DNA from: Escherichia phage vB_EcoM_JE01 | Sequence record: PQ471460.1 | Strand: one strand, 5' to 3' | DNA length: 64,000 nucleotides | Shown: positions 1-64,000 of the stretch, piece after piece | Numbering within the stretch: the first letter of the stretch is position 1 | Layout: each line of letters begins with the position of its first letter | Position numbers and translations under genes: made by a program | The notes under the pieces: generated by a model | Told to the model about the DNA's origin: nothing | Database searches by the model: none | Seen by the model: only the letters and a program-made list of their open reading frames with translations

Positions 1-120
1 ATCGTTTCCATACTTAGTACTAGCTCCTAATATTTCTTCACCATTTTTAATCCATGAAATACGTTCCTGACCTTCGCCAGGAACGCTATCAACAAAAGGT
101 AACTCTTTTAATTCAATCAT
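1..120 (-). CDS. wac: fibritin (whisker) N-terminal fragment; gene continues beyond window start
   Basis: Minus-strand ATG at 118-120, 9 nt after gene 12 stop; translates MIELKELPFVDSVPGEGQERISWIKNGEEILG, the conserved T4 Wac N-terminus; truncated so absent from ORF track. Confidence 0.8.
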   Translation of the reverse strand, partial: MIELKELPFVDSVPGEGQERISWIKNGEEILGASTKYGND

Positions 121-129
121 TTGTAATCC

Positions 130-1686
130 TTAGTAATGAACTTTAATAATATAGTTTAATGATATATTCCATGGTCTAGTTTCATAACCAATTAATCCTT
201 CACGGTTTAACGTACCAAACGAATCACGAGCACCACCCATTTCAAATCCGTCGTTAGTAAAGAACAAATGGTTGTCCCAGTCGGCGCTTCTACCATTGCC
301 TAAATATCCACTGCCATTAGATGCGCCAAACGGTGCATAACCTCTGTTATTTCCATTTTCCCCCCAGGCACCAGCATGTTTATGGTATGACATTTGTTGT
401 GCCTGAACACCGCCAACATGCATTCCGTCACATCCTACACCAAGTCTATCCTTCCCATAACCATCTTGTCCGCGTTGATTTAAAATATGACTGCCTGTGC
501 CAGCTCCTCTAACAAAAAGACCTCGCATATCAGGAATACCAGGATTATTCCAATCACCACCAAATCTTGTTCCAACTGTGTTTCTATAATCAGGAAATTG
601 GGCACCTGAGACGGTTCCACCGTGGCACATAATCCAACCCGGAGGTGCTGAATCTCCCGCAAACATCATAATAGTTCCAACTGGAACCTTTTCTGACGCA
701 TATCTTTCAGTGGCAACAGGTTGATCGCCATTTTTCCACATTCCGCCGCGCGACCAAATTCCGTTTGCTGTAAGATGGTCTAAATTTAAAGAACCATTAA
801 TAGTTTGTCCACCACGAGTATTAATTACATCTGCGTTCCATGCTAATGCACCAGAGCTATCACCTTCAGGGGCAATACCGGCTTGCGTCGTTAATTTTAC
901 CACCCCACGCATAGAACCAGTAGCTCCTCGACCATTTAGTGTTTCACCTGTTACTGCAACATCTCCTAAATTACTGTTAATTTCCGATTGTGTTCCTAAA
1001 CGTATAACACCCTTATATTCTTGTGTTGCAACAGAATTCATAAAGGTATACGGAGAAATTGCATATCCTTCGCGGAGAGTTCCTTGACGAGTTTGCGCAA
1101 CAGTAGATAATTGAACTACACCTCTCACAGATTCTGATGCAGTATCTTCGGAAGGAGCTATTTGTGAAATTAATTTTATTGCAAGTTTTTGCGTTTTTAA
1201 TGGAGTCATCGCCGTAGTATCATCAACTCCAGCTAAAGCTGCAGGTGTAGATGATATTTTAATAACCCCGTTTGATGACTCAGACGAATATCTATTTTGG
1301 AACACATCGTCAGTATGGTATTTCAGTTTTTGCGGCGTTATTGATGAATTATTATCTGAGCCTTCTAATGTTTCTTCATTTGTTGAATAGCGCGTTAAAC
1401 CATACTTAGTTTCAGTAGCATTTGGATACAATAATCTTGTTGCTAATGTAGCTGGTGTAACGATTTTAGAATTATTAGTTCCATCTAAAACCTCTTGCTC
1501 TGACGCAATCATTGCTATTCCTTTAACTTCCATAGTTGCATCAGGAATACCATTTACGCCGATATTACTTATTTTTGATAATGCAGACTGCACTGTCGTG
1601 ACAGTGTCAGGAAAATTCGATCCTACTGGATCGAATTTAACATATTTTGATTCATTTGATACGTGCTGATATGTATTGTTACTCAT
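130..1686 (-). CDS. 12: short tail fibre protein gp12
   Basis: 518 aa; [13 protein letters not shown]... N-terminus and ...[15 protein letters not shown]-terminus match T4 gp12; position between 11 and wac. Confidence 0.95.
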
Positions 1687-2342
1687 GCTATTCTCTCAAA
1701 ATAATAAAATACCGTAGGTTGTGTGTGACTATCTAGCGTGACAGTTTGCGCACCTAATAATTGCCAAGTTCCGTATCCAGGTTTAGAAGGAGAAATTATT
1801 TCTTGTTTGAAAGTAATTCCTTTATCAGAGTATTGTTCTAAGATATGTTCTTGGTTATCTAAATACTTAACTTGTATTTTATTTCCTATGGTAGGATGGT
1901 CTTCAAATGAATCAATTGCAATAAATTTTGCAACCATTTCCTGCAGAGCTGTTCTAACGGCACTGGTAAATTCGATTGAAGTCATTCCGTTAGTAGCTTT
2001 AACAGGAATGCCAAACATGTTAACAATAACTGGGTCACCCGGTTTGGCTGAAGTATCAGTAACAGTTCCTTCAAATGACCAATAGTCTGTTTGCTGCACG
2101 CCAGTAGGAGATACGCCGCTTATATTAACTAATACAGCTCCAACTTGTTGCTCTGCCATATTTCTAACATCATTGATAGCAGATTCTACATTTGGGTCAT
2201 AAAAACCTTTTGCTATTTGTGAAATTGTTACAGCGCCTACTGGCTGATTATTCATAACCGAAATATCATTTTTCTTAGTTCTAAAACCAAGAAAATCTGC
2301 TAAGCGGGAAATAACTCCCGCTTTATTATTAAGTAAACTCAT
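1683..2342 (-). CDS. 11: baseplate wedge protein gp11
   Basis: Track ORF 1683-2360 starts at TTG; true start taken at internal Met [20 protein letters not shown] (T4 gp11 N-terminus); ATGA overlap with gene 12 start. Confidence 0.9.
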
Positions 2343-4147
2343 TATGCAATCCTTATCCAACGGTATACAGTAATAGACGGTTGAATATTACTAATATTAG
2401 CAGGAGGAGTATGTGAAGAGTTTGTTGTTGCGTAATCTTCACGGTATTTTGTATATATAGGACCAGTTTCATCTGGGTCATATTGGCAACCTCCAATAAT
2501 AACTGATCCGTTTTCATCTTCAATTAAAACTCTTTCATCGGTTTTAGTCGCAGGAAGATTTGCGTTTTCAAGCGTTACTGATGTTGTTCCAACTGTTCCA
2601 CCGGCAGTATGTGAAGGATTTCCGCTAGAATCTAAATCATTATTGTTTAAAGCAAAGTTTGGATCCGTGACATCATCATTCCATCCTACTAAAACTTGTC
2701 CTTTACCAAATAATTTCCATGAACCAAATCCCATATAAGTCACCGGATTATTTGGATTTATAGCATTTTCATAAATTGAACCAACAGGATAAATGCTGTC
2801 GAAAATAGATGATATTGAATTATACATTCTAGTATAAGAATCAACTTTTTCAACATTTGGCCAACCGATTTTATCAAAATCTGTTAAGGCTACATCACCA
2901 GTAACTTCGGTAGATGATCCTTTGCTAACATAACGGTCATCCGTTAATTCAATAATGTCATCTTTTTCTAAAAGAGTTCCTAAATCATTATTGAACCACG
3001 TTATAACGATTATATCACCTGATTCAAATTTTCTATCAAATAAAAGACTGATAGGTTTTCCGTCTTCATATTCTATAGAATAATCGGTGTTTGATTCTTT
3101 CCATTCGCCACCAAGAGATATACATCCTTCTTGCGTATCTGAATTAGCGCCTTCACACAAAAACAGAGGATATCCAGCTGTTCCAGCCTGCTGCTGTAAA
3201 ATTCCATTAAAACGAACCTCAAGAGAGTTAGGATTAATGGGTTCACCAGGAATTAATCCAAATGCAGAAAATGGAATTGATTTCATCGCCGATAAATCAG
3301 TAACATAAATGCTTCCTTCTAAAGAAGTCTTTGATGTTAGTTTTGAATCCAGTACTTTTATTTGGCGTCTTGTATATGAACTTCTCCATTGTGATACACC
3401 ATCCATAAATGTTTCAATTTGAACGGTGTCACCAATATTACAAGGCTGTCTTAATCGAATATTAAATCCATCAAGAGGAACTAATTCGCCTTCATTTTCG
3501 CCCGGAGAGCCAAAGTCACTGTTTTCGCTAAATACATCGCCGTAATACAATTCGTTACCACGATGTTTTACTCTGATGTTATTGACATTATAACTAGTTC
3601 CATTGAAAACATCTAAAAAGTCAGTTTGTCCTTGAACTTCAACTAAAAATTCTTTGCGAGCTACATTACTAATGTCTGAACTAACAATTTTGTCAATTTG
3701 TTTGTTTTTGACATATTCCCAACGTCCTGGAGCGCAATAAACGAGCTCTAAATCACTAAATTGAATATTAATTTCAACTGACGATGACGACCCTTTAATT
3801 GTATCTCCGGAAGCAGCTACTAAAGTAACTGGATTGATGTTCCATGTAGCGAATACGTCTCTAGCTCTAATTACCTTGTTGTAATCATTAACAGTTCCTT
3901 TAGGAAGTTGTAGAGTTACTCTTCCAGACGAAGTATTAATGGCATATGATTTTCCCCATTCTGCCGTTAGTGTTTGTCCAGATGAAGCATCATAAGTTTT
4001 CCAGGCACCGGCTGAATATGGAACATCTCCATCACCAAGTTCATAATAAAGTTCATCAAAGTTTTCATTTATTTTTATACCACCTTTACGCAGGTAGTCA
4101 CCGGTACCATCATCAACAACATTACCGATATTAATATTTTGTTTCAT
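2342..4147 (-). CDS. 10: baseplate wedge protein gp10
   Basis: 601 aa; [23 protein letters not shown]... matches T4 gp10; gene order 9-10-11. Confidence 0.9.
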
Positions 4148-5013
4148 TATTGAGCCACCCCGATTTTCTGCGTAGCGATAACTTTAACTGCTGCTCTCAT
4201 ACCGACAGTTGAAGAACTTATAGTCGCCGTTACATAATTTTCTTTAATACTAAATGCAATATTAGCGATTTCGTCTTCTTCGGTTTCATTCCCAACTCGC
4301 ATGACAGCATATTCAGAAGAAATGACCGCTGAATTAACAGTATCTACAAGAATATTTATTTCTGCCGTTTTAATTTTTCTTCCATCTACCGATTGACAAG
4401 TAACTAGCAATTTAGCCATGTTATATTCAGTACGATGAAATAATGGAATGTCAACTGACCCAGATGTAGAAATATTCCATGTACCTTCGACCGGTGATTC
4501 CTTTTGGCCAAACATACTTTCAATAGAATAATTCCAAACTGACGTAGAATTATCAGATGAAATACAACGTAAAGTAACTTTACTATATGGGCTAGTTACT
4601 ACCAAATTACCAGAAACACCTTTAATTGAATCAATGGCTTGAATTGTTAAAGGATTAGTAACTGATATCGATCCGTTAGAATTAATGAATTCAACACAGT
4701 CACCGAGTTCTCCTCTTTCAATGATAACTTTAACACCAACAGTAGAGGTATCAATATCATGCCTAGTACCAACTTTCACTGGAGTTGCGTACTCTGTGAT
4801 AGAATGCTTTTGATAATATCCAGTAGCATGGATAATTTGGCCGTCAGCACCAGTACCATTTGCTACTGCCATTTTACGCTGATCGCCAAACGCGTTATAA
4901 ATTGCATTAAAATCACTATTAATTTTATTACCACCGTCGAATAAGATATCACCAGTAGAAGCGTTACCAATTTCGCCGGTATCAATCAATTTCTTTGGTT
5001 CTTGAATGAACAT
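4147..5013 (-). CDS. 9: baseplate wedge / long tail fibre socket protein gp9
   Basis: 288 aa, same length as T4 gp9; MFIQEPKKLIDTGEIGNASTGDILFDGG... Confidence 0.9.
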   Translation of the reverse strand: MFIQEPKKLIDTGEIGNASTGDILFDGGNKINSDFNAIYNAFGDQRKMAVANGTGADGQIIHATGYYQKHSITEYATPVKVGTRHDIDTSTVGVKVIIERGELGDCVEFINSNGSISVTNPLTIQAIDSIKGVSGNLVVTSPYSKVTLRCISSDNSTSVWNYSIESMFGQKESPVEGTWNISTSGSVDIPLFHRTEYNMAKLLVTCQSVDGRKIKTAEINILVDTVNSAVISSEYAVMRVGNETEEDEIANIAFSIKENYVTATISSSTVGMRAAVKVIATQKIGVAQ

Positions 5014-5037
5014 AGCGGTTTCCTTATGAGTTTATAG

Positions 5038-5045
5038 TATTTATA
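5038..5045 (-). promoter_or_regulatory. late promoter TATAAATA (minus strand) for gene 9
   Basis: Plus-strand TATTTATA = minus-strand TATAAATA, about 25 nt upstream of gene 9 ATG. Confidence 0.6.
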
Positions 5046-5072
5046 AAGAAAAAGGGAGCCCATGGGCTCCCT
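5041..5072 (-). terminator. intrinsic terminator between genes 8 and 9 (perfect 18-nt palindrome GGGAGCCCATGGGCTCCC plus U-run)
   Basis: Self-complementary 5054-5072 followed on the minus strand by TTTTTCTTT. Confidence 0.6.
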
Positions 5073-5076
5073 TAAT

Positions 5077-6081
5077 TTAAAATGTAAACAGAATATTGAT
5101 TTCTTCTGTTTGATCCATTGCCATAATAATAGGTGGCCTATTTTCCATATAAATCATTTCGCCCGAATGCCTCATTAAATCTTCCGGATCATAGTAATCC
5201 TTTTCAGCTTTAACGTTTGGGTCATTTGGATGAACTTTAGCTTCAAGAGGATTCGTGATTATCGATATTTGTCTAAATCCTTTATTTCCTGGCAATGCAG
5301 CTTCAGGAAAATAAACTGAATCTAAGTATGCTTTAAAACGAATAGTATTTGCCTTAACCCGGTAAATTAATCCAAAATCATCTTGCTGCCAAGTGAGGTT
5401 ATCTTCATACCCCCATCTAGTCGGGTCTTCTTTTAATTCCTCGGGCCAAGGAACCACGATATATTCATTCGTGCATCTGTTTATAGATACATCAGGCGGA
5501 ATCTCAAAAAGATATTCCCATACATACCCGTCTCCAGGTTCGATTGTTCCTTCCGCGTCTCCTCGACCTTCAGGAGGAGTCATTGACCTAACAGAAGGAG
5601 TCCATTTTCCACCTAGCTTAAGGCATTCATCCTTATTAGTTAAAGACTCAATTGAGCACATTCCAGTATCAGGAACATCTAAACAACGATATACTAACCA
5701 GCCTGCGCCTGATTCGGTAGCGTTGTAAGGAGCTGAGTTACACACTACAATATCGTTAATTCTAAATGTGTATGGATCCGGATATCTAGTATCTCCCCAA
5801 TCTCGACGAGGAATAACTGCATCAAGCATAGATGGAAGAACCTTCACGGTTCCCATCATATGAGTCCACATGTCAGTTACACCTAACACAGAATCGGTTG
5901 GATAAGGTGGGGCAAATCCCACCTCATTTTCGTTTGATGACCACGGTTCTGATCTTCCAAATGTAATAAAGATAGTGTTTTTATCCGGACCACTTCCAAT
6001 TGAATTATAAAAATTCAACATTTTTTCTGTTCTAAATTTTGAAGTAACTATCGCACGATAGATAACACTTGAATCATTCAT
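5077..6081 (-). CDS. 8: baseplate wedge protein gp8
   Basis: 334 aa, T4 gp8 length and position; MNDSSVIYRAIVTSKFRTEKMLNFYNSIG... Confidence 0.85.
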   Translation of the reverse strand: MNDSSVIYRAIVTSKFRTEKMLNFYNSIGSGPDKNTIFITFGRSEPWSSNENEVGFAPPYPTDSVLGVTDMWTHMMGTVKVLPSMLDAVIPRRDWGDTRYPDPYTFRINDIVVCNSAPYNATESGAGWLVYRCLDVPDTGMCSIESLTNKDECLKLGGKWTPSVRSMTPPEGRGDAEGTIEPGDGYVWEYLFEIPPDVSINRCTNEYIVVPWPEELKEDPTRWGYEDNLTWQQDDFGLIYRVKANTIRFKAYLDSVYFPEAALPGNKGFRQISIITNPLEAKVHPNDPNVKAEKDYYDPEDLMRHSGEMIYMENRPPIIMAMDQTEEINILFTF

Positions 6082-9000
6082 CTATTTTAACCTGTGTTGG
6101 ATTTTCAGGGTCTCTTGGATTTCCTATATTATCTTTTAGACGTTTATTAACTAAATCCCTAAATTGCGCAAATGTTGTTCCAGATGCATCAAATAGAGGA
6201 CTCATTAATTTACGTCGTTCAGATGGCAATTGACCTTGAAATATTGAATTATTATTTTCAGCATTATAGTCATCAGGAAGAGGATATTCTACACCAGCCA
6301 TTGGGCCAGGTTCATAAATTGCTTCGCCTGTTACTGAGTCATGCTCAATTTCACCGGTTGGAGTTAATTTAGCTACTCTATCAGCATATTCAGTAGGCAA
6401 TCCAGAATCCCATTTATAGTTTTTGTATTTATTAATTATAGTCTCTGTATGTTTAAGAGTTAAACCGACATTAATAAACATTGTTAAAAGGGTAATTGCT
6501 ATAAATCCAAATCCTACTGGATGAACAAAACGAATAACGTCAGATTTCCAGCGGGAAGAAGGTAAATTGGATTTAATTTTCATTACATAATATGATCTAC
6601 TTCTATTAATATAGTCTATATTATTTTGAAGCAAATCCTTTCCTTTAACCCCGCGAATAATTTCGCCTTCGAAACTAGGGAGTCTTTCTGCTTTAACTTC
6701 TTGACCGGCAATTAATCTTCCCAAAAGATTATGAATAGTTACGGTCCATTGCAATTTGCCATTGGAATAGCTTCTTTCTATATAAGTAACATTACATCTT
6801 CCTGTAGCAGTATAAATCGTTTGTCCTACTAAATCTTCAGTCAAAGAATCAGATTGAACGATTATATCATATTCAGTACCAGCCCCAGATTCAATTTCAA
6901 TTTCAACTTCTTCATTATAAAGAACTTTAAAAAGAAATTTGTATGATGCTTCAATTCCTTTAGTAGAATAAAAATCATAGCTACGTGATTCAAAAAATCT
7001 TGCAACAGCATCACGTTTGTCAGCATTTAAATAAATGTTTCTTTTATATATCTCTGACCACAAATATTCCCACGCATGCTCTTCTCGCGGATATTGGTTA
7101 CGAATTAAATTTCGTAAATTATTATACTGAGTTCCATATCCATCAGAAAGATACTGAATATATGCTTCGCAGAATGCCTCAAAATTAGAATCCTGTAGCA
7201 AATAAGAATCAGGCATCATTGTGCCAATCAATGGTCTTAAATCAGGATCAGCTAATCCATGCTCTTCTTCCGGGGACCAAGGAGTTTCACGCTCTTGGTT
7301 TTGTAAAAATGCTTTTAAAAATATTCCAGTTGGCTTCCAAATTATTTCAACCGTGTCTCTCACTCGATAGTTAAAATCATAGTAAGAAATTATTTCACCA
7401 GAAGATTTATAAAAAAGCATCCCAGACGCATATTTTTTAAATCCAGCGAATTTAACATTTGGCATTACTATCGTACAATCACCATCATCCCAGTATTCAT
7501 GAACTAATCTATCTGGCGATGTTTCCGGAATATTTTCTATAACTTTAGTGTATTTTAAATCAGCATAAACTACTACAGCTCTGTCAGAGTTGTTTATCCA
7601 ACAGCGTGTGTTAGATTTTTTAGACCAGTTAAAGAATGGTTCTGCATAGTATTTCATCGGCTGAGGTGTAAAAGTTTCCCAATCAGATTTTTCATCTGCT
7701 ATAAATGCCATCATATGATAATGCTTATCAGCTAGCCATTCACGAGGAAATTCATATTTAACAGCACCGATTAACTGATATTTCGCTGCAGTTTCAGGGT
7801 CATTAACAATGTTATCACTTAAAAATTTAAAATTACTCGAAGATAGAGAAACTAATTTACCGTCAGTTGACATATTCGCATATCCAGGTTGAATACGTCT
7901 TCTTTCTTCTTCAGTGTTGCCAAAAACTCTTTTCCATGTTTTCGTGACATGATTTAAAACATATATTCCTTTATCGGCAGAATCAATTATTTTTGATGTT
8001 CTAGGATTAGCATTTAATGTTTCAACTTCTCCGATAATAAGAGCAAAAACTTTATCACCAATAGAATCCATTTTATAACATACTGCTTTAGGATTTCCGG
8101 TTATAGTCATCGTATCAGGTTCAAATAGCCGTTCCGAATATGTTGGAGATAATGGGTCAGAATCTATAGGTGCATTACTCGTTTTTATGTATCTAACTTT
8201 GTCTCTGGCGACAACGTAAATGTAATCATCGGTGCAAGTAATAGCTTCTGCAATGCGGTATACATTAGCTGGCAAAGTCGCGTAAGTGGCAAAAATTTCT
8301 ACATCAAATCCTAGATGTAATTGGTCGCCAAGTTTAGCAAATGTTATATCCTGCGAACTAAATCTGACATCATCAGCTGACCATCTAACATCAGTAGATT
8401 TGCGGCCATAGAAAATCTTGTCGTATCCTAGAACGTATGTTGTGTTTGCAGATTGGTAATATACAGTCTTAGATAAAGGATATCCTACACGGTCATTGAA
8501 GAGCTTTACAGCTTTCCAGGTTTGTCCTTTATCATTAGATACTTTAACTACAGGTTGATAACGCTCAAAAAGATATAGAATCCCTTCTGATTCCATCAAA
8601 TAAACTCGGTTAATATCCTTACATACTTGCTGAATAGAACCTTGTATTTCATGATACTCATTTTCACCAATAATAAAATTACTTATTGATGAAACATCAA
8701 CATATGATGGGCTGAATTGAAACGATTCATTCATCAATGCAGCCATTATAGTGTCATTGTTAAAATTGACATAGTCAGAATTATTAAGAGTAAATTTTTC
8801 CTGAATGAATTTATTAGCTAATTGCATTTCAATCATGTTTTGAAATGTATAAGCGTTTGTAGCAAAAGTTTCAAACTCTTCAGTATAAATCCAATCAGAC
8901 TGCTCAAAATCCTGCGCAGCTGTAGCTACTCTAATAATGTACGATGTCAATGGATTAGCATTATCAAAAAAGAAGCTGTTATTTGCAGTATATCCTAAGT

Positions 9001-9172
9001 TAATCCATCTGTATTGATTGATCGGGAGATTTTCTCCCGAGTTCGTTTTTGTCTCAGCGATTTCTACAAAATAGTAGAAATTAGCACCAACGTCATCCCA
9101 GCGTACTTGCACCTGATTTGCGGATAACTTGGAAATTCTGAGACTAGTGACTGAAGGTGCTTTTACTGTCAT
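6074..9172 (-). CDS. 7: baseplate wedge initiator gp7
   Basis: 1032 aa, T4 gp7 length; flanked by 6 and 8. Confidence 0.85.
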   Translation of the reverse strand: MTVKAPSVTSLRISKLSANQVQVRWDDVGANFYYFVEIAETKTNSGENLPINQYRWINLGYTANNSFFFDNANPLTSYIIRVATAAQDFEQSDWIYTEEFETFATNAYTFQNMIEMQLANKFIQEKFTLNNSDYVNFNNDTIMAALMNESFQFSPSYVDVSSISNFIIGENEYHEIQGSIQQVCKDINRVYLMESEGILYLFERYQPVVKVSNDKGQTWKAVKLFNDRVGYPLSKTVYYQSANTTYVLGYDKIFYGRKSTDVRWSADDVRFSSQDITFAKLGDQLHLGFDVEIFATYATLPANVYRIAEAITCTDDYIYVVARDKVRYIKTSNAPIDSDPLSPTYSERLFEPDTMTITGNPKAVCYKMDSIGDKVFALIIGEVETLNANPRTSKIIDSADKGIYVLNHVTKTWKRVFGNTEEERRRIQPGYANMSTDGKLVSLSSSNFKFLSDNIVNDPETAAKYQLIGAVKYEFPREWLADKHYHMMAFIADEKSDWETFTPQPMKYYAEPFFNWSKKSNTRCWINNSDRAVVVYADLKYTKVIENIPETSPDRLVHEYWDDGDCTIVMPNVKFAGFKKYASGMLFYKSSGEIISYYDFNYRVRDTVEIIWKPTGIFLKAFLQNQERETPWSPEEEHGLADPDLRPLIGTMMPDSYLLQDSNFEAFCEAYIQYLSDGYGTQYNNLRNLIRNQYPREEHAWEYLWSEIYKRNIYLNADKRDAVARFFESRSYDFYSTKGIEASYKFLFKVLYNEEVEIEIESGAGTEYDIIVQSDSLTEDLVGQTIYTATGRCNVTYIERSYSNGKLQWTVTIHNLLGRLIAGQEVKAERLPSFEGEIIRGVKGKDLLQNNIDYINRSRSYYVMKIKSNLPSSRWKSDVIRFVHPVGFGFIAITLLTMFINVGLTLKHTETIINKYKNYKWDSGLPTEYADRVAKLTPTGEIEHDSVTGEAIYEPGPMAGVEYPLPDDYNAENNNSIFQGQLPSERRKLMSPLFDASGTTFAQFRDLVNKRLKDNIGNPRDPENPTQVKIDE

Positions 9173-11151
9173 TGTGATATAGGCTCCAAATCGATAGTTA
9201 AGTATTGTGGACGTAAATCATTTTCAAATACAATCAGTGAACCATCGCGTGTGAAAATAACATCGTCTATTGGATCAGAATATAGCTCAATAGTCTGAAC
9301 CTCAAATTTATCGGATGTTAAATTAATTTTAGCGATATTCCAATAAATCATGTCAGCTGGATAATTTATTTCACCGATAACGTAGTATTTGTCGCGTCCA
9401 TCGGAACTTGCTAATTTATTAAAATCATTACCTGTATATGGCTGAATGTTTTCATTTTCTGTAACATCACCCGAAGCAAATGGACCAATAATAACTTTAC
9501 CAATTCCTTTAGAATCTCGGTCTGTTGATACTATACGAACGTCATATAATACATCTTCTTCTAAGCCAGTATCAGGATTTACAACCTTTCGTCCGGAATT
9601 AAATGAAAACGTATTAGATTCCATAGAACGATCTTTTATTTGATTATTGTATTTAATACCTGCTTCAGGCGTTTTATAGAAGTTTTGTACTTCACGAACC
9701 ATTTGAATTGTCGCCGATGAGCCAATAATAGAATGATCTGCATCATCTACATATGTCAACATCTTAGATTTAGCGAAAGATGAGTTAAAAATTTCTACAT
9801 CTTCGGTATAATAACGATCAATTTTATCAATTATTTGACCTTCTAGCCACTGTTCTGATTCTTGCAGCTTATTTAAAGCATATGTGACTTTTAAATTAGT
9901 CTTAACAAAAAGATAATTAGGAGAAATAATTGATGGTGTAATAGGAGCTAAATTATAATCTTTGAGATAATTTTTAATATCTTCACGTTGTACAGTAGTT
10001 AAATATAGTCCTGATTTAGGTTTAGCAGCAATAAATGCATAACCAGGCTTAGTAGAATCAGTGAAAGTCTGAACTGCTTGAATAATAGAACCAAATCTCT
10101 CTGAAACGAATGTATCATAGTCAGTCGCAGTTACGCAGCGTTGCTGGGTTTCACGTTTAATAGTACCCAATTCGCGAATACGCTCAATATCTTCTGGATC
10201 ACCGCCGCCATCTGCCCCAACAAAATCTGGGTCATCGTTTGGGTTTTCATTAATATTGATGACAGTTATATTTGTTAATGTATCTGCGTATGAAAATCCG
10301 ACTGCACCGTTCGCATCTGCACCGTTAGTACTGATGTACTCAATAACAATCGTAGAGTTCTGAGTAGGTTTAAGACCTCCAATATAATTAGCAGTCAATG
10401 CTCCTTCTGCCGCATTAACGGAAATCTCACCTTCACCAAAATAAAATTCAGTATTTCCATCAATAGTTTCACGCATGTAGTAAATTGTTGATGTAGAACC
10501 AGCATGAACCATTGACTTTCTTGTCCAGTTAATCCATTCTGCTCCATCAACGTATAGTTTAACTTGGTTTCTATCTATATTTTTGTCATAAATGATAATA
10601 GGTGTTAATTTATCATAAATGATTTCAGTTCTTACTATACGTCCTTGGGCCAATTTTAAACGTGGAAAATACTGGTTATTTTTATCACGAATAGCAATAA
10701 CATCTTCGGTAGAGACAAAGTTATAAGGATTAACAGAAGTATCTTTTGCATATGCTAAAAAGCGAGTACCACGAGGAATAGTAATGTAATTTCTATTCAA
10801 TGCATCTGTACAAGTTAGCATAATTTCAGTTTGAGCAGCTGATTTTGAAGTAGGTAAATATCCATTATCTTGTGCCGCTTGAACTACTGAACTACGTAAG
10901 TTAGCAGTACGCATAAAGCTTTCATATACAGCAGCATTACCAAACTGCTGAATGTATAATGTATTATAAGCTAAAAGGTCACACAGAACGTTTAATCTTG
11001 AGCCTTCAAAATCATAATCCAAAAATTCATTTTGACCATTAAGCCATTCAATGAGGTTTTGTTTTATTTCAGCAAATGTACCCCCGACGAATATCTCGGG
11101 AATAGCATTTGCTGTTCTTGTTAATTGATAATTTACAGGGGTATTTGCCAT
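9169..11151 (-). CDS. 6: baseplate wedge protein gp6
   Basis: 660 aa, T4 gp6 length; ATGA overlap with gene 7. Confidence 0.85.
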   Translation of the reverse strand: MANTPVNYQLTRTANAIPEIFVGGTFAEIKQNLIEWLNGQNEFLDYDFEGSRLNVLCDLLAYNTLYIQQFGNAAVYESFMRTANLRSSVVQAAQDNGYLPTSKSAAQTEIMLTCTDALNRNYITIPRGTRFLAYAKDTSVNPYNFVSTEDVIAIRDKNNQYFPRLKLAQGRIVRTEIIYDKLTPIIIYDKNIDRNQVKLYVDGAEWINWTRKSMVHAGSTSTIYYMRETIDGNTEFYFGEGEISVNAAEGALTANYIGGLKPTQNSTIVIEYISTNGADANGAVGFSYADTLTNITVININENPNDDPDFVGADGGGDPEDIERIRELGTIKRETQQRCVTATDYDTFVSERFGSIIQAVQTFTDSTKPGYAFIAAKPKSGLYLTTVQREDIKNYLKDYNLAPITPSIISPNYLFVKTNLKVTYALNKLQESEQWLEGQIIDKIDRYYTEDVEIFNSSFAKSKMLTYVDDADHSIIGSSATIQMVREVQNFYKTPEAGIKYNNQIKDRSMESNTFSFNSGRKVVNPDTGLEEDVLYDVRIVSTDRDSKGIGKVIIGPFASGDVTENENIQPYTGNDFNKLASSDGRDKYYVIGEINYPADMIYWNIAKINLTSDKFEVQTIELYSDPIDDVIFTRDGSLIVFENDLRPQYLTIDLEPISQ

Positions 11152-11159
11152 TTTGAATC

Positions 11160-11453
11160 CTATTTAATGAATACTTTAGATGATGCCTGAGCCACAGTAT
11201 CACCGCATGATATTGAATCAGCCATTTGAACAGCTTTCTTTCCAGTGACATATACCTTAGAAGTTCTAGGTTGTGTCACTCCGCCATGTGTTTCATATGG
11301 CTTTTTAATTTCTGTATGTTCTGTAATTGGATCACCTGCTACGAGAACAGCAATTCCTCCAGTGAATACTTTACTTTGTGTAGCATTCACAACTGTTGGA
11401 GGCCATGCTTCATGGCCAGCAGTAACACACTTATCATAACTTAATCCTGACAT
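11160..11453 (-). CDS. 5.4: PAAR-repeat tail spike tip protein gp5.4
   Basis: 97 aa; [36 protein letters not shown]... PAAR-like; between 5 and 6. Confidence 0.8.
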
Positions 11454-12007
11454 TATTGCCTCTCATATACGTAGCTTCTCAATTTATTAGCCCAACGGCT
11501 CCAATTTCCAACTATAGTTTTTGTGTAATTTTTAACAAGAGTTTTTCTTATTGGAGCAGGAGGATCGGTTGGTTCAGTAGTATCAGAAGATGACCTAGAA
11601 TTACTGCCAGAACCTCCAGATTCACTTTGTTCTTGGTAGTCATATATTAATGTTACTTCGTAAGTGAATGTCTTCTGAAGGTTTTGAGGAGCTTTCCATA
11701 GATATAACTGAGTATTAGAATCAGTTGGAAGGTCTTCCCATGAAGCAGCAGTTTTAAATTCATCATCTAAACGATATTTCAATGCATCATTTCCAAATCC
11801 AAATACAGATTCATACGTTCCATATAAACGATTTTCTTCTACTAAAACCCCAGGAGTTTCTTCGTAACTAGTTATATTTATAGATACTAACGTTTCACCC
11901 GTTTCTAATTGAGCGGTAAAGGTGACGTCGATAGAAGAACCTTCCATGGATTCTCCTAAATCAGCGCTCATTGGAAGTATATTAGCCAATGTCAATCCTC
12001 GATCCAT
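11453..12007 (-). CDS. hypothetical protein (T4 5.1 position)
   Basis: Track ORF starts at TTG 12010; first ATG one codon in; overlaps gene 5 3' end. Confidence 0.55.
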
Positions 12008-13709
12008 CAATTGTGTATTGACCAGATGAAATAGAACTCATAGATGCCATTTTTTCTGTCCAATCACCACCAACGTCCCAATCAACTGTCCCAGCAACTT
12101 TCCAAGAAAGATTTCCATTTACTGTATTAGTCTGATTTCCTTCAACTAAAGTGGTAGCATCTCCTTTAACTGTAATGTCAGCATTACCTTCAACTACAAT
12201 AGTAACATTACCTTTTACTAGGATAGTTCCATTACCTTCAACTGTCTTGGTTTCATCGCCACGCACAAATATTGTGTTGCTTCCATCTATTTGGTGAAGA
12301 CGATTATCCATGTTGTAATAAATTTCTGATCCACCGACGTTAGTCTTTTTATCGCCGGCTACCAAAAAATTACCATCAGCATTTGTTATATCATACAAAT
12401 TATCAACAGTTTTTCTTGTTCTTCTTCCTGATGGTGATACTTCCTCATACGTTCCAGTCGGATGAACTAATCTGTATCGCTCTTGCCCAGGGGTATCATC
12501 AAATTCCTGAATATGACCGCTTTCAGTTTCCATTGTGTGAACATACGGATACTCACCTTTATATGAAGAAACAGGTTCTTTGAATAAAATTCTCGAATCA
12601 TTCGGAATAGGAGGGTCAGCCGGGTCAGAAGACTTTGCTACAGTAGCAGCCATTGCAGACAAAGACCTAGCTGGCGTTTTCACTTCAATACCATATGATT
12701 CCAAATTACCGGTAAGAATAATCATGGTAACACGGGATGCACGGCCTTTTGTTTGTTGATACCACAATGAATCACGACCAGCTTTATATGCTTTTTCCCA
12801 ATCTCCGGCTAACATAGCAGTTAACATTGTGTTAAATTTAGCTACACCGCCAACGCCCATCTGAAATGCCATATTTTCTAACGCCATTTGACGAGAACGA
12901 TTAACTGCCTGCCAAACTGGGCCAACTTTAGAATGTGATTTAATGTCACGTTGCATATCAGCTAAATCACGTTCAAATAAAGTTACCGCTTCTTCCATTG
13001 TAATAGAACCTGGATTTCCGGTAATTTCACGACCAACTTGTTTTGATAAAACTTTATTAATTTGGGCCATATCACGAACTGGCTGCTTCATGATAAGATG
13101 ACCAATACCAATTGTCGGATATCCTTCGGTATCCCAATAAACTTTTAGTCTTAATCCTTCATCGCGGCGAAGCATTTCAGCCATTGACATATTTGGATTA
13201 TCATCAGTTGGAATCTCTGATAGTGGTCTATCATCAGGATTTATCGCAGTGTCTAAATTACTATCTTGGATAATATTAGAAGACGAATCATATCCTACTT
13301 CTCCGCCTTGGTTTAATACGTTAGTATCATTTCCTAGACGTCTAGGATACTGTCCAGTCGGGTCAGAAAATCCTTCAAGTCTATTAGGCTTTTCGCGAAC
13401 TATTCCACCATACGTGCCAAGGACAATTCCGTTAGTTTTCCATTTGTCTAAAAAATGACCATAAACTCTAGTTCCTTCTACCGGACCAGTAACGGAGCCT
13501 CCAATTCCAGACATTGCTGCAGAAGTTATAGGTTGAATAACTGACATCCATGGTAATTTATCAGTTGGAATACCCATTACGTCGCCTTGTGCTCTTTGAG
13601 GTGGATGCAGACCAACTACACGAACACGAACACGACCTAATTTTAATGGGTCCATTCTATCTTCAACAACACCAACAAACCAATTAAGGTTATTACTTAT
13701 CATTTCCAT
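11982..13709 (-). CDS. 5: baseplate hub and tail lysozyme gp5 (cell-puncturing device)
   Basis: 575 aa; lysozyme motif YWDTEGYPTIGIGHL and C-terminal beta-helix repeats VEGNGTILVKGNVTIVVEGNADITVKGD. Confidence 0.95.
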   Translation of the reverse strand: MEMISNNLNWFVGVVEDRMDPLKLGRVRVRVVGLHPPQRAQGDVMGIPTDKLPWMSVIQPITSAAMSGIGGSVTGPVEGTRVYGHFLDKWKTNGIVLGTYGGIVREKPNRLEGFSDPTGQYPRRLGNDTNVLNQGGEVGYDSSSNIIQDSNLDTAINPDDRPLSEIPTDDNPNMSMAEMLRRDEGLRLKVYWDTEGYPTIGIGHLIMKQPVRDMAQINKVLSKQVGREITGNPGSITMEEAVTLFERDLADMQRDIKSHSKVGPVWQAVNRSRQMALENMAFQMGVGGVAKFNTMLTAMLAGDWEKAYKAGRDSLWYQQTKGRASRVTMIILTGNLESYGIEVKTPARSLSAMAATVAKSSDPADPPIPNDSRILFKEPVSSYKGEYPYVHTMETESGHIQEFDDTPGQERYRLVHPTGTYEEVSPSGRRTRKTVDNLYDITNADGNFLVAGDKKTNVGGSEIYYNMDNRLHQIDGSNTIFVRGDETKTVEGNGTILVKGNVTIVVEGNADITVKGDATTLVEGNQTNTVNGNLSWKVAGTVDWDVGGDWTEKMASMSSISSGQYTIDGSRIDIG

Positions 13710-14283
13710 AAGATTTCTCCATTATACGTATAAGGTCGTTCATAAATGAATTGATGTCTGATTTTGCTATTATTTTTATTTGACGAAGTTTTTCATTTTC
13801 AAGAACAGCAGCTTCATACGTATCGACCGCAGCAAGTGCTCCTTCATATTGAGGATATTTTCTAGCTTTATCGCCTTTGTCATACCAAACATATGGGTTA
13901 TCATCATATGATATTAAATTATAAAATTTTTCACCATTCTCATTCACATGATATACTATTTGGTCTCCACCTACATTTTTGTATTTTTGGATAGATGCTT
14001 GATAAGCAGCTTCTTGCGAAGTAATCCATCCATAATACGGATCATAATTATCATTACACATCAATAAAACCCAATACAACTGTGGATTTCCATATATAGC
14101 GTTTGCTAATTCTTCCGGGCGTGGTGAACCTTTAATATAATAAGTACGTAAACGGTATCCCGCAAGAGCACGTTTGAAATAGTCTTTATAGTTTCTAAAA
14201 ATATCTGTCATAGGAATAGTCGGCGCGTTTTTATTCACCGTTTTGGCCGCATATTCAATCGGATCAAAAAATGTAAAGAGCAT
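13693..14283 (-). CDS. 53: baseplate wedge protein gp53
   Basis: 196 aa as in T4; divergent from gene 4 across a late-promoter region. Confidence 0.8.
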   Translation of the reverse strand: MLFTFFDPIEYAAKTVNKNAPTIPMTDIFRNYKDYFKRALAGYRLRTYYIKGSPRPEELANAIYGNPQLYWVLLMCNDNYDPYYGWITSQEAAYQASIQKYKNVGGDQIVYHVNENGEKFYNLISYDDNPYVWYDKGDKARKYPQYEGALAAVDTYEAAVLENEKLRQIKIIAKSDINSFMNDLIRIMEKSYGNDK

Positions 14284-14296
14284 GGGCCCTCCTGTT

Positions 14297-14304
14297 TATA
14301 AATA
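14297..14304 (+). promoter_or_regulatory. late promoter TATAAATA for gene 4 operon
   Basis: TATAAATA 27 nt upstream of gene 4 ATG; divergent arrangement with the gene 53 promoter. Confidence 0.65.
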
Positions 14305-14311
14305 TATTATC

Positions 14312-14319
14312 TATTTATA
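14312..14319 (-). promoter_or_regulatory. late promoter TATAAATA (minus strand) for gene 53 operon
   Basis: Plus-strand TATTTATA; SD AGGAGG (plus CCTCCT 14291-14296) then ATG. Confidence 0.65.
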
Positions 14320-14330
14320 AGGAGAATCCA

Positions 14331-14783
14331 ATGGCATATTCTGGAAAATGGGTTCCTAAAAATATATCAAAATATAGAGGTGACCCTAAAAAAATTACGT
14401 ATAGATCAAATTGGGAAAAATTCTTTTTTGAATGGTTAGATAAAAATCCAGAAATTATTGCATGGGGTAGTGAAACAGCAGTAATTCCTTATTTTTGTAA
14501 TGCAGAAGGGAAAAAACGTAGATACTTCATGGATATTTGGATGAAAGATTCTTCTGGACAAGAATTTTTTATTGAAATAAAGCCTAAAAAAGAAACACAA
14601 CCACCAGTTAAACCAGCACATCTAACAACTGCAGCGAAGAAAAGATTTATGAATGAAATTTATACATATTCCGTTAATACTGATAAATGGAAAGCAGCTC
14701 AAGCTTTAGCTGAAAAGCGCGGAATAAAATTTAGAATTTTAACAGAAGATGGATTACGAGCTCTTGGCTTTAAGGGGGCATAA
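14331..14783 (+). CDS. 4: head completion protein gp4
   Basis: 150 aa; [36 protein letters not shown]... matches T4 gp4. Confidence 0.9.
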
Positions 14784-15610
14784 TGGCTATTTTTCAAATA
14801 ATTAATGAAAGCACTCCCCAAGTTCCAAAGGTTAAGCAATCATTAAACGAAAAGAAATGGATTCAGATAGGTCTTGAATACATAAAGGCCAAAGCAAAAG
14901 GAATGACAGGAAAGCAATTTGCTGAAGAAAGAGGAATCAAATACTCTACGTTTACTTCGGCAATGTCAAAATATGCTTCAGGAATTAAAACGGCTGAAAA
15001 GATTCAAAAGCTTGAATCAAAACCAATGAATAAACTCAATAAGCAAGAAAGACAACTGCTTATGATAAATTCATTCAGGCAAACATTGCGTGATAAAATT
15101 CGTAATGAAGGTGCAGCAATTAATAATAAAACCAGAAAGTGGTTTGCTGAAACTATTAAGCAAGTAAAAGGACATAAAGTTGTTCGCCCGCAGCCGGGAC
15201 GAATATATGCTTTTGCTTACGATGCTAAACACAAAGAAACTCTTCCTTACTGGGATAAATTTCCTTTGATAATTTACCTCGGTTTAGGTAAACATAATTT
15301 AATGTACGGATTGAACTTGCACTATATTCCACCTAAAGCTCGTCAGCAATTTCTAGAAGAGCTTTTAAAGCAATATTCGAATACACCTACTATTACTAAT
15401 AAAACGAAATTAAAAATTGATTGGAGTCAAGTGAAAGGATTTAGGGGTGCAGATCAAATGATTAAGGCATATATACCCGGTAATATTATGGGTAGCCTTG
15501 TTGAAATCGCCCCGAAAGACTGGGCGAACGTTGTATTAATGCCACTCCAAAGCTTCTACTCCAAAGGAAAACGTTTCTCTGCAAACAAAGTTTGGAGCAA
15601 TGTACGATGA
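14783..15610 (+). CDS. 2: DNA end protector protein gp2
   Basis: 275 aa; TAATG overlap with gene 4; T4 gp2 position and size. Confidence 0.85.
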
Positions 15611-16266
15611 ATTATGAAAAAATTTATAATTCACTAATTGATAGGGCTCGCAATAGAGCCCTTACTGGATATAAAGAAAGACATCATATTATTCCGAAAT
15701 GTTTAGGCGGTAGTAATGATGCTTCTAACTTGGTTGATTTAACTCCAGAAGAGCATTATGTTGCACATCAACTATTAGTAAAAATACACCCAAATTCTTT
15801 AAAATTATCTTATGCGGCCATAAAAATGACGGTTTCAACTAAATATGTTAGGAGAAATAATAAAGTTTATGGTTGGTTAAAAAGAAAACATGCAAATAAT
15901 ATTTCAAATACACAAACTGGACGAAAATATTATAATAATGGTAAAAGATGTATAAAATTGCATGATGGAGATATAATTCCTGAGGGATTTATTTTAGGAA
16001 GAGGATGGAGTCCGACACAAGGCACAACTCATTCTAGAAAAAATGATACATTTAAAAACAAAAAGCTTCAATCTGCTTTAGCTAATAAACGGTGGGAAAA
16101 AGAAAAGAAAATAATGTTAGATAACTTTGGAGTTAGCACTATTGATGAAGCAAAGAAAATTGTTCTTGATTTTAAATCAACTTGTCATCCAAGATATTGG
16201 CGAAAGCCAACTTTAGAAAAATTTCCATTTATGACTTCTGCTCGTTTAAGAAGTCTAATAAATTAA
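15607..16266 (+). CDS. HNH homing endonuclease (Mob-like), inserted between genes 2 and 3
   Basis: ATG at 15607 in ATGA overlap with gene 2 stop (track start 15592 is TTG); motif [31 protein letters not shown]; paralog of minus-strand ORF 58328-59044. Confidence 0.8.
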
Positions 16267-16372
16267 TTCTATTATCTTCCATTCTTTTCTATTGTTTGTT
16301 CTAATTGGAATTGAATGGAAGGGACTTAGACCCATTATACCACCAACATTTATGAAGCATTATGAGGAATAT

Positions 16373-16903
16373 ATGTCGCAAGCACTACAACAAATTTTTA
16401 ACCAAGCAAATACAACTAACTTTGTAGTATCAATACCGCATAGTAATACTACATCTGCTTTTACTTTAAATGCTCAGTCAGTTCCTATTCCGGGAATTAG
16501 GATACCTGTTACTGATACCGTGACTGGGCCGTTTGGACTAGGCCGAGCACAACGTCCAGGTGTTACATTTGAGTACGACCCACTCATCGTGAGATTTATA
16601 GTTGATGAAGAGCTTAAGTCATGGATAGGAATGTATGAATGGATGCTAGGAACTAGTAACTATCTTACAGGCGAAAATACTGCCCAAAAAACAGGTCCTG
16701 AATACATTACGCTTTACATTTTAGATAATAGTAAAACTGAAATCGTGATGTCAATAAATTTTTATAAGCCTTGGGTTTCTGACCTGTCTGAAGTAGAATT
16801 TAGCTACACAGAAGATTCAGACCCAGCCTTAGTATGCACAGCAACGATTCCTTATACGTATTTTCAAGTAGAAAAAGATGGAAAAATTATAGCAGAAGTT
16901 TAA
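16373..16903 (+). CDS. 3: tail completion and sheath stabiliser gp3
   Basis: Track ORF starts at TTG 16292; ATG 16373 with GAGG SD gives 176 aa MSQALQQIFNQANTTNFVV..., T4 gp3 length. Confidence 0.85.
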   Translation: MSQALQQIFNQANTTNFVVSIPHSNTTSAFTLNAQSVPIPGIRIPVTDTVTGPFGLGRAQRPGVTFEYDPLIVRFIVDEELKSWIGMYEWMLGTSNYLTGENTAQKTGPEYITLYILDNSKTEIVMSINFYKPWVSDLSEVEFSYTEDSDPALVCTATIPYTYFQVEKDGKIIAEV

Positions 16904-16927
16904 TGCTTCAGTTTCATGTGTTATAAT
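16902..16927 (+). promoter_or_regulatory. MotA-dependent middle promoter candidate for gene 1
   Basis: MotA box AATGCTTCA, 11-nt spacer, -10 TATAAT. Confidence 0.5.
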
Positions 16928-16952
16928 CTTAACTAAATTTGAGGAGAAACAT

Positions 16953-17665
16953 ATGAAACTAATCTTTTTAAGTGGTGTAAAGCGTAGTGGAAAAGATACT
17001 ACTGCAGATTTTATTATGAATAATTATTCTGCAGTTAAATATCAACTTGCTGGTCCTATTAAGGATGCATTGGCTTATGCATGGGGTGTATTTGCAGCAA
17101 ACACTGGCTATCCTTGTTTAACTCGTAAAGAGTTTGAAGGAATTGACTATGATCGTGAAACTAATTTAAATCTGACTAAATTAGAAGTAATTACGATTAT
17201 GGAACAAGCATTTTGCTATCTTAATAGTAAAAGCCCAATTAAAGGTGTGTTTGTTTTTGATGACGCAGTTAATTTCGTAGCATTTAACAAGATTGCTGAC
17301 GTTATAAATAATATTGAAGATCAATGGTCAGTCCGTCGTCTGATGCAAGCCCTAGGTACGGATTTGATTGTTAATAACTTCGACCGCATGTATTGGGTAA
17401 AATTATTTGCTTTAGATTATCTTGATAAATTTAACTCAGGTTATGATTATTATATCGTTCCTGATACTCGTCAAGATCATGAAATGGATGCGGCTAGGGC
17501 GATGGGTGCTACAGTAATTCATGTAGTTCGTCCTGGTCAAAAATCCAATGATACTCATATTACAGAAGCTGGATTGCCAATTCGTGATGGCGATTTAGTA
17601 ATTACAAACGATGGTTCTCTTGAAGAACTTTTTTCTAAAATTAAAAATACACTAAAGGTACTATA

Positions 17666-17666
<1 letters not shown>
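16953..17666 (+). CDS. 1: deoxynucleoside monophosphate kinase gp1
   Basis: 237 aa; MKLIFLSGVKRSGKDTTADFIM... P-loop; matches T4 gp1. Confidence 0.9.
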
Positions 17667-18363
<697 letters not shown>

Positions 18364-18375
18364 TTTCACAAAGTT

Positions 18376-18405
18376 GTTTACACGCTGATGAGGTAGTGAT
18401 ACTAT
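18376..18405 (+). promoter_or_regulatory. T4-type early promoter (GTTTAC -35, TG-n-TAnnAT -10) upstream of ipI
   Basis: GTTTAC 18376-18381; TGATACTAT near 18397-18405; -10 lies in loop of inverted repeat TGATGAG/CTCATCA. Confidence 0.6.
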
Positions 18406-18435
18406 TATCTCATCAAAATTAATTAGGAAAATAAA

Positions 18436-18723
18436 ATGAAAACTTTCAAAGAATTTACTTCTACAACTACCCCGGTTTCTACTATTACTGAAGCTACTCT
18501 TACTTCTGAAGTTATTAAAGCAAATAAAGGACGAGAAGGTAAACCAATGATTAGTTTGGTTGATGGCGAAGAAATCAAAGGTACTATTTACCTAGGTGAT
18601 GGGTGGTCTGCTAAAAAGGATGGTGCTACAATCATTATCTCTCCTGCTGAAGAAACTGCGTTGTTTAAAGCTAAACACATTTCTGCGGCACATCTCAAGA
18701 TTATTGCTAAAAATCTTTTGTAA
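18436..18723 (+). CDS. ipI: internal protein I (capsid-packaged, anti-restriction)
   Basis: 95 aa; N-terminal capsid targeting sequence MKTFKEF; C-terminus ...AKHISAAHLKIIAKNLL; adjacent to 57B. Confidence 0.8.
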   Translation: MKTFKEFTSTTTPVSTITEATLTSEVIKANKGREGKPMISLVDGEEIKGTIYLGDGWSAKKDGATIIISPAEETALFKAKHISAAHLKIIAKNLL

Positions 18724-18741
18724 TAAATATTTCACAAAGTT

Positions 18742-18771
18742 GTTTACATAGGGTTTTAGTTGTGATACTAT
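18742..18771 (+). promoter_or_regulatory. T4-type early promoter
   Basis: GTTTAC 18742-18747; TGTGATACTAT 18761-18771; inverted repeat ATAGGGT/ACCCTAT brackets the -10. Confidence 0.6.
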
Positions 18772-18799
18772 TACCCTATCAACTACCGAGGAGAATAAA

Positions 18800-18982
18800 A
18801 TGAAACGTTGTGAATTAATTAGAAATGTTGCTATTGCAATTTCTGCTTCTGCTTTTAGTTTTTCAATGTTTGTTGGATTTATATGCGGATTATTGACTAC
18901 AGCAGAAAATGTGTTTTCACTTGTAGTAGCATTTTTAATTGGTTTAATTGCTATCGTTATGGATAAAATTTCTAAAGGTTAA
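18800..18982 (+). CDS. small membrane protein, hypothetical
   Basis: 60 aa; SD GAGGAG; two hydrophobic helices. Confidence 0.55.
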   Translation: MKRCELIRNVAIAISASAFSFSMFVGFICGLLTTAENVFSLVVAFLIGLIAIVMDKISKG

Positions 18983-18984
18983 TA

Positions 18985-19272
18985 ATGATTCTTTATGCGA
19001 AAGTATCGTCCGTTGAAAATGGATATAAATATGATCAAGATGCGGCTAAAGCCTTGATTGATGATTATGGCATTTTAACATGTTTTGAAGTTGAAAAGGT
19101 TTACATTGACCGTTCATCTTCTCAAGTTAAATTAGTAAAGGAAGACCGTAAATTTAATACAGTAAATTTTGATTTCTTTATTGAAACAGAAAAAGGTCCT
19201 CTTGAATATGATATTTTCAAGAATCCTTTGGGTCTTGAATGCATCGTAAACATGTATTATCATAAATGGTAA
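18985..19272 (+). CDS. hypothetical protein
   Basis: 95 aa; TAATAATG coupling to previous ORF. Confidence 0.5.
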   Translation: MILYAKVSSVENGYKYDQDAAKALIDDYGILTCFEVEKVYIDRSSSQVKLVKEDRKFNTVNFDFFIETEKGPLEYDIFKNPLGLECIVNMYYHKW

Positions 19273-19369
19273 ATATGCTTTAAGAATTATTTGTTATTAT
19301 TAACTCATATCGCACTGATTAATACCCTCTATCATCAAGGGTTCTTGCTTGAGAGCCTTTGTTAATAAT

Positions 19370-19442
19370 TGGGAATTAGCCAAGTTGGTAAGGCACTGGA
19401 TTTTGATTCCAGGATGCAAAGGTTCGAGTCCTTTATTCCCAG
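19370..19442 (+). tRNA. tRNA-Gln (anticodon UUG)
   Basis: Cloverleaf folded by eye: acceptor TGGGAAT/ATTCCCA, anticodon loop TTTTGAT, T-loop GGTTCGAGTCC. Confidence 0.85.
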
Positions 19443-19443
19443 C

Positions 19444-19530
19444 GCGAGAATGGTCAAATTGGTAAAGGCACAGCACTTAAAATGCTGCGGAATGATTTCC
19501 TTGTGGGTTCGAGTCCCACTTCTCGTACCA
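19444..19530 (+). tRNA. tRNA-Leu (anticodon UAA), long variable arm, encoded CCA
   Basis: GCGAGAATGGTCAAATTGGTAAAGGCACAGCACTTAAAATGCTG...GTACCA. Confidence 0.85.
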
Positions 19531-19536
19531 AAGTTT

Positions 19537-19608
<72 letters not shown>

Positions 19609-19620
19609 AAATTTAATTTA

Positions 19621-19694
19621 CTCCGTGTAGCTCAGTTTGGTAGAGCGTCTGCTTTGGGAGCAGAATGTCGTAGGTTCAAATCCTGCCACGGAGA
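19621..19694 (+). tRNA. tRNA-Pro (anticodon UGG)
   Basis: Acceptor CTCCGTG/CACGGAG; anticodon loop TTTGGGA. Confidence 0.8.
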
Positions 19695-19696
19695 CT

Positions 19697-19783
19697 GGAG
19701 GCGTGGCAGAGTGGTTTAATGCACCGGTCTTGAAAACCGGCAGTCGCTCCGGCGACTCATAGGTTCAAATCCTATCGCCTCCG
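19697..19783 (+). tRNA. tRNA-Ser (anticodon UGA), long variable arm
   Basis: Acceptor GGAGGCG/CGCCTCC; anticodon loop CTTGAAA. Confidence 0.8.
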
Positions 19784-19790
19784 TAATTTC

Positions 19791-19863
19791 GCTGATTTAG
19801 CTCAGTAGGTAGAGCAACTCACTTGTAATGAGAAGGTCGGCGGTTCGATTCCGTCAATCAGCA
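19791..19863 (+). tRNA. tRNA-Thr (anticodon UGU)
   Basis: Acceptor GCTGATT/AATCAGC; anticodon loop CTTGTAA. Confidence 0.8.
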
Positions 19864-19869
19864 TATCAA

Positions 19870-19941
19870 GGCCCTGTAGCTGGAAGGTTCAAGCAAGCGA
19901 CTCATAATCGCCAGATGGTGGTTCAATTCCACCCAGGGCCA
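19870..19941 (+). tRNA. tRNA-Ile (anticodon CAU, presumably lysidine-modified)
   Basis: Acceptor GGCCCTG/CAGGGCC; anticodon loop CTCATAA; T-arm GGTGGTTCAATTCCACC. Confidence 0.7.
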
Positions 19942-19953
19942 TATTTTGAGAAC

Positions 19954-19960
19954 ATAAATA
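19954..19960 (+). promoter_or_regulatory. late-promoter-like box (CATAAATA) upstream of segB-like gene
   Basis: ATAAATA core about 25 nt upstream of ATG 19983. Confidence 0.35.
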
Positions 19961-19982
19961 CTCTTAGAAATAGGAGATATTT

Positions 19983-20648
19983 ATGTTCCATTACATTTAT
20001 AAAATAACAAATAAAATTAATAATAAAATCTACATAGGCGCTCATTCTACCGAAAATTTAGATGATGGATATATGGGTTCTGGTAAATTATTAAAAAGGG
20101 CCCAAGATAAGTATGGTATAGAAAATTTTTCTAAAGAAATATTAGAGTTCTTTGACGATAAAACCTCTATGTTTGAGTCAGAAAAGAATATTGTGACTGA
20201 AGAGTTTTTAAAGCGCCCTGATGTTTATAATTTGAAATTAGGTGGTGAAGGTGGTTGGGACCATTTAAACACTAAAGAATATTTGGATAAAAAGAAAGAA
20301 GCTTCCTTAAAAGGAGCTGCCGCTTTTAAAACCAGATTTGAGAACGACCCAGACCTTAAAGAAAAATATCGTAAAATGGGTTCAGAAAGGTTTAAACAGC
20401 TTTGGGATAATCCTAAGTATAGAGAGAAATTTTTAAATACTAAATCTTTCTTGGGTAAGACCCATACTCCTGAAACTATTAATAAAATGAAAGAATCTCA
20501 CGCCAGAAATAAACACCAACAAGGTGAAAAGAATTCCCAATTTGGCATGATGTGGGTTCATTCATTAGATGAAAAAGTTTCTAAACGTATTAAGAAAACT
20601 GACCCAATTCCAGAAGGATGGTTTAAAGGTCGAAAAATGAAATTTTAA
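19983..20648 (+). CDS. segB: GIY-YIG homing endonuclease (SegB-like) embedded in tRNA cluster
   Basis: 221 aa; N-terminal GIY-YIG module KIYIGAHS...GYMGSGKLLKRA; lies between tRNA-Ile and tRNA-Arg as T4 segB does. Confidence 0.75.
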   Translation: MFHYIYKITNKINNKIYIGAHSTENLDDGYMGSGKLLKRAQDKYGIENFSKEILEFFDDKTSMFESEKNIVTEEFLKRPDVYNLKLGGEGGWDHLNTKEYLDKKKEASLKGAAAFKTRFENDPDLKEKYRKMGSERFKQLWDNPKYREKFLNTKSFLGKTHTPETINKMKESHARNKHQQGEKNSQFGMMWVHSLDEKVSKRIKKTDPIPEGWFKGRKMKF

Positions 20649-20651
20649 CTA

Positions 20652-20728
<77 letters not shown>

Positions 20729-21041
20729 AATGAGAAGCCGGATCGCTACCGGTAAGTCGTCGGACTGATGTTCCCTGGAGTATAGTTTCTCCCACAGTTT
20801 TACTGTGTTCTGATTCTTTACTATCACAGCAGAAACGGCGCACCGAATTATCGATTCGAGGAAATATCTTTGCCGTAAGCCGAGTAGCGTTTTTGACGGA
20901 ACGTTCGGATATGGTCGAGATATGGCCTTTTAAAAATATTAAGTAGCGTCAACTGCTTAATAACCGGGTTCGAATCCCGGCGTTTCGTACAAACACTTGC
21001 CTTAGCAGGTGGAACCCCGACAAGGTTGCCGCAAGGCTTAG
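20729..21041 (+). ncRNA. stable small RNA region (T4 species 1/2, rnaC/rnaD-like); boundaries approximate
   Basis: Non-coding stretch after tRNA-Arg ending in a terminator; contains tRNA-like T-arm CCGGG-TTCGAAT-CCCGG (20964-20980); matches T4 layout. Confidence 0.5.
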
Positions 21042-21067
21042 CCCCGACCGAAAGGTTGGGGCTTTTT
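21042..21067 (+). terminator. intrinsic terminator ending the tRNA/stable-RNA transcription unit
   Basis: CCCCGACC-GAAA-GGTTGGGG hairpin followed by CTTTTT. Confidence 0.7.
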
Positions 21068-21200
21068 GGTATCTAGGCCTTTCTGGACCTCTCTAGGCAT
21101 CATTTAGTTTCTACCCTTTATAATATATTATCCTATCCTTTAATTGCCCATCCCTGCCCTAGAATTCCCTAAAACTTTTTAAAAATTTTTTCACAAAACG

Positions 21201-21231
21201 GTTTACATCCCCGTTCTTCCATGGTACTATA
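21201..21231 (+). promoter_or_regulatory. T4-type early promoter
   Basis: GTTTAC 21201-21206; TGGTACTATAC 21222-21232; shares downstream CAACTATCAACT with promoters at 36895 and 39512. Confidence 0.6.
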
Positions 21232-21274
21232 CAACTATCAACTACTGATATAGAAAAACAACTTGGAGAATGAA

Positions 21275-21538
21275 ATGGATAATTACGGCGAACTGTTCAA
21301 CTTCTTTATGAAATGCGTTTCAGAAGATTTCGGTCGTACAGTGAATGATATTAAAGTTATCGGTCCTGATCATCCGATGTTTGAAACTTACGCAGTAATG
21401 GGTAATGAAGATGGTCAGTGGTATACTGTAAAGGTTGTGATTGACATGTTCACTGCTGAAGGTTATGTTAAACTGTCTTCTAAAGTTTACCATGATAACG
21501 ACGAAATCGCAGAAGAATATTTTAATAATATGAAATAA
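21275..21538 (+). CDS. hypothetical protein (e.8 position)
   Basis: Track start 21263 is TTG; ATG 21275 with GGAGA SD; 87 aa. Confidence 0.5.
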   Translation: MDNYGELFNFFMKCVSEDFGRTVNDIKVIGPDHPMFETYAVMGNEDGQWYTVKVVIDMFTAEGYVKLSSKVYHDNDEIAEEYFNNMK

Positions 21539-21593
21539 GTTTACATAGGCTCATGATTGAGATATTATGAGCCTGTAACTTGAGGAGAACATT

Positions 21594-21932
21594 ATGAAAC
21601 GTAACTTTAGTAAAGCTTTTTGTAATCGAAATTATTATCCCGAAGAGCTTTTTGAATCTAAGGAATTTAAAGAGTTTAACGAACGTTCTCAAAACATGCC
21701 TGTACAATGGGTGTTAGATTATGCCAATCGTATCTTTGAAGGTGTGCGGGATATTTGTCCTGATGATGAAGCTCCTTATTTTAAAAAGGCTTGGGAACTC
21801 GCCAATCAAGCATATATCAATGCTTCAGAATCTTATAAAGGTACTGACGACGATTTTATTTTACTGGCTATTAACGATGCTATTATAGAGGCCATCGATG
21901 ACTTTATTACGCTGAATTCAGATGAAGAATAA
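21594..21932 (+). CDS. hypothetical protein
   Basis: 112 aa; SD GAGGAG. Confidence 0.5.
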   Translation: MKRNFSKAFCNRNYYPEELFESKEFKEFNERSQNMPVQWVLDYANRIFEGVRDICPDDEAPYFKKAWELANQAYINASESYKGTDDDFILLAINDAIIEAIDDFITLNSDEE

Positions 21933-21994
21933 GTATACAATCTATCTATTAGAAACGTGATATTATCTAATTATACCGACATGAGGAAACTGTT

Positions 21995-31429: not shown

Positions 31430-31599
31430 ATAATTTTGAGTTACAATATGAAGTGTTACGTGAACTTGATAATTTAATTGAACTCGCTGTTAATAAAGGT
31501 TTTGCCATTGGAATTGGTCAAAAAGATACTGATCATTTAACTATGGAAATATTTAAGCAAAAGCGAATTATTTTAAAACTTCTGGAAATTAATATATGA
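31426..31599 (+). CDS. hypothetical small protein (57 aa), not in ORF track
   Basis: ATGA overlaps at both ends (31426 and 31596) indicate translational coupling; MNNFELQYEVLRELDNLIELAVNKG... Confidence 0.4.
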   Translation: MNNFELQYEVLRELDNLIELAVNKGFAIGIGQKDTDHLTMEIFKQKRIILKLLEINI

Positions 31600-31781
31600 G
31601 TCTGAGTAAAGAACAAAAAGATAAATTGTTTGAGCTTATCCATGAACTTCTAGATGAGCATACAGAAGCAAACACCTTTTATGATGAATACGGCCCGCTA
31701 TCTCCCGAACACCAGGAAGAATTTGCTGATCGGTTTGATAAGAAAGAAAACGAATTAATAGCTTATGTGAATACGCTTTAA
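31596..31781 (+). CDS. hypothetical protein
   Basis: 61 aa; acidic helical. Confidence 0.45.
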   Translation: MSLSKEQKDKLFELIHELLDEHTEANTFYDEYGPLSPEHQEEFADRFDKKENELIAYVNTL

Positions 31782-31790
31782 GAAGGTGAT

Positions 31791-32372
31791 ATGGCGAGTT
31801 TAATTTTTACTTATGCAGCAATGAATGCTGGAAAATCTGCTTCTCTTTTGACTGCTGCGCATAATTATAAAGAACGTGGAATGAGTGTATTAGTTCTTAA
31901 GCCTGCTATTGATACTCGCGATTCTGTCTGTGAAGTCGTTTCTCGCATTGGAATTAAGCAGGAAGCGAATATTATTACGGATGATATGGATATTTTTGAG
32001 TTCTATAAATGGGCTGAAGCACAAAAAGATATTCATTGCGTATTTGTAGATGAAGCTCAGTTTTTAAAAACTGAACAGGTGCATCAATTAAGCCGAATTG
32101 TAGATACATACAATGTTCCTGTTATGGCTTATGGTCTAAGGACTGATTTCGCTGGAAAATTATTTGAAGGTTCTAAAGAACTTTTGGCGATTGCAGATAA
32201 ACTTATTGAACTAAAAGCAGTTTGTCATTGTGGTAAAAAAGCTATTATGACAGCTCGATTAATGGAAGATGGAACACCAGTTAAAGAAGGTGATCAAATC
32301 TGTATTGGTGATGAAATTTATGTTTCTTTGTGTAGAAAACATTGGAATGAATTAACTAAAAAGCTTGGTTAG
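31791..32372 (+). CDS. tk: thymidine kinase
   Basis: 193 aa; P-loop AAMNAGKSASLL; C-terminal zinc ribbon CHCGKK...C; T4 Tk length. Confidence 0.9.
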   Translation: MASLIFTYAAMNAGKSASLLTAAHNYKERGMSVLVLKPAIDTRDSVCEVVSRIGIKQEANIITDDMDIFEFYKWAEAQKDIHCVFVDEAQFLKTEQVHQLSRIVDTYNVPVMAYGLRTDFAGKLFEGSKELLAIADKLIELKAVCHCGKKAIMTARLMEDGTPVKEGDQICIGDEIYVSLCRKHWNELTKKLG

Positions 32373-32414
32373 TGCAAAAGTTATAAATAGGTTTATCTAA
32401 CTAAAGGGGTATAT

Positions 32415-32627
32415 ATGCTACAATTAACTGAAAAGCAACTTCGCAATCTTACTGTTCTTCAATTAGATGAAATTCGTAGGGAAGTTGGAAATATCATTTC
32501 AGCTTTGCGTCGAGAAGTATCACTCAACCAATCTCCGGCAGACTATACTAGATTGCGAAATTTTGAAAAATACCTTGATAAAGTTAAGGCCGTGCATCGG
32601 CATAAAGTAAATACAGGACAAAAATGA
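32415..32627 (+). CDS. hypothetical protein (rI.1 position)
   Basis: 70 aa between tk and rI. Confidence 0.5.
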
Positions 32628-32639
32628 TAGGAGGCCTTT

Positions 32640-32933
32640 ATGGCCTTAAAAGCAACGGCACTATTTGCCATGCTAGGATTAGCGTTTGCTTTATCTCCAC
32701 CGATTGAAGCGAATGTCGATCCTCATTTTGATAAATTTATGGAATCTGGTATTAGACATGTTTATATGCTTTTTGAAAATAAAAGCGTAGAATCATCTGA
32801 ACAGTTCTATAGTTTTATGCGAACGACCTATAAAAATGACCCGTGCTCTTCCGATTTTGAATGTATAGAACGAGGCGCGGAGATGGCACAATCATACGCT
32901 AGAATTATGAACATTAAATTGGAGACTGAATGA
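32640..32933 (+). CDS. rI: lysis inhibition regulator rI
   Basis: 97 aa; signal-anchor MALKATALFAMLGLAFALSPPIEA; matches T4 RI. Confidence 0.85.
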   Translation: MALKATALFAMLGLAFALSPPIEANVDPHFDKFMESGIRHVYMLFENKSVESSEQFYSFMRTTYKNDPCSSDFECIERGAEMAQSYARIMNIKLETE

Positions 32934-33316
32934 AATTCAGCGACTTTTCACAAAGTGGAAAACCTTCAAAGGCAGATGAATACTTAGGTTTATTAATGGC
33001 TGCGCAAGCTTATTTTCATTCTGCGCATTTTGAAACTAAAAGTTATGCTAGACACAAAGCATACGATTTTATTTTCTCTGAGTTGCCAGATTTGATTGAC
33101 AAATTTGGTGAGCAGTATTTGGGGTATTCTGGTAGAAAATACACGCCGGCAATTCCGGATGCCAGTAAACTTCCTACTGATACAGTTAAAATGATTGATC
33201 GCATACTAGACCAATCTAACAGCATTTATAAAGAAATGCCTCCAGCCATTCAAAGCACGATAGATGATATTACTGGAATGTTTTACCAGAGTAAGTATCT
33301 TCTTTCCCTCGAATAA
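32930..33316 (+). CDS. hypothetical protein (rI.-1 position)
   Basis: 128 aa; ATGA overlap with rI. Confidence 0.5.
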
Positions 33317-33320
33317 CATT

Positions 33321-33344
33321 AGTCTCCTTCGGGAGACTTTTTTC
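33321..33344 (+). terminator. intrinsic terminator (AGTCTCC-TTCG-GGAGACT + T6)
   Basis: 7-bp stem, UUCG loop, TTTTTT. Confidence 0.75.
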
Positions 33345-33353
33345 ATTTTACCG

Positions 33354-33384
33354 GTTTACTTTCCATTTGAGCTGTGATACTATA
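33354..33384 (+). promoter_or_regulatory. T4-type early promoter
   Basis: GTTTAC 33354-33359; TGTGATACTATAC 33373-33385. Confidence 0.6.
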
Positions 33385-33411
33385 CAACCATCGGATAAAG
33401 AGGAGAACATC

Positions 33412-33600
33412 ATGAAAATTGAAGCACTTAATCAAGAAGGAAATATCTACGTCATCATTAATGGTGATTTTTTCGTCGACATGGATGAAGTTACTAGTGA
33501 AGAACTTGTAGAACTTCTTAAGAAACGTTATGATATGTGTGATGAAGCTGCAACTCATATGGCGTGTGCAATATTCTCTCTTTCATATGTGGTGGAATAA
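33412..33600 (+). CDS. hypothetical protein
   Basis: ATG 33412 after GAGGAG SD (track start 33367 is TTG). Confidence 0.45.
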
Positions 33601-33782
33601 TGATTAGTATCGAACAAGCAGATAAAATTAAAGAATTGGTAGCTTTAATTCGCAAAGCAGATGAGGAACGCATTAACTTTGCCTTATCAGGTATTGAAGA
33701 ATTTGAAGCTAAAGTTGATAATGCTTTAGAAGCTTTAGATATGTTTCTTGATGAAATTATCGATCACAATACGAGAGTTTAG
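33600..33782 (+). CDS. hypothetical protein
   Basis: TAATG coupling; [22 protein letters not shown]... Confidence 0.45.
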   Translation: MISIEQADKIKELVALIRKADEERINFALSGIEEFEAKVDNALEALDMFLDEIIDHNTRV

Positions 33783-33783
33783 T

Positions 33784-33978
33784 ATGCTAACACGTGAACA
33801 GTTTGAAAAAATCATTAAATTAGCACGTGATATTGAAATAGATTCATATCAATTGGCAGTTGAGCACTGTGAAGGATATTCATACGACGGTATAGAAGCA
33901 GCTAAAAAGGATTTGGATAAATCCAAAGCTAAGTTAGTTCAATATCTTGAAATGATTAGGTGGAATAATGAAAACTGA
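33784..33978 (+). CDS. hypothetical protein
   Basis: ATG 1 nt after previous stop. Confidence 0.45.
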   Translation: MLTREQFEKIIKLARDIEIDSYQLAVEHCEGYSYDGIEAAKKDLDKSKAKLVQYLEMIRWNNEN

Positions 33979-34144
33979 AAAGCAGATGTTTTTAATGAAG
34001 CTAATTGAAGAATATGCTAATGCAGTTTCTGACTATGAGTATTCTGCTCGGGAAAGAGGTACAGCTTTCGCAAAGGAAGAAATGAAAAATTATGGTTGAT
34101 GCTCACACAAAACTCCAGAATTTTATTGAAACCGTCATTTAATG

Positions 34145-34174
34145 GTTTACAAGTTGGCAAGGTTATGATATAGT
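34145..34174 (+). promoter_or_regulatory. T4-type early promoter
   Basis: GTTTAC 34145-34150; TGATATAGT 34166-34174. Confidence 0.5.
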
Positions 34175-34309
34175 AATCTTGTCAACTGTCAAGGAGAAGA
34201 GAATGAAAGTTTTGTTTGTTGTGTATGTGATGATTCAATATAATTACCCAATGTTTACTTATAATCTAGTGAACAACATTATTGATATTATTCAAAGGAG
34301 TATGTAATT

Positions 34310-34867
34310 GTGAGTGAGTCGAAGAGAATCAATATGAAACGATTAGTACTAGAAGTTAGTTCACTTTTTGGTGAATTGGCTATAGAAAAAGTAAATAATA
34401 TGTATCGTTTGACGCAAGAAGACGATATGCTATATTTTACGCCTAGCGAAATTATTCATTTAACCCAAATTGAAAAACCTTACACTGATAAAATTGTAAG
34501 CATCAATGATGAGCATAAAATTCATTTTTATTCTTTATGCCCAGGATTTAACATTGAAAGCGAGTCAATATGCTTATCAATTAATAATTGGGATAATTTT
34601 ATAACTAAAATTAAATATTTTTATTATTCTAATGAAAGAAAACATAGTTTAAAATGGCTTAAAAATTGCAATGCTATTATTACTAACGCTTGTGATCGGA
34701 ATGATGAAACTGTTTTAAATGTATCAAAATGTTATGAAGAGGGAGATGTCTTAACTATTCGTCAAATTGATGATTTTCGATCACATATTGTCACATTTAC
34801 CAAAGACGAAGCTATTGCGCTAAAGACTTATCTTGATTCTGTCATTCCAACTATGATTTCAAAGTGA
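34310..34867 (+). CDS. hypothetical protein; paralog of next ORF
   Basis: GTG start with AAAGGAG SD (alternative ATG 34334); shares GFNIE motif and C-terminal KDEAIALKTYLDSVIPTM with the next ORF. Confidence 0.5.
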   Translation: MSESKRINMKRLVLEVSSLFGELAIEKVNNMYRLTQEDDMLYFTPSEIIHLTQIEKPYTDKIVSINDEHKIHFYSLCPGFNIESESICLSINNWDNFITKIKYFYYSNERKHSLKWLKNCNAIITNACDRNDETVLNVSKCYEEGDVLTIRQIDDFRSHIVTFTKDEAIALKTYLDSVIPTMISK

Positions 34868-34873
34868 GGAAAT

Positions 34874-35395
34874 ATGTTTATTTCAAGTGAAAGTGGTTTA
34901 ATTCGTGTTGAATTTAAAAATGACATCTTCCTTATTCAAGGAGATGATATTATTAAAATGAGTTATGATGAAATCAAGAAAATTTGTCATGCTCTTGAAA
35001 GTCATGGAAAGGAAAATGCTACTATTAATATAGGTGATTTATGGGTGACACTTTATGAAGTATCCGAAGGATTTAATATTGAAGATGAAAATAACATTTT
35101 AGCTATTGATAAAAGAAGTGATTTGTTTGATGTATTAAAAGTTTATGAACAATCAAACGGTGGAAGAAAAGCCGTATTGATTTATCAAAAACCGCATTCA
35201 TGTGGAACTGCTTCAATCATTTCAAATATTGAAGATGAAACTGATACCTATATGTGTGTTTTGAAAGCTGGTGGTGACCGTCATCCGGATTTTATTTCTA
35301 TTCGTCAAAACAATGGAGAAATTTCATTATCAAAATCAGAAGCTGAAGCTATGATTAAGTATTTAACAACTGTTACACCTTCAATGAAAGGATAA
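34874..35395 (+). CDS. hypothetical protein; paralog of previous ORF
   Basis: 173 aa; GFNIEDE motif and C-terminal SKSEAEAMIKYLTTVTPSM. Confidence 0.5.
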   Translation: MFISSESGLIRVEFKNDIFLIQGDDIIKMSYDEIKKICHALESHGKENATINIGDLWVTLYEVSEGFNIEDENNILAIDKRSDLFDVLKVYEQSNGGRKAVLIYQKPHSCGTASIISNIEDETDTYMCVLKAGGDRHPDFISIRQNNGEISLSKSEAEAMIKYLTTVTPSMKG

Positions 35396-35397
35396 TT

Positions 35398-35859
35398 ATG
35401 ATTATTAATGAAAACTCTTGGCATTATAAATTATTCAAAATGTTTAATGATGAATGGAAACGGCCTAAGACACTATGCGCGTATTTTTGGTCTATTGTTA
35501 TTCCTACATTTTTCGTTTCTTTTTTCGGATGTACTATACTCGCAGGTCTAACTATCATCTGTGCAGAAATCATACAGAAATGGCTTATTTTTGGTAGTTT
35601 ATGGACTCTTATTCCATCAGCATTTGTACTTGCCATTTTGCTTGTTTTACTTATTATTGGTTCATTTGTTATTCCTGCACAACTGCATGAAAAATATAAA
35701 GATTATAAATGGAAAAAGGATTATGCTTTACATGTAGAAAATATTGATAGGGCGTATAAAGGTTTACCTCCTATTCAACCCAAGAAGTCTATTATCGTCG
35801 AATTTTTAAAAGCTCGTAAAGCTAAAGTATGTCCTGTTATTGAATATAAGGCTGAATGA
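35398..35859 (+). CDS. hypothetical multi-pass membrane protein
   Basis: 153 aa; three hydrophobic helices. Confidence 0.5.
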   Translation: MIINENSWHYKLFKMFNDEWKRPKTLCAYFWSIVIPTFFVSFFGCTILAGLTIICAEIIQKWLIFGSLWTLIPSAFVLAILLVLLIIGSFVIPAQLHEKYKDYKWKKDYALHVENIDRAYKGLPPIQPKKSIIVEFLKARKAKVCPVIEYKAE

Positions 35860-36845
35860 TGAAAACAGTAATGAAAAGCTATTTTGGTAGTCATCTTTAT
35901 GGAACTTCTACTCCAGAATCTGATGTAGATTTTAAAGAAATCTTTGTTCCTCCTGCTCGCGATATTCTTATCGGAAATGTTAAAGAGCATATGAGTAAAA
36001 ACACTAAAGATGATATTGACCATGAACTATACAGTCTTAAGTATTTCTTTAAATTAGCAGCAGACGGTGAAACTGTAGCATTGGATATGCTTCACACTCC
36101 ACCTGAACTAGTAGTTAAATCTGATTTGCCTGATGTATGGAAGTTTATTCAAGACAATCGTTCACGGTTTTATACGACTAACATGAAATCCTATTTAGGA
36201 TATGTCCGCAAGCAAGCTTCTAAATATGGTGTTAAGGGTTCTCGTTTGGCCGCATTGCGTGATGTATTGAAAGTAGTTAATCAAATCCCCGATCAGTGGG
36301 TTGATTACCGAGAAGATGGAACACAAGGACAACGTCGTACTAAAATTGCAGATATTAAACACCGTCTTCCAGAGAACGAGTTCTGTGAATGGGTATTCCA
36401 TAACCACGAGAAAACAGGTCCTCAAACGTTCTATACTGTTCTTGGACGTAAGTACCAAACCACCTTGTCTTTAATCGAGCTCAAGCAATCTCTGAATAAG
36501 CTCGATGCGGAATATGGTGAACGTGCTCGTAAGGCTGAAGCTAATGAAGGTATTGACTGGAAAGCTCTGAGTCATGCTTATCGCGCAGGGTATCAATTGA
36601 TGGAAATCTACCAAACAGGTGATTTGGCGTTCCCATTGCGCGAAGCCTCTATCATTAAGCTGATTAAAGCCGGTGAATTACCATTTAAAGAAGTTCAAGA
36701 ACTTCTTGAAGATACTGTTGATTTGGTTGAAGTCCTAGCCATCCAGGCAGCTAAGAACGGTATGCCTGATAAGGTAGACATGAAGTTCTGGGACAAGTTC
36801 GTTGAAGAGGTATATCTTGAAAACCACCGAAGTTATTATAAATGA
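35856..36845 (+). CDS. predicted nucleotidyltransferase-fold protein
   Basis: 329 aa; N-terminal YFGSHLYGTSTPESDVDF matches the Pol-beta-like NTase signature G[SG]-x9-13-DxD; ATGA overlap with upstream ORF. Confidence 0.55.
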   Translation: MMKTVMKSYFGSHLYGTSTPESDVDFKEIFVPPARDILIGNVKEHMSKNTKDDIDHELYSLKYFFKLAADGETVALDMLHTPPELVVKSDLPDVWKFIQDNRSRFYTTNMKSYLGYVRKQASKYGVKGSRLAALRDVLKVVNQIPDQWVDYREDGTQGQRRTKIADIKHRLPENEFCEWVFHNHEKTGPQTFYTVLGRKYQTTLSLIELKQSLNKLDAEYGERARKAEANEGIDWKALSHAYRAGYQLMEIYQTGDLAFPLREASIIKLIKAGELPFKEVQELLEDTVDLVEVLAIQAAKNGMPDKVDMKFWDKFVEEVYLENHRSYYK

Positions 36846-36847
36846 TA

Positions 36848-36871
36848 GGGAGCCTTCGGGCTCCCTTTTTT
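36848..36871 (+). terminator. intrinsic terminator (GGGAGCC-TTCG-GGCTCCC + T6)
   Basis: 7-bp GC stem, UUCG loop, TTTTTT. Confidence 0.75.
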
Positions 36872-36894
36872 GTTTAAAATGACGTCACAAAGTT

Positions 36895-36926
36895 GTTTAC
36901 AAGCATAAAGCTTTATGGTACTATAC
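36895..36926 (+). promoter_or_regulatory. T4-type early promoter
   Basis: GTTTAC 36895-36900; TGGTACTATAC 36916-36926; 12-bp palindrome ATAAAGCTTTAT in spacer. Confidence 0.6.
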
Positions 36927-36959
36927 AACTATCAACTGATGTGGATTTGGGGGAATAAA

Positions 36960-37109
36960 ATGAAAACTACGTTAATTGAAGTAAAAAAGTTGATTGACAC
37001 AGAAGAGATTTCAGCTTGTTTTGAAAATTTCTTAGAAGATGCAACTGAAGATAACGCAGTTTATCTCGCTCAGAAAATTATAGAAACATATTTGGAGCAG
37101 AATCAATGA
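36960..37109 (+). CDS. hypothetical small acidic protein
   Basis: Track ATG 36915 lies inside the promoter -10; ATG 36960 with GGGGGA SD is downstream of the expected transcript start. Confidence 0.45.
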   Translation: MKTTLIEVKKLIDTEEISACFENFLEDATEDNAVYLAQKIIETYLEQNQ

Positions 37110-37369
37110 CAGTTTACGTAGATGTTTTAATGAATCATGGATGGAAACTTCGCGGTCATCCAACTAAAAATTGTCATATGTTCACTGATGGAGATATTGA
37201 AGAGCTTCATGAAATGGCAGAAGCAATAGGAATGAAACGCTCTTGGTTTCAAGATAAACGCATTAAACATTATGACTTACACGCGCGCCGCCGCCAAAAA
37301 GCCGTAGAACTTGGAGCTGTAGAAGTATCTCGTCGCGAAGCAGTAAAAATTTGGCGAACATTAAAATAA
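37106..37369 (+). CDS. conserved hypothetical protein
   Basis: 87 aa; ATGA coupling; motifs HGWKLRGHP and RSWFQD. Confidence 0.5.
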   Translation: MTVYVDVLMNHGWKLRGHPTKNCHMFTDGDIEELHEMAEAIGMKRSWFQDKRIKHYDLHARRRQKAVELGAVEVSRREAVKIWRTLK

Positions 37370-37372
37370 ATT

Positions 37373-37402
37373 GTTTACAGTAGGGTAGTAGTGTGATACT
37401 AT
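37373..37402 (+). promoter_or_regulatory. T4-type early promoter
   Basis: GTTTAC 37373-37378; TGTGATACTAT 37392-37402; inverted repeat TAGGGTA/TACCCTA brackets the -10. Confidence 0.6.
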
Positions 37403-37438
37403 TACCCTATCAAAACAAATGTTAAATTGGAGAATAAA

Positions 37439-38407
37439 ATGAAAACTGTAACTATCAATAAGGGTATCTACTTCGGTAAAGAAATCTCTGGAACTTTTGA
37501 GCTCTTAGGCGAATGGTTCCCAGATAATGCTCCGGTAGATGCACAGGGAGATGGTAAAGTTTTTGTTGAAATTGACGGTAAACGTCGCGGTGTTTGGGTT
37601 TACAAATCAGATATTTCATATGATGGTGTAAAAGTTGAAGAAGTTAAAGAATCATATGAAGATATGAAAACCCGCATTAATAAAAGATTTAATGTTATGG
37701 GAATGATGACGAATGGTATTATTAATGGAAATATTCGTTCATTGATTATCTCTGGCGCAGCAGGTATTGGTAAAACGTATTCTTTAGATAAAGCTTTAAA
37801 TAAAGCAAATGATAATGGATACATTGAATATAAAAGCATTAACGGTAAAATCTCTGGTATTGGTCTTTATGAGCAGCTTTGGAATAATCGTGAAGAGAAT
37901 TCTGTCCTTTTGATTGATGATGTGGATGTTTTCTCTGATATGGACATTCTTAATCTTCTAAAAGCTGCTCTGGACACTGGAGAGACCCGTAAAGTCTGCT
38001 GGAGTACTGCGTCTTCTTACTTAGAAGAAAAAGGCATTGAGCGTGAGTTTGAATTTAAAGGAACGATTGTTTTTATCACAAACGTTGATATTGACCGCGA
38101 ATTAGACCGTGGTACTAAACTTGCTCCACACCTACAAGCATTAGTGTCCCGCTCAGTTTATTTAGATTTGGGTGTTCATACTAATGAAGAAATTATGGTC
38201 AGGGTTGAAGATGTTATTCTTTCAACTGACATGATGCAAAAGCGCGGTCTTTCTGATGAAGAAACTTATAAAGCATTATCATGGATGAAAGTTAATGTTA
38301 ATCGTTTACGCAATGTTTCACTGCGTACTGCTCTTTATCTTGCTGACTTTATTATGACCGACAAAAACGGTTGGGAAGAAATTGCTGAAACGGTATTATT
38401 AAAATGA
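37439..38407 (+). CDS. AAA+/P-loop ATPase
   Basis: Walker A GAAGIGKT and Walker B VLLIDDVD; ATG 37439 after GGAGAA SD (track start 37427 is TTG). Confidence 0.65.
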   Translation: MKTVTINKGIYFGKEISGTFELLGEWFPDNAPVDAQGDGKVFVEIDGKRRGVWVYKSDISYDGVKVEEVKESYEDMKTRINKRFNVMGMMTNGIINGNIRSLIISGAAGIGKTYSLDKALNKANDNGYIEYKSINGKISGIGLYEQLWNNREENSVLLIDDVDVFSDMDILNLLKAALDTGETRKVCWSTASSYLEEKGIEREFEFKGTIVFITNVDIDRELDRGTKLAPHLQALVSRSVYLDLGVHTNEEIMVRVEDVILSTDMMQKRGLSDEETYKALSWMKVNVNRLRNVSLRTALYLADFIMTDKNGWEEIAETVLLK

Positions 38408-39123
38408 AAAAATATTTTACTATCTATAAAACTGAAATATTAAATTTAAAGACAGGTATTAAGAAATACTATTATGGTCGACATATAACTAATAACATCA
38501 ATGATTCGTATGTTGGTAGTGGAAATTATATAGAACGTGTAAAAGTGTCAAATGACCACATATTATCAAAAACGGTTTTAGAAGTTTTTGATAATTATGA
38601 TAAAATGGTACAAGCTGAAATATTATATATCATGGCAGGTAAATTGAAATATGGAAAAAACTGTGTTAACCTGTCATACGGGGGTGAAGGAGGAAAGGTT
38701 GCAGATGAAACTAGGATAAAATGCAAAAAGCATTCTATAAATTTATGGAAAAATCCTAATCATATACAGCATATGAAGAAAAAGATGAAAGAGGTTACAT
38801 CCACGCCGGAAGCTAAATTAAACACTTCAATAAAAACTTCGCAACGATATAAGGACCCAGTTTTTGTTAGAAAAGTTAGTAATATTATTAAAAAGAAACT
38901 AAGCAATCCTGCAGTAAAAGAAAAGCATATTAATGGAATTAAAGCTGCAAAGCGTTCTCATTTAACTATATGGCAGTATGAAGATGAATTATTCGAGCTT
39001 TGGAAAGAAACTAAATATGGATGGAGAAAATTTACAAAGGAAGCTATAAAACACGGATATCCAAATGAACCGTATCGTAGTATGGTATCAACTTTTCAGA
39101 AAAGACATTTAGAAGAATCCTAA
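38404..39123 (+). CDS. GIY-YIG homing endonuclease (Seg-like)
   Basis: 239 aa; ATGA overlap with ATPase stop; N-terminal GIY-YIG module KKYYYGRHIT...YVGSGNYIERV. Confidence 0.7.
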   Translation: MKKYFTIYKTEILNLKTGIKKYYYGRHITNNINDSYVGSGNYIERVKVSNDHILSKTVLEVFDNYDKMVQAEILYIMAGKLKYGKNCVNLSYGGEGGKVADETRIKCKKHSINLWKNPNHIQHMKKKMKEVTSTPEAKLNTSIKTSQRYKDPVFVRKVSNIIKKKLSNPAVKEKHINGIKAAKRSHLTIWQYEDELFELWKETKYGWRKFTKEAIKHGYPNEPYRSMVSTFQKRHLEES

Positions 39124-39206
39124 GACAAAAAAGGCAGTTCAGAAATAGATTATATGGACTGCCATTAAAAAGATGACTAGAACTAAACTGGTGAATGGAG
39201 GTAGTG

Positions 39207-39509
39207 ATGTTATACTCAAAGGCTCGTGAAATTTACGAAACTAAAATTAAAGAAGCTGTATTTCAGTTCGCAACAACGATGCGATGGACAAATGATTGGG
39301 AGTATTCAAAAAATCATAAGAAGCCCCTGGTGACAAGAAAGGCTCATATGTTAGTGTTAATAGACCGTGAGCAGATTAAAGCCCGAGAAGCCCTCCAGAA
39401 TCATAAAAAGGCTGCCTTTGAATGGTTTATGGATAACACTGCTCCTGAGACTAAGAAAGTGGTAAGTGCTTGGTTCAGTGGAAAAAATTGTGAAAGAAGT
39501 TTCTTTTAG
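39207..39509 (+). CDS. hypothetical protein
   Basis: ATG 39207 after GGAGG SD (track ATG 39195 also possible). Confidence 0.45.
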   Translation: MLYSKAREIYETKIKEAVFQFATTMRWTNDWEYSKNHKKPLVTRKAHMLVLIDREQIKAREALQNHKKAAFEWFMDNTAPETKKVVSAWFSGKNCERSFF

Positions 39510-39511
39510 TG

Positions 39512-39566
39512 GTTTACAAGACTGTTCCTCTGTGGTACTATACAACTATCAACTACGGAGGAACAG
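39512..39566 (+). promoter_or_regulatory. T4-type early promoter inside a 9-bp inverted repeat whose 3' arm contains the downstream SD
   Basis: GTTTAC 39512-39517; TGTGGTACTATAC 39531-39543; arms CTGTTCCTC (39522-39530) and GAGGAACAG (39558-39566); ATG at 39570. Confidence 0.6.
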
Positions 39567-39569
39567 AAA

Positions 39570-40097
39570 ATGAACGCTAAAGATATTTTCAACTTAGTAA
39601 ATTATAACGATGGTAAATTTAAATCTGAAGCACAAAGCAAGTTCTTTAACGACATCTCAATCGGAGGTGAAATCACTGTTGATGGAGGACAAATTTACAA
39701 ATCACGTTGGAATTGGATCGTTATTATTGATGAGATTGGTATTGTAGAAATTTACAAGAATACGAATAAAAATCGTACATTACACTGGTCTCGTGATACT
39801 AACGAACAGTACAAAAAGGATAAAGCATCTAAAATGTCTCGTGTAACTCAAGAAGATATTGAGTTCATCAAGAAAGATATTTTAATGTATGATAACTTAA
39901 TTGCTGAAGAGCAAGCTGTTATTGATAAATTTGACGAGATTAAAGCTTCTCGTGAAATTCCTGATTTTATGAAAGAATCAGTAAATGAACGATACTCTCT
40001 CATTTCAGAGCGTATTGAAACTTACAAAAAGCAAAGAGCTGAACGCCAAAATACTCTTCGGAAGTTTGAAGAACGGTTAAAGACGGTACTCGCATAA
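39570..40097 (+). CDS. hypothetical protein
   Basis: 175 aa. Confidence 0.5.
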   Translation: MNAKDIFNLVNYNDGKFKSEAQSKFFNDISIGGEITVDGGQIYKSRWNWIVIIDEIGIVEIYKNTNKNRTLHWSRDTNEQYKKDKASKMSRVTQEDIEFIKKDILMYDNLIAEEQAVIDKFDEIKASREIPDFMKESVNERYSLISERIETYKKQRAERQNTLRKFEERLKTVLA

Positions 40098-40152
40098 CCG
40101 CTTTATACCAAGGATGGTATAATGGTTCTAAGCCCTTTTAATTGAGATTATT

Positions 40153-40560
40153 ATGAAACGGTTGATAATTAAAAGATTGAATTTATTGATATGTTGTTTA
40201 TGTATAGTAGTTGCATATGGTTATTACGCAATTAATGATTATATGCACTATAAAGATTATGATGTTACTGTAGTTAATACTATTACAGGAACTCAAGGAA
40301 AGGGGTCTAGTTTATCGTTTATTGCCGTATATGAACTCAAAGACGGTTATAGATTTAGTGAATATATTTCCCCAGAGATGTATTCTTCAATAGAAAAAGG
40401 TGATAATATTACTGTAAGTTTACGTCCTTTCGACGTAAAACAGACACTGTTTGATAATATTGTTTGGTTCTTTGGGATGGTATTAGTTCAATCCGTGTGT
40501 GGCGCTTATGTAGTTTGTTCAATCATATTCTGTGTATTTAGTAAAATTGAAATTGAGTGA
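40153..40560 (+). CDS. hypothetical membrane protein
   Basis: 135 aa; N- and C-terminal TM helices. Confidence 0.5.
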   Translation: MKRLIIKRLNLLICCLCIVVAYGYYAINDYMHYKDYDVTVVNTITGTQGKGSSLSFIAVYELKDGYRFSEYISPEMYSSIEKGDNITVSLRPFDVKQTLFDNIVWFFGMVLVQSVCGAYVVCSIIFCVFSKIEIE

Positions 40561-40567
40561 GGAAAAT

Positions 40568-41458
40568 ATGTCAGTAGTAATTAATAATGTCAATGCAGTA
40601 ATTAAATCTTTAGTTAATAAAAAAATGATGAATGAATGGACTGTACTTCGTCGTGGAGAGCCAGATAAATTTTTTCATAGATTTAACCCAACTTTGGATT
40701 TGAATGTTATTGATAAAGATGTTCATGCCGAAATTTTAGATAAGTTTAAAGTTGATATTGGATTTGGATTAGAAAAACATTTACAGCGAACAAATGGATC
40801 TGGAATGAGTTTATCTAATCGCATTATGAAAGCCCTTAATAAAATTGGAGCATTGTCTCGTATTAACGCGAGTGAAATCCTTCGTAATTATAATAAAGGA
40901 TATGACCTTTATGGTCGACTAATGCCGAAGTTATCATTTGACCAAATGATAGCAGATTTGTGGGAAAATCAACGACGATTATTAGCATTAGGCGCTCGAT
41001 TAGCTAAAGGTCTAGATAAACAAATGATTTTTAAGACCAATAATACAGAAGACCTTAAATGCTTTAAATTTAGTATTCGCGGAGATGATTATTATATCAG
41101 AGCTCGCTCTACAGATTATGTTAATATGGGGCATCATCTCTGTTTAGCTTTTGAAGTTTTAAAAGAAGCTGGAACATTAGAATATTCATCTGGTGCAAAA
41201 TGCCCTATCGGTTCAAGTTGTATTTTAATTTATCGCCCGAATGAATCCAGTTCAACTACATTGCCTATGAAACCTGCGCCAGTTCGTAGTAACGAAAAAC
41301 ATTCTGAACAAATTGATTATTTTAATAAACAGATTGAAGAGCTGAATATTTCTATTCAACAATATGACGATGAAATTTTCAGACTATCTGGATTGAGTAG
41401 TAAAGCTAAATCTGAGCGTGAAAAGTTAATTAAAATCGTTGATTTACTTAAATCTTAA
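40568..41458 (+). CDS. hypothetical protein, member 1 of four-gene tandem paralog array (C-terminal coiled coil)
   Basis: Track start 40532; ATG 40568 after GAGG SD; C-terminus ...IEELNISIQQYDDEIFRLSGLSSKAKSEREKLIKIVDLLKS. Confidence 0.5.
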   Translation: MSVVINNVNAVIKSLVNKKMMNEWTVLRRGEPDKFFHRFNPTLDLNVIDKDVHAEILDKFKVDIGFGLEKHLQRTNGSGMSLSNRIMKALNKIGALSRINASEILRNYNKGYDLYGRLMPKLSFDQMIADLWENQRRLLALGARLAKGLDKQMIFKTNNTEDLKCFKFSIRGDDYYIRARSTDYVNMGHHLCLAFEVLKEAGTLEYSSGAKCPIGSSCILIYRPNESSSTTLPMKPAPVRSNEKHSEQIDYFNKQIEELNISIQQYDDEIFRLSGLSSKAKSEREKLIKIVDLLKS

Positions 41459-41466
41459 GGAATACC

Positions 41467-42495
41467 ATGAAAACTCGTTCTCAAATTGAAGATATGGTTC
41501 GTAATGCCAGTTATACTCGTGATGTTATGACATTTTTGTGTGAAAATAATTTAGACCCTGATAAAGTTAATCGTGTTATTCATCACTTTAAGTATACGAA
41601 TAGCAGTGAATGGGTGCGTAATTTTAGTAAAGCGGGATATATTACACAAATGACTGCTCGTGAGCAGCTCACCGATTTCTGTAAAACTATTGATTATAAA
41701 AATCCTTTATTTGTTCAAGGCGTTGGTCAAAGTAAGGTCGATTTATCATCTGGATTTTTCAATCCAAATCATTATCGTATTGAATGGAGATTTATTGCTC
41801 TGTTCCGTAGACAATTAAAGCAAATTTTATCAACTGCGAGTCGATTAAAAGGTTCTGATATTAACTTAAAGAACTTGAAATTTGATGGTTATACTCTTCA
41901 GATGGAAGTAAGACCATTAAAAGAAAATAACAGAACTGCACGAATTAGCTTTAAACCTAATACAAAAAATTCTCTTTCAATTTGCGAATGCCTTAAATCA
42001 CAGTTGACAGAAGCATTTAAGTATATGGATGTTGTTGCCGCTGTTCAGTCTAAGATTTTACCTCGTTTTGAGCGAAATTGGGAACATACAACAACGTATG
42101 AACTTGATATGATCGTTTCATTTAAATACGATTTTTTGAGAAAGGACGAAGTCACGCAAGAGAAAAAGCAGGAAGTGCAAGATAACTTAAATTTAAATTT
42201 ATCCAATTACTCATCAAACGATCCTAAATTTTGGATGTATAGCTCAAGCAATATAGATGCATGTAAACTTAATAAAGTGAGTTTTCTTCCTACTGAAAAT
42301 TCAAATTTTAAACCTGTAGAAAAATGGCACGCTGACGCGATTGAGAAGTCTCTTAAGGCAGTAGATGATGAACTCGTTAAAGCGACCAATGAAGTGCTAG
42401 AAGCTGAAAAGGTGTTAGAACAAGCTCAGTCAAGGGTTCAAAATCTGACAAAGCAACGTTCTAAACTGAACAATGCACTAAATGCACTGAACTAG
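41467..42495 (+). CDS. hypothetical protein, member 2 of tandem paralog array
   Basis: 342 aa; begins MKTR; C-terminal coiled coil ...EVLEAEKVLEQAQSRVQNLTKQRSKLNNALNALN. Confidence 0.55.
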   Translation: MKTRSQIEDMVRNASYTRDVMTFLCENNLDPDKVNRVIHHFKYTNSSEWVRNFSKAGYITQMTAREQLTDFCKTIDYKNPLFVQGVGQSKVDLSSGFFNPNHYRIEWRFIALFRRQLKQILSTASRLKGSDINLKNLKFDGYTLQMEVRPLKENNRTARISFKPNTKNSLSICECLKSQLTEAFKYMDVVAAVQSKILPRFERNWEHTTTYELDMIVSFKYDFLRKDEVTQEKKQEVQDNLNLNLSNYSSNDPKFWMYSSSNIDACKLNKVSFLPTENSNFKPVEKWHADAIEKSLKAVDDELVKATNEVLEAEKVLEQAQSRVQNLTKQRSKLNNALNALN

Positions 42496-42525
42496 TTTAC
42501 TTTGCCACAAGGATGTGGTATAATG
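42495..42525 (+). promoter_or_regulatory. T4-type early promoter inside the paralog array
   Basis: GTTTAC 42495-42500; TGTGGTATAAT 42515-42525. Confidence 0.6.
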
Positions 42526-42552
42526 TTCTTACTTTCTACTGAGGAGATTAAT

Positions 42553-43554
42553 ATGACTCGTAACGAATATATCAAATCATTCAATAGTGTTATTGATGAT
42601 AAAGCTATACCGATGTTTGGTCAAAATAGCGTTATTTCTATTATCAATCAATGGCTCAATAGTGTTGATGCAAGTATTGTTTCTTCTGCTAAATTTATTC
42701 ATGAAATTCGTAAAATTTCTAGCCGTGTAGATAAAGATGTTATCAAGAAAACCTTTAAAGAGTCTCGTCTTCTTTCATATTTGGTTAATCGAGATATTCT
42801 TGGTAATTTTGGGAAAGAAATTAAACGAACCAAAGATGTAGTAGGATATAATTGGTTCGGTGATGTTAATTCTTATCATCTTAATAATAAAGAAGACCCT
42901 GAGAATATTTTTACTCGTCGTTGGATTAGTAATTTCAGACTTTTCAAAAAGCAAATTCTAAAATCAGCTTCTAAATTATGCTATGGCGATTATCGTCAAA
43001 TTCATCCTTGGGCTTCTGATATGATTATCATAAAAGAATATGAGCTTGATAAAAATAAAGCAGCTATTTTTGTGAATTATGAATTTTTTACACCAGACGC
43101 TAACCAAAAGAATATTAATAAATTTTTCTCAATTGCTAGCACTATAACTCGTCAATTAGAAACCGCATTACTTTGTATGGAAACAGTAGAAAATATTCAT
43201 ACTTATCCTTTTAAGAATGTGTGCGGTTGGGAAGGATACAAAATTGTAGTTAGTCTTCGTGAAGTAAAGTGTGCTTATTCACTAACTGATAAAGAAATTT
43301 ACCAACAAAAATGCGAAGAAATTGTGAATACTCCTAAAGAAGAAACTACCCTTGAGGAACTAATGGATAATCTTGATGATTCACCTGAATCGGTAGAAAT
43401 TCGTCCAGAAGTTATTGCATTAGAAAAAGCTTATAAAGAAGCTCTAGAAATTTCTAATAAAGCGCAGAAAGAATATGAGCAGGCTAAAAGGATTTGGGAA
43501 GAATCTGTTAATCGCCTGGATCGTCTTGAACAAGCTTTACAGTTAATTAAGTAA
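42553..43554 (+). CDS. hypothetical protein, member 3 of tandem paralog array
   Basis: ATG 42553 after GAGGAG SD (track start 42502 lies in the promoter); C-terminus ...KEYEQAKRIWEESVNRLDRLEQALQLIK. Confidence 0.55.
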   Translation: MTRNEYIKSFNSVIDDKAIPMFGQNSVISIINQWLNSVDASIVSSAKFIHEIRKISSRVDKDVIKKTFKESRLLSYLVNRDILGNFGKEIKRTKDVVGYNWFGDVNSYHLNNKEDPENIFTRRWISNFRLFKKQILKSASKLCYGDYRQIHPWASDMIIIKEYELDKNKAAIFVNYEFFTPDANQKNINKFFSIASTITRQLETALLCMETVENIHTYPFKNVCGWEGYKIVVSLREVKCAYSLTDKEIYQQKCEEIVNTPKEETTLEELMDNLDDSPESVEIRPEVIALEKAYKEALEISNKAQKEYEQAKRIWEESVNRLDRLEQALQLIK

Positions 43555-43606
43555 TTTAAAGCCAAGGATGGCTCGGAGTATAAATCATTAACTAAGTGAG
43601 AAGAAC

Positions 43607-44536
43607 ATGAAAACTCGTAAACATTATATTGATTATTTTGACAGTCTTATTACTAAACATCGTAATTATCAGATCGGGCACAGAGCAGTAATCAATAATA
43701 TTCTTCGTGATTTCCTTCAATATGTTGGCCAGGAAAATCATATCTGTAAAGATACTCAAAACGCTTATTCTCATTCGTTAGGCAATTTGCTTCAATGGTT
43801 TAAACGTTCTCGTCTGTTATCTTCTACTGTAGCTAGTGATAACATTAAAAACTTTATGAAGCCGAGCTTCATTAAATCTGCGACATCTATAACCGATTTG
43901 GTTGAATTTACTATTGTTAACGATGTTAAAAAGACCCATTTGGCTGATTGGTTATCTACCATTCCTGAAACTAAATTTGCTGATAAATTCGCTTGTCAAT
44001 TCAATGACCAAGTGAATATGCTTTTTAAGCATGCTCGTAAACTATTTACTGCAGGTGATGACCGTACAAATACAGTTCATGTTAAGGACTGGGTTATTGC
44101 TGATGAAGTAACACACAAGCCAGGTGGTTCATCAGTATTAATTAATATCCAGGTTCCTTATTATTACTCACGTAATCTCGGCACCATGACAGCTAGAGAA
44201 ATTAATAAGCACAACAAAACTATTCGTTCGTTGTCTTATAAACTCTGCACGATGGTGGAGATGATGGACGTAGTTGAAATGTATGACGAAACCGAAGATA
44301 ATGGTTCAATGCTGTACAGTTCACGCATTCTAATTAAACTGAAGAACCCTAATACATATAAGCCAGTTGTAAAAGAACCTAAAGTAGAAAAGATTGATAA
44401 CCTGAGTGAAGAACGCGAATATCTTAATACACGTTTAATTGAAGTTGAAAAACAGATTGAAGAGCATACTAAAGTTCTTAAGGCTTTAACCGCCAAAGCA
44501 AATGGTTTACGTAATGCTATTGAGGTATTGAAATGA
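43607..44536 (+). CDS. hypothetical protein, member 4 of tandem paralog array
   Basis: 309 aa; begins MKTR; C-terminus ...[24 protein letters not shown]. Confidence 0.55.
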   Translation: MKTRKHYIDYFDSLITKHRNYQIGHRAVINNILRDFLQYVGQENHICKDTQNAYSHSLGNLLQWFKRSRLLSSTVASDNIKNFMKPSFIKSATSITDLVEFTIVNDVKKTHLADWLSTIPETKFADKFACQFNDQVNMLFKHARKLFTAGDDRTNTVHVKDWVIADEVTHKPGGSSVLINIQVPYYYSRNLGTMTAREINKHNKTIRSLSYKLCTMVEMMDVVEMYDETEDNGSMLYSSRILIKLKNPNTYKPVVKEPKVEKIDNLSEEREYLNTRLIEVEKQIEEHTKVLKALTAKANGLRNAIEVLK

Positions 44537-44850
44537 AAAAGCGCTTATTAGAAGATATTGCAGCTTCAAGTAATTCCAGTCTAATTAAAATTATTATGGC
44601 TGGTGAAGAAGACGATTTAGAAATGCGTGGAAAGATTCATGGCTGTGACGATCTAGACTTTAAACCTCCTGCTTGGGATGCCATTATGGTTATGGTTGAA
44701 CGCCGCGAAAGGGCTTCTAAGAATGTTCCGAACTGCCCAAAATGTGGTACTGAACAGGTCCAATTGATTAACTGGCGTAAACCAGAGCTTGAATATAAAT
44801 GTCGTCATTGCAAACACCGATTTAACCGAGAAGAAAATGACCAAGCGTAA
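44533..44850 (+). CDS. zinc-ribbon protein, hypothetical
   Basis: 105 aa; CPKCG...CRHCKH. Confidence 0.5.
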
Positions 44851-45079
44851 AGAATATATGGAGACTGCTGAAAAGGCAGTCCGTGAATTAGCAATAGCTT
44901 ATTATAATGAACATGGTAAATTTCCTGATAGATACAGCGTGCTTAAATCTGCTTTAACCCGTTCATATAAAAATATGCTATCAGAAGTAAGTGATATTAT
45001 ATACAAACATAAAGAACAAACGGGCCAAAGTCTTGATTACGACGAGACTTTTAAACAAGTACTAGGAATTAAGGAATAA
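44837..45079 (+). CDS. hypothetical protein
   Basis: Track start 44789 is TTG; first ATG 44837 (alternative 44858). Confidence 0.4.
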
Positions 45080-45080
45080 T

Positions 45081-45344
45081 ATGTTTAAAGTATATGGTTA
45101 TGATAGCAATATCCATAAATGTGTATATTGTGATAATGCAAAACGTCTTTTGACTGTGAAGAAACAGCCGTTTGAATTTATCAACATTATGCCGGAAAAA
45201 GGTGTTTTTGATGATGAGAAAATCGCTGAGCTTCTGACTAAACTGGGTCGTGATACTCAAATCGGATTGACGATGCCTCAGGTATTTGCTCCTGACGGAA
45301 GTCATATTGGTGGATTTGACCAATTGCGGGAATACTTTAAATGA
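45081..45344 (+). CDS. nrdC: thioredoxin/glutaredoxin NrdC
   Basis: 87 aa; MFKVYGYDSNIHKCVYCDNAKRLL... CVYC redox motif; matches T4 NrdC. Confidence 0.9.
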   Translation: MFKVYGYDSNIHKCVYCDNAKRLLTVKKQPFEFINIMPEKGVFDDEKIAELLTKLGRDTQIGLTMPQVFAPDGSHIGGFDQLREYFK

Positions 45345-45556
45345 TGCTTGAAGGAACTGATTATATCCATGACTACCGCGGAAGCGCGGTATATGTGGGT
45401 GATGAGGTTGCAGTTTATTATGGGTATGGAACTTTGATGACAGCAAAGGTTATTCAAATTAAAAATAATCGTGCTAAACTCGAAGTTTATTATTCTAATG
45501 GTGAAAAGTCTATTTCTAAATGGAAATACGGCGATTGCATGGTCAAACTGGGGTAA
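45341..45556 (+). CDS. hypothetical protein
   Basis: 71 aa; ATGA coupling to nrdC. Confidence 0.5.
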   Translation: MMLEGTDYIHDYRGSAVYVGDEVAVYYGYGTLMTAKVIQIKNNRAKLEVYYSNGEKSISKWKYGDCMVKLG

Positions 45557-45557
45557 A

Positions 45558-45729
45558 TATGATTTACGATATTAGTGTATCAAGAACTCCGTCAATGGTT
45601 ACTATTCCAGCTGAAGAATTAGATCGTCTTCAGAAAATTGAAGAGCTTCTTTGGGAAATTGAATCTGATTTGCCATCAGGATTAGAATCCTGGATTGATT
45701 ATGAAGAACTTAATAAATTGCGAAATTAA
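45558..45729 (+). CDS. hypothetical protein
   Basis: ATG 45558 one nt after previous stop (track ATG 45520 overlaps). Confidence 0.4.
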
Positions 45730-45739
45730 TTGGTGAAAA

Positions 45740-46060
45740 ATGAATATTGAAAATAAATTAGATGTTGATGCAGTTCTGAGTGAAATCATCGAAGACCATG
45801 ATGCATTTTCAGAAAATTATGATTTCGATTTTTCGGATTATCTTAAACCTATCGAAATAGAAGACTGGGTGCAAGACGGTAAATGTCAATATCGTCAGTG
45901 TGTTTATTTTAGTCCAAAACATAACGTACATGTTTCCGTAAATGAATGCCGTTCAGGTTCTTACCATTCTGACTGGTATTATGCAGTTCCGACTGTTGAA
46001 CTAGTCGAGCCCCGTGAACGTGTAGTAACTCAAACAATACGAGAATGGATTACGCTATAA
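45740..46060 (+). CDS. hypothetical protein
   Basis: 106 aa. Confidence 0.5.
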   Translation: MNIENKLDVDAVLSEIIEDHDAFSENYDFDFSDYLKPIEIEDWVQDGKCQYRQCVYFSPKHNVHVSVNECRSGSYHSDWYYAVPTVELVEPRERVVTQTIREWITL

Positions 46061-46183
46061 AACCTTGGTGGGCGGCTAGATGGGAAACAGTAGAGCCAGA
46101 GCCGGAAGAACCGGTTTACACTGATGAAGAAACAGTATATAATGAACCTACAATAAATGACATAATTGATATGGAGATGGGAC

Positions 46184-46630
46184 ATGATTACAGTAGATAA
46201 GTGGTTTAGAATTAATCGTGCTGATAAAGGGCTATGTAATTATTGGCCAGAACTTAGTGCAGGTACTGTCTTTAAAGTTCGTGAACTCGCAAAAGAATGC
46301 GAAGATGATATAGAACCTGATACTGGAATTATTGAAATTGAACTTTCTGATGGAAAGATTATTAACATCTACGATAAGCCAATTACGTATTGGTGCTTGT
46401 GGAATACTGAATCAGTAGAAAATGGCGAAATTGAAGAAGTTGTAGAACGAGTTGATCAAGCTATTCATAAACCTAAAGCCGCTTTTCAAGGTGAACGCAT
46501 TTCATATGCATTAGCTAAATTAGCTGCGCAAGAAAACAACGATGGTTATGAAGGAAATTTGATGCAAGCTGCGGCAGAATATATTGAATGGCTTGAAACT
46601 CAAATTTCTTTTTCTGACCGAGCATTTTAA
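46184..46630 (+). CDS. hypothetical protein
   Basis: ATG 46184 after GGAGATGGG SD (track ATG 46166 also possible). Confidence 0.45.
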   Translation: MITVDKWFRINRADKGLCNYWPELSAGTVFKVRELAKECEDDIEPDTGIIEIELSDGKIINIYDKPITYWCLWNTESVENGEIEEVVERVDQAIHKPKAAFQGERISYALAKLAAQENNDGYEGNLMQAAAEYIEWLETQISFSDRAF

Positions 46631-46806
46631 TGAAAACTGAATTGATTTATACTGAAAAGTTAAATGGTGGTAAGGTTTGGAAACTTTTTATTAAAGGAAA
46701 TTCTACAGACCCTAATATGACCACTTGTGTAGGAACTTATTCTCGTCCTACTAAAAAGATGATTCGACAATATAAGCGATTGCATCGAATGTTTTACAAT
46801 ACTTGA
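46630..46806 (+). CDS. hypothetical small protein (58 aa), not in ORF track
   Basis: TAATG overlap with upstream stop; MKTELIYTEKLNGGKVWKLFIKGNSTDPNMTTCVGTYSRPTKK... Confidence 0.4.
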   Translation: MKTELIYTEKLNGGKVWKLFIKGNSTDPNMTTCVGTYSRPTKKMIRQYKRLHRMFYNT

Positions 46807-46810
46807 AAAT

Positions 46811-46847
46811 AATAAATACCCTTATCTATTCAAGGTAAGGGTTTTAT
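46811..46847 (+). promoter_or_regulatory. gene 49 leader: late-promoter-like box plus hairpin that sequesters the SD
   Basis: AATAAATA 46811-46818; stem CCCTTA (46819-46824) pairs with TAAGGG (46836-46841), which contains the SD 8 nt before ATG 46849; then TTTTATT. Confidence 0.55.
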
Positions 46848-46848
46848 T

Positions 46849-47322
46849 ATGTTATTGACTGGCAAATTATACAAAGAAGAAAAACAAAAATTTTATAATG
46901 CACAAAACGGTAAATGCTTAATTTGCCAACGAGAACTAAATCCTGATGTTCAAGCTAATCACCTCGACCATGACCATGAATTAAATGGACCAAAAGCAGG
47001 AAAGGTACGTGGATTGCTTTGTAATCTCTGCAATGCTGCAGAAGGTCAAATGAAACACAAATTTAATCGTTCTGGCTTAAAGGGACAAGGTGTTGATTAT
47101 CTTGAATGGTTAGAAAATTTACTTACTTATTTAAAATCCGATTACACCCAAAATAATATTCACCCTAACTTTGTTGGAGATAAATCAAAGGAATTTTCCC
47201 GTTTAGGAAAAGAGGAAATGATGGCTGAGATGCTTCAAAGAGGATTTGAATATAATGAATCTGACACTAAAACACAATTAATAGCTTCATTTAAGAAGCA
47301 GCTTAGAAAGAGTTTAAAATGA
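46849..47322 (+). CDS. 49: endonuclease VII (Holliday junction resolvase)
   Basis: 157 aa; zinc site CLICQ...CNLCN; matches T4 gp49. Confidence 0.9.
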   Translation: MLLTGKLYKEEKQKFYNAQNGKCLICQRELNPDVQANHLDHDHELNGPKAGKVRGLLCNLCNAAEGQMKHKFNRSGLKGQGVDYLEWLENLLTYLKSDYTQNNIHPNFVGDKSKEFSRLGKEEMMAEMLQRGFEYNESDTKTQLIASFKKQLRKSLK

Positions 47323-49136
47323 CAATTGAAAAAGAAATTGAAGGATTGATTCATAAAACTAATAAAGACCTTTTAAACGAGAATGCTAATAAAGATTCTC
47401 GTGTTTTTCCAACTCAACGGGACCTTATGGCTGGTATTGTGTCTAAACACATTGCCAAAAATATGGTCCCGTCTTTTATTATGAAAGCGCATGAAAGCGG
47501 AATTATCCATTTCCATGATATTGATTATTCCCCTGCTCTTCCATTTACTAATTGCTGTTTAGTAGATTTAAAAGGAATGCTTGAAAACGGATTTAAGCTA
47601 GGTAATGCACAGATTGAAACCCCCAAATCAATTGGCGTTGCTACTGCAATTATGGCACAAATTACTGCACAGGTTGCTTCCCATCAATATGGCGGAACGA
47701 CCTTTGCGAATGTAGATAAAGTACTTTCTCCTTATGTTAAACGCACCTATGCAAAACATATTGAGGACGCAGAAAAATGGCAAATCGCAGATGCATTGAA
47801 TTATGCCCAATCTAAAACAGAAAAAGACGTATACGATGCATTCCAAGCTTATGAATATGAAGTAAATACTCTCTTTAGTTCAAACGGACAAACGCCTTTT
47901 GTAACAATTACATTTGGCACGGGAACTGACTGGACTGAACGAATGATTCAGAAAGCAATTCTGAAAAATCGTATTAAAGGTCTTGGTCGTGATGGGATAA
48001 CTCCTATTTTCCCTAAGCTTGTTATGTTCGTTGAAGAAGGTGTTAATCTTTACAAAGACGATCCGAACTATGATATTAAGCAACTTGCCCTAGAGTGTGC
48101 AAGTAAAAGAATGTATCCTGATATTATTTCAGTTAAGAATAATAAAGCTATCACAGGTTCATCTATTCCTGTTTCTCCAATGGGTTGCCGTAGTTTCTTG
48201 GGCGTATGGAAAGATTCGACTGGTAATGAAATTCTTGATGGACGTAATAATCTTGGCGTTGTAACATTGAATCTTCCCCGTATTGCGTTAGATTCTTATA
48301 TTGGAACACAGTTCAATGAACAGAAATTTGCCGAATTGTTCAATGAACGAATGGATTTATGTTTTGAAGCATTGATGTGTAGAATCAGTTCCTTAAAAGG
48401 AGTTAAAGCGACTGTTGCTCCTATTCTTTACCAAGAAGGTGCATTCGGGGTTCGTCTTAAACCTGATGACGATATAATTGAGTTATTTAAAAACGGTAGA
48501 AGTTCAGTGTCTTTGGGATACATTGGTATTCACGAATTGAATATTCTTGTCGGTCGTGATATTGGACAGGAAATTTTAACTAAAATGAATGCTCGTCTTA
48601 AGCAGTGGACTGAAAGAACTGGTTTTGCTTTTAGCTTGTATTCTACACCTGCTGAAAACCTTTGTTATCGCTTCTGTAAACTTGATACTGAGAAATATGG
48701 AAGTGTAAAGGATGTTACCGATAAAGGCTGGTACACTAACAGTTTCCACGTTTCGGTAGAAGAAAATATTACTCCATTTGAAAAGATTTCTCGCGAAGCC
48801 CCATATCATTTCATTGCGACAGGTGGTCACATTTCTTATGTTGAACTTCCTGATATGAAAAATAACCTAAAAGGTCTTGAGGCTGTATGGGATTATGCTG
48901 CACAACATTTAGATTATTTTGGTGTTAACATGCCAGTAGATAAATGTTTTACATGCGGAAGTACCCATGAAATGACTCCTACTGAAAACGGATTTGTTTG
49001 TTCTATTTGTGGAGAAACTGATCCTAAAAAGATGAACACAATAAGAAGAACTTGTGGTTATTTGGGAAATCCGAATGAACGCGGATTTAATCTCGGCAAA
49101 AATAAAGAAATCATGCATAGGGTTAAACACCAATGA
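47319..49136 (+). CDS. nrdD: anaerobic ribonucleoside-triphosphate reductase, uninterrupted
   Basis: 605 aa single ORF; C-terminal zinc ribbon CFTCGSTHEMTPTENGFVCSICGETD and glycyl-radical region RTCGYLG. Confidence 0.9.
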   Translation: MTIEKEIEGLIHKTNKDLLNENANKDSRVFPTQRDLMAGIVSKHIAKNMVPSFIMKAHESGIIHFHDIDYSPALPFTNCCLVDLKGMLENGFKLGNAQIETPKSIGVATAIMAQITAQVASHQYGGTTFANVDKVLSPYVKRTYAKHIEDAEKWQIADALNYAQSKTEKDVYDAFQAYEYEVNTLFSSNGQTPFVTITFGTGTDWTERMIQKAILKNRIKGLGRDGITPIFPKLVMFVEEGVNLYKDDPNYDIKQLALECASKRMYPDIISVKNNKAITGSSIPVSPMGCRSFLGVWKDSTGNEILDGRNNLGVVTLNLPRIALDSYIGTQFNEQKFAELFNERMDLCFEALMCRISSLKGVKATVAPILYQEGAFGVRLKPDDDIIELFKNGRSSVSLGYIGIHELNILVGRDIGQEILTKMNARLKQWTERTGFAFSLYSTPAENLCYRFCKLDTEKYGSVKDVTDKGWYTNSFHVSVEENITPFEKISREAPYHFIATGGHISYVELPDMKNNLKGLEAVWDYAAQHLDYFGVNMPVDKCFTCGSTHEMTPTENGFVCSICGETDPKKMNTIRRTCGYLGNPNERGFNLGKNKEIMHRVKHQ

Positions 49137-49603
49137 ATTACGATAGATTTTATCCCTGCGATTTTGTGAATGGCCCTGGATGCAGGGTCGTTCTTTTCGT
49201 TACAGGTTGTTTGCATAAATGCGAAGGGTGTTATAATAAATCAACGTGGAATGCTAGAAATGGCGTTCCATTCACTGGTGAAACACTGGAACAATTAATT
49301 AAATGTTTGAATAATGATTATATAGAAGGATTAACTATAACTGGAGGAGACCCTCTTTATCCTGATAACCGAGATGTTGTTCATTGCATTGTTCAAACAG
49401 TAAAAAATCTTTATCCGAATAAAAGCATTTGGTTGTGGACAGGATATAAGTTTGAAGATATTAAACAACTAGAAATGCTTAAATATGTTGATGTTATTAT
49501 TGATGGGAAGTATGAGAAAAATCTTCCGACCAAAAAGCTGTGGCGAGGATCAGATAATCAGCGACTTTGGTCAAATACCGATGGGGTGTGGAAACATGAT
49601 TAA
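49133..49603 (+). CDS. nrdG: anaerobic RNR activating enzyme (radical SAM)
   Basis: 156 aa; radical-SAM cysteine motif CLHKCEGCYN; ATGA overlap with nrdD. Confidence 0.9.
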   Translation: MNYDRFYPCDFVNGPGCRVVLFVTGCLHKCEGCYNKSTWNARNGVPFTGETLEQLIKCLNNDYIEGLTITGGDPLYPDNRDVVHCIVQTVKNLYPNKSIWLWTGYKFEDIKQLEMLKYVDVIIDGKYEKNLPTKKLWRGSDNQRLWSNTDGVWKHD

Positions 49604-49717
49604 ATTGAATTATATTATAGACACTATAAATGATATGATTTTTCATTTTGGTCCAGAATTTTATTCGCAGTATAGTTTAGTACTTATCAATGCTTGGTTA
49701 ATCAATTAAGGGTAAAT

Positions 49718-49933
49718 ATGTATAAATTTCGTAAAGGTTTAGCTGATTTTCTTACAACTGTAACATTCTTTTTGTTTATGGCAGTTGGAGCTATTTTTCT
49801 TATTCCTTTTATTGCTATATTTTTCGTGATTAGCTTAATTTCTCCAGAAAAAGGACTATCTTCTAGCGAGTTCAATGAGCGTCTGGATAAAATTACTAAC
49901 AAACTGAATGCTGTTCTTGATAAAAAGGCTTAA
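49718..49933 (+). CDS. hypothetical membrane protein
   Basis: ATG 49718 after AAGGG SD (track start 49694 is TTG); TM helix TVTFFLFMAVGAIFLIPFIAIFFVISLI. Confidence 0.5.
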   Translation: MYKFRKGLADFLTTVTFFLFMAVGAIFLIPFIAIFFVISLISPEKGLSSSEFNERLDKITNKLNAVLDKKA

Positions 49934-49935
49934 TT

Positions 49936-50247
49936 ATGATTAGTTTTGAGCGGTATGTGGTAGAGAGTTGGAAGGGTTTTGATATGTTCGGTAATGACTA
50001 TTATTTCTATGAATGTAGTCTAAATCCTAGTTTTTGGGCTGGACGAGAACGAGAACTTGAAGAAATTAATAACCGCGCTGAATTGTTAGGTGAATTACCT
50101 ACGGTTTATTTTACCTTTGATGCATCTGGATTTGTTATCCAGGTTTATTTTCCTGAAGAAAATTCTGGCGATGATTCTGTTAACCCGCCATACTGGGCTT
50201 ATCAAGGAATTATTTCTCGTGGAACAAAACTCGAACTTAAAGAATAA
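49936..50247 (+). CDS. hypothetical protein
   Basis: 103 aa. Confidence 0.5.
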   Translation: MISFERYVVESWKGFDMFGNDYYFYECSLNPSFWAGRERELEEINNRAELLGELPTVYFTFDASGFVIQVYFPEENSGDDSVNPPYWAYQGIISRGTKLELKE

Positions 50248-50542
50248 GATTGAAGTCTATGGAATTCCAGATGAAGTAGGTCGTTGTCCTGGATGTCAAT
50301 CAGTTACAAAACTTCTAAAGGAGCTCAATGCTCCTTTTACTTTCTATAAAGTTCTTACAAATAATGGTAAGATCGAGTATGATCGTCCATTGATTGTATC
50401 TCTTGCTAAACGCGCTGGATTCACATCTCTTAACATTCGTTATCCAGTCATTTTCATTAATGATTCTAGACAAAAGAACATTAAACACTTCAAAGAAACT
50501 CTCATTTCACTTGGATATGATAGAGATATCATAGAAGACTAA
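50219..50542 (+). CDS. glutaredoxin-like protein (NrdH-like); start codon uncertain
   Basis: Core IEVYGIPDEVGRCPGCQSV carries a CPGC redox motif; no in-frame ATG precedes it; candidates GTG 50219 or ATT 50249; track ORF 50090 is a TTG-extended version. Confidence 0.55.
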   Translation: MEQNSNLKNKIEVYGIPDEVGRCPGCQSVTKLLKELNAPFTFYKVLTNNGKIEYDRPLIVSLAKRAGFTSLNIRYPVIFINDSRQKNIKHFKETLISLGYDRDIIED

Positions 50543-50545
50543 GAC

Positions 50546-50568
50546 GGGCCCTCTGGGCCTTTCTTTCT
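50546..50568 (+). terminator. intrinsic terminator (GGGCCC-TCT-GGGCC + T-rich tract)
   Basis: GC hairpin 50546-50559 followed by TTTCTTTCT. Confidence 0.6.
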
Positions 50569-50639
50569 CACATTCTGTATATTACCATTCTAACTATCAT
50601 TCGCTTCTTATCATTCCCTAAAATAATTTTCACAAAGTT

Positions 50640-50670
50640 GTTTACAAGAAGTTCAAACTGTGGTATTATT
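50640..50670 (+). promoter_or_regulatory. T4-type early promoter
   Basis: GTTTAC 50640-50645; TGTGGTATTAT 50660-50670. Confidence 0.6.
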
Positions 50671-50867
50671 AACATATGAATTGCCTTTGAGGATTTGATA
50701 TGGTTGATAAAGAGATTAAAAGGATCAGTATTATCGTGTTAACGGACATATTGTTATTGTTACAGCAGTAGATGATCTAGATGTTCATTATACTGTACTT
50801 AAATGGAACAAACAGATGATTTGTGACCGTGCTGTATTTAGTTCAGTTGCTAAGGAAATTAAACTCC

Positions 50868-51161
50868 ATGGGTAAAACGTATCGTCGTAAAGACTTGAAA
50901 GTTCGTGATTATGACTATTTCGGAAAGCGTAAAGCTCCTGATGGTGTAAGTCATAAAGATATGGTTGAAAACATTTTTCGCTCAGATAAATGGCGTAGAA
51001 TGAAAGGCATTGATTCAGAAGTTAAAGATGAGCTAAATCGTCAATTACGTAATGAAGTAAGAAAGTTGAAAAAATCAGTTTACATTGATGATGATTTTGA
51101 TTATAATACTTCTCAACGAGTTGCTAAACGTAAATCAAACGAGTGCTATCGTTACAGCTGA
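50868..51161 (+). CDS. hypothetical basic protein
   Basis: Track start 50823 is GTG; first ATG 50868; K/R-rich. Confidence 0.45.
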   Translation: MGKTYRRKDLKVRDYDYFGKRKAPDGVSHKDMVENIFRSDKWRRMKGIDSEVKDELNRQLRNEVRKLKKSVYIDDDFDYNTSQRVAKRKSNECYRYS

Positions 51162-51168
51162 GGAAAAT

Positions 51169-51369
51169 ATGAATCCTGAATCTAAATTATCGCAACGAAT
51201 TGCCGAAGCTCGTCGTCAGTTCTTTGAAAATATGATAGCCCAGGGTATTGATGACGAAGTTTTTCTAAACTGGTTTTGGAATCACAAATATTCAAGCTGT
51301 TCAGGGGCAATATTAATATCAGCCGCAATGATGTACGAAGGCTGGAAGGGTGCCAAACAGTTTAGCTAA
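51169..51369 (+). CDS. hypothetical protein
   Basis: ATG 51169 after GAGGAAAA SD (track start 51085 is an extension). Confidence 0.45.
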   Translation: MNPESKLSQRIAEARRQFFENMIAQGIDDEVFLNWFWNHKYSSCSGAILISAAMMYEGWKGAKQFS

Positions 51370-51386
51370 GGGCTTCGGCCCTTTTT
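51368..51386 (+). terminator. intrinsic terminator (AAGGGC-TTCG-GCCCTT + T4)
   Basis: C(UUCG)G hairpin followed by TTTTT. Confidence 0.7.
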
Positions 51387-51421
51387 GGATAATAAAATTT
51401 TAACGCAATTGAGGATAATGT

Positions 51422-51748
51422 ATGACTATTCAAATTAAAAACGCCATCAATTCTTACGCATATGATAAAGTAGTTTCTTTGCTAGAAAAAGGCGATATTG
51501 TAACTCCTCAAATTTTGGATAAATGGGAAAAAGAGCTTCATCAGACGATGAAACAGAATGATCAGAAGATTGGACGCAATACTGTCCGTGAATTGTTGGT
51601 TCAATATATCTTGTCAGAATTTGATGTTAAAGCTTTTGGTGTAGAATCTAAAGCTTATCAAAAACATGAAATTTCTGATAAAACTATTCGTCGTATGAAA
51701 AATCAACGCAAGAAAAAATTTGCTGACCTGAAAATTGCTAAGGTATGA
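51422..51748 (+). CDS. hypothetical protein
   Basis: 108 aa; SD GAGGA. Confidence 0.5.
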   Translation: MTIQIKNAINSYAYDKVVSLLEKGDIVTPQILDKWEKELHQTMKQNDQKIGRNTVRELLVQYILSEFDVKAFGVESKAYQKHEISDKTIRRMKNQRKKKFADLKIAKV

Positions 51749-51966
51749 ATATGAACGAAGCTCTTATTAACGATTTGCGTCTTGCCGGATATGAAGTAAA
51801 TACAAACGGCATTGGTTTAACTCAAATTGAAGGAAATGGATTCATCCTTGAGTATGAATTTAGCCAATGGTGGTTATACGCTAATTACGGCGAATTGATT
51901 GAATATGTTGATCAGTTTGATTCACTAGATGCAGCTCTTGAAGCGGCTAAGTTGATGAATGCATGA
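51745..51966 (+). CDS. hypothetical protein
   Basis: 73 aa; ATGA coupling. Confidence 0.5.
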   Translation: MNMNEALINDLRLAGYEVNTNGIGLTQIEGNGFILEYEFSQWWLYANYGELIEYVDQFDSLDAALEAAKLMNA

Positions 51967-52232
51967 AATTTATTAATATTTCTATTACTATTGAAAATTA
52001 TGGAATTTTCTATGTTGATCAATATATGAAAATTTCATTTTTCCCAAATAAGACTGGTGTTGGATATTGGGAAAGCCATGTTTCTGAATTAAATGAAAGT
52101 GAATATGTTAGCACACATGAAAAGTTTTTAGACTTTTTATATCGTGCTGATTTAACTAGTCATTACATAGATATTCATGAATTTAAAAAGATGATGGAGA
52201 AAGTGTTCCAAGCATACTGTTTACTTAGATAA
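51963..52232 (+). CDS. hypothetical protein
   Basis: 89 aa; ATGA coupling. Confidence 0.5.
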   Translation: MKFINISITIENYGIFYVDQYMKISFFPNKTGVGYWESHVSELNESEYVSTHEKFLDFLYRADLTSHYIDIHEFKKMMEKVFQAYCLLR

Positions 52233-52310
52233 CTGGTATCCTCTATGCTTTAAGATAGATCTTCAAATATTATGATATAATAGATCTATGAATTGAGCTA
52301 AGAGGTGAAA

Positions 52311-52868
52311 ATGTCAGAAACTAAGCCTAAATATAATTACGTAAACAATAAAGAGCTTTTACAAGCTATTATTGATTGGAAAACAGAATTAGCAAATAAT
52401 AAAGACCCAAATAAAGTAGTTCGTCAGAATGATACTATCGGATTAGCCATTATGCTTATTGCAGAAGGCTTATCTAAACGTTTCAACTTTTCAGGATACA
52501 CCCAGTCTTGGAAACAAGAAATGATTGCAGATGGTATAGAAGCTTCTATTAAAGGACTTCATAATTTTGATGAAACGAAATATAAAAACCCACATGCATA
52601 TATAACTCAAGCTTGTTTTAATGCATTCGTCCAACGTATTAAAAAAGAACGTAAGGAAGTTGCAAAGAAATATAGTTACTTCGTTCACAATGTCTATGAC
52701 AGTCGTGACGACGATATGGTTGCGTTAGTAGATGAAACTTTTATTCAAGACATCTACGATAAAATGACGCATTACGAAGAATCAACCTATAGAACACCAG
52801 GGGCTGAAAAGAAAAGTGTTGTAGACGATTCTCCTAGTTTGGATTTTTTATATGAGGCTAACGATTAA
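52311..52868 (+). CDS. 55: late-transcription sigma factor gp55
   Basis: ATG 52311 after AGAGGTG SD; [37 protein letters not shown]... matches T4 gp55. Confidence 0.95.
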
Positions 52869-53070
52869 CCTCTCCGGATTCTTGGAAGAAATACCTGAAG
52901 TTGAAGCTATTCCCTATTTACTTAAAATGTATCTCAGGGAAGTTTTAGCTCTTGACATTGATATTGATCCAGAAAATCCGTATGATACCGCTTTTAAATC
53001 TAATGGTGTAGAATTAAACTATCGGTATCATTTAACAGATGATGATTTTTATTTTATATTAGAGAAATAA
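52852..53070 (+). CDS. hypothetical protein
   Basis: 72 aa; overlaps 3' end of gene 55. Confidence 0.45.
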
Positions 53071-53071
53071 T

Positions 53072-53389
53072 ATGACTGATAAACCCGAAATTAATGATGA
53101 AGTGGAAAAGCTTATTTCTTCTATTGAAGAAAAGAACCGTCTTGAAGCAGAAAGAAAAGCAAATAAGTTATTGTCTAAAAATAAACGCGAACTGAACCGT
53201 CTTTATAAGCACGCTCAGATTGCAGCTGAAAACAATAATTTTGCTCAATACGAATACGCTATCAAGAAAAGTCGGGATATTCTAAAACAGCCATATAACG
53301 ATGAACTCATTAGTATTCTTTGGAAGACTACTAGATCGCAGATTGAGGATATGATTGATGCTTACACACGTAAAATTCAAGCGTCTTAA
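53072..53389 (+). CDS. hypothetical protein
   Basis: 105 aa. Confidence 0.5.
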   Translation: MTDKPEINDEVEKLISSIEEKNRLEAERKANKLLSKNKRELNRLYKHAQIAAENNNFAQYEYAIKKSRDILKQPYNDELISILWKTTRSQIEDMIDAYTRKIQAS

Positions 53390-53561
53390 AATTAACGCAG
53401 GATTTACTGAATCTTTGAATGGTCATCTTTGTGTGAAAATTTCTGAAAAAGAATACCATGATAGTTCAATTAAAGAAGTTAATCCTCCTATTGTAAGAGC
53501 AGACCCTAATATGAAAGTGTGGGTTGATTCTTATCAAGTCAAAAAATGGTGGCAACTGTGA
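53358..53561 (+). CDS. hypothetical protein
   Basis: Track start 53355 is TTG; ATG 53358. Confidence 0.4.
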   Translation: MLTHVKFKRLKINAGFTESLNGHLCVKISEKEYHDSSIKEVNPPIVRADPNMKVWVDSYQVKKWWQL

Positions 53562-53735
53562 AAGATGAACACCCAGACTTCTGAAATAGATTATAATAAA
53601 ATTCGTTCCTCTAAAGTAGAAATGATGAGACGCTTTAAAGAGTCTCATGATAAAGCTAAAGCAGAAGGAACTATAACATATAAGCGCATAAAATTTAGAA
53701 GCTCTAACGAGCCTTTGTATGGCGTATTATGCGGA

Positions 53736-53754
53736 TAGGAGCTTCGGCTCCTAT
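53736..53754 (+). other. C(UUCG)G hairpin (TAGGAGC-TTCG-GCTCCTA)
   Basis: 7-bp stem with UUCG loop directly upstream of the agt middle promoter. Confidence 0.6.
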
Positions 53755-53780
53755 ATTGCTTTATAAATTTTTGGTAAAAT
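53755..53780 (+). promoter_or_regulatory. MotA-dependent middle promoter candidate for agt
   Basis: MotA box ATTGCTTTA 53755-53763, 11-nt spacer, -10 TAAAAT 53775-53780. Confidence 0.55.
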
Positions 53781-53804
53781 AAACCAAAACAATGAGGATA
53801 TTAA

Positions 53805-55007
53805 ATGAAAGTATGTATTTTTATGGCTCGAGGTCTTGAAGGTTGCGGTGTAACTAAATTTTCTCTTGAGCAGCGTGATTGGTTTATTAAAAATGGTCAT
53901 GAAGTAACTTTGGTTTATGCTAAAGATAAATCATTTACTCGTAATTGCGCGCATGATTATAAATCATTTTCAATTCCGGTTTTATTGGCAAAAGAATACG
54001 ATAAAACGCTTAAGCTGGTAAATGATTGTGATATTCTAGTTATCAATTCAGTTCCTGCTACTTCAGTCGAAGAAGACACAATTAATAACTATAAAAAAAT
54101 TATTGATAACATTAAACCTTCGGTTCGTGTTGTAGTTTATCAGCATGACCATTCTTCTCTTTCTTTGCGTCGAAATTTGGGATTAGAAGAAACTGTTCGT
54201 CGAGCTGATGTTATTTTTAGCCATTCTGATAATGGTGACTTTAATAAAGTTTTGATGAAAGAATGGTATCCGGAAACTGTTTCTCTGTTTGATGATATTG
54301 AAGAAGCACCGACCGTATATAACTTTCAGCCTCCTATGGATATTGCGAAGGTTCGATCAACCTACTGGAAAGATGTTTCTGAAATTAACATGAATATCAA
54401 TCGTTGGATTGGTCGTACTACTACATGGAAAGGTTTTTATCAGATGTTTGATTTTCACGAAAAACATCTTAAACCTGCAGGACTAAGTACTATTATGGAA
54501 GGTCTGGAACGTTCTCCAGCGTTCATTCCTATTAAAGAAAAAGGAATTCCATACGAGTATTATCGTCTTCATCAAGTAGACCAAATTAAAATTGCTCCTA
54601 ATTTGCCGACACAAATTCTCGACCGTTATGTAAATAGCGAAATGCTTGAACGCATGAGTAAATCCGGATTTGGTTATCAGCTGAGTAAATTAGATAAAAA
54701 ATATCTACAACGTTCTTTAGAATATACTCATCTCGAGCTTGGTGCATGTGGAACAATTCCGGTATTTTGGAAATCTACGGGCGAAAATTTAAAATTCCGT
54801 GTTGATAACACTCCATTAATTTCTCATGATAGCGGTATCGTTTGGTTTGATGAAAATGACATGGAATCAACATTTGAACGTATTAAAGAACTGTCATCTG
54901 ACCGAGCTCTTTATGACCGTGAACGTGAAAAATCTTATGAATTTTTGTATCAGCATCAAGATTCAAGCTTCTGCTTTAAAGAACAGTTTGACATTATTAC
55001 AAAATAA
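53805..55007 (+). CDS. agt: DNA alpha-glucosyltransferase (hydroxymethylcytosine glucosylation)
   Basis: 400 aa; MKVCIFMARGLEGCGVTKFSLEQRDWFIKNGHEVTLVYAKDKSF... matches T4 AGT. Confidence 0.9.
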   Translation: MKVCIFMARGLEGCGVTKFSLEQRDWFIKNGHEVTLVYAKDKSFTRNCAHDYKSFSIPVLLAKEYDKTLKLVNDCDILVINSVPATSVEEDTINNYKKIIDNIKPSVRVVVYQHDHSSLSLRRNLGLEETVRRADVIFSHSDNGDFNKVLMKEWYPETVSLFDDIEEAPTVYNFQPPMDIAKVRSTYWKDVSEINMNINRWIGRTTTWKGFYQMFDFHEKHLKPAGLSTIMEGLERSPAFIPIKEKGIPYEYYRLHQVDQIKIAPNLPTQILDRYVNSEMLERMSKSGFGYQLSKLDKKYLQRSLEYTHLELGACGTIPVFWKSTGENLKFRVDNTPLISHDSGIVWFDENDMESTFERIKELSSDRALYDREREKSYEFLYQHQDSSFCFKEQFDIITK

Positions 55008-55022
55008 AGGGCTTCGGCCCTT
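55007..55022 (+). other. C(UUCG)G hairpin (AAGGGC-TTCG-GCCCTT) after agt
   Basis: Same hairpin as at 51368 and 60430; weak U-tract. Confidence 0.55.
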
Positions 55023-55046
55023 TAGCTTTATACGGAGTTTGATATA

Positions 55047-55187
55047 ATGATATTTCTTGGATATGTGATACTTTTTCTTGCATTTTATCTATTCACCAGA
55101 GCGTGTTGGATTGGGTTCTTTAGCACTCCAGATGGATTTATTTCAATAATTTTATTTTGCATTTCAATGACGGTTCTTGATATATGA
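55047..55187 (+). CDS. small hydrophobic peptide (46 aa), hypothetical; not in ORF track
   Basis: MIFLGYVILFLAFYLFTRACWIGFFSTPDGFISIILFCISMTVLDI; ATGA overlap with gene 47 start; SD ACGGAG upstream. Confidence 0.35.
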   Translation: MIFLGYVILFLAFYLFTRACWIGFFSTPDGFISIILFCISMTVLDI

Positions 55188-56203
55188 AAATTTTAAATTT
55201 AGGTGATTGGCATTTAGGCGTTAAAGCCGATGATGAGTGGATTCAATCGATCCAGTTGGATGGAATTAAGCAGGCGATAGAATATTCTAAGAAAAACGGA
55301 ATTACTACATGGATTCAATACGGTGATATTTTTGATGTGCGAAAAGCAATCACACATAAAACTATGGAGTTCGCCCGTGAAATAGTTCAAATGCTTGATG
55401 ATGTTGGTATTACCCTACATACTGTTGTAGGAAACCATGATATGCACTTTAAAAATACTTTAACTCCAAATGCTTCTACTGAGCTTTTGGCTAAATACCC
55501 TAATGTTAAAGTATATGATAAGCCTACTACAGTAGATTTTGACGGATGTTTGATTGATTTAATTCCTTGGATGTGCGAAGAAAATACTGGTGAAATTCTT
55601 GAACACATTAAAACTTCATCTGCTTCCTTTTGTGTCGGTCACTGGGAACTGAATGGATTTTATTTTTATAAAGGAATGAAATCTCACGGTCTTGAACCTG
55701 ATTTCCTTAAGACTTATAAAGAAGTGTGGTCTGGTCACTTCCATACTATCTCTGAGGCTGCTAACGTCAGATATATTGGGACACCATGGACACTAACTGC
55801 AGGTGACGAGAATGACCCTCGTGGGTTCTGGATGTTTGATACAGAAACAGAACGAATGGAATTTATTCCAAACAACACTACCTGGCATCGTCGAATTCAA
55901 TATCCATTTAAGGGAAAAATTGACTATAAAGATTTTACAAATCTATCAGTACGTGTTATAGTAACTGAGGTAGACAAAAATCTGACGAAGTTCGAATCTG
56001 AACTAGAAAAAGTTGTGCATTCATTACGAGTTGTGTCAAAGATTGATAACTCTGTCGAGTCAGATGATAGTGAAGAAGTTGAAGTTCAATCTCTTCAGAC
56101 ATTGATGGAAGAATACATTAATGCAATTCCAGACATCACTGATTCTGACCGTGAAGCACTTATTCAATATGCAAATCAGTTATATGTAGAGGCAACACAA
56201 TGA
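55184..56203 (+). CDS. 47: recombination endonuclease subunit gp47 (Mre11-like)
   Basis: 339 aa; phosphoesterase motifs DWHLG, GDIFD, GNHD, GHWE, GHFH. Confidence 0.9.
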   Translation: MKILNLGDWHLGVKADDEWIQSIQLDGIKQAIEYSKKNGITTWIQYGDIFDVRKAITHKTMEFAREIVQMLDDVGITLHTVVGNHDMHFKNTLTPNASTELLAKYPNVKVYDKPTTVDFDGCLIDLIPWMCEENTGEILEHIKTSSASFCVGHWELNGFYFYKGMKSHGLEPDFLKTYKEVWSGHFHTISEAANVRYIGTPWTLTAGDENDPRGFWMFDTETERMEFIPNNTTWHRRIQYPFKGKIDYKDFTNLSVRVIVTEVDKNLTKFESELEKVVHSLRVVSKIDNSVESDDSEEVEVQSLQTLMEEYINAIPDITDSDREALIQYANQLYVEATQ

Positions 56204-56463
56204 CTTTTGATGAATTTAAAAATGTTATGATGAGTCAGCATTTTGAATGCGAAGTAAAAGATGATATTGGGCATAAAGAAATTATTGAATATTGGTTTGA
56301 ACCACTAGAGGTTGAAGATAATTGTATTAAAAAGGTCACGGTCTGCACTGACTGGGCTGTATCTTTTAACTTCAACATTTTAGATAATGACACACCTAAA
56401 TCATTACAAGATATGGCTGTATCTTGTATTAAGGATGCATACTGTGAAGTTTTCGACATTTGA
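56200..56463 (+). CDS. hypothetical protein between 47 and 46
   Basis: 87 aa; ATGA overlap with gene 47. Confidence 0.5.
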   Translation: MTFDEFKNVMMSQHFECEVKDDIGHKEIIEYWFEPLEVEDNCIKKVTVCTDWAVSFNFNILDNDTPKSLQDMAVSCIKDAYCEVFDI

Positions 56464-56650
56464 CATTAACGATGAATTCATAGCAAATATTGATTACACT
56501 GAAGAAGATTCTAGATATGTTGGAATAATTTATATCACATCAAAAGCAGCACAAGGTGCTGTTTGCATGGCTGAATTTGATGAATACTTTTTAGATTATG
56601 ATGATATGATAGAATGGTCTAAAAGATACATTAAAAGGAATCTTTTGTGA
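56435..56650 (+). CDS. hypothetical protein (start uncertain)
   Basis: Track ORF 56387-56650 overlaps previous by 77 nt; internal ATG 56435 chosen; GTGA overlap with gene 46 start. Confidence 0.35.
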   Translation: MHTVKFSTFDINDEFIANIDYTEEDSRYVGIIYITSKAAQGAVCMAEFDEYFLDYDDMIEWSKRYIKRNLL

Positions 56651-58335
56651 AGAATTTTAAACTAAACCGAGTTAGGTATCAAAATATAATGTCAGTAGGT
56701 GGAAATCCTATTGACATTCAACTAGATAAGGTTCAAAAAACTCTTATTACTGGACGAAATGGCGGTGGTAAGTCTACTATGTTAGAAGCCATCACATTTG
56801 GGCTTTTTGGCAAGCCATTTCGTGATGTAAAGAAAGGTCAATTAATAAACAGCACAAATAAGAAAGAACTTTTAGTTGAACTGTGGATGGAATATGATGA
56901 GAAAAAGTACTATATCAAAAGAGGGCAAAAACCAAACGTTTTCGAAATCACCGTTAACGGTACACGTCTTAATGAATCTGCCAGCAGTAAAGATTTCCAA
57001 GCAGAATTTGAACAGCTTATCGGAATGTCATACGCCAGTTTCAAACAGATCGTCGTACTCGGCACGGCTGGATATACCCCTTTCATGGGCCTATCCACTC
57101 CTGCAAGAAGAAAACTCGTCGAAGACCTTCTCGAAGTAGGAACATTAGCTGAAATGGATAAGCTTAATAAAGCACTAATACGTGAATTAAATTCACAAAA
57201 CCAAGTGCTTGATGTTAAAAAAGATAGTATTATCCAACAAATTAAAATATATAATGATAACGTTGAACGCCAGAAAAAATTAACTGGTGATAACCTTACT
57301 CGTTTGCAGAATATGTATGATGATTTGGCAAAAGAAGCTAGAACGCTAAAATCGGAAATAGAAGAAGCTAATGAAAGATTAGTTAATATTGTTTTGGATG
57401 AAGACCCGACTGATGCATTTAATAAAATCGGTCAAGAAGCATTTTTAATTAAATCAAAAATTGACTCGTATAATAAAGTCATTAATATGTATCACGAAGG
57501 TGGATTATGTCCAACCTGTTTGTCACAATTAAGTTCCGGTGATAAAGTTGTTTCTAAAATTAAAGATAAAGTTTCTGAATGCACGCATTCGTTTGAACAG
57601 CTTTCAACACATCGTGATAATTTAAAAGTTCTTGTCGATGAATACCGAGATAATATTAAAACCCAACAGTCATTGGCAAATGATATTCGCAATAAAAAGC
57701 AATCTCTAATCACGACGGTAGATAAAGCTAAAAAAGTTAAAGCGGCTATAGAAAAAGCATCATCTGAGTTTATTGACCATGCTGATGAAATAGCACTGCT
57801 TCAAGAAGAACTTGATAAAATTGTTAAGACAAAAACTAATTTAGTAATGGAAAAATACCACAGAGGAATTTTGACTGACATGCTCAAAGATTCTGGTATT
57901 AAAGGTGCTATTATTAAAAAGTACATTCCATTATTTAATAAGCAGATTAACCATTATCTTAAAATAATGGAAGCGGATTATGTGTTTACATTAGATGAAG
58001 AATTTAATGAGACAATTAAATCCCGTGGTCGTGAAGATTTTAGTTATGCTTCATTTAGTCAAGGTGAAAAAGCACGAATTGATATTGCTCTTTTATTTAC
58101 TTGGCGTGATATTGCTGAAAAAGTTTCAGGTGTTAAAATAAGCTGTTTATTTCTTGATGAAGTATATGACGGTGCATTTGATGCTGAAGGTATTAAAAAT
58201 GTAGCTAAAATTTTAGATGGTTTGAAGGATACCAACTTCTTCATAATTTCGCATAAAGACCATGACCCACAAGAATATGGTCAGCATATTCAGATGGAAA
58301 AAGTTGGTAGATTTAGTTTAGCTAAGATTAGCTAG
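56647..58335 (+). CDS. 46: recombination endonuclease subunit gp46 (Rad50-like ATPase)
   Basis: 562 aa; GTG start after AAGGA SD; Walker A GRNGGGKST, zinc hook CPTC, signature SFSQGEKARID, Walker B LFLDEV. Confidence 0.9.
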   Translation: MKNFKLNRVRYQNIMSVGGNPIDIQLDKVQKTLITGRNGGGKSTMLEAITFGLFGKPFRDVKKGQLINSTNKKELLVELWMEYDEKKYYIKRGQKPNVFEITVNGTRLNESASSKDFQAEFEQLIGMSYASFKQIVVLGTAGYTPFMGLSTPARRKLVEDLLEVGTLAEMDKLNKALIRELNSQNQVLDVKKDSIIQQIKIYNDNVERQKKLTGDNLTRLQNMYDDLAKEARTLKSEIEEANERLVNIVLDEDPTDAFNKIGQEAFLIKSKIDSYNKVINMYHEGGLCPTCLSQLSSGDKVVSKIKDKVSECTHSFEQLSTHRDNLKVLVDEYRDNIKTQQSLANDIRNKKQSLITTVDKAKKVKAAIEKASSEFIDHADEIALLQEELDKIVKTKTNLVMEKYHRGILTDMLKDSGIKGAIIKKYIPLFNKQINHYLKIMEADYVFTLDEEFNETIKSRGREDFSYASFSQGEKARIDIALLFTWRDIAEKVSGVKISCLFLDEVYDGAFDAEGIKNVAKILDGLKDTNFFIISHKDHDPQEYGQHIQMEKVGRFSLAKIS

Positions 58336-59044
58336 GTTTATATTTACAGTTATCATTATGCCATCTTGATAAATTTCCGAAAGTGGTAACTTTACCACAA
58401 TGGACGCAAGTACCAGTCTTTTCAGTTTTCTTGCGTCCATTTGGATTTTTCTTGCAGAAATTTCTATGCGCTGCGATAACGCATTTCTTGCCTATCATTC
58501 CACAGAATTCGCAGGATGTTTCTTCAAGAACGATTGCTTTAAGCCCGTTTGAGATATTATTTCTGTGTTCTTTAGACATTGGTGGTCTAACTTTAGGATT
58601 AGGGTGATTTGGACAGTTATCAAAATGCCAACGATTCATATTCCCGCTTAATCCAGACTTACCGCAATGAGGACAAGTTAGTCTTGCTTTATTAGCTACT
58701 GCATCAGACATTTTCTTTCGTGTCTCCTGGGAGAATTCTTTGTTCTTTTCTATTTCCCAGAGTTTACGACGAATCCAACCGAAAGTTTTATTGTTGCGTT
58801 TAGCGTATTTCGTGGAAACTGTCATCATGTTAGCAGCATAGACTAATTTTGGTTCAGAAGGATAAATTTTTACTAAAAGTTGATGAGCTACATAGTGCTC
58901 TTCTGGCGTTAAATCTACTAAGTTTGAAGCATCATCACTACCGTTTAAACAGCGTGGTATAATGTGATGAGATTCAGTATAGCAATCAAGTTTTCGAGAT
59001 TTAGCATTAGAGATTAACTTTTCATAAATTAGTTTATAATTCAT
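58328..59044 (-). CDS. HNH homing endonuclease with three C-terminal zinc-finger repeats, antisense to flanking operon
   Basis: 238 aa; N-terminal [32 protein letters not shown] paralogous to ORF 15607-16266; C-terminal repeats CPHCGKSG...RWHFDNC, CEFCG...C, CVHCGKV...RWHNDNC. Confidence 0.8.
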   Translation of the reverse strand: MNYKLIYEKLISNAKSRKLDCYTESHHIIPRCLNGSDDASNLVDLTPEEHYVAHQLLVKIYPSEPKLVYAANMMTVSTKYAKRNNKTFGWIRRKLWEIEKNKEFSQETRKKMSDAVANKARLTCPHCGKSGLSGNMNRWHFDNCPNHPNPKVRPPMSKEHRNNISNGLKAIVLEETSCEFCGMIGKKCVIAAHRNFCKKNPNGRKKTEKTGTCVHCGKVTTFGNLSRWHNDNCKYKPS

Positions 59045-59077
59045 AACATATCCTTTTGATACAGCGAGTGATAAACA

Positions 59078-59085
59078 TATTTATA
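59078..59085 (-). promoter_or_regulatory. late promoter TATAAATA (minus strand) driving the HNH endonuclease
   Basis: Minus-strand reads CGTATAAATATG...AAGGATATGTT-ATG; TATAAATA then SD AAGGA 7 nt before start. Confidence 0.6.
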
Positions 59086-59095
59086 CGGAGGAACT

Positions 59096-59287
59096 GTGGC
59101 AGAATATTCAACTGGACAGCATCTATTAACTATTCCTGAAATAAAACGATATATTCTGAGAAATAATTTTTCTAATGAAGAGCATATAGTTACTGAATCT
59201 ATGCTTAAGAATGCATTTAAATCAGAATATACGAAAATAATGTCCAACAGAAATGAAGCTTGGACTGTTACTGATTATTATGACTAA
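59096..59287 (+). CDS. 45.2: hypothetical protein 45.2
   Basis: 63 aa; GTG start after GGAGG SD; position between 46 and rpbA. Confidence 0.6.
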   Translation: MAEYSTGQHLLTIPEIKRYILRNNFSNEEHIVTESMLKNAFKSEYTKIMSNRNEAWTVTDYYD

Positions 59288-59296
59288 AGGTGTATT

Positions 59297-59686
59297 ATGA
59301 CTAAAATTACTGTGAATTATACTGTTGATGTAAAAGATATTCAGCCAAAACACGTGCGTTCTGAATCAAATCCACAAAACCAAAATAAAATTCGTCGAGC
59401 ATGGGTTTTGTCTCTTTCTGATAACGCAATGGAAGTTATTCAGAACAAAATTAAATCTGCACCTGCTCGTCATGCGTATTATGAAGCCATCGATCGTGAA
59501 GTGAGTGATAAATGGATTGAACTGATGCGCAAACATACAGCAGAATCTCTAAATGCTGGTGCCAAATTTATTATGACTTCATGTGGTGAGCGCCTTGAAG
59601 ATGATTATTGCGGTAATGCAGATGAACGTCTAATTGTTGCTGCTCAAATTGTTGCTGAAACAATTGCTGCTGATTTTAATCGTTAA
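59297..59686 (+). CDS. rpbA: RNA polymerase binding protein RpbA
   Basis: 129 aa; position immediately upstream of gene 45 and T4 RpbA length. Confidence 0.7.
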
Positions 59687-59712
59687 TTGCTTTATTAAAT
59701 TAGTTATAAAAT
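59686..59712 (+). promoter_or_regulatory. MotA-dependent middle promoter for gene 45
   Basis: Consensus MotA box ATTGCTTTA 59686-59694, 12-nt spacer, -10 TAAAAT 59707-59712. Confidence 0.65.
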
Positions 59713-59741
59713 TAAATCTCATTTGAATTGAAGGAAATTAC

Positions 59742-60428
59742 ATGAAACTGTCTAAAGATACTACTGCTCTGCTTAAAAATTTCGCTACTATTAACTCCGG
59801 TATTATGCTTAAATCTGGTCAATTTATTATGACTCGCGCAGTTAATGGTACAACTTATGCAGAAGCAAATATTTCTGACACTATTGATTTTGATGTAGCA
59901 ATTTACGATTTGAACGGTTTTCTCGGTATTCTGTCTCTAGTTAATGATGATGCAGAAATTTCCCAGTCAGAAGATGGAAATATTAAAATTGCTGATGCTC
60001 GTTCAACAATTTTTTGGCCAGCAGCCGATCCAAGTACAGTAGTTGCTCCTAATAAACCAATTCCATTCCCGGTAGCATCTGTTGTTACTGAAATTAAAGC
60101 TGAAGACCTTCAACAGCTATTGCGTGTATCTCGCGGTCTGCAGATTGATACAATTGCTATCACAGTAAAAGAAGGTAAAATCGTAATTAACGGTTTTAAT
60201 AAAGTAGAAGATTCTGCTTTGACCCGTGTTAAATATTCTTTGACTCTTGGTGATTATGATGGTGAAAATACATTTAATTTCATTATCAATATGGCAAATA
60301 TGAAAATGCAACCAGGAAATTATAAACTTCTGCTCTGGGCAAAAGGTAAACAAGGTGCTGCTAAATTTGAAGGTGAACACGCGAATTATGTAGTAGCTCT
60401 TGAAGCTGATTCTACCCACGACTTTTAA
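59742..60428 (+). CDS. 45: DNA polymerase sliding clamp gp45
   Basis: 228 aa; MKLSKDTTALLKNFATINSGIMLKSGQFIMTRAVNGT... matches T4 gp45. Confidence 0.95.
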   Translation: MKLSKDTTALLKNFATINSGIMLKSGQFIMTRAVNGTTYAEANISDTIDFDVAIYDLNGFLGILSLVNDDAEISQSEDGNIKIADARSTIFWPAADPSTVVAPNKPIPFPVASVVTEIKAEDLQQLLRVSRGLQIDTIAITVKEGKIVINGFNKVEDSALTRVKYSLTLGDYDGENTFNFIINMANMKMQPGNYKLLLWAKGKQGAAKFEGEHANYVVALEADSTHDF

Positions 60429-60429
60429 T

Positions 60430-60447
60430 AAAGGGCTTCGGCCCTTT
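60430..60447 (+). other. C(UUCG)G hairpin (AAAGGGC-TTCG-GCCCTTT) between genes 45 and 44
   Basis: 7-bp stem, UUCG loop; no strong U-tract. Confidence 0.6.
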
Positions 60448-60479
60448 ATAATTTACACTAAAACTTGAATGAGGAAATT

Positions 60480-61439
60480 ATGATTACTGTAAATGAAAAA
60501 GAACACATTCTTGAACAGAAATATCGTCCATCTACTATCGATGAATGTATTCTTCCCGCCTTTGATAAAGAAACCTTTAAATCTATTACAAGTAAAGGTA
60601 AGATTCCACATATTATTCTTCATTCTCCTTCTCCAGGAACAGGTAAAACAACCGTAGCAAAAGCATTGTGTCATGATGTAAATGCTGATATGATGTTTGT
60701 GAATGGGTCAGATTGTAAAATTGATTTCGTTCGCGGTCCTTTGACTAATTTTGCTAGTGCAGCTTCATTTGATGGTCGTCAAAAAGTAATCGTTATTGAT
60801 GAATTTGACCGTTCAGGGTTAGCAGAGTCTCAGCGACATCTTCGTTCCTTTATGGAAGCTTATAGTTCAAACTGTAGTATTATTATTACTGCTAACAATA
60901 TTGATGGTATTATTAAACCGCTTCAGTCACGCTGCCGAGTTATTACGTTCGGTCAACCGACCGATGAAGATAAAATTGAAATGATGAAGCAGATGATTCG
61001 TCGATTGACTGAAATCTGTAAGCATGAAGGAATTGCTATAGCTGATATGAAAGTTGTAGCAGCTTTGGTTAAAAAGAATTTTCCTGATTTTCGTAAAACT
61101 ATTGGTGAGCTCGATAGTTATTCGTCTAAAGGTGTTTTGGATGCTGGTATTTTATCACTGGTTACTAACGATCGTGGTGCTATTGATGATGTTCTTGAGT
61201 CTCTCAAAAATAAAGATGTTAAACAGCTCAGAGCTTTAGCACCAAAATATGCAGCTGATTATTCGTGGTTCGTTGGTAAACTTGCTGAAGAAATCTATAC
61301 ACGCGTAACTCCGCAAAGTATTATTCGTATGTATGAAATTGTTGGTGAAAATAACCAGTATCATGGAATTGCGGCTAATACGGAATTACATTTAGCATAT
61401 CTTTTCATTCAATTGGCATGCGAAATGCAGTGGAAGTGA
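60480..61439 (+). CDS. 44: clamp loader large subunit gp44 (AAA+)
   Basis: Track start 60465; ATG 60480 after GAGGAA SD gives [31 protein letters not shown]...; Walker [11 protein letters not shown]. Confidence 0.95.
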
Positions 61440-61440
61440 T

Positions 61441-62004
61441 ATGAGCTTATTTGAAGATGATATTCAATTAAACGAGCATCAAGTTGCTTGGTATTCAAAA
61501 GATTGGACAGCTGTCCAATCTGCTGCTGATTCTTTTAAAGAAAAAGCTGAAAATGAGTTTTTTGAAATAATTGGAGCTATCAATAATAAAACTAAATGCT
61601 CTATTACTCAAAAAGATTATTCAAAATACATGGTTGAGAATGCATTATCACAATTTCCTGAGTGCATGCCAGCTGTATATGCTATGAATTTAATTGGATC
61701 AGGTTTAAGCGATGAAGCCCATTTTAATTATCTGATGGCTGCTGTTCCTCGGGGTAAAAGATACGGTAAATGGGCAAAACTGGTTGAAGATTCTACCGAA
61801 GTATTGATTATTAAGTTACTTGCTAAGCGGTATCAAGTTAATACAAATGATGCAATTAACTATAAATCAATTCTTACTAAAAATGGAAAACTTCCTTTAG
61901 TATTAAAAGAACTAAAAGGTTTAGTCACGGATGATTTTTTGAAAGAAGTGACTAAGAACGTAAAAGAACAGAAACAACTCAAAAAACTAGCATTGGAATG
62001 GTAA
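61441..62004 (+). CDS. 62: clamp loader small subunit gp62
   Basis: 187 aa directly after gene 44. Confidence 0.9.
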
Positions 62005-62005
62005 A

Positions 62006-62374
62006 ATGATTGAAATTACTCTTAAAAAACCTGAAGATTTTCTGAAAGTTAAAGAAACCTTGACTCGCATGGGAATTGCTAATAATAAAGATAAAGTCCT
62101 GTATCAATCCTGTCATATTCTCCAGAAAAAAGGACTATACTATATCGTCCATTTTAAAGAAATGCTTCGTATGGATGGTCGTCAAGTTGAAATGACAGAA
62201 GAAGATGAAGTTCGTCGTGATTCGATTGCATGGCTGTTAGAAGATTGGGGACTGATTGAAATCGCTCCAGGTCAAAGAACTTTTATGAAAGATTTAACTA
62301 ATAACTTCCGAGTTATTTCTTTTAAGCAAAAACATGAATGGAAACTCGTTCCTAAATATACGATTGGAAATTAA
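62006..62374 (+). CDS. regA: translational repressor RegA
   Basis: 122 aa; MIEITLKKPEDFLKVKETLTRMGIANNKDKVLYQSCHIL... Confidence 0.9.
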   Translation: MIEITLKKPEDFLKVKETLTRMGIANNKDKVLYQSCHILQKKGLYYIVHFKEMLRMDGRQVEMTEEDEVRRDSIAWLLEDWGLIEIAPGQRTFMKDLTNNFRVISFKQKHEWKLVPKYTIGN

Positions 62375-62376
62375 GC

Positions 62377-62394
62377 AAGGGGCTTCGGCCCCTT
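62377..62394 (+). other. C(UUCG)G hairpin (AAGGGGC-TTCG-GCCCCTT) after regA
   Basis: 7-bp stem, UUCG loop. Confidence 0.6.
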
Positions 62395-62412
62395 ATTTGG
62401 AGTATAATATAT

Positions 62413-62452
62413 CAAGAGCCTAATAACTCGGGCTATAAACTAAGGAATATCT
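62413..62452 (+). promoter_or_regulatory. gene 43 translational operator region (hairpin plus RBS)
   Basis: AGCC-UAAUAACUCG-GGCU hairpin then AAGGAA SD before ATG 62453; known T4 gp43 autoregulation site. Confidence 0.5.
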
Positions 62453-64000
62453 ATGAAAGAATTTTATATCTCTATCGAAACAGTCGGAAATAATATTGTT
62501 GAACGTTATATTGATGAAAATGGAAAGGAACGTACTCGTGAAGTAGAATATCTTCCGACTATGTTTAGGCATTGTAAGGAAGAGTCAAAATACAAAGACA
62601 TTTATGGTAAAAATTGTGCTCCTCAAAAATTTCCATCAATGAAAGATGCCCGAGACTGGATGAAACGAATGGAAGACATCGGTCTCGAAGCTCTCGGTAT
62701 GAACGATTTTAAACTCGCTTATATCAGTGATACATATGGTTCAGAAATTGTTTATGACCGAAAATTTGTTCGTGTAGCTAACTGTGACATTGAGGTTACT
62801 GGTGATAAATTTCCTGACCCAATGAAAGCAGAATATGAAATTGATGCTATCACTCATTATGATTCAATTGACGACCGTTTTTACGTCTTTGATTTGTTGA
62901 ATTCAATGTACGGTTCAGTATCAAAATGGGATGCAAAGTTAGCTGCTAAGCTTGACTGTGAAGGTGGTGATGAAGTTCCTCAGGAAATTCTTGACCGAGT
63001 AATTTATATGCCATTTGATAATGAGCGTGATATGCTCATGGAATATATTAATCTCTGGGAACAGAAACGACCTGCTATTTTTACTGGTTGGAATATTGAG
63101 GGATTTGACGTTCCGTATATCATGAATCGTGTTAAAATGGTTCTCGGCGAACGCAGTATGAAACGCTTCTCTCCAATCGGTCGAGTAAAATCTAAACTAA
63201 TTCAAAATATGTACGGTAGCAAAGAAATTTATTCTATTGATGGCGTATCTATTCTTGATTATTTAGATTTGTACAAAAAATTCGCATTTACTAATTTGCC
63301 ATCATTCTCTTTGGAATCAGTTGCTCAACATGAAACCAAAAAAGGTAAATTACCATATGATGGTCCTATTAATAAACTTCGTGAGACTAATCATCAACGA
63401 TACATTAGTTATAACATTATTGACGTAGAATCAGTTCAAGCAATTGATAAAATTCGCGGGTTTATTGATCTAGTTTTAAGTATGTCTTATTACGCTAAAA
63501 TGCCTTTTTCTGGTGTAATGAGTCCTATTAAAACTTGGGATGCTATTATTTTTAACTCATTGAAAGGTGAACATAAGGTTATTCCTCAACAAGGTTCGCA
63601 CGTTAAACAAAGTTTTCCAGGTGCATTTGTATTTGAACCTAAAGCGATTGCTCGTCGATACATTATGAGTTTTGACTTGACGTCTCTGTATCCGAGTATT
63701 ATTCGTCAGGTTAACATTAGTCCTGAAACTATTCGTGGTCAGTTTAAAGTTCATCCAATTCATGAATATATCGCAGGAACCGCTCCTAAGCCAAGTGATG
63801 AGTACTCTTGTTCCCCGAATGGATGGATGTACGATAAGCATCAAGAAGGTATCATTCCAAAGGAAATCGCTAAAGTATTTTTCCAGCGTAAAGATTGGAA
63901 AAAGAAAATGTTCGCTGAAGAAATGAATGCCGAAGCTATTAAAAAGATTATTATGAAAGGCGCAGGGTCTTGCTCAACTAAACCAGAAGTTGAACGATAT
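62453..64000 (+). CDS. 43: DNA polymerase gp43, N-terminal part (gene continues past window end)
   Basis: MKEFYISIETVGNNIVERYIDENGKERTREVEYLPTMFRHCKEESKYKDIYGK...; exonuclease motif VANCDIEV; open to window edge. Confidence 0.95.
   Translation, partial: MKEFYISIETVGNNIVERYIDENGKERTREVEYLPTMFRHCKEESKYKDIYGKNCAPQKFPSMKDARDWMKRMEDIGLEALGMNDFKLAYISDTYGSEIVYDRKFVRVANCDIEVTGDKFPDPMKAEYEIDAITHYDSIDDRFYVFDLLNSMYGSVSKWDAKLAAKLDCEGGDEVPQEILDRVIYMPFDNERDMLMEYINLWEQKRPAIFTGWNIEGFDVPYIMNRVKMVLGERSMKRFSPIGRVKSKLIQNMYGSKEIYSIDGVSILDYLDLYKKFAFTNLPSFSLESVAQHETKKGKLPYDGPINKLRETNHQRYISYNIIDVESVQAIDKIRGFIDLVLSMSYYAKMPFSGVMSPIKTWDAIIFNSLKGEHKVIPQQGSHVKQSFPGAFVFEPKAIARRYIMSFDLTSLYPSIIRQVNISPETIRGQFKVHPIHEYIAGTAPKPSDEYSCSPNGWMYDKHQEGIIPKEIAKVFFQRKDWKKKMFAEEMNAEAIKKIIMKGAGSCSTKPEVERY

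Follow-up and report, generated by a model that had tools for sequence, protein, structure and literature searches.

A probable Mob-type HNH homing endonuclease gene inserted at the end of gene 2 in a T4-like coliphage

The DNA analysed here, a stretch of 64,000 nt of Escherichia phage vB_EcoM_JE01 (PQ471460.1) that we call the window, comes from a T4-like coliphage of the genus Tequatrovirus. Around the late genes of interest the order is 5 and 53 on the minus strand, followed on the plus strand by 4, 2, an ORF with an HNH motif, 3 and 1 (Table 1). The ATG of the HNH ORF (15607-15609) overlaps the TGA of gene 2 (15608-15610) in the sequence ATGA. Phage T4 (NC_000866) has at this place a 106-nt spacer between genes 2 and 3, without an ORF. 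The preliminary description of this DNA had pointed to the ATGA overlap, and had stated that T4 has no gene between 2 and 3; both statements are borne out. It had further described an HNH gene inserted in the late operon, and so it is, but the insert is not a new one. Phage RB32 has this gene in the identical place, as ORF146c, which its annotation of 2006 calls a 'putative site-specific intron-like DNA endonuclease; similar to mobB; not conserved from T4 position', and VR7 ORF161c bears an annotation akin to it. Identical or nearly identical genes are found in RB33, HY03, vB_EcoM_112, fPS-2 and other phages. There is no substantive difference between RB32 and the window, the C-terminal half of the protein being 99.2% identical and the 2.3-kb locus 97.3% identical at the DNA level. 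By sequence, then, the gene is an already known one, an orthologue of RB32 ORF146c that was annotated by similarity; a search of the literature found no paper on this endonuclease gene or on the gene 2/3 locus.

Table 1. Features of the gene 2/gene 3 region and the paralogous gene, by position in the window
Feature	Position	Strand	Basis or remark
T4 late-promoter consensus TATAAATA	14297-14304	+	Upstream of gene 4; sole exact plus-strand match in 14297-17303
Gene 4	14331-14783	+	T4-like gene order
Gene 2 (DNA end protector), 275 aa	14783-15610	+	C-terminus ...KVWSNVR* vs ...KVWSNI* in T4
Linked cluster of 9-10 substitutions in gene 2	15547-15562	+	Fixed in 6/6 carrier/remnant alleles; LQSFYSK vs LQQFVSK in T4
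29-nt block AAAGGAAAACGTTTCTCTGCAAACAAAGT, encoding 10 residues	15563-15591	+	Same in carrier and most empty alleles
Recoded gene 2 end, carried with the insert	15592-15610	+	Allele alignment
Mob-family HNH homing endonuclease gene (supported by sequence), 219 aa	15607-16266	+	RB32 ORF146c orthologue
N-terminal HNH nuclease domain, aa 1-94	15607-15888	+	BLASTP, alignment, structure model
Middle module, aa 94-132, G.xYYNNG...IPEGF.GR	15886-16002	+	Predicted beta-hairpin
C-terminal four-helix domain, aa 152-219	16060-16263	+	Predicted; private to gene 2/gene 3 junction proteins
Endonuclease stop and spacer to gene 3	16264-16373	+	Aligns with T4 2-3 spacer
Gene 3 (tail completion protein), 176 aa	16374-16903	+	ATG at 16374 matches the T4 gp3 start
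Paralogous Mob-like HNH gene, 238 aa	58328-59044	-	Between genes 46 and 45.2

What sort of insertion is this? The preliminary description had proposed that an alignment of the 2-3 junction with insert-free phages would define the homing site; what the alignment defines, to the nucleotide, is the empty site. When the window is aligned with T4 and three other insert-free genomes, the 668 nt from 15596 to 16263 stand where the empty allele has the 9 nt TCAAATATC. Gene 2 ends with GTC TGG TCA AAT ATC TAA in T4 and with GTT TGG AGC AAT GTA CGA TGA in the window, so that gene 2 in the carrier closes with Val-Arg-stop. The synonymous change of the Ser codon, TCA to AGC, yields the sequence GGAG (15593-15596), 10 nt ahead of the endonuclease ATG. 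At the other edge, the endonuclease TAA occupies the exact position of the gene 2 stop codon in the empty alleles, and the spacer that follows is of T4 type, with scattered substitutions only, and opens with the conserved TCTATTATC. By these alignments the insert falls after the last sense codons of gene 2 and ahead of its stop codon. At its 3' end the endonuclease ORF resembles the gene 2 terminus, so that homology between the two is possible. The resemblance may be coincidental, because the C-terminus of the endonuclease protein (...L-I-K/N) is conserved in its own right.

Neither direct nor inverted terminal repeats are present at either edge of the insert, and on that ground we reject an origin as a transposon or IS element. 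Nor does the gene have the setting of the intron-encoded HNH enzymes, such as I-HmuI and I-TevIII, whose ORFs lie within group I introns: no Rfam match to a group I intron was found at gathering thresholds within the window, and the ORF comes directly after gene 2 and is followed by the T4-matching spacer. The placement is that of the Mob genes, that is, intergenic, on the plus strand and oriented like its neighbours.

The affiliation of the protein was examined by several routes. In BLASTP comparisons with the T4 Mob proteins the E values were 1e-29 for MobB, 2e-26 for MobE, 1e-22 for MobD, 2e-17 for MobC and 4e-6 for MobA; identity to MobB-E in the nuclease domain is 34-62%, over the N-terminal 63-134 aa. 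Among the Seg proteins, which together with the Mob proteins the preliminary description had named for comparison, only the middle module of SegE is matched. The GIY-YIG class is thereby not indicated, as BLASTP against T4 SegA-G, I-TevI and I-TevII returned this short module alone and no catalytic domain. The catalytic His and Asn residues, on which the preliminary description had staked its assignment, are present: in 29 aligned homologues H26, H27, N41, H50 and H54 never vary, and a family profile aligns the HH...N...H pattern to the HNH motifs of McrA (E = 0.0023) and of a group II intron maturase (E = 0.0087). The AlphaFold2 model predicts strands at 24-27 and 42-45 and a helix at 47-60, all with pLDDT >90, in the strand-strand-helix order expected for HNH, a fold to which the Foldseek matches given below are marginal. 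The protein also matches PHROG 655, 'homing endonuclease', with E = 9e-59.

Matches to the general domain libraries are weaker. The Pfam models HNH_5 (17.8 bits, cut-off 27.5) and HNH (16.5 bits, cut-off 21.4) both score below their gathering thresholds, and sub-threshold Pfam HNH matches are found in 25 of the 29 family members. We conclude that the Mob subfamily is poorly covered by the Pfam HNH models, which weakens formal Pfam membership and leaves the motif evidence as it was. NCBIfam gave nothing beyond a far sub-threshold match to the IscB HNH, and a PDB sequence search with the single protein gave nothing at E <= 1. The best Foldseek matches in the PDB are HNH domains (Cas8-HNH, probability 0.89), marginal at E = 0.5 or higher; I-HmuI was retrieved by neither the sequence nor the fold search. 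The Mob matches, the PHROG 655 assignment, and the sporadic distribution and decayed copies described below support the identification of the protein as an HNH homing endonuclease, first offered in the preliminary description, and its placement among the free-standing enzymes of the T4 Mob family, both drawn from sequence comparison.

The AlphaFold2 model (mean pLDDT 89) has three structured parts and a low-confidence linker, in which confidence falls over about aa 131-160 and is <50 at 143-148. The preliminary description had proposed a layout of two parts, a shared nuclease and a private C-terminus. Those two parts stand, and to them must be added a third, the middle module of aa 94-132. Mob proteins consist of an HNH domain and distinct C-terminal regions (PMC2988022). 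The middle module recurs in hundreds of Mob-like proteins whose match to the query is confined to its first 60%, and T4 SegE has two copies of it, at residues 108-145 and 152-192. Beyond about aa 130 there is no similarity to the T4 Mob proteins or to the second HNH protein of the window, whose gene stands between 46 and 45.2, two genes that are direct neighbours in T4. The C-terminal four-helix domain, which gives weak helix-turn-helix-like matches, is presumed to be the site-specific DNA-binding domain.

The second HNH gene is instructive in this respect. Its product is 69% identical to aa 1-94 of the gene 2/3 endonuclease (BLASTP E = 2e-45), and past residue 94 there is no significant similarity, so the paralogy of the N-terminal parts and the unrelatedness of the C-terminal halves, both asserted in the preliminary description, are confirmed. 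The C-terminus of the paralogue has CxxC...H..C repeats, as in an I-TevIII-like zinc finger, and matches the T4 I-TevIII remnant with E = 2e-7. The paralogue too is sporadic, being found in 59 of 658 records. Have the two nuclease domains exchanged sequence recently? In the DNA of the two N-terminal regions the differences are mostly synonymous and are scattered through the conserved core, and because they are so scattered we rule out a recent gene conversion. The proposal of a common nuclease joined to differing DNA-binding tails also holds up in a wider comparison, in which the C-terminal domain goes with the gene 2/3 locus from one genus to another.

How does the gene compare with the better known endonucleases? 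MobE, encoded between nrdA and nrdB of T4, is 62% identical in the N-terminal HNH region over 63 aa. Both genes are free-standing, promoterless and co-transcribed with the upstream gene, the lack of a promoter and the co-transcription being predicted in the present case, and in both cases carrier polymorphisms lie beside a conserved block in a neighbouring essential gene (PMC2790892). MobE differs in being a 141-aa protein with another C-terminus that targets nrdB in a nucleotide-metabolism cluster, and its nicking has been mapped in vivo; the gene described here, unlike mobE, belongs to a late structural operon and shares bases with the stop codon of the gene before it. MobB, MobC and MobD share the nuclease domain MNY...HHIIP.C.GG.D..NLV.LT.EEH..AH with 34-53% identity, and the MobB and MobC alignments run past it. 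These three have other C-terminal regions and other positions, in the alpha-gt, nrdG/nrdD and nrdC.11 regions (PMC2988022). SegE has the module G.xY.NNG...(I/V)P(E/D)GF(I/V).GR in common with the present protein, its catalytic domain being GIY-YIG and not HNH; the similarity is short, with a score of 31.6 bits obtained against a set of no more than nine proteins. The sharing of this module would fit the 'beads on a string' view of DNA-binding modules, and illustrates the exchange of such modules between the HNH and GIY-YIG families. I-HmuI, an intron-encoded HNH nicking endonuclease of Bacillus phage SPO1, has the design expected here, monomeric and extended, with an HNH domain and modular DNA-binding parts (PMC2790892). 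The gene in the window, unlike that of I-HmuI, lies outside any intron.

A related question is how the gene is expressed. The plus strand has no exact late-promoter consensus between the TATAAATA upstream of gene 4 and the endonuclease ORF; the scan was for the perfect consensus only, and weaker promoters could still occur. No terminator-like site was seen on the plus strand from 14200 to 17000. A 4-2-HNH-3 transcript probably starts at the promoter upstream of gene 4. Since this is the sole exact consensus between 14297 and 17303, and no terminator-like site follows, the endonuclease gene seems to lack its own promoter and to be transcribed along with genes 4 and 2, much as mobE is with nrdA. 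In all of the seven orthologues compared the endonuclease start overlaps the gene 2 stop, as ATGA or TTGA in five and as TAATG in two, and such conservation points to translational coupling to gene 2. Late expression coupled to gene 2, which the preliminary description had put forward, is plausible given the promoter position and the conserved overlap. An RNA hairpin is predicted at 15571-15603, over the GGAG (z = -3.5). Six orthologous junctions are without a comparable fold, and we have ruled the hairpin out as a conserved regulatory feature of the ribosome binding site.

The insert is far from being common to all T-even genomes, a point on which the preliminary description had made its proposal depend. 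It is present in 36 of the 511 Tequatrovirus records that match the flanks (about 7%), RB32 among them, and a search with the locus of the Dhakavirus QL01 found the gene in 9 of 58 matching records (about 16%). With the C-terminal 123 residues (aa 97-219) as query, tblastn found 77 phage records, 40 of which are of other genera with 46-62% identity. The gene lies between 2 and 3 in every divergent record inspected: QL01, VR7 (Gaprivervirus), the Acinetobacter phage Morttis (Twarogvirinae), Cronus (Erwinia), Serratia phage 4S and the metagenome contig L013.

Is the product still an active enzyme, or a relic? In the latter case the gene would be a Mob-family member that has lost DNA cutting and is kept by linkage to essential late genes, or that arrived too recently for decay. 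Decay certainly occurs. In CT01 an in-frame deletion of 486 nt takes out the HNH motif and leaves a 57-aa ORF, in FL23 a 1-nt deletion at the equivalent of 15786 causes a frameshift, FL44 has the same split annotation as FL23, and in Manna the 3' end of the gene is altered. T4 mobA and I-TevIII are themselves defective (PMC2988022), so that an intact ORF is no proof of activity; the copies in CT01, FL23 and FL44 are what a relic would lead one to expect. Against this, the copy in the window is of full length with every catalytic residue intact, and in the C-terminal half 28 of the 37 Tequatrovirus copies share an identity of at least 99%. Moreover, full-length orthologues with 46-63% identity are found in several genera, and because these diverged proteins keep their motifs throughout all three parts we take the protein to be under purifying selection. 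We consider a relic quite unlikely.

One might also think that a nuclease so placed has been domesticated, and serves the phage in DNA-end protection by gp2 or packaging, or in the exclusion of competitors, rather than being purely selfish. The position right after gene 2, kept together with translational coupling in two subfamilies of the Straboviridae, is in keeping with this, and there is a precedent in HK97-like phages, where HNH proteins encoded beside the terminase genes help cos cleavage (PMC10448857). Yet the gene is found in only about 7% of the Tequatrovirus records and about 16% of those matching the QL01 locus, insert-free relatives, T4 included, are fully viable, and viable phages with frameshifted or deleted copies have been isolated. 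The exclusion of competitor markers, for its part, is the same biochemical act as homing and offers no distinct mechanism. Domestication seems to us highly improbable.

Where would a homing enzyme of this kind cut? We compared six carrier or remnant alleles with three or four T4-type empty alleles over 2.3 kb, drawing the alleles from GenBank records because a scan of IMG/VR was without the carrier junction; the empty junction was found there in three contigs. Overall, the identity of the flanks does not sort by carrier status. Fixed differences between carrier and T4-type alleles are found at 15547-15559, 15592 and 15596-15602 alone, all within the last ~60 nt of gene 2. Between the upstream cluster and the recoded terminus is the 29-nt block, which varies only at 15586, by a single SNP of the empty allele L014. 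MobE nicks its bipartite target strand-specifically, and polymorphisms shield the carrier genome (PMC2790892); of the two elements proposed for its site, one is conserved and is where the C-terminal module binds, and the other is polymorphic and is where the nick falls (PMC2790892). On the model of MobE (PMC2790892), the 29-nt block is a candidate site for the DNA-binding domain, and the candidate target as a whole would parallel the bipartite site proposed for that enzyme (PMC2790892).

The cluster at 15547-15562 also occurs outside the carriers. With a 76-nt probe over this region, 500 records fell into two classes, T4 type with 448 records (80-90% identity) and carrier type with 52 (90% or more). 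The carrier-type class comprises every one of the 36 carriers, CT01, and about 15 phages that lack the insert, LH2, SG1 and F26 among them. Five of these insert-free phages were opened, and are empty with a gene 2 terminus of T4 type. In Dhakavirus the carrier QL01 and the empty LHE83 differ only at the last two codons, at one wobble base and by the insertion; the upstream cluster does not distinguish them. In the Tequatrovirus carriers the cluster reads QSFYSK, which resembles QAFYSK of the VR7 allele. From these comparisons the cluster could be either imported donor flank, or a partial immunity determinant forming the polymorphic half of the target site. Its presence in about 15 insert-free phages and its absence from the QL01-LHE83 comparison mean that it may be hitch-hiking donor sequence, and we do not take its role in immunity as proven. 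Within the putative target the junction itself is the surest part, consisting of ...AAAGTNTGG, two or three codons, TAA and TCTATTATC, the last conserved in both genera.

It is possible that an active enzyme cuts at a distance, either within gene 3 or on the other side, in an earlier part of gene 2 or in gene 4, in the way that SegG, SegF and MobE cut a neighbouring gene. Free-standing endonucleases of T4 often cut tens to hundreds of bp from their own genes (PMC2988022, PMC2790892), and the cluster at 15547-15562 is itself 35-50 bp from the insertion point. The 2.3-kb comparison speaks to this directly, since no fixed difference between carrier and empty alleles is found beyond 15547-15602, so that a distant site in the carrier would be left without protection. 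In the same vein, over about 100 nt around the gene 2 terminus QL01 departs from three insert-free relatives only in the last two codons, one wobble base and the insertion. A distant cleavage site is on balance rather unlikely.

We therefore return to the reading that the ORF is a free-standing homing endonuclease gene of the T4 Mob (HNH) type, set at the end of gene 2 and spreading by homing of the MobE/MobA kind, to which we assign a probability of about 85%. A scenario for its spread can be pieced together by analogy with MobE and MobA (PMC2988022, PMC2790892) and from the allele comparisons. The gene would be transcribed late, from the promoter upstream of gene 4, and ribosomes that complete gene 2 would give a low level of translation. 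When a carrier and an insert-free phage infect the same cell, the endonuclease would bind the conserved end of gene 2 and the adjoining spacer in the insert-free genome, and make a nick or cut close to the gene 2 terminus; nicking is known for both MobA and MobE (PMC2988022). Recombinational repair off the carrier genome would then copy in the endonuclease gene together with the recoded terminus of gene 2. The carrier genome itself would be immune, the insertion and the linked substitutions breaking up the site.

What history might lie behind this arrangement? One tentative possibility, which we hold to be somewhat doubtful, is that the endonucleases of the gene 2 terminus form an old lineage, faithful to one locus in two subfamilies of the Straboviridae, the Tevenvirinae of enterobacteria and the Twarogvirinae of Acinetobacter. 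Expression would then be wholly by termination-reinitiation, the four-helix domain would have co-diverged with the gene 2 terminus, and the approximately 15 insert-free genomes with the cluster would represent an 'empty but resistant' stage of homing. If this were true, the lineage would be a natural series of matched enzyme and target variants for the study of how an HNH nickase is retargeted.

For those who compare or engineer T4-like genomes, the gene is to be treated as an optional selfish insert. An annotation label is due, that of a Mob-type HNH homing endonuclease and orthologue of RB32 ORF146c, and the gene has little importance beyond its correct annotation. The three natural classes of allele, carrier, T4-type empty and empty with the cluster, along with the diverged orthologues at the same site, form a set with which the target and immunity determinants of a Mob enzyme might be mapped.

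About 15 insert-free Tequatrovirus genomes, which lack the Mob-family HNH endonuclease gene at the gene 2/gene 3 junction, carry the endonuclease-linked substitution cluster of gene 2 together with a T4-type gene 2 terminus (five are listed in the table). In one of these, LH2, the linked T at 15592 is also present. Such genomes may have arisen by recombination, or they may represent either empty alleles that are resistant or an ancestral allele that was once invaded. The linked substitutions also give rise to a perfect 9-bp direct repeat, ACTCCAAAG, at 15544-15552 and 15558-15566 (spacing 14 bp), which the T4-type gene 2 allele lacks. What accounts for this repeat? It could be due to chance or to templated mutation, or it could be part of a binding site.

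At the 3' end of the endonuclease gene, the Salmonella phage Manna homologue carries the T4-type gene 2 terminus, reading ...AGTCAAATATCTAA (equivalent to window 16256-16291). A shifted frame then crosses the spacer into gene 3, and the whole is annotated as a single 431-aa protein, which could be a true fusion or a sequencing error. The gene 2-3 spacer of the window contains an inverted repeat, CTTCCATTC...GAATGGAAG, at 16276-16321; T4 also has this inverted repeat, and Dhakavirus spacers likewise contain the GAATGGAA motif.

The second Mob-like HNH gene encodes three I-TevIII-like zinc-finger repeats, has an 8-nt overlap with the gene 46 stop and is preceded by a late-promoter match of its own; 59 of the 658 related records contain this gene. 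Both flanking genes are oriented opposite to it. Nearly all endonuclease genes in the T4 annotation table are oriented as their neighbours are. Exact late-promoter matches also occur between genes 53 and 4, where two lie in opposite directions within 14297-14319. Elsewhere in the window, eight tRNA genes are clustered at 19370-20725, an arrangement like that of the T4 tRNA region.

Features of the window, with the equivalent region in insert-free genomes
Feature	Position	Strand	Remarks
Late-promoter match, exact TATAAATA	14297-14304	+	between genes 53 and 4
Late-promoter match, exact TATAAATA	14312-14319	-	between genes 53 and 4
Insert-free cluster genomes LH2, vB_SsoM_113, SG1, F26, T4_ev151	equivalent to 15547-15610		
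Endonuclease middle module, G.xYYNNG...IPEGF.GR	15886-16002		aa 94-132
Second Mob-like HNH gene	58328-59044	-	between genes 46 and 45.2
Late-promoter match, exact TATAAATA	59078-59085	-	34 nt upstream of second Mob-like HNH gene

The middle module of the endonuclease, for which Pfam has no model, is matched by two tandem segments of the T4 GIY-YIG endonuclease SegE. Because of this match, the sequences suggest that HNH and GIY-YIG homing endonucleases have a DNA-binding module in common.

Follow-up and report, generated by a model that had tools for sequence, protein, structure and literature searches.

Organization of the nrdC.3-nrdC.6 locus

The window analysed here, the whole 64-kb stretch of vB_EcoM_JE01 DNA, is that of a Tequatrovirus. 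It contains four consecutive plus-strand ORFs of 296, 342, 333 and 309 aa that share one common layout, as an earlier note on this DNA had described. The array corresponds to T4 nrdC.6, nrdC.5, nrdC.4 and nrdC.3 with one-to-one synteny. Its genes, predicted C-terminal helices and candidate promoter-hairpin cassettes are located as follows.

40100-40124, + strand: cassette A, ACCAAGGATGGT hairpin and extended -10 TGGTATAAT, upstream of nrdC.7, nrdC.6 and nrdC.5
40568-41458, + strand: nrdC.6 orthologue (member 1), 296 aa; phrog_2257, homologues carry PF26899
41294-41455, + strand: C-terminal heptad helix of nrdC.6, aa 243-295 (heptad periodicity, AlphaFold2)
41467-42495, + strand: nrdC.5 orthologue (member 2), 342 aa; Pfam DUF7235 (PF23882)
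42313-42492, + strand: C-terminal heptad helix of nrdC.5, about aa 283-342 (heptad periodicity, AlphaFold2)
42496-42524, + strand: cassette B, TTTACT-N17-TATAAT with TG and the spacer stem-loop CCACA-AGGA-TGTGG, upstream of nrdC.4
42553-43554, + strand: nrdC.4 orthologue (member 3), 333 aa; phrog_1435, homologues carry PF26897
43402-43551, + strand: C-terminal heptad helix of nrdC.4, last 50 aa (heptad periodicity)
43553-43585, + strand: cassette C, TTTAAA, hairpin AGCCA-AGGA-TGGCT, then TATAAAT, upstream of nrdC.3
43607-44536, + strand: nrdC.3 orthologue (member 4), 309 aa; phrog_1435, divergent allele
44384-44533, + strand: C-terminal heptad helix of nrdC.3, last 50 aa (heptad periodicity)

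The nrdC.6 product was 97.7% identical to T4 NrdC.6 over aa 1-259 and matched phrog_2257 over its full length (E=7e-151); PF26899 was found on all nrdC.6 homologues. The nrdC.5 product, located between nrdC.6 and nrdC.4 as in T4 and 94% identical to T4 NrdC.5, matched PF23882 with 406 bits against a cut-off of 30, residues 1-342 falling on model positions 1-307. For nrdC.4, also 94% identical to its T4 counterpart, we placed the start at the ATG at 42553, which has a GAGGAG Shine-Dalgarno sequence; the mechanical TTG start at 42502 would give 350 aa. Identity of nrdC.3 was 62% to T4 and about 75% to RB69. Both nrdC.4 (E=5e-167) and nrdC.3 (E=4e-116) matched phrog_1435, and PF26897 is precomputed for all nrdC.4 homologues as well as for P0056, which has a C-terminal part of nrdC.3 origin. 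Members 2 and 4 do begin with the MKTR seen earlier; member 3 begins with MTR, and the N-terminus can be aligned across members 2, 3 and 4.

The earlier note had counted about 20 ORFs in the nrdC-tk region here against about 12 in T4, and had read the array as expanded. This comparison was wrong, since the T4 annotation lists 21 ORFs in the nrdC-tk interval, nrdC.3-nrdC.6 all among them. There is no local expansion relative to T4, and the block is T4 nrdC.3-nrdC.6 itself. The four-gene array is an already known T4 locus; the new elements are the linking of its members into one superfamily and a hypothesis open to testing.

Architecture and predicted structure

As read from the sequences, the common plan opens with what appears to be a helical region at the N-terminus with the motif [FL]xK[SA][GR]x[LI]S..A.[ED]xLxN[FY], followed by a putative long helix ending in ..[AG][SA][RK]L..G.D. 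A small beta-beta-alpha-beta-beta unit and a disordered linker come next, and the proteins close with a predicted C-terminal heptad helix ending in R..L..A[LIV]..L[KN]. The coiled-coil C-termini proposed earlier held up, with heptad periodicity in the C-terminal 50-60 residues of all four proteins. The hydrophobic fraction of a/d positions was 0.75-0.88, a level reached by 0-2 of 2000 shuffles across the four C-termini. AlphaFold2 placed long C-terminal helices at aa 243-295 of nrdC.6 and about aa 283-342 of nrdC.5, and the former is among the most conserved parts of the nrdC.6 family.

The nrdC.6 model (pLDDT 77, pTM 0.65) showed a helical N-domain, the beta-beta-alpha-beta-beta unit, the linker and a C-terminal helical hairpin. 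The nrdC.5 model was poor (pLDDT 51) because the alignment was shallow, but had the same order of elements; fold identity between the two therefore rests on secondary-structure order and profiles, not on superposition. Both models matched the Mineola protein A0A2Z4QAR2, in the case of nrdC.5 from this pLDDT 51 model. Foldseek matches of the nrdC.5 model, tail-completion proteins among them, had TM values of about 0.2 and were not relied on.

The four proteins had no match in Pfam (DUFs aside), NCBIfam, PADLOC or the PDB; BrxC, PgrA and XerD fragments from Pfam, NCBIfam and PADLOC fell far below cut-offs and were set aside as coiled-coil noise. Nor did any search reveal an enzyme fold, a catalytic motif or a relative of solved structure. 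Among 39 diverse members, positions conserved in at least 60% were almost all hydrophobic or small residues. There was no enzyme family or fold match and no conserved residue of catalytic type; the earlier note had likewise seen no recognisable catalytic motif in the N-terminal domain.

Support for common ancestry of the four genes

Profile-profile comparison, which the earlier note had proposed as a check on its claim of common ancestry, supports that claim. The closest pair was nrdC.4 and nrdC.3, which share a PHROG and were related by BLASTP (E=5e-7) as well as by hhalign (98%, E=4e-14). The nrdC.5 profile matched the merged nrdC.4 and nrdC.3 profile (95%, E=1.9e-8), and nrdC.6 matched a profile that had been built independently from the other members (96%, E=1.6e-9). 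When the coiled coil was removed, the scores persisted: nrdC.6 against the other members gave 91% and E=1.1e-6, nrdC.4 against nrdC.3 N-parts E=1.6e-14, and nrdC.5 against the nrdC.4 and nrdC.3 N-parts E=2.8e-7. Ten column-shuffled control profiles gave E=0.1-0.65. For nrdC.6, comparisons with single families were weak (E=0.005-0.06), and significance was reached only against the merged profile.

In the joint alignment the motif blocks were colinear across all families and bridging sequences. PM2 gp092 was such a bridge, matching nrdC.6 (E=1e-4) and nrdC.5 (E=9e-5). The nrdC.6 model matched proteins of 304-335 aa from distant T4-like phages (E=8e-7 to 7e-4); among these, PM2 gp092 and Merlin gp91 are located in the nrdC interval. 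A related-locus search with the PM2 and Merlin proteins returned near-identical loci only. An all-database profile search found just 30 clusters among 1.84 billion representatives, and the family was absent outside T4-like phages. The neighbouring nrdC.8 product also has a helical C-terminus; its E-values were at or above 0.02 and we regard it as unrelated.

These comparisons support the four genes being very old, highly diverged paralogues that would form one family confined to T4-like phages. That four unrelated ORFan proteins each ended by chance in a low-complexity coiled coil is very improbable and largely refuted: BLASTP of nrdC.5 against nrdC.4 and of nrdC.6 against nrdC.5 was not significant, and Pfam and PHROGs place them in three separate families, but the profile scores survive removal of the coiled coil while shuffled controls are not significant, the blocks are colinear, and the nrdC.5 and nrdC.6 models share their order of elements.

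Promoter-hairpin cassettes

The CAAGGATG…TATAA promoter-hairpin cassette occurred at exactly three sites in the window (0.06 expected) and delimits modules of the array. T4 has cassette A at the corresponding position and JS98 has it ahead of nrdC.6; the cassette has no good -35 hexamer at 17 bp. Cassette B, identical in T4, contains the promoter-like TTTACT-N17-TATAAT that the earlier note had called an early promoter at 42495-42525. It fits the definition of the PeSL elements of PST and T4, for which the promoter consensus is TTTACW-N17-TAYWAT (PMC4122927), with a stem-loop and a position in a hyperplastic region, and is a predicted promoter. The fit was partial for cassette C (TTTAAA-N18-TATAAA) and for cassette A (extended -10 only).

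A late-like TATAAAT box, reported earlier inside the array, is indeed present at 43579-43585, but it corresponds by homology to the -10 element of a cassette of early type. The candidate late box reads TATAAATC, a 7/8 match to the T4 late promoter TATAAATA (gp55 RNA polymerase), whereas its RB69 counterpart is an early-type TATAAT within TTTACA-N17-TATAAT. Differential timing of the members is therefore not shown, and the proposal that a late promoter lets them be expressed at different times is not established.

The repeated cassette cuts the array into three modules, probably driving early transcription and acting as a recombination point. Recombination at these sites would explain why copy number varies by genus (1, 3 or 4) and why members have become frameshifted or fused.

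Divergence, selection and copy number

The earlier note had described the family as fast-diverging. This was true of nrdC.3 (62% identity to T4, dN/dS 0.33), mildly so of nrdC.4 and nrdC.5 (dN/dS 0.17-0.22 at 94% identity), but not of nrdC.6, which is strongly constrained (dN/dS 0.05). Values for nrdC.3, nrdC.4 and nrdC.5 were raised relative to neighbouring genes, and all four were below 1. Purifying selection on nrdC.6 is unlike that of a typical arms-race gene. Divergence in nrdC.3 was concentrated in the centre of the protein: the two ends were 95-100% identical to the T4 allele, the middle 25-55%.

Copy number at the locus was one in the distant T4-like phages PM2 and Merlin and three in RB69 and JS98. 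In T4, nrdC.6 is frameshifted and without its C-terminal helix; nrdC.4 is split in L002 and disrupted or deleted in natural contigs, and P0056 is an nrdC.5::nrdC.3 fusion. The array genes are accessory: laboratory growth does not require them, and they are lost from natural as well as evolved phages.

Function of the array

A T4 deletion clone plates again on Dsr1-carrying E. coli when T4 nrdC.5 is expressed (Srikant, Guegler & Laub, eLife 2022; PMC9391042). In the same study nrdC.5 alone from a plasmid sufficed; the demonstration is limited to the T4 protein and the Dsr1 of ECOR17. The suggestion that the array acts on the host or its defences has thus been borne out by experiment for T4 NrdC.5, the orthologue of member 2, but for members 1, 3 and 4 it is inferred. 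Our literature search returned no function for any nrdC.3-nrdC.6 gene beyond that study, and nothing on DUF7235, PF26897 or PF26899.

Because T4 nrdC.5 counters Dsr1, its three paralogues are candidates for similar roles. On balance, the array is probably best explained as a T4-type paralogue block in which nrdC.5 is an anti-Dsr1 gene and the others would be host-range or counter-defence genes, arranged in cassette modules. Given no enzyme features, binding to other proteins is their most likely mode of action. Member 2 here would also counter Dsr1, probably through direct contact at an early stage of infection that blocks either Dsr1 or its trigger. Members 1, 3 and 4 may have different targets and serve in host range or counter-defence. 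Specificity would lie in the variable central part of the protein, and the conserved coiled coil at the C-terminus would be used for oligomerisation or docking.

A more specific reading, which we put forward tentatively, is a modular inhibitor family of undescribed fold. N-terminal helices and C-terminal coiled coil would form a conserved scaffold, a swappable centre would determine the immune target, and the repertoire would be reshuffled via the cassettes. If so, T4-type phages carry a repertoire of inhibitors, with nrdC.5 directed against Dsr1 and the others possibly against other SIR2/NADase sensors.

Two other readings were weighed against the counter-defence explanation. The genes could serve host takeover outside defence (transcription, nucleoid or metabolism), the anti-Dsr1 effect of nrdC.5 being indirect, for example through removal of an activating signal. 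The constraint on nrdC.6, the retention of a family copy in distant T4-like genera and the location among early nucleotide-metabolism genes are consistent with this, and direct binding of NrdC.5 to Dsr1 was not demonstrated in PMC9391042. We nevertheless consider it unlikely, since the genes are dispensable and repeatedly lost, the family is confined to T4-like phages, and its sole known phenotype is defence-specific. Still more doubtful is that the four proteins form a single assembly through their similar coiled coils, with a joint function such as Dsr1 neutralisation or host takeover in place of separate targets. The shared C-terminal ending and periodicity in all four would suit such an assembly, and contact with a conserved partner could account for nrdC.3 ends that stay conserved around a replaced middle. 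Yet nrdC.5 alone restores infection of Dsr1 cells, T4-like phages carry anywhere from one to four copies, T4 nrdC.6 is without the helix, and natural contigs occur with a disrupted or missing nrdC.4.

Under the favoured counter-defence explanation, the three adjacent paralogues and the single-copy relatives in PM2 and Merlin provide a short list of counter-defence candidates, and the conserved and variable regions can be used to map what binds what. Dsr1 is a widespread SIR2-type NAD+-depleting defence for which NrdC.5 is the only reported T4 antagonist; its trigger and regulation are poorly understood, and it was still called poorly characterised in 2026. The array is also a natural example of accessory repertoire expansion, allele swapping and decay in phages. 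The picture of T4 biology is unchanged until the paralogues are tested.

Comparison with known systems

The array proteins were not classed with the NARP-type NAD+-restoring counter-defence enzymes, as no enzyme domain or catalytic motif was found in them. A functional analogy may be drawn between NrdC.5 and DSAD1, the anti-DSR2 protein of SPbeta-like phages, which is reported (PMC10973363, PMC10981675) to be small and non-enzymatic and to block a SIR2-type NADase defence by binding it. Binding by NrdC.5 would be the shared feature and is itself inferred; DSAD1 targets DSR2 rather than Dsr1, belongs to another phage group, and has no detected sequence or fold relation to NrdC.5.

The cassettes resemble the PeSL elements of T4-like phages (Arbiol 2010, PMC2839356; Comeau 2014, PMC4122927). 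Cassette B fits both consensus and stem-loop, and all three are likewise flanked by variable genes within a hyperplastic region. They differ in their stem-loop core, CCA-AGGA-TGG here and AGNA-loop-TCNT as reported for PST and T4, and in the weak -35 boxes of cassettes A and C.

Member 2 is the orthologue of T4 NrdC.5 by identity (94%), position and full-length PF23882 match; the protein here differs at about 6% of residues. Members 4, 3 and 1 are positional orthologues of the hypothetical proteins T4 NrdC.3, NrdC.4 and NrdC.6. The nrdC.3 gene is a different allele from that of T4, and nrdC.6, at 296 aa, is full length, a frameshift having reduced the reference copy of T4 to 275 aa. Databases hold NrdC.3/NrdC.4 and NrdC.6 as separate families; here they are joined to each other and to DUF7235.

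Identity and surroundings of the array

In database searches, 656 phage records matched the 4.3 kb around the array, almost all of them T4-type phages of Escherichia, Shigella or Yersinia, with phage Killian as the best match (97%). The T4 proteins of the gene 49-vs interval mapped one to one and in syntenic order onto the window. The array (40568-44536, + strand) is therefore T4 nrdC.6, nrdC.5, nrdC.4 and nrdC.3. The four consecutive ORFs with a shared layout reported in the earlier note are real and were correctly described, but they are an already known T4 block. The premise that the region is expanded relative to T4 was wrong, since the T4 nrdC-to-tk interval holds 21 annotated ORFs.

Positions of T4 genes in the window (tblastn, T4 annotation)
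31791, tk
32640, rI
35859, nrdC.11
37439, nrdC.10
39207, nrdC.9
39570, nrdC.8
40153, nrdC.7
40568, + strand, nrdC.6 (member 1, 296 aa)
41467, + strand, nrdC.5 (member 2, 342 aa)
42553, + strand, nrdC.4 (member 3, 333 aa)
43607, + strand, nrdC.3 (member 4, 309 aa)
44533, nrdC.2
44837, nrdC.1
45081, nrdC
46849, gene 49

The most likely start of nrdC.4 is the ATG at 42553, with GAGGAG just upstream; in-frame starts further upstream overlap the -10 box of a promoter-like site.

Other differences from T4 were seen in this region. A 239-aa ORF (38404-39123, + strand) lies between nrdC.10 and nrdC.9, where T4 has no gene; it matched the PHROG 'homing endonuclease' phrog_314 (E=1e-30) and had no Pfam match at E<=0.01. 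At 34310-35859 (+ strand), T4 mobD is missing from the corresponding position, and downstream of mobD.1 (34310-34867) come a 173-aa ORF and then a predicted membrane ORF (35398-35859). The 173-aa ORF is possibly a tandem paralogue of mobD.1, whose C-terminus its own resembles (…YLDSVIPTMISK vs …YLTTVTPSMKG). The match of pin (Lon protease inhibitor; 46166-46806, + strand) covers residues 1-146 of the T4 protein. The final 18 residues of T4 Pin match 46750-46803 within a separate 58-aa ORF (phrog_3272), which means that pin has a rearranged 3' end compared with T4. No match to T4 49.3 was found anywhere in the window.

Common ancestry of the four genes

The genes nrdC.4 and nrdC.3 share one PHROG and matched by BLASTP (E=5e-7, 26% over 227 aa) and by profile comparison (98%, E=4e-14). 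The merged nrdC.4 and nrdC.3 profile matched nrdC.5 (95%, E=1.9e-8). Matches of nrdC.6 to single families were marginal (E=0.005-0.06); against a merged profile built independently from nrdC.5, nrdC.4, nrdC.3, PM2 gp092 and Merlin gp91, it scored 96% (E=1.6e-9).

All four proteins showed strong heptad periodicity in their final 50-60 residues. Hydrophobic residues made up 0.75-0.88 of the a/d positions in these tails, values reached by 0-2 of 2000 shuffles, and both AlphaFold2 models, those of nrdC.6 and nrdC.5, show the tail as a long helix, in line with the C-terminal helices noted earlier. Because coiled coils may yield spurious similarity, the comparisons were rerun with these helices trimmed. 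Matches persisted for nrdC.4 against nrdC.3 (E=1.6e-14), nrdC.5 against nrdC.4 plus nrdC.3 (E=2.8e-7) and nrdC.6 against the rest (91%, E=1.1e-6), compared with E=0.1-0.65 in column-shuffled controls (n=10). The joint alignment contained colinear blocks across all families, and the nrdC.6 and nrdC.5 models had the same order of elements: long helix, two strands, helix, two strands, disordered linker and C-terminal helix. A convergent layout among unrelated proteins is largely excluded. The four genes have one common ancestor, as the earlier note had proposed, with nrdC.6 somewhat less certain.

Colinear blocks of the joint alignment
Block 1, N-terminal start: M(K)TR..YI
Block 2: [FL]xK[SA][GR]x[LI]S…A.[ED]xLxN[FY]
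Block 3, end of the long helix: LALGARLAKGLD in nrdC.6, LSTASRLKGSD in nrdC.5, LKSASKLCYGD in nrdC.4, FKHARKLFTAGDD in nrdC.3
Block 4, helix: L..L..A[FL]..M..V
Block 5, C-terminal end: R..L..A[LIV]..L[KN]

Distribution and divergence

The nrdC.6 model (pLDDT 77) matched uncharacterised proteins of 304-335 aa in BFVD (E=8e-7 to 7e-4) from the distant T4-like phages IME523, PM2, Acj61, Acj9, Mineola, fHe-Yen9-01 and Merlin. PM2 gp092 and Merlin gp91 are single copies within the nrdC-nrdC.10 interval, and PM2 gp092 bridges the families, matching both nrdC.6 (E=1e-4, with LALGAR in common) and nrdC.5 (E=9e-5). Three members each were found in RB69 (nrdC.6, nrdC.5, nrdC.3) and JS98 (nrdC.6, orf86, nrdC.4). 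Searched against 1.84 billion cluster representatives, the superfamily profile retrieved only 30 clusters, which cover all four families plus bridging ones (e.g. P0240, P0242, P0247). Matches carrying bacterial names were mostly on contigs of about 165-172 kb, as large as the genome of a T4-type phage. The family is small, is confined to T4-like phages as far as identifiable matches show, and is expanded in Tequatrovirus.

Divergence between window and T4
nrdC.6: aa identity 97.7%, dN/dS 0.05
nrdC.5: aa identity 94.7%, dN/dS 0.17
nrdC.4: aa identity 94.0%, dN/dS 0.22
nrdC.3: aa identity 62.9%, dN/dS 0.33, dS 0.87
nrdC.8, nrdC.9, nrdC.10, nrdC.1, nrdC, 49 and tk: dN/dS 0-0.10

Divergence in nrdC.3 (43607-44536) was concentrated in the middle (25-55% identical to T4), with the first ~60 and last ~40 residues 95-100% identical. 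Across several hundred phage records, nrdC.3 falls into three allele classes, with identities of at least 90%, about 75% and about 62%. The pattern resembles replacement of alleles within a conserved frame. The adjoining nrdC.2 is likewise divergent (82-85% identity).

Sequence comparison also showed natural decay of family members. T4 reference nrdC.6 (NC_000866; 8067-8894 of the T4 locus) carries a +1 frameshift following residue 259, as seen against window positions 41344-41458; its 275-aa product is without the conserved C-terminal helix that is present in the window's 296-aa protein and all other homologues. A frameshift splits nrdC.4 into two ORFs in one IMG/VR contig (4895-5948), and one database protein, P0056, is an in-frame nrdC.5::nrdC.3 fusion without nrdC.4.

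Putative function

No enzymatic match for the four proteins was found in Pfam, NCBIfam or PADLOC, and no sequence relative was found in the PDB. Positions at least 60% conserved across 39 diverse members were nearly all hydrophobic or small residues. Together these results argue for putative binding proteins whose fold lacks a solved relative.

A T4 clone with compensatory deletions lost plating on ECOR17; deletion of dsr1 in this host brought plating back, and plasmid-borne dsr1 protected MG1655 from the deleted clone (Srikant, Guegler, Laub, eLife 2022, PMC9391042). Expression of T4 nrdC.5 restores infection on E. coli carrying Dsr1, a SIR2-type NAD+-depleting defence (PMC9391042). A literature search found no functions assigned to nrdC.3-nrdC.6 beyond that study, and a 2026 paper still describes DSR1 as "poorly characterized". 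The anti-defence role suggested in the earlier note holds for the T4 orthologue of member 2; for nrdC.6, nrdC.4 and nrdC.3 we infer it.

We propose that nrdC.5 would bind to block Dsr1 or its activation, that its paralogues would target other host factors, and that the C-terminal coiled coil may serve oligomerisation or docking. Alternatively, the family might act in host takeover, with an indirect or non-defence role, or the four proteins might form a single hetero-oligomeric complex.

The low-confidence nrdC.5 model (m5857b63b083b; 41467-42495) gave many weak Foldseek matches to phage tail-completion and tail-terminator proteins (E about 1e-3, TM 0.3-0.45 on target). These are probably noise from a poor model. 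They are still of interest because DSR2, a defence related to Dsr1, senses a tail tube protein.

Putative promoter-hairpin cassettes

The motif CAAGGATG-N(0-12)-TATAA occurred exactly three times in the 64-kb window, all on the + strand, compared with 0.06 expected.

Cassette motifs
40109-40122, + strand, cassette A, just upstream of nrdC.7(-nrdC.6-nrdC.5)
42508-42523, + strand, cassette B, just upstream of nrdC.4
43563-43583, + strand, cassette C, just upstream of nrdC.3

In T4, all three sites are conserved. In RB69 the motif also lies ahead of nrdC.5 and of nrdC.3, and in JS98 ahead of nrdC.6. The TATAAAT previously read as a late-like box belongs to cassette C as its -10 element, and the RB69 homologue has a canonical TTTACA-N17-TATAAT, so late use is not indicated; it would be possible, as the box matches TATAAATA at 7 of 8 positions. 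The cassettes may favour module exchange. What is new here is their structure, together with the link, through the superfamily, to an anti-Dsr1 gene validated by experiment. Cassette B reads TTTACT-N17-TATAAT with a TG; a stem-loop lies in its spacer, and the cassette fits the PeSL promoter consensus reported for PST and T4.

Follow-up and report, generated by a model that had tools for sequence, protein, structure and literature searches.

An antisense gene between genes 46 and 45.2

The locus belongs to a T4-like phage; by "the window" we mean the whole stretch of DNA analysed, 64,000 nucleotides long. Gene 46, whose product is a Rad50/SbcC-like recombination nuclease subunit, occupies 56647-58335 of the plus strand, and gene 45.2 starts with GTG at 59096. 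Between them a minus-strand ORF (58328-59044; ATG start, 238 aa plus stop) runs opposite to both neighbours, as a preliminary description of this DNA had stated. It meets the 3′ end of gene 46 tail-to-tail, with an 8-nt overlap, and its ATG lies 51 nt from the start of gene 45.2. The features of the locus are as follows.

58117-58335, plus strand: diverged 3′ end of gene 46, about 220 bp, linked to the endonuclease gene; putative co-conversion/immunity tract
58328-59044, minus strand: predicted homing endonuclease gene, Mob / I-TevIII-type HNH (ORF, PHROG match, MobE homology)
58346-58408, minus strand: predicted zinc finger 3, CX2CX12HX3C, aa 213-233 (conserved across the whole family)
58454-58513, minus strand: predicted zinc finger 2, CX2CX11HX3C, aa 178-197, degenerate, without RWH/DNC (motif)
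58613-58675, minus strand: predicted zinc finger 1, CX2CX12HX3C, aa 124-144, CPHCGKSGLSGNMNRWHFDNC (motif, AF2 model, alignments)
58883-58975, minus strand: HNH catalytic core, aa 24-54 (E24, H26, H27, N41, H50, H54)
59051-59055, minus strand: Shine-Dalgarno sequence AAGGA, 6 nt before the endonuclease ATG
59078-59085, minus strand: TATAAATA, an exact match to the box of T4 late promoters, on the outermost edge of the insert
59086-59101, plus strand: GTG start (M-A-E...) of gene 45.2 with its replacement ribosome-binding site (T4 alignment, right-hand junction)

The ORF had also been called the sole minus-strand gene in about 45 kb, and this holds: from 14.3 to 64 kb, every other long ORF of the minus strand either overlaps plus-strand genes or resembles noise. 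In the RefSeq annotation of NC_054918.1, the closest relative among the DNA-search matches listed (98.7% identity over the 1901-nt query), the endonuclease gene alone, of all CDSs across the roughly 47 kb from gene 43 to gene 4, is on the opposite strand.

A predicted HNH endonuclease of the Mob / I-TevIII group

Judged by its sequence, the 238-aa ORF is free-standing and encodes a homing endonuclease of the T4 Mob / I-TevIII HNH group, which agrees with the initial proposal of a free-standing HNH endonuclease. The protein matches the PHROG 655 'homing endonuclease' profile (E=9e-69) and shares 43% identity with T4 MobE over its N-terminus (aa 1-115; E=2e-29); T4 mobE, mobD and RB3 mobE were all matched by tblastn. 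More than 2,000 homologues were found at E≤1e-5. The His...Asn...His residues of the beta-beta-alpha-metal motif, characteristic of HNH (His-Me finger) nucleases, are present, and E24, H26, H27, N41, H50 and H54 are invariant in the family alignment (n=45 sequences). Both catalytic and zinc-ligand residues are unchanged across orthologues down to 42% identity. A search of Pfam and NCBIfam gave no family above cut-off; the Pfam HNH match was weak (16.9 bits, below the 21.4 cut-off), as were those to the HNH segment of an IscB model (E=3.7e-5) and, once, to NUMOD3 (aa 103-115; E=0.14, 12.6 bits vs. a cut-off of 20.4). NUMOD3 repeats in many homologues sit where the subfamily of this protein has extra fingers. 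A sequence search of the PDB returned no meaningful relative (best E=0.17).

The preliminary description saw three RWH-x-DNC repeats in the C-terminal part. Three C-x2-C...H-x3-C motifs are indeed there, with X spacings of 12, 11 and 12, but 'RWHxDNC' occurs in the first and third only, the middle one reading CEFC...AAHRNFC. The idea of tandem zinc-finger modules stands, in that the motifs are of the type found in I-TevIII, whose CX2CX12-13HX3C fingers bind one zinc each and are required for DNA binding (PMC1865063). The two fingers of the I-TevIII remnant in T4 align with fingers 2 and 3 (E=1e-8), the order there being likewise 'plain' then 'RWHxDNC', and finger 1 aligns with the finger of T4 nrdB.1 and with the I-TevIII remnant. 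Across the 45-sequence alignment, the four ligands of finger 3 (C213, C216, H229, C233) never vary. An AF2 model of the protein (pLDDT 93.5) contains three beta-hairpin-plus-helix fingers, finger 1 being modeled with high confidence. The predicted topology fits the classical C2H2-type beta-beta-alpha finger, but the last ligand is Cys instead of His; in the profile collection searched, the CCHC finger scored above threshold with no model. Foldseek against the PDB gave nothing at E≤0.001, and its top matches, to CTCF and other C2H2 arrays, TRAF fingers and HNH domains, are suggestive only (E≥0.013, low TM-scores). We take the three CCHC fingers to be the predicted DNA-binding region.

An N-terminal HNH domain followed by C-terminal fingers is the architecture of I-TevIII from the phage RB3 nrdB intron. 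I-TevIII, however, is intron-encoded and has two fingers, cutting as a dimer, whereas the window gene is free-standing and encodes three. T4 MobE, at 141 aa, has no fingers at all, and the finger-bearing nrdB.1 follows it as a separate ORF.

The gene is already known, being annotated as a (putative) homing endonuclease in RB32, RB51 and RefSeq. RB32ORF054w, RB51ORF057 and YP_010070154.1 (phage G4498) are the same gene in the same place; the RB51 copy is 98.7% identical in protein and the other records 99-100%, and proteins at that level carry the label 'homing endonuclease' in RefSeq/GenBank phages. The RB51 note reads 'similar to mobB, putative site-specific intron-like DNA endonuclease', and the mob-like genes of RB32 and RB51 were counted in a 2010 review of T4 genomes (PMC2993671). 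What separates these records from the present analysis is not sequence; they give a predicted name only, without target, promoter or orientation analysis. In the searchable library, we found nothing beyond genome tables on this gene or on the 46/45.2 insertion site.

A late-promoter box conserved upstream of the gene

The TATAAATA box (minus strand, 59085-59078) ends 33 nt before the endonuclease ATG and has the form of a T4 late promoter, a box at about −10 without a −35 element. The window contains 11 copies of this sequence against 10.5 expected; with no enrichment, a single copy proves little alone. Only four are minus-strand copies, however, and apart from this one they all lie within the minus-strand late baseplate cluster. 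Conservation is more telling: each of the 11 orthologue loci checked has TATAAATA or xxTAAATA at a position 19-45 nt upstream of its ATG. The 5′ leaders of the orthologues also share conserved blocks (TATCA...GTATCAAA) and, in the Shine-Dalgarno region, a purine-rich box after ATCAAA. The late promoter and Shine-Dalgarno sequence assigned to the gene by the preliminary description are thus both present as sequences, and it is plausible that the endonuclease gene carries a late promoter of its own. A terminator scan of 57600-59800 was negative for both strands, so the putative late transcript would probably run antisense into gene 46. A MotA-like match at 58535 (TGCTTTA-13-TATTAT), a candidate plus-strand middle promoter inside the insert, was treated as chance, because about 10% would be expected by chance over the insert (a rough estimate) and the coding region around the match is not conserved in orthologues.

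Sporadic presence at a single site

Universal presence of the ORF at this site in T4-like phages, named in the preliminary description as the outcome that would speak against it, is not what the records contain. The gene is present in 59 of 660 matching phage records, and the T4 site is empty, with a 55-nt spacer between 46 and 45.2. The same 55-nt spacer occurs in five IMG/VR Tequatroviruses; altogether, empty sites were found in T4 and in 29 of 30 assessable IMG/VR loci. All 59 Tequatrovirus carriers encode a full-length protein at least 95% identical to ours. Among Slopekvirus records, 66 of 149 are occupied, and clean empty sites occur among the rest. Ten further loci (nine orthologues at 42-65% identity plus the RB51 copy at 98.7%) all have the gene between 46 and 45.2, antisense, and with a TATAAATA-like box. 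Carriers belong to Tequatrovirus, Mosigvirus, Slopekvirus and Pseudotevenvirus and, outside named genera, include Klebsiella phage Roth67, whose orthologue is split into two ORFs, and metagenome contigs. Such scattered occupancy of one site, left empty in close relatives, is the distribution of a mobile element. The 46/45.2 junction has served as a landing site more than once.

Remodeling of both flanking genes

Alignment with T4 shows that the insertion brought replacement last codons to gene 46 and a replacement start codon to 45.2. At the right-hand junction T4 reads GGAGGAAAAACATGG and the window GGAGGAACTGTGGCAG; homology to T4 picks up again at about 59102 and reaches 100% identity from 59127. 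Every empty Tequatrovirus site contains a MotA-box/−10 promoter-like sequence, which is missing after insertion; going by the consensus, we take this T4 spacer sequence to be a middle promoter. The expectation that the antisense placement leaves the host operon undisturbed is therefore not borne out, as this sequence is lost and both gene ends are rewritten.

The last part of gene 46 is also unusual. Relative to endonuclease-free Tequatroviruses, identity is 65-87% in 58117-58335; upstream of this it is mostly 92-100%, with two brief local exceptions. Exactly 59 phage records contain this tract at ≥90% identity (the next best is 81%); they match the 59 gene carriers, and the tract is in no endonuclease-free record. 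A linked, diverged gene 46 end was also seen in two other lineages (locus L020 vs. L021/L022, and L006 vs. L011), and the C-terminal gp46 residues are unlike those of endonuclease-free relatives in 11 of 11 carrier loci. The Walker B codons fall inside the tract, at about 58144-58170. The motif, L[IF]LDE[VI]FD, is canonical in all 29 endonuclease-free loci (IMG/VR plus T4) and altered in 10 of 11 carrier loci.

On this pattern, the final ~220 bp of gene 46, diverged in carriers, resemble a co-conversion/immunity tract, a variant target flanking the gene in carriers, although this is a sequence signature of homing elements and not a demonstration of homing. The value of Walker B as a clean immunity marker is weakened by the Slopekvirus PhiK2046, which has an empty site and shares the carriers' 'DEVY' variant; its gene 46 diverges from that of carriers in the last ~85 nt only. 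We rejected a cassette shared across genera, as the carriers' gene 46 tracts share only 54-72% identity with one another. Because the tracts of different carrier lineages are no more alike than in unrelated phages, and given the PhiK2046 exception, the differences could be hitch-hiking polymorphism instead of immunity. The gene 46 end is polymorphic among endonuclease-free Tequatroviruses too (80% identity between locus L010 and T4).

Comparison with known free-standing endonuclease genes

Antisense placement had been described as typical of free-standing homing endonuclease genes, which is wrong: in T4 these genes share the orientation of their neighbors with the sole exception of segD (PMC2988022). 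Although segD resembles the window gene in orientation, it encodes a GIY-YIG protein, has no recognizable promoter and is presumed to be barely expressed (PMC2988022), whereas the window gene encodes an HNH protein and is preceded by a conserved late-promoter box. Promoters of their own have been credited to seven free-standing endonuclease genes of T4, five of them middle and two late (PMC2988022).

The window gene resembles T4 MobE, between nrdA and nrdB, in being a free-standing gene between conserved genes. MobE acts on the neighboring gene of endonuclease-free phages, dragging flanking sequence along (PMC2790892), and so provides a model for the proposed targeting of the gene 46 end. In contrast to the antisense window gene with its late-promoter box, mobE has its neighbors' orientation, lacks its own promoter and is co-transcribed with nrdA (PMC2790892).

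Proposed mechanism and alternative readings

We consider it very likely that a free-standing Mob / I-TevIII HNH homing endonuclease gene was inserted antisense between genes 46 and 45.2; transcription timing, zinc binding, cleavage, target position and homing are the parts of this best explanation that we infer. Late in infection, gp55-RNA polymerase would start at the TATAAATA box and produce a short-leader mRNA. The reversed orientation would keep the gene out of early/middle read-through transcription, so that its expression would depend on its own late promoter. The protein would combine its N-terminal HNH nuclease with three beta-beta-alpha CCHC fingers for DNA binding and, in a mixed infection, would recognize a long site in gene-free phages and then nick or cut it. 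The target would most likely lie in the 3′-terminal ~80-220 bp of gene 46 or at the 46/45.2 junction. Recombinational repair would then copy the endonuclease gene, together with the adjoining variant gene 46 end, into the recipient, while two things would shield the carrier genome: the divergence at the end of its gene 46 and the presence of the insert.

There is only a slim chance that the gene is instead an intact-looking relic, no longer mobile and kept because deletion would damage the rebuilt ends of its neighbors. The insertion does supply the last gene 46 codons and, for 45.2, both the start and the ribosome-binding site, so imprecise loss would be harmful; a similar argument has been made for promoters embedded in endonuclease genes (PMC2988022). 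Defective relatives are kept in T4, namely the remnant of I-TevIII and a mobE that seems to have been separated from the ORF nrdB.1, and one orthologue is split in two. Decay, however, is hard to reconcile with the 59 of 59 full-length Tequatrovirus copies, with catalytic and zinc-ligand residues that stay invariant in distant orthologues, or with the coexistence of occupied and clean empty sites within genera, as expected of an active element.

We attach similarly little probability to a domesticated role, in which a late antisense transcript damps the 46/47 or 45.2-rpbA messages or the nuclease serves mainly to exclude competing phages. Such a role would suit the antisense orientation and late box kept across orthologues 42-65% identical from at least four named genera, the conserved leader blocks, and transcripts that, with no terminator-like site after the gene, should extend into gene 46; antisense transcripts from endonuclease-gene promoters have been raised as a possibility only (PMC2988022). 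Most relatives, T4 included, nevertheless lack the gene, which makes an essential role implausible, and marker exclusion is the homing mechanism viewed from the loser's side. That the ORF is a chance reading frame or mis-call, for which its odd orientation is the only argument, is ruled out for practical purposes by its homologues, strong family matches, conserved motifs and confident fold prediction.

Within the preferred reading of a mobile homing endonuclease gene, the main value of the analysis is the correct annotation of a selfish gene whose family is well studied and which already bears this name in RB32/RB51 and in many phages of RefSeq. Loss of a conserved middle-promoter-like sequence and two rewritten gene ends amount to a concrete remodeling of the replication operon, with local mosaicism in gene 46. 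Antisense placement and a late-promoter box are kept together across genera, an arrangement only theoretical in the T4 review (PMC2988022).

A bolder version, which we think rather unlikely, is that the gene represents a distinct, old Mob-type lineage in which antisense orientation and late promoter are selected features, maintained at one site in at least four genera. The orientation would insulate a toxic nuclease from early/middle read-through and yield a late antisense RNA over the gene 46 3′ end, and the target may be the Walker B/C-terminal coding region. That target would belong to the gene for the Rad50-like nuclease that itself processes the breaks on which homing relies. If true, this free-standing gene would be the first on record among phage homing endonuclease genes to be antisense and have a dedicated promoter, and its product would be forcing residue substitutions on an ATPase motif encoded by the host gene.

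In Klebsiella phage Matisse, an unrelated HNH gene lies at the 46/45.2 junction in sense orientation.

An antisense Mob-type endonuclease gene between genes 46 and 45.2

The genome in the window is T4-like (Tequatrovirus) and is oriented opposite to the standard T4 map. The locus is laid out as follows.

55184-56203, plus strand: gene 47
between genes 47 and 46, plus strand: two small ORFs
56647-58335, plus strand: gene 46
58328-59044, minus strand: endonuclease ORF, 238 aa, between 46 and 45.2
6 nt upstream of the endonuclease ATG, minus strand: AAGGA
59085-59078, minus strand: exact late-promoter box TATAAATA, its end 33 nt upstream of the ATG
59096-59287, plus strand: gene 45.2, GTG start
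beyond gene 45.2, plus strand: rpbA, 45, 44 and 62

The stop codons of the endonuclease ORF and gene 46 overlap (8 nt), and 51 nt separate the gene 45.2 start from the endonuclease ATG. The preliminary description had reported an antisense ORF at this junction and a lone minus-strand gene in about 45 kb, and both points were borne out: each of the remaining long minus-strand ORFs from 14.3 to 64 kb either overlaps genes on the plus strand or resembles noise, and in the RefSeq annotation of NC_054918.1 (the closest relative among the DNA-search matches listed, 98.7% identical over the query) no CDS other than the endonuclease gene lies on the opposite strand in the ~47 kb from gene 43 to gene 4. 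That such placement is ‘typical’ of free-standing homing endonucleases was not supported, because in T4 only segD, which has no recognisable promoter, departs from the orientation of its neighbours (PMC2988022).

The ORF is very likely a Mob/I-TevIII-type homing endonuclease gene. Its protein matched PHROG 655 (‘homing endonuclease’; E=9e-69) and, over aa 1-115, T4 MobE (43% identity, E=2e-29); none of the curated Pfam and NCBIfam models scored above cut-off. In a 45-sequence alignment, HNH residues E24, H26, H27, N41, H50 and H54 were invariant, as were the last-finger ligands C213, C216, H229 and C233. A confident AlphaFold2 model (pLDDT 93.5) shows a beta-beta-alpha nuclease core at the N-terminus, together with helices and three beta-hairpin-plus-helix fingers, each of which carries a C-x2-C-x11/12-H-x3-C motif.

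aa 124-144: zinc-finger motif 1, with RWHxDNC
aa 178-197: zinc-finger motif 2, without RWHxDNC
aa 213-233: zinc-finger motif 3, with RWHxDNC

Thus the three C-x2-C repeats described earlier are present, but the RWHxDNC signature ascribed to all of them is found in the first and third only. Fingers 2 and 3 align with the finger pair of the T4 I-TevIII remnant (E=1e-8), and finger 1 or finger 3 aligns with the nrdB.1 finger of T4; judged from these alignments, the fingers are the I-TevIII zinc-finger module in three copies. In RB3 I-TevIII, the ‘CX2CX12-13HX3C’ motifs bind one zinc each, and both DNA binding and cleavage depend on them (PMC1865063). More distant homologues have NUMOD3 repeats in place of fingers 1 and 2.

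In T4 (L038, NC_000866; 3717-4417), mobE (141 aa) is followed by nrdB.1 (83 aa), which holds the finger CPHCGK…RWHYDKC. Because the two jointly align with the window protein from end to end, what is annotated as T4 mobE looks to be the N-terminal portion of a full-length Mob gene that has been split. The window also encodes a second Mob-like HNH protein (219 aa, 15607-16266, plus strand), oriented like its neighbours, gene 2 (DNA end protector, 14783-15610) and gene 3 (16292-16903). It is 69% identical to the first over aa 1-94, with an unrelated C-terminal half that lacks a CCHC finger; at this site the close relative G4498 has a gap of only ~107 nt.

The endonuclease gene is a known gene of a known kind, already annotated: RefSeq names it ‘homing endonuclease’, the RB51 copy is ‘RB32ORF054w … similar to mobB, putative site-specific intron-like DNA endonuclease’, and the RB32 and RB51 mob-like genes were counted in a 2010 review (PMC2993671). 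Our literature search found no experimental study of it. What we add is modest: a linked gene 46 tract, an antisense and late-promoter arrangement that is conserved, and recognition of the site as a hotspot.

Sporadic occupancy of a recurrent insertion site

A 1.9-kb query over the locus matched 660 phage records, only 59 of which covered the ORF; a protein at least 95% identical to the window endonuclease was likewise encoded in 59 records, equal in number to the DNA-level carriers. The T4 spacer at this site is only 55 nt (L001, 4248-4302, equivalent to window about 58336-59095), and 29 of the 30 assessable IMG/VR loci, located via gene 46, lack the gene. Comparison of the junction, as the preliminary description had proposed, therefore showed the gene to be sporadic. 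An identical protein (100%) is encoded in PV654520.1 (H41; 142 kb, ‘Pseudomonas phage vB_PSGBLB0006’), an odd find in a Pseudomonas phage; it may reflect a mislabelled or chimeric record.

Nine orthologues (42-65% identity) and the RB51 copy (98.7%) all lie antisense between 45.2 and 46, most overlapping or abutting the gene 46 end. These ten loci represent Tequatrovirus (RB51), Mosigvirus, Slopekvirus, Pseudotevenvirus, Klebsiella phage Roth67 and five metagenome contigs. Presence is sporadic in Slopekvirus too (66/149 records), and in Klebsiella phage Matisse (L045, KT001918.1; 795-1277) this gap is filled by a 160-aa HNH endonuclease gene that is unrelated and lies in sense orientation. These observations make the site a hotspot, and on this comparison endonuclease genes of different families have repeatedly landed at the junction, antisense orientation being a property of the Mob-type lineage here. 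In a record related to Matisse, the gene in the gap is annotated as an AP2/ERF-domain protein. The Roth67 orthologue (L005, PQ657814.1; 1501-2235; 64.5% identical) is split into annotated ORFs of 89 and 133 aa, a copy in decay at the same position.

A predicted late promoter and altered host-gene ends

Both the minus-strand late box and the AAGGA of the preliminary description are present. TATAAATA occurs 11 times in the window against 10.5 expected, so its weight as evidence depends on where it lies and how well it is conserved: the only three other minus-strand copies all lie inside the minus-strand late baseplate cluster, and 11/11 orthologue loci keep TATAAATA (7) or a TAAATA-core variant (4) 19-45 nt 5′ of the ATG. 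The late timing predicted from the box agrees with known cases; seven T4 free-standing endonuclease genes are credited with their own promoters, five middle and two late (PMC2988022). We found no terminator-like site on either strand in 57600-59800, so a late transcript would probably run on antisense into gene 46.

I-TevI represses its own late promoter. The leader between late box and ribosome-binding site (59045-59077) contains blocks, GTTTATCA … GTATCAAA, common to the window and loci L002, L005, L006, L020, L040 and L041, although these orthologues are only 57-65% identical in protein. The blocks could be an operator, or could merely reflect constraint from the 45.2 ribosome-binding site on the opposite strand.

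Homology to T4 is lost about five codons before the gene 46 end and picks up again at codon 2 or 3 of 45.2. The insertion thus provides a new gp46 C-terminus (…GRFSLAKIS vs. …GRFTVMV in T4) and equips 45.2 with a new GTG start and ribosome-binding site. Every empty Tequatrovirus spacer has TGCTTTA-11 nt-TATAAT just 5′ of 45.2, which we take to fit the MotA-dependent middle-promoter consensus (MotA box/-10). It is missing from the window, and the insertion appears to have displaced this promoter-like sequence; gene 45 retains a similar MotA-like box at 59688. Antisense promoters and promoter displacement have been discussed as theoretical risks of insertion (PMC2988022). A MotA-box-like TGCTTTA-13 nt-TATTAT within the endonuclease gene (58535-58560, plus strand) is directed at 45.2, but is probably fortuitous, since the surrounding coding region is not conserved in orthologues and a match over the insert has a roughly estimated ~10% chance. 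Genes 46 and 45.2 overlap stop to start (ATGA/TAATG) in many other genera, where an insertion between them breaks a translational coupling.

A linked, diverged 3′ end of gene 46

Compared with endonuclease-free Tequatroviruses, gene 46 is mostly 92-100% identical up to ~58100, two short local dips excepted, falls to 65-87% over its last ~220 bp, and identity returns to mostly 90-100% from ~59127 on the 45.2 side. Searched alone, the tract matched exactly 59 records at ≥90% identity, the next best being 81%; tract and endonuclease gene are therefore strictly linked. Two further lineages repeat the pattern independently: carrier L020 vs. empty L021/L022 (mostly 95-100% upstream, 63-80% over the last ~240 bp) and carrier L006 vs. 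empty L011 (97% upstream vs. 76% at the gene 46 end). Homing by MobE and SegG co-converts flanking DNA, and the carrier allele is cleavage-resistant (PMC2790892); by analogy, the linked tract would be the signature expected of both. A single recent cassette is ruled out, as tracts of different carrier lineages are only 54-72% identical to each other.

The last gp46 residues differ from endonuclease-free relatives in 11/11 carrier loci. Walker B, L[IF]LDE[VI]FD, is canonical in all 29 empty loci and changed in 10/11 carriers, in ways that vary by lineage (F->Y; L->M with F->M; L->M alone; I->V; V->C; Fisher p ~1e-8, or ~8e-7 with lineages collapsed, phylogeny ignored). As a counter-example, PhiK2046 (Slopekvirus), with an empty site, has ‘DEVY’ as in carriers, its divergence confined to the last ~85 nt. 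The most cautious placement of the target is within the 3′-terminal ~80-220 bp of gene 46 or at the junction, with the chances for this about evenly balanced; that it is Walker B specifically is rather doubtful.

Two endonuclease-free IMG/VR Tequatrovirus loci (L010, L012) have a third version of the last ~200 bp, 80% identical to T4 after 300 nt at 99% and resembling the Mosigvirus type. Even where no endonuclease gene resides, the gene 46 end is on these alignments a hotspot of mosaicism; the third version is possibly a trace of past occupancy. In L027 (IMG/VR 2974573174, 171,911 bp), the match to gene 46 falls one base short of its length in other loci and, read in frame from the start, terminates in unrelated residues, which points to a frameshift or an error of sequencing close to the 3′ end.
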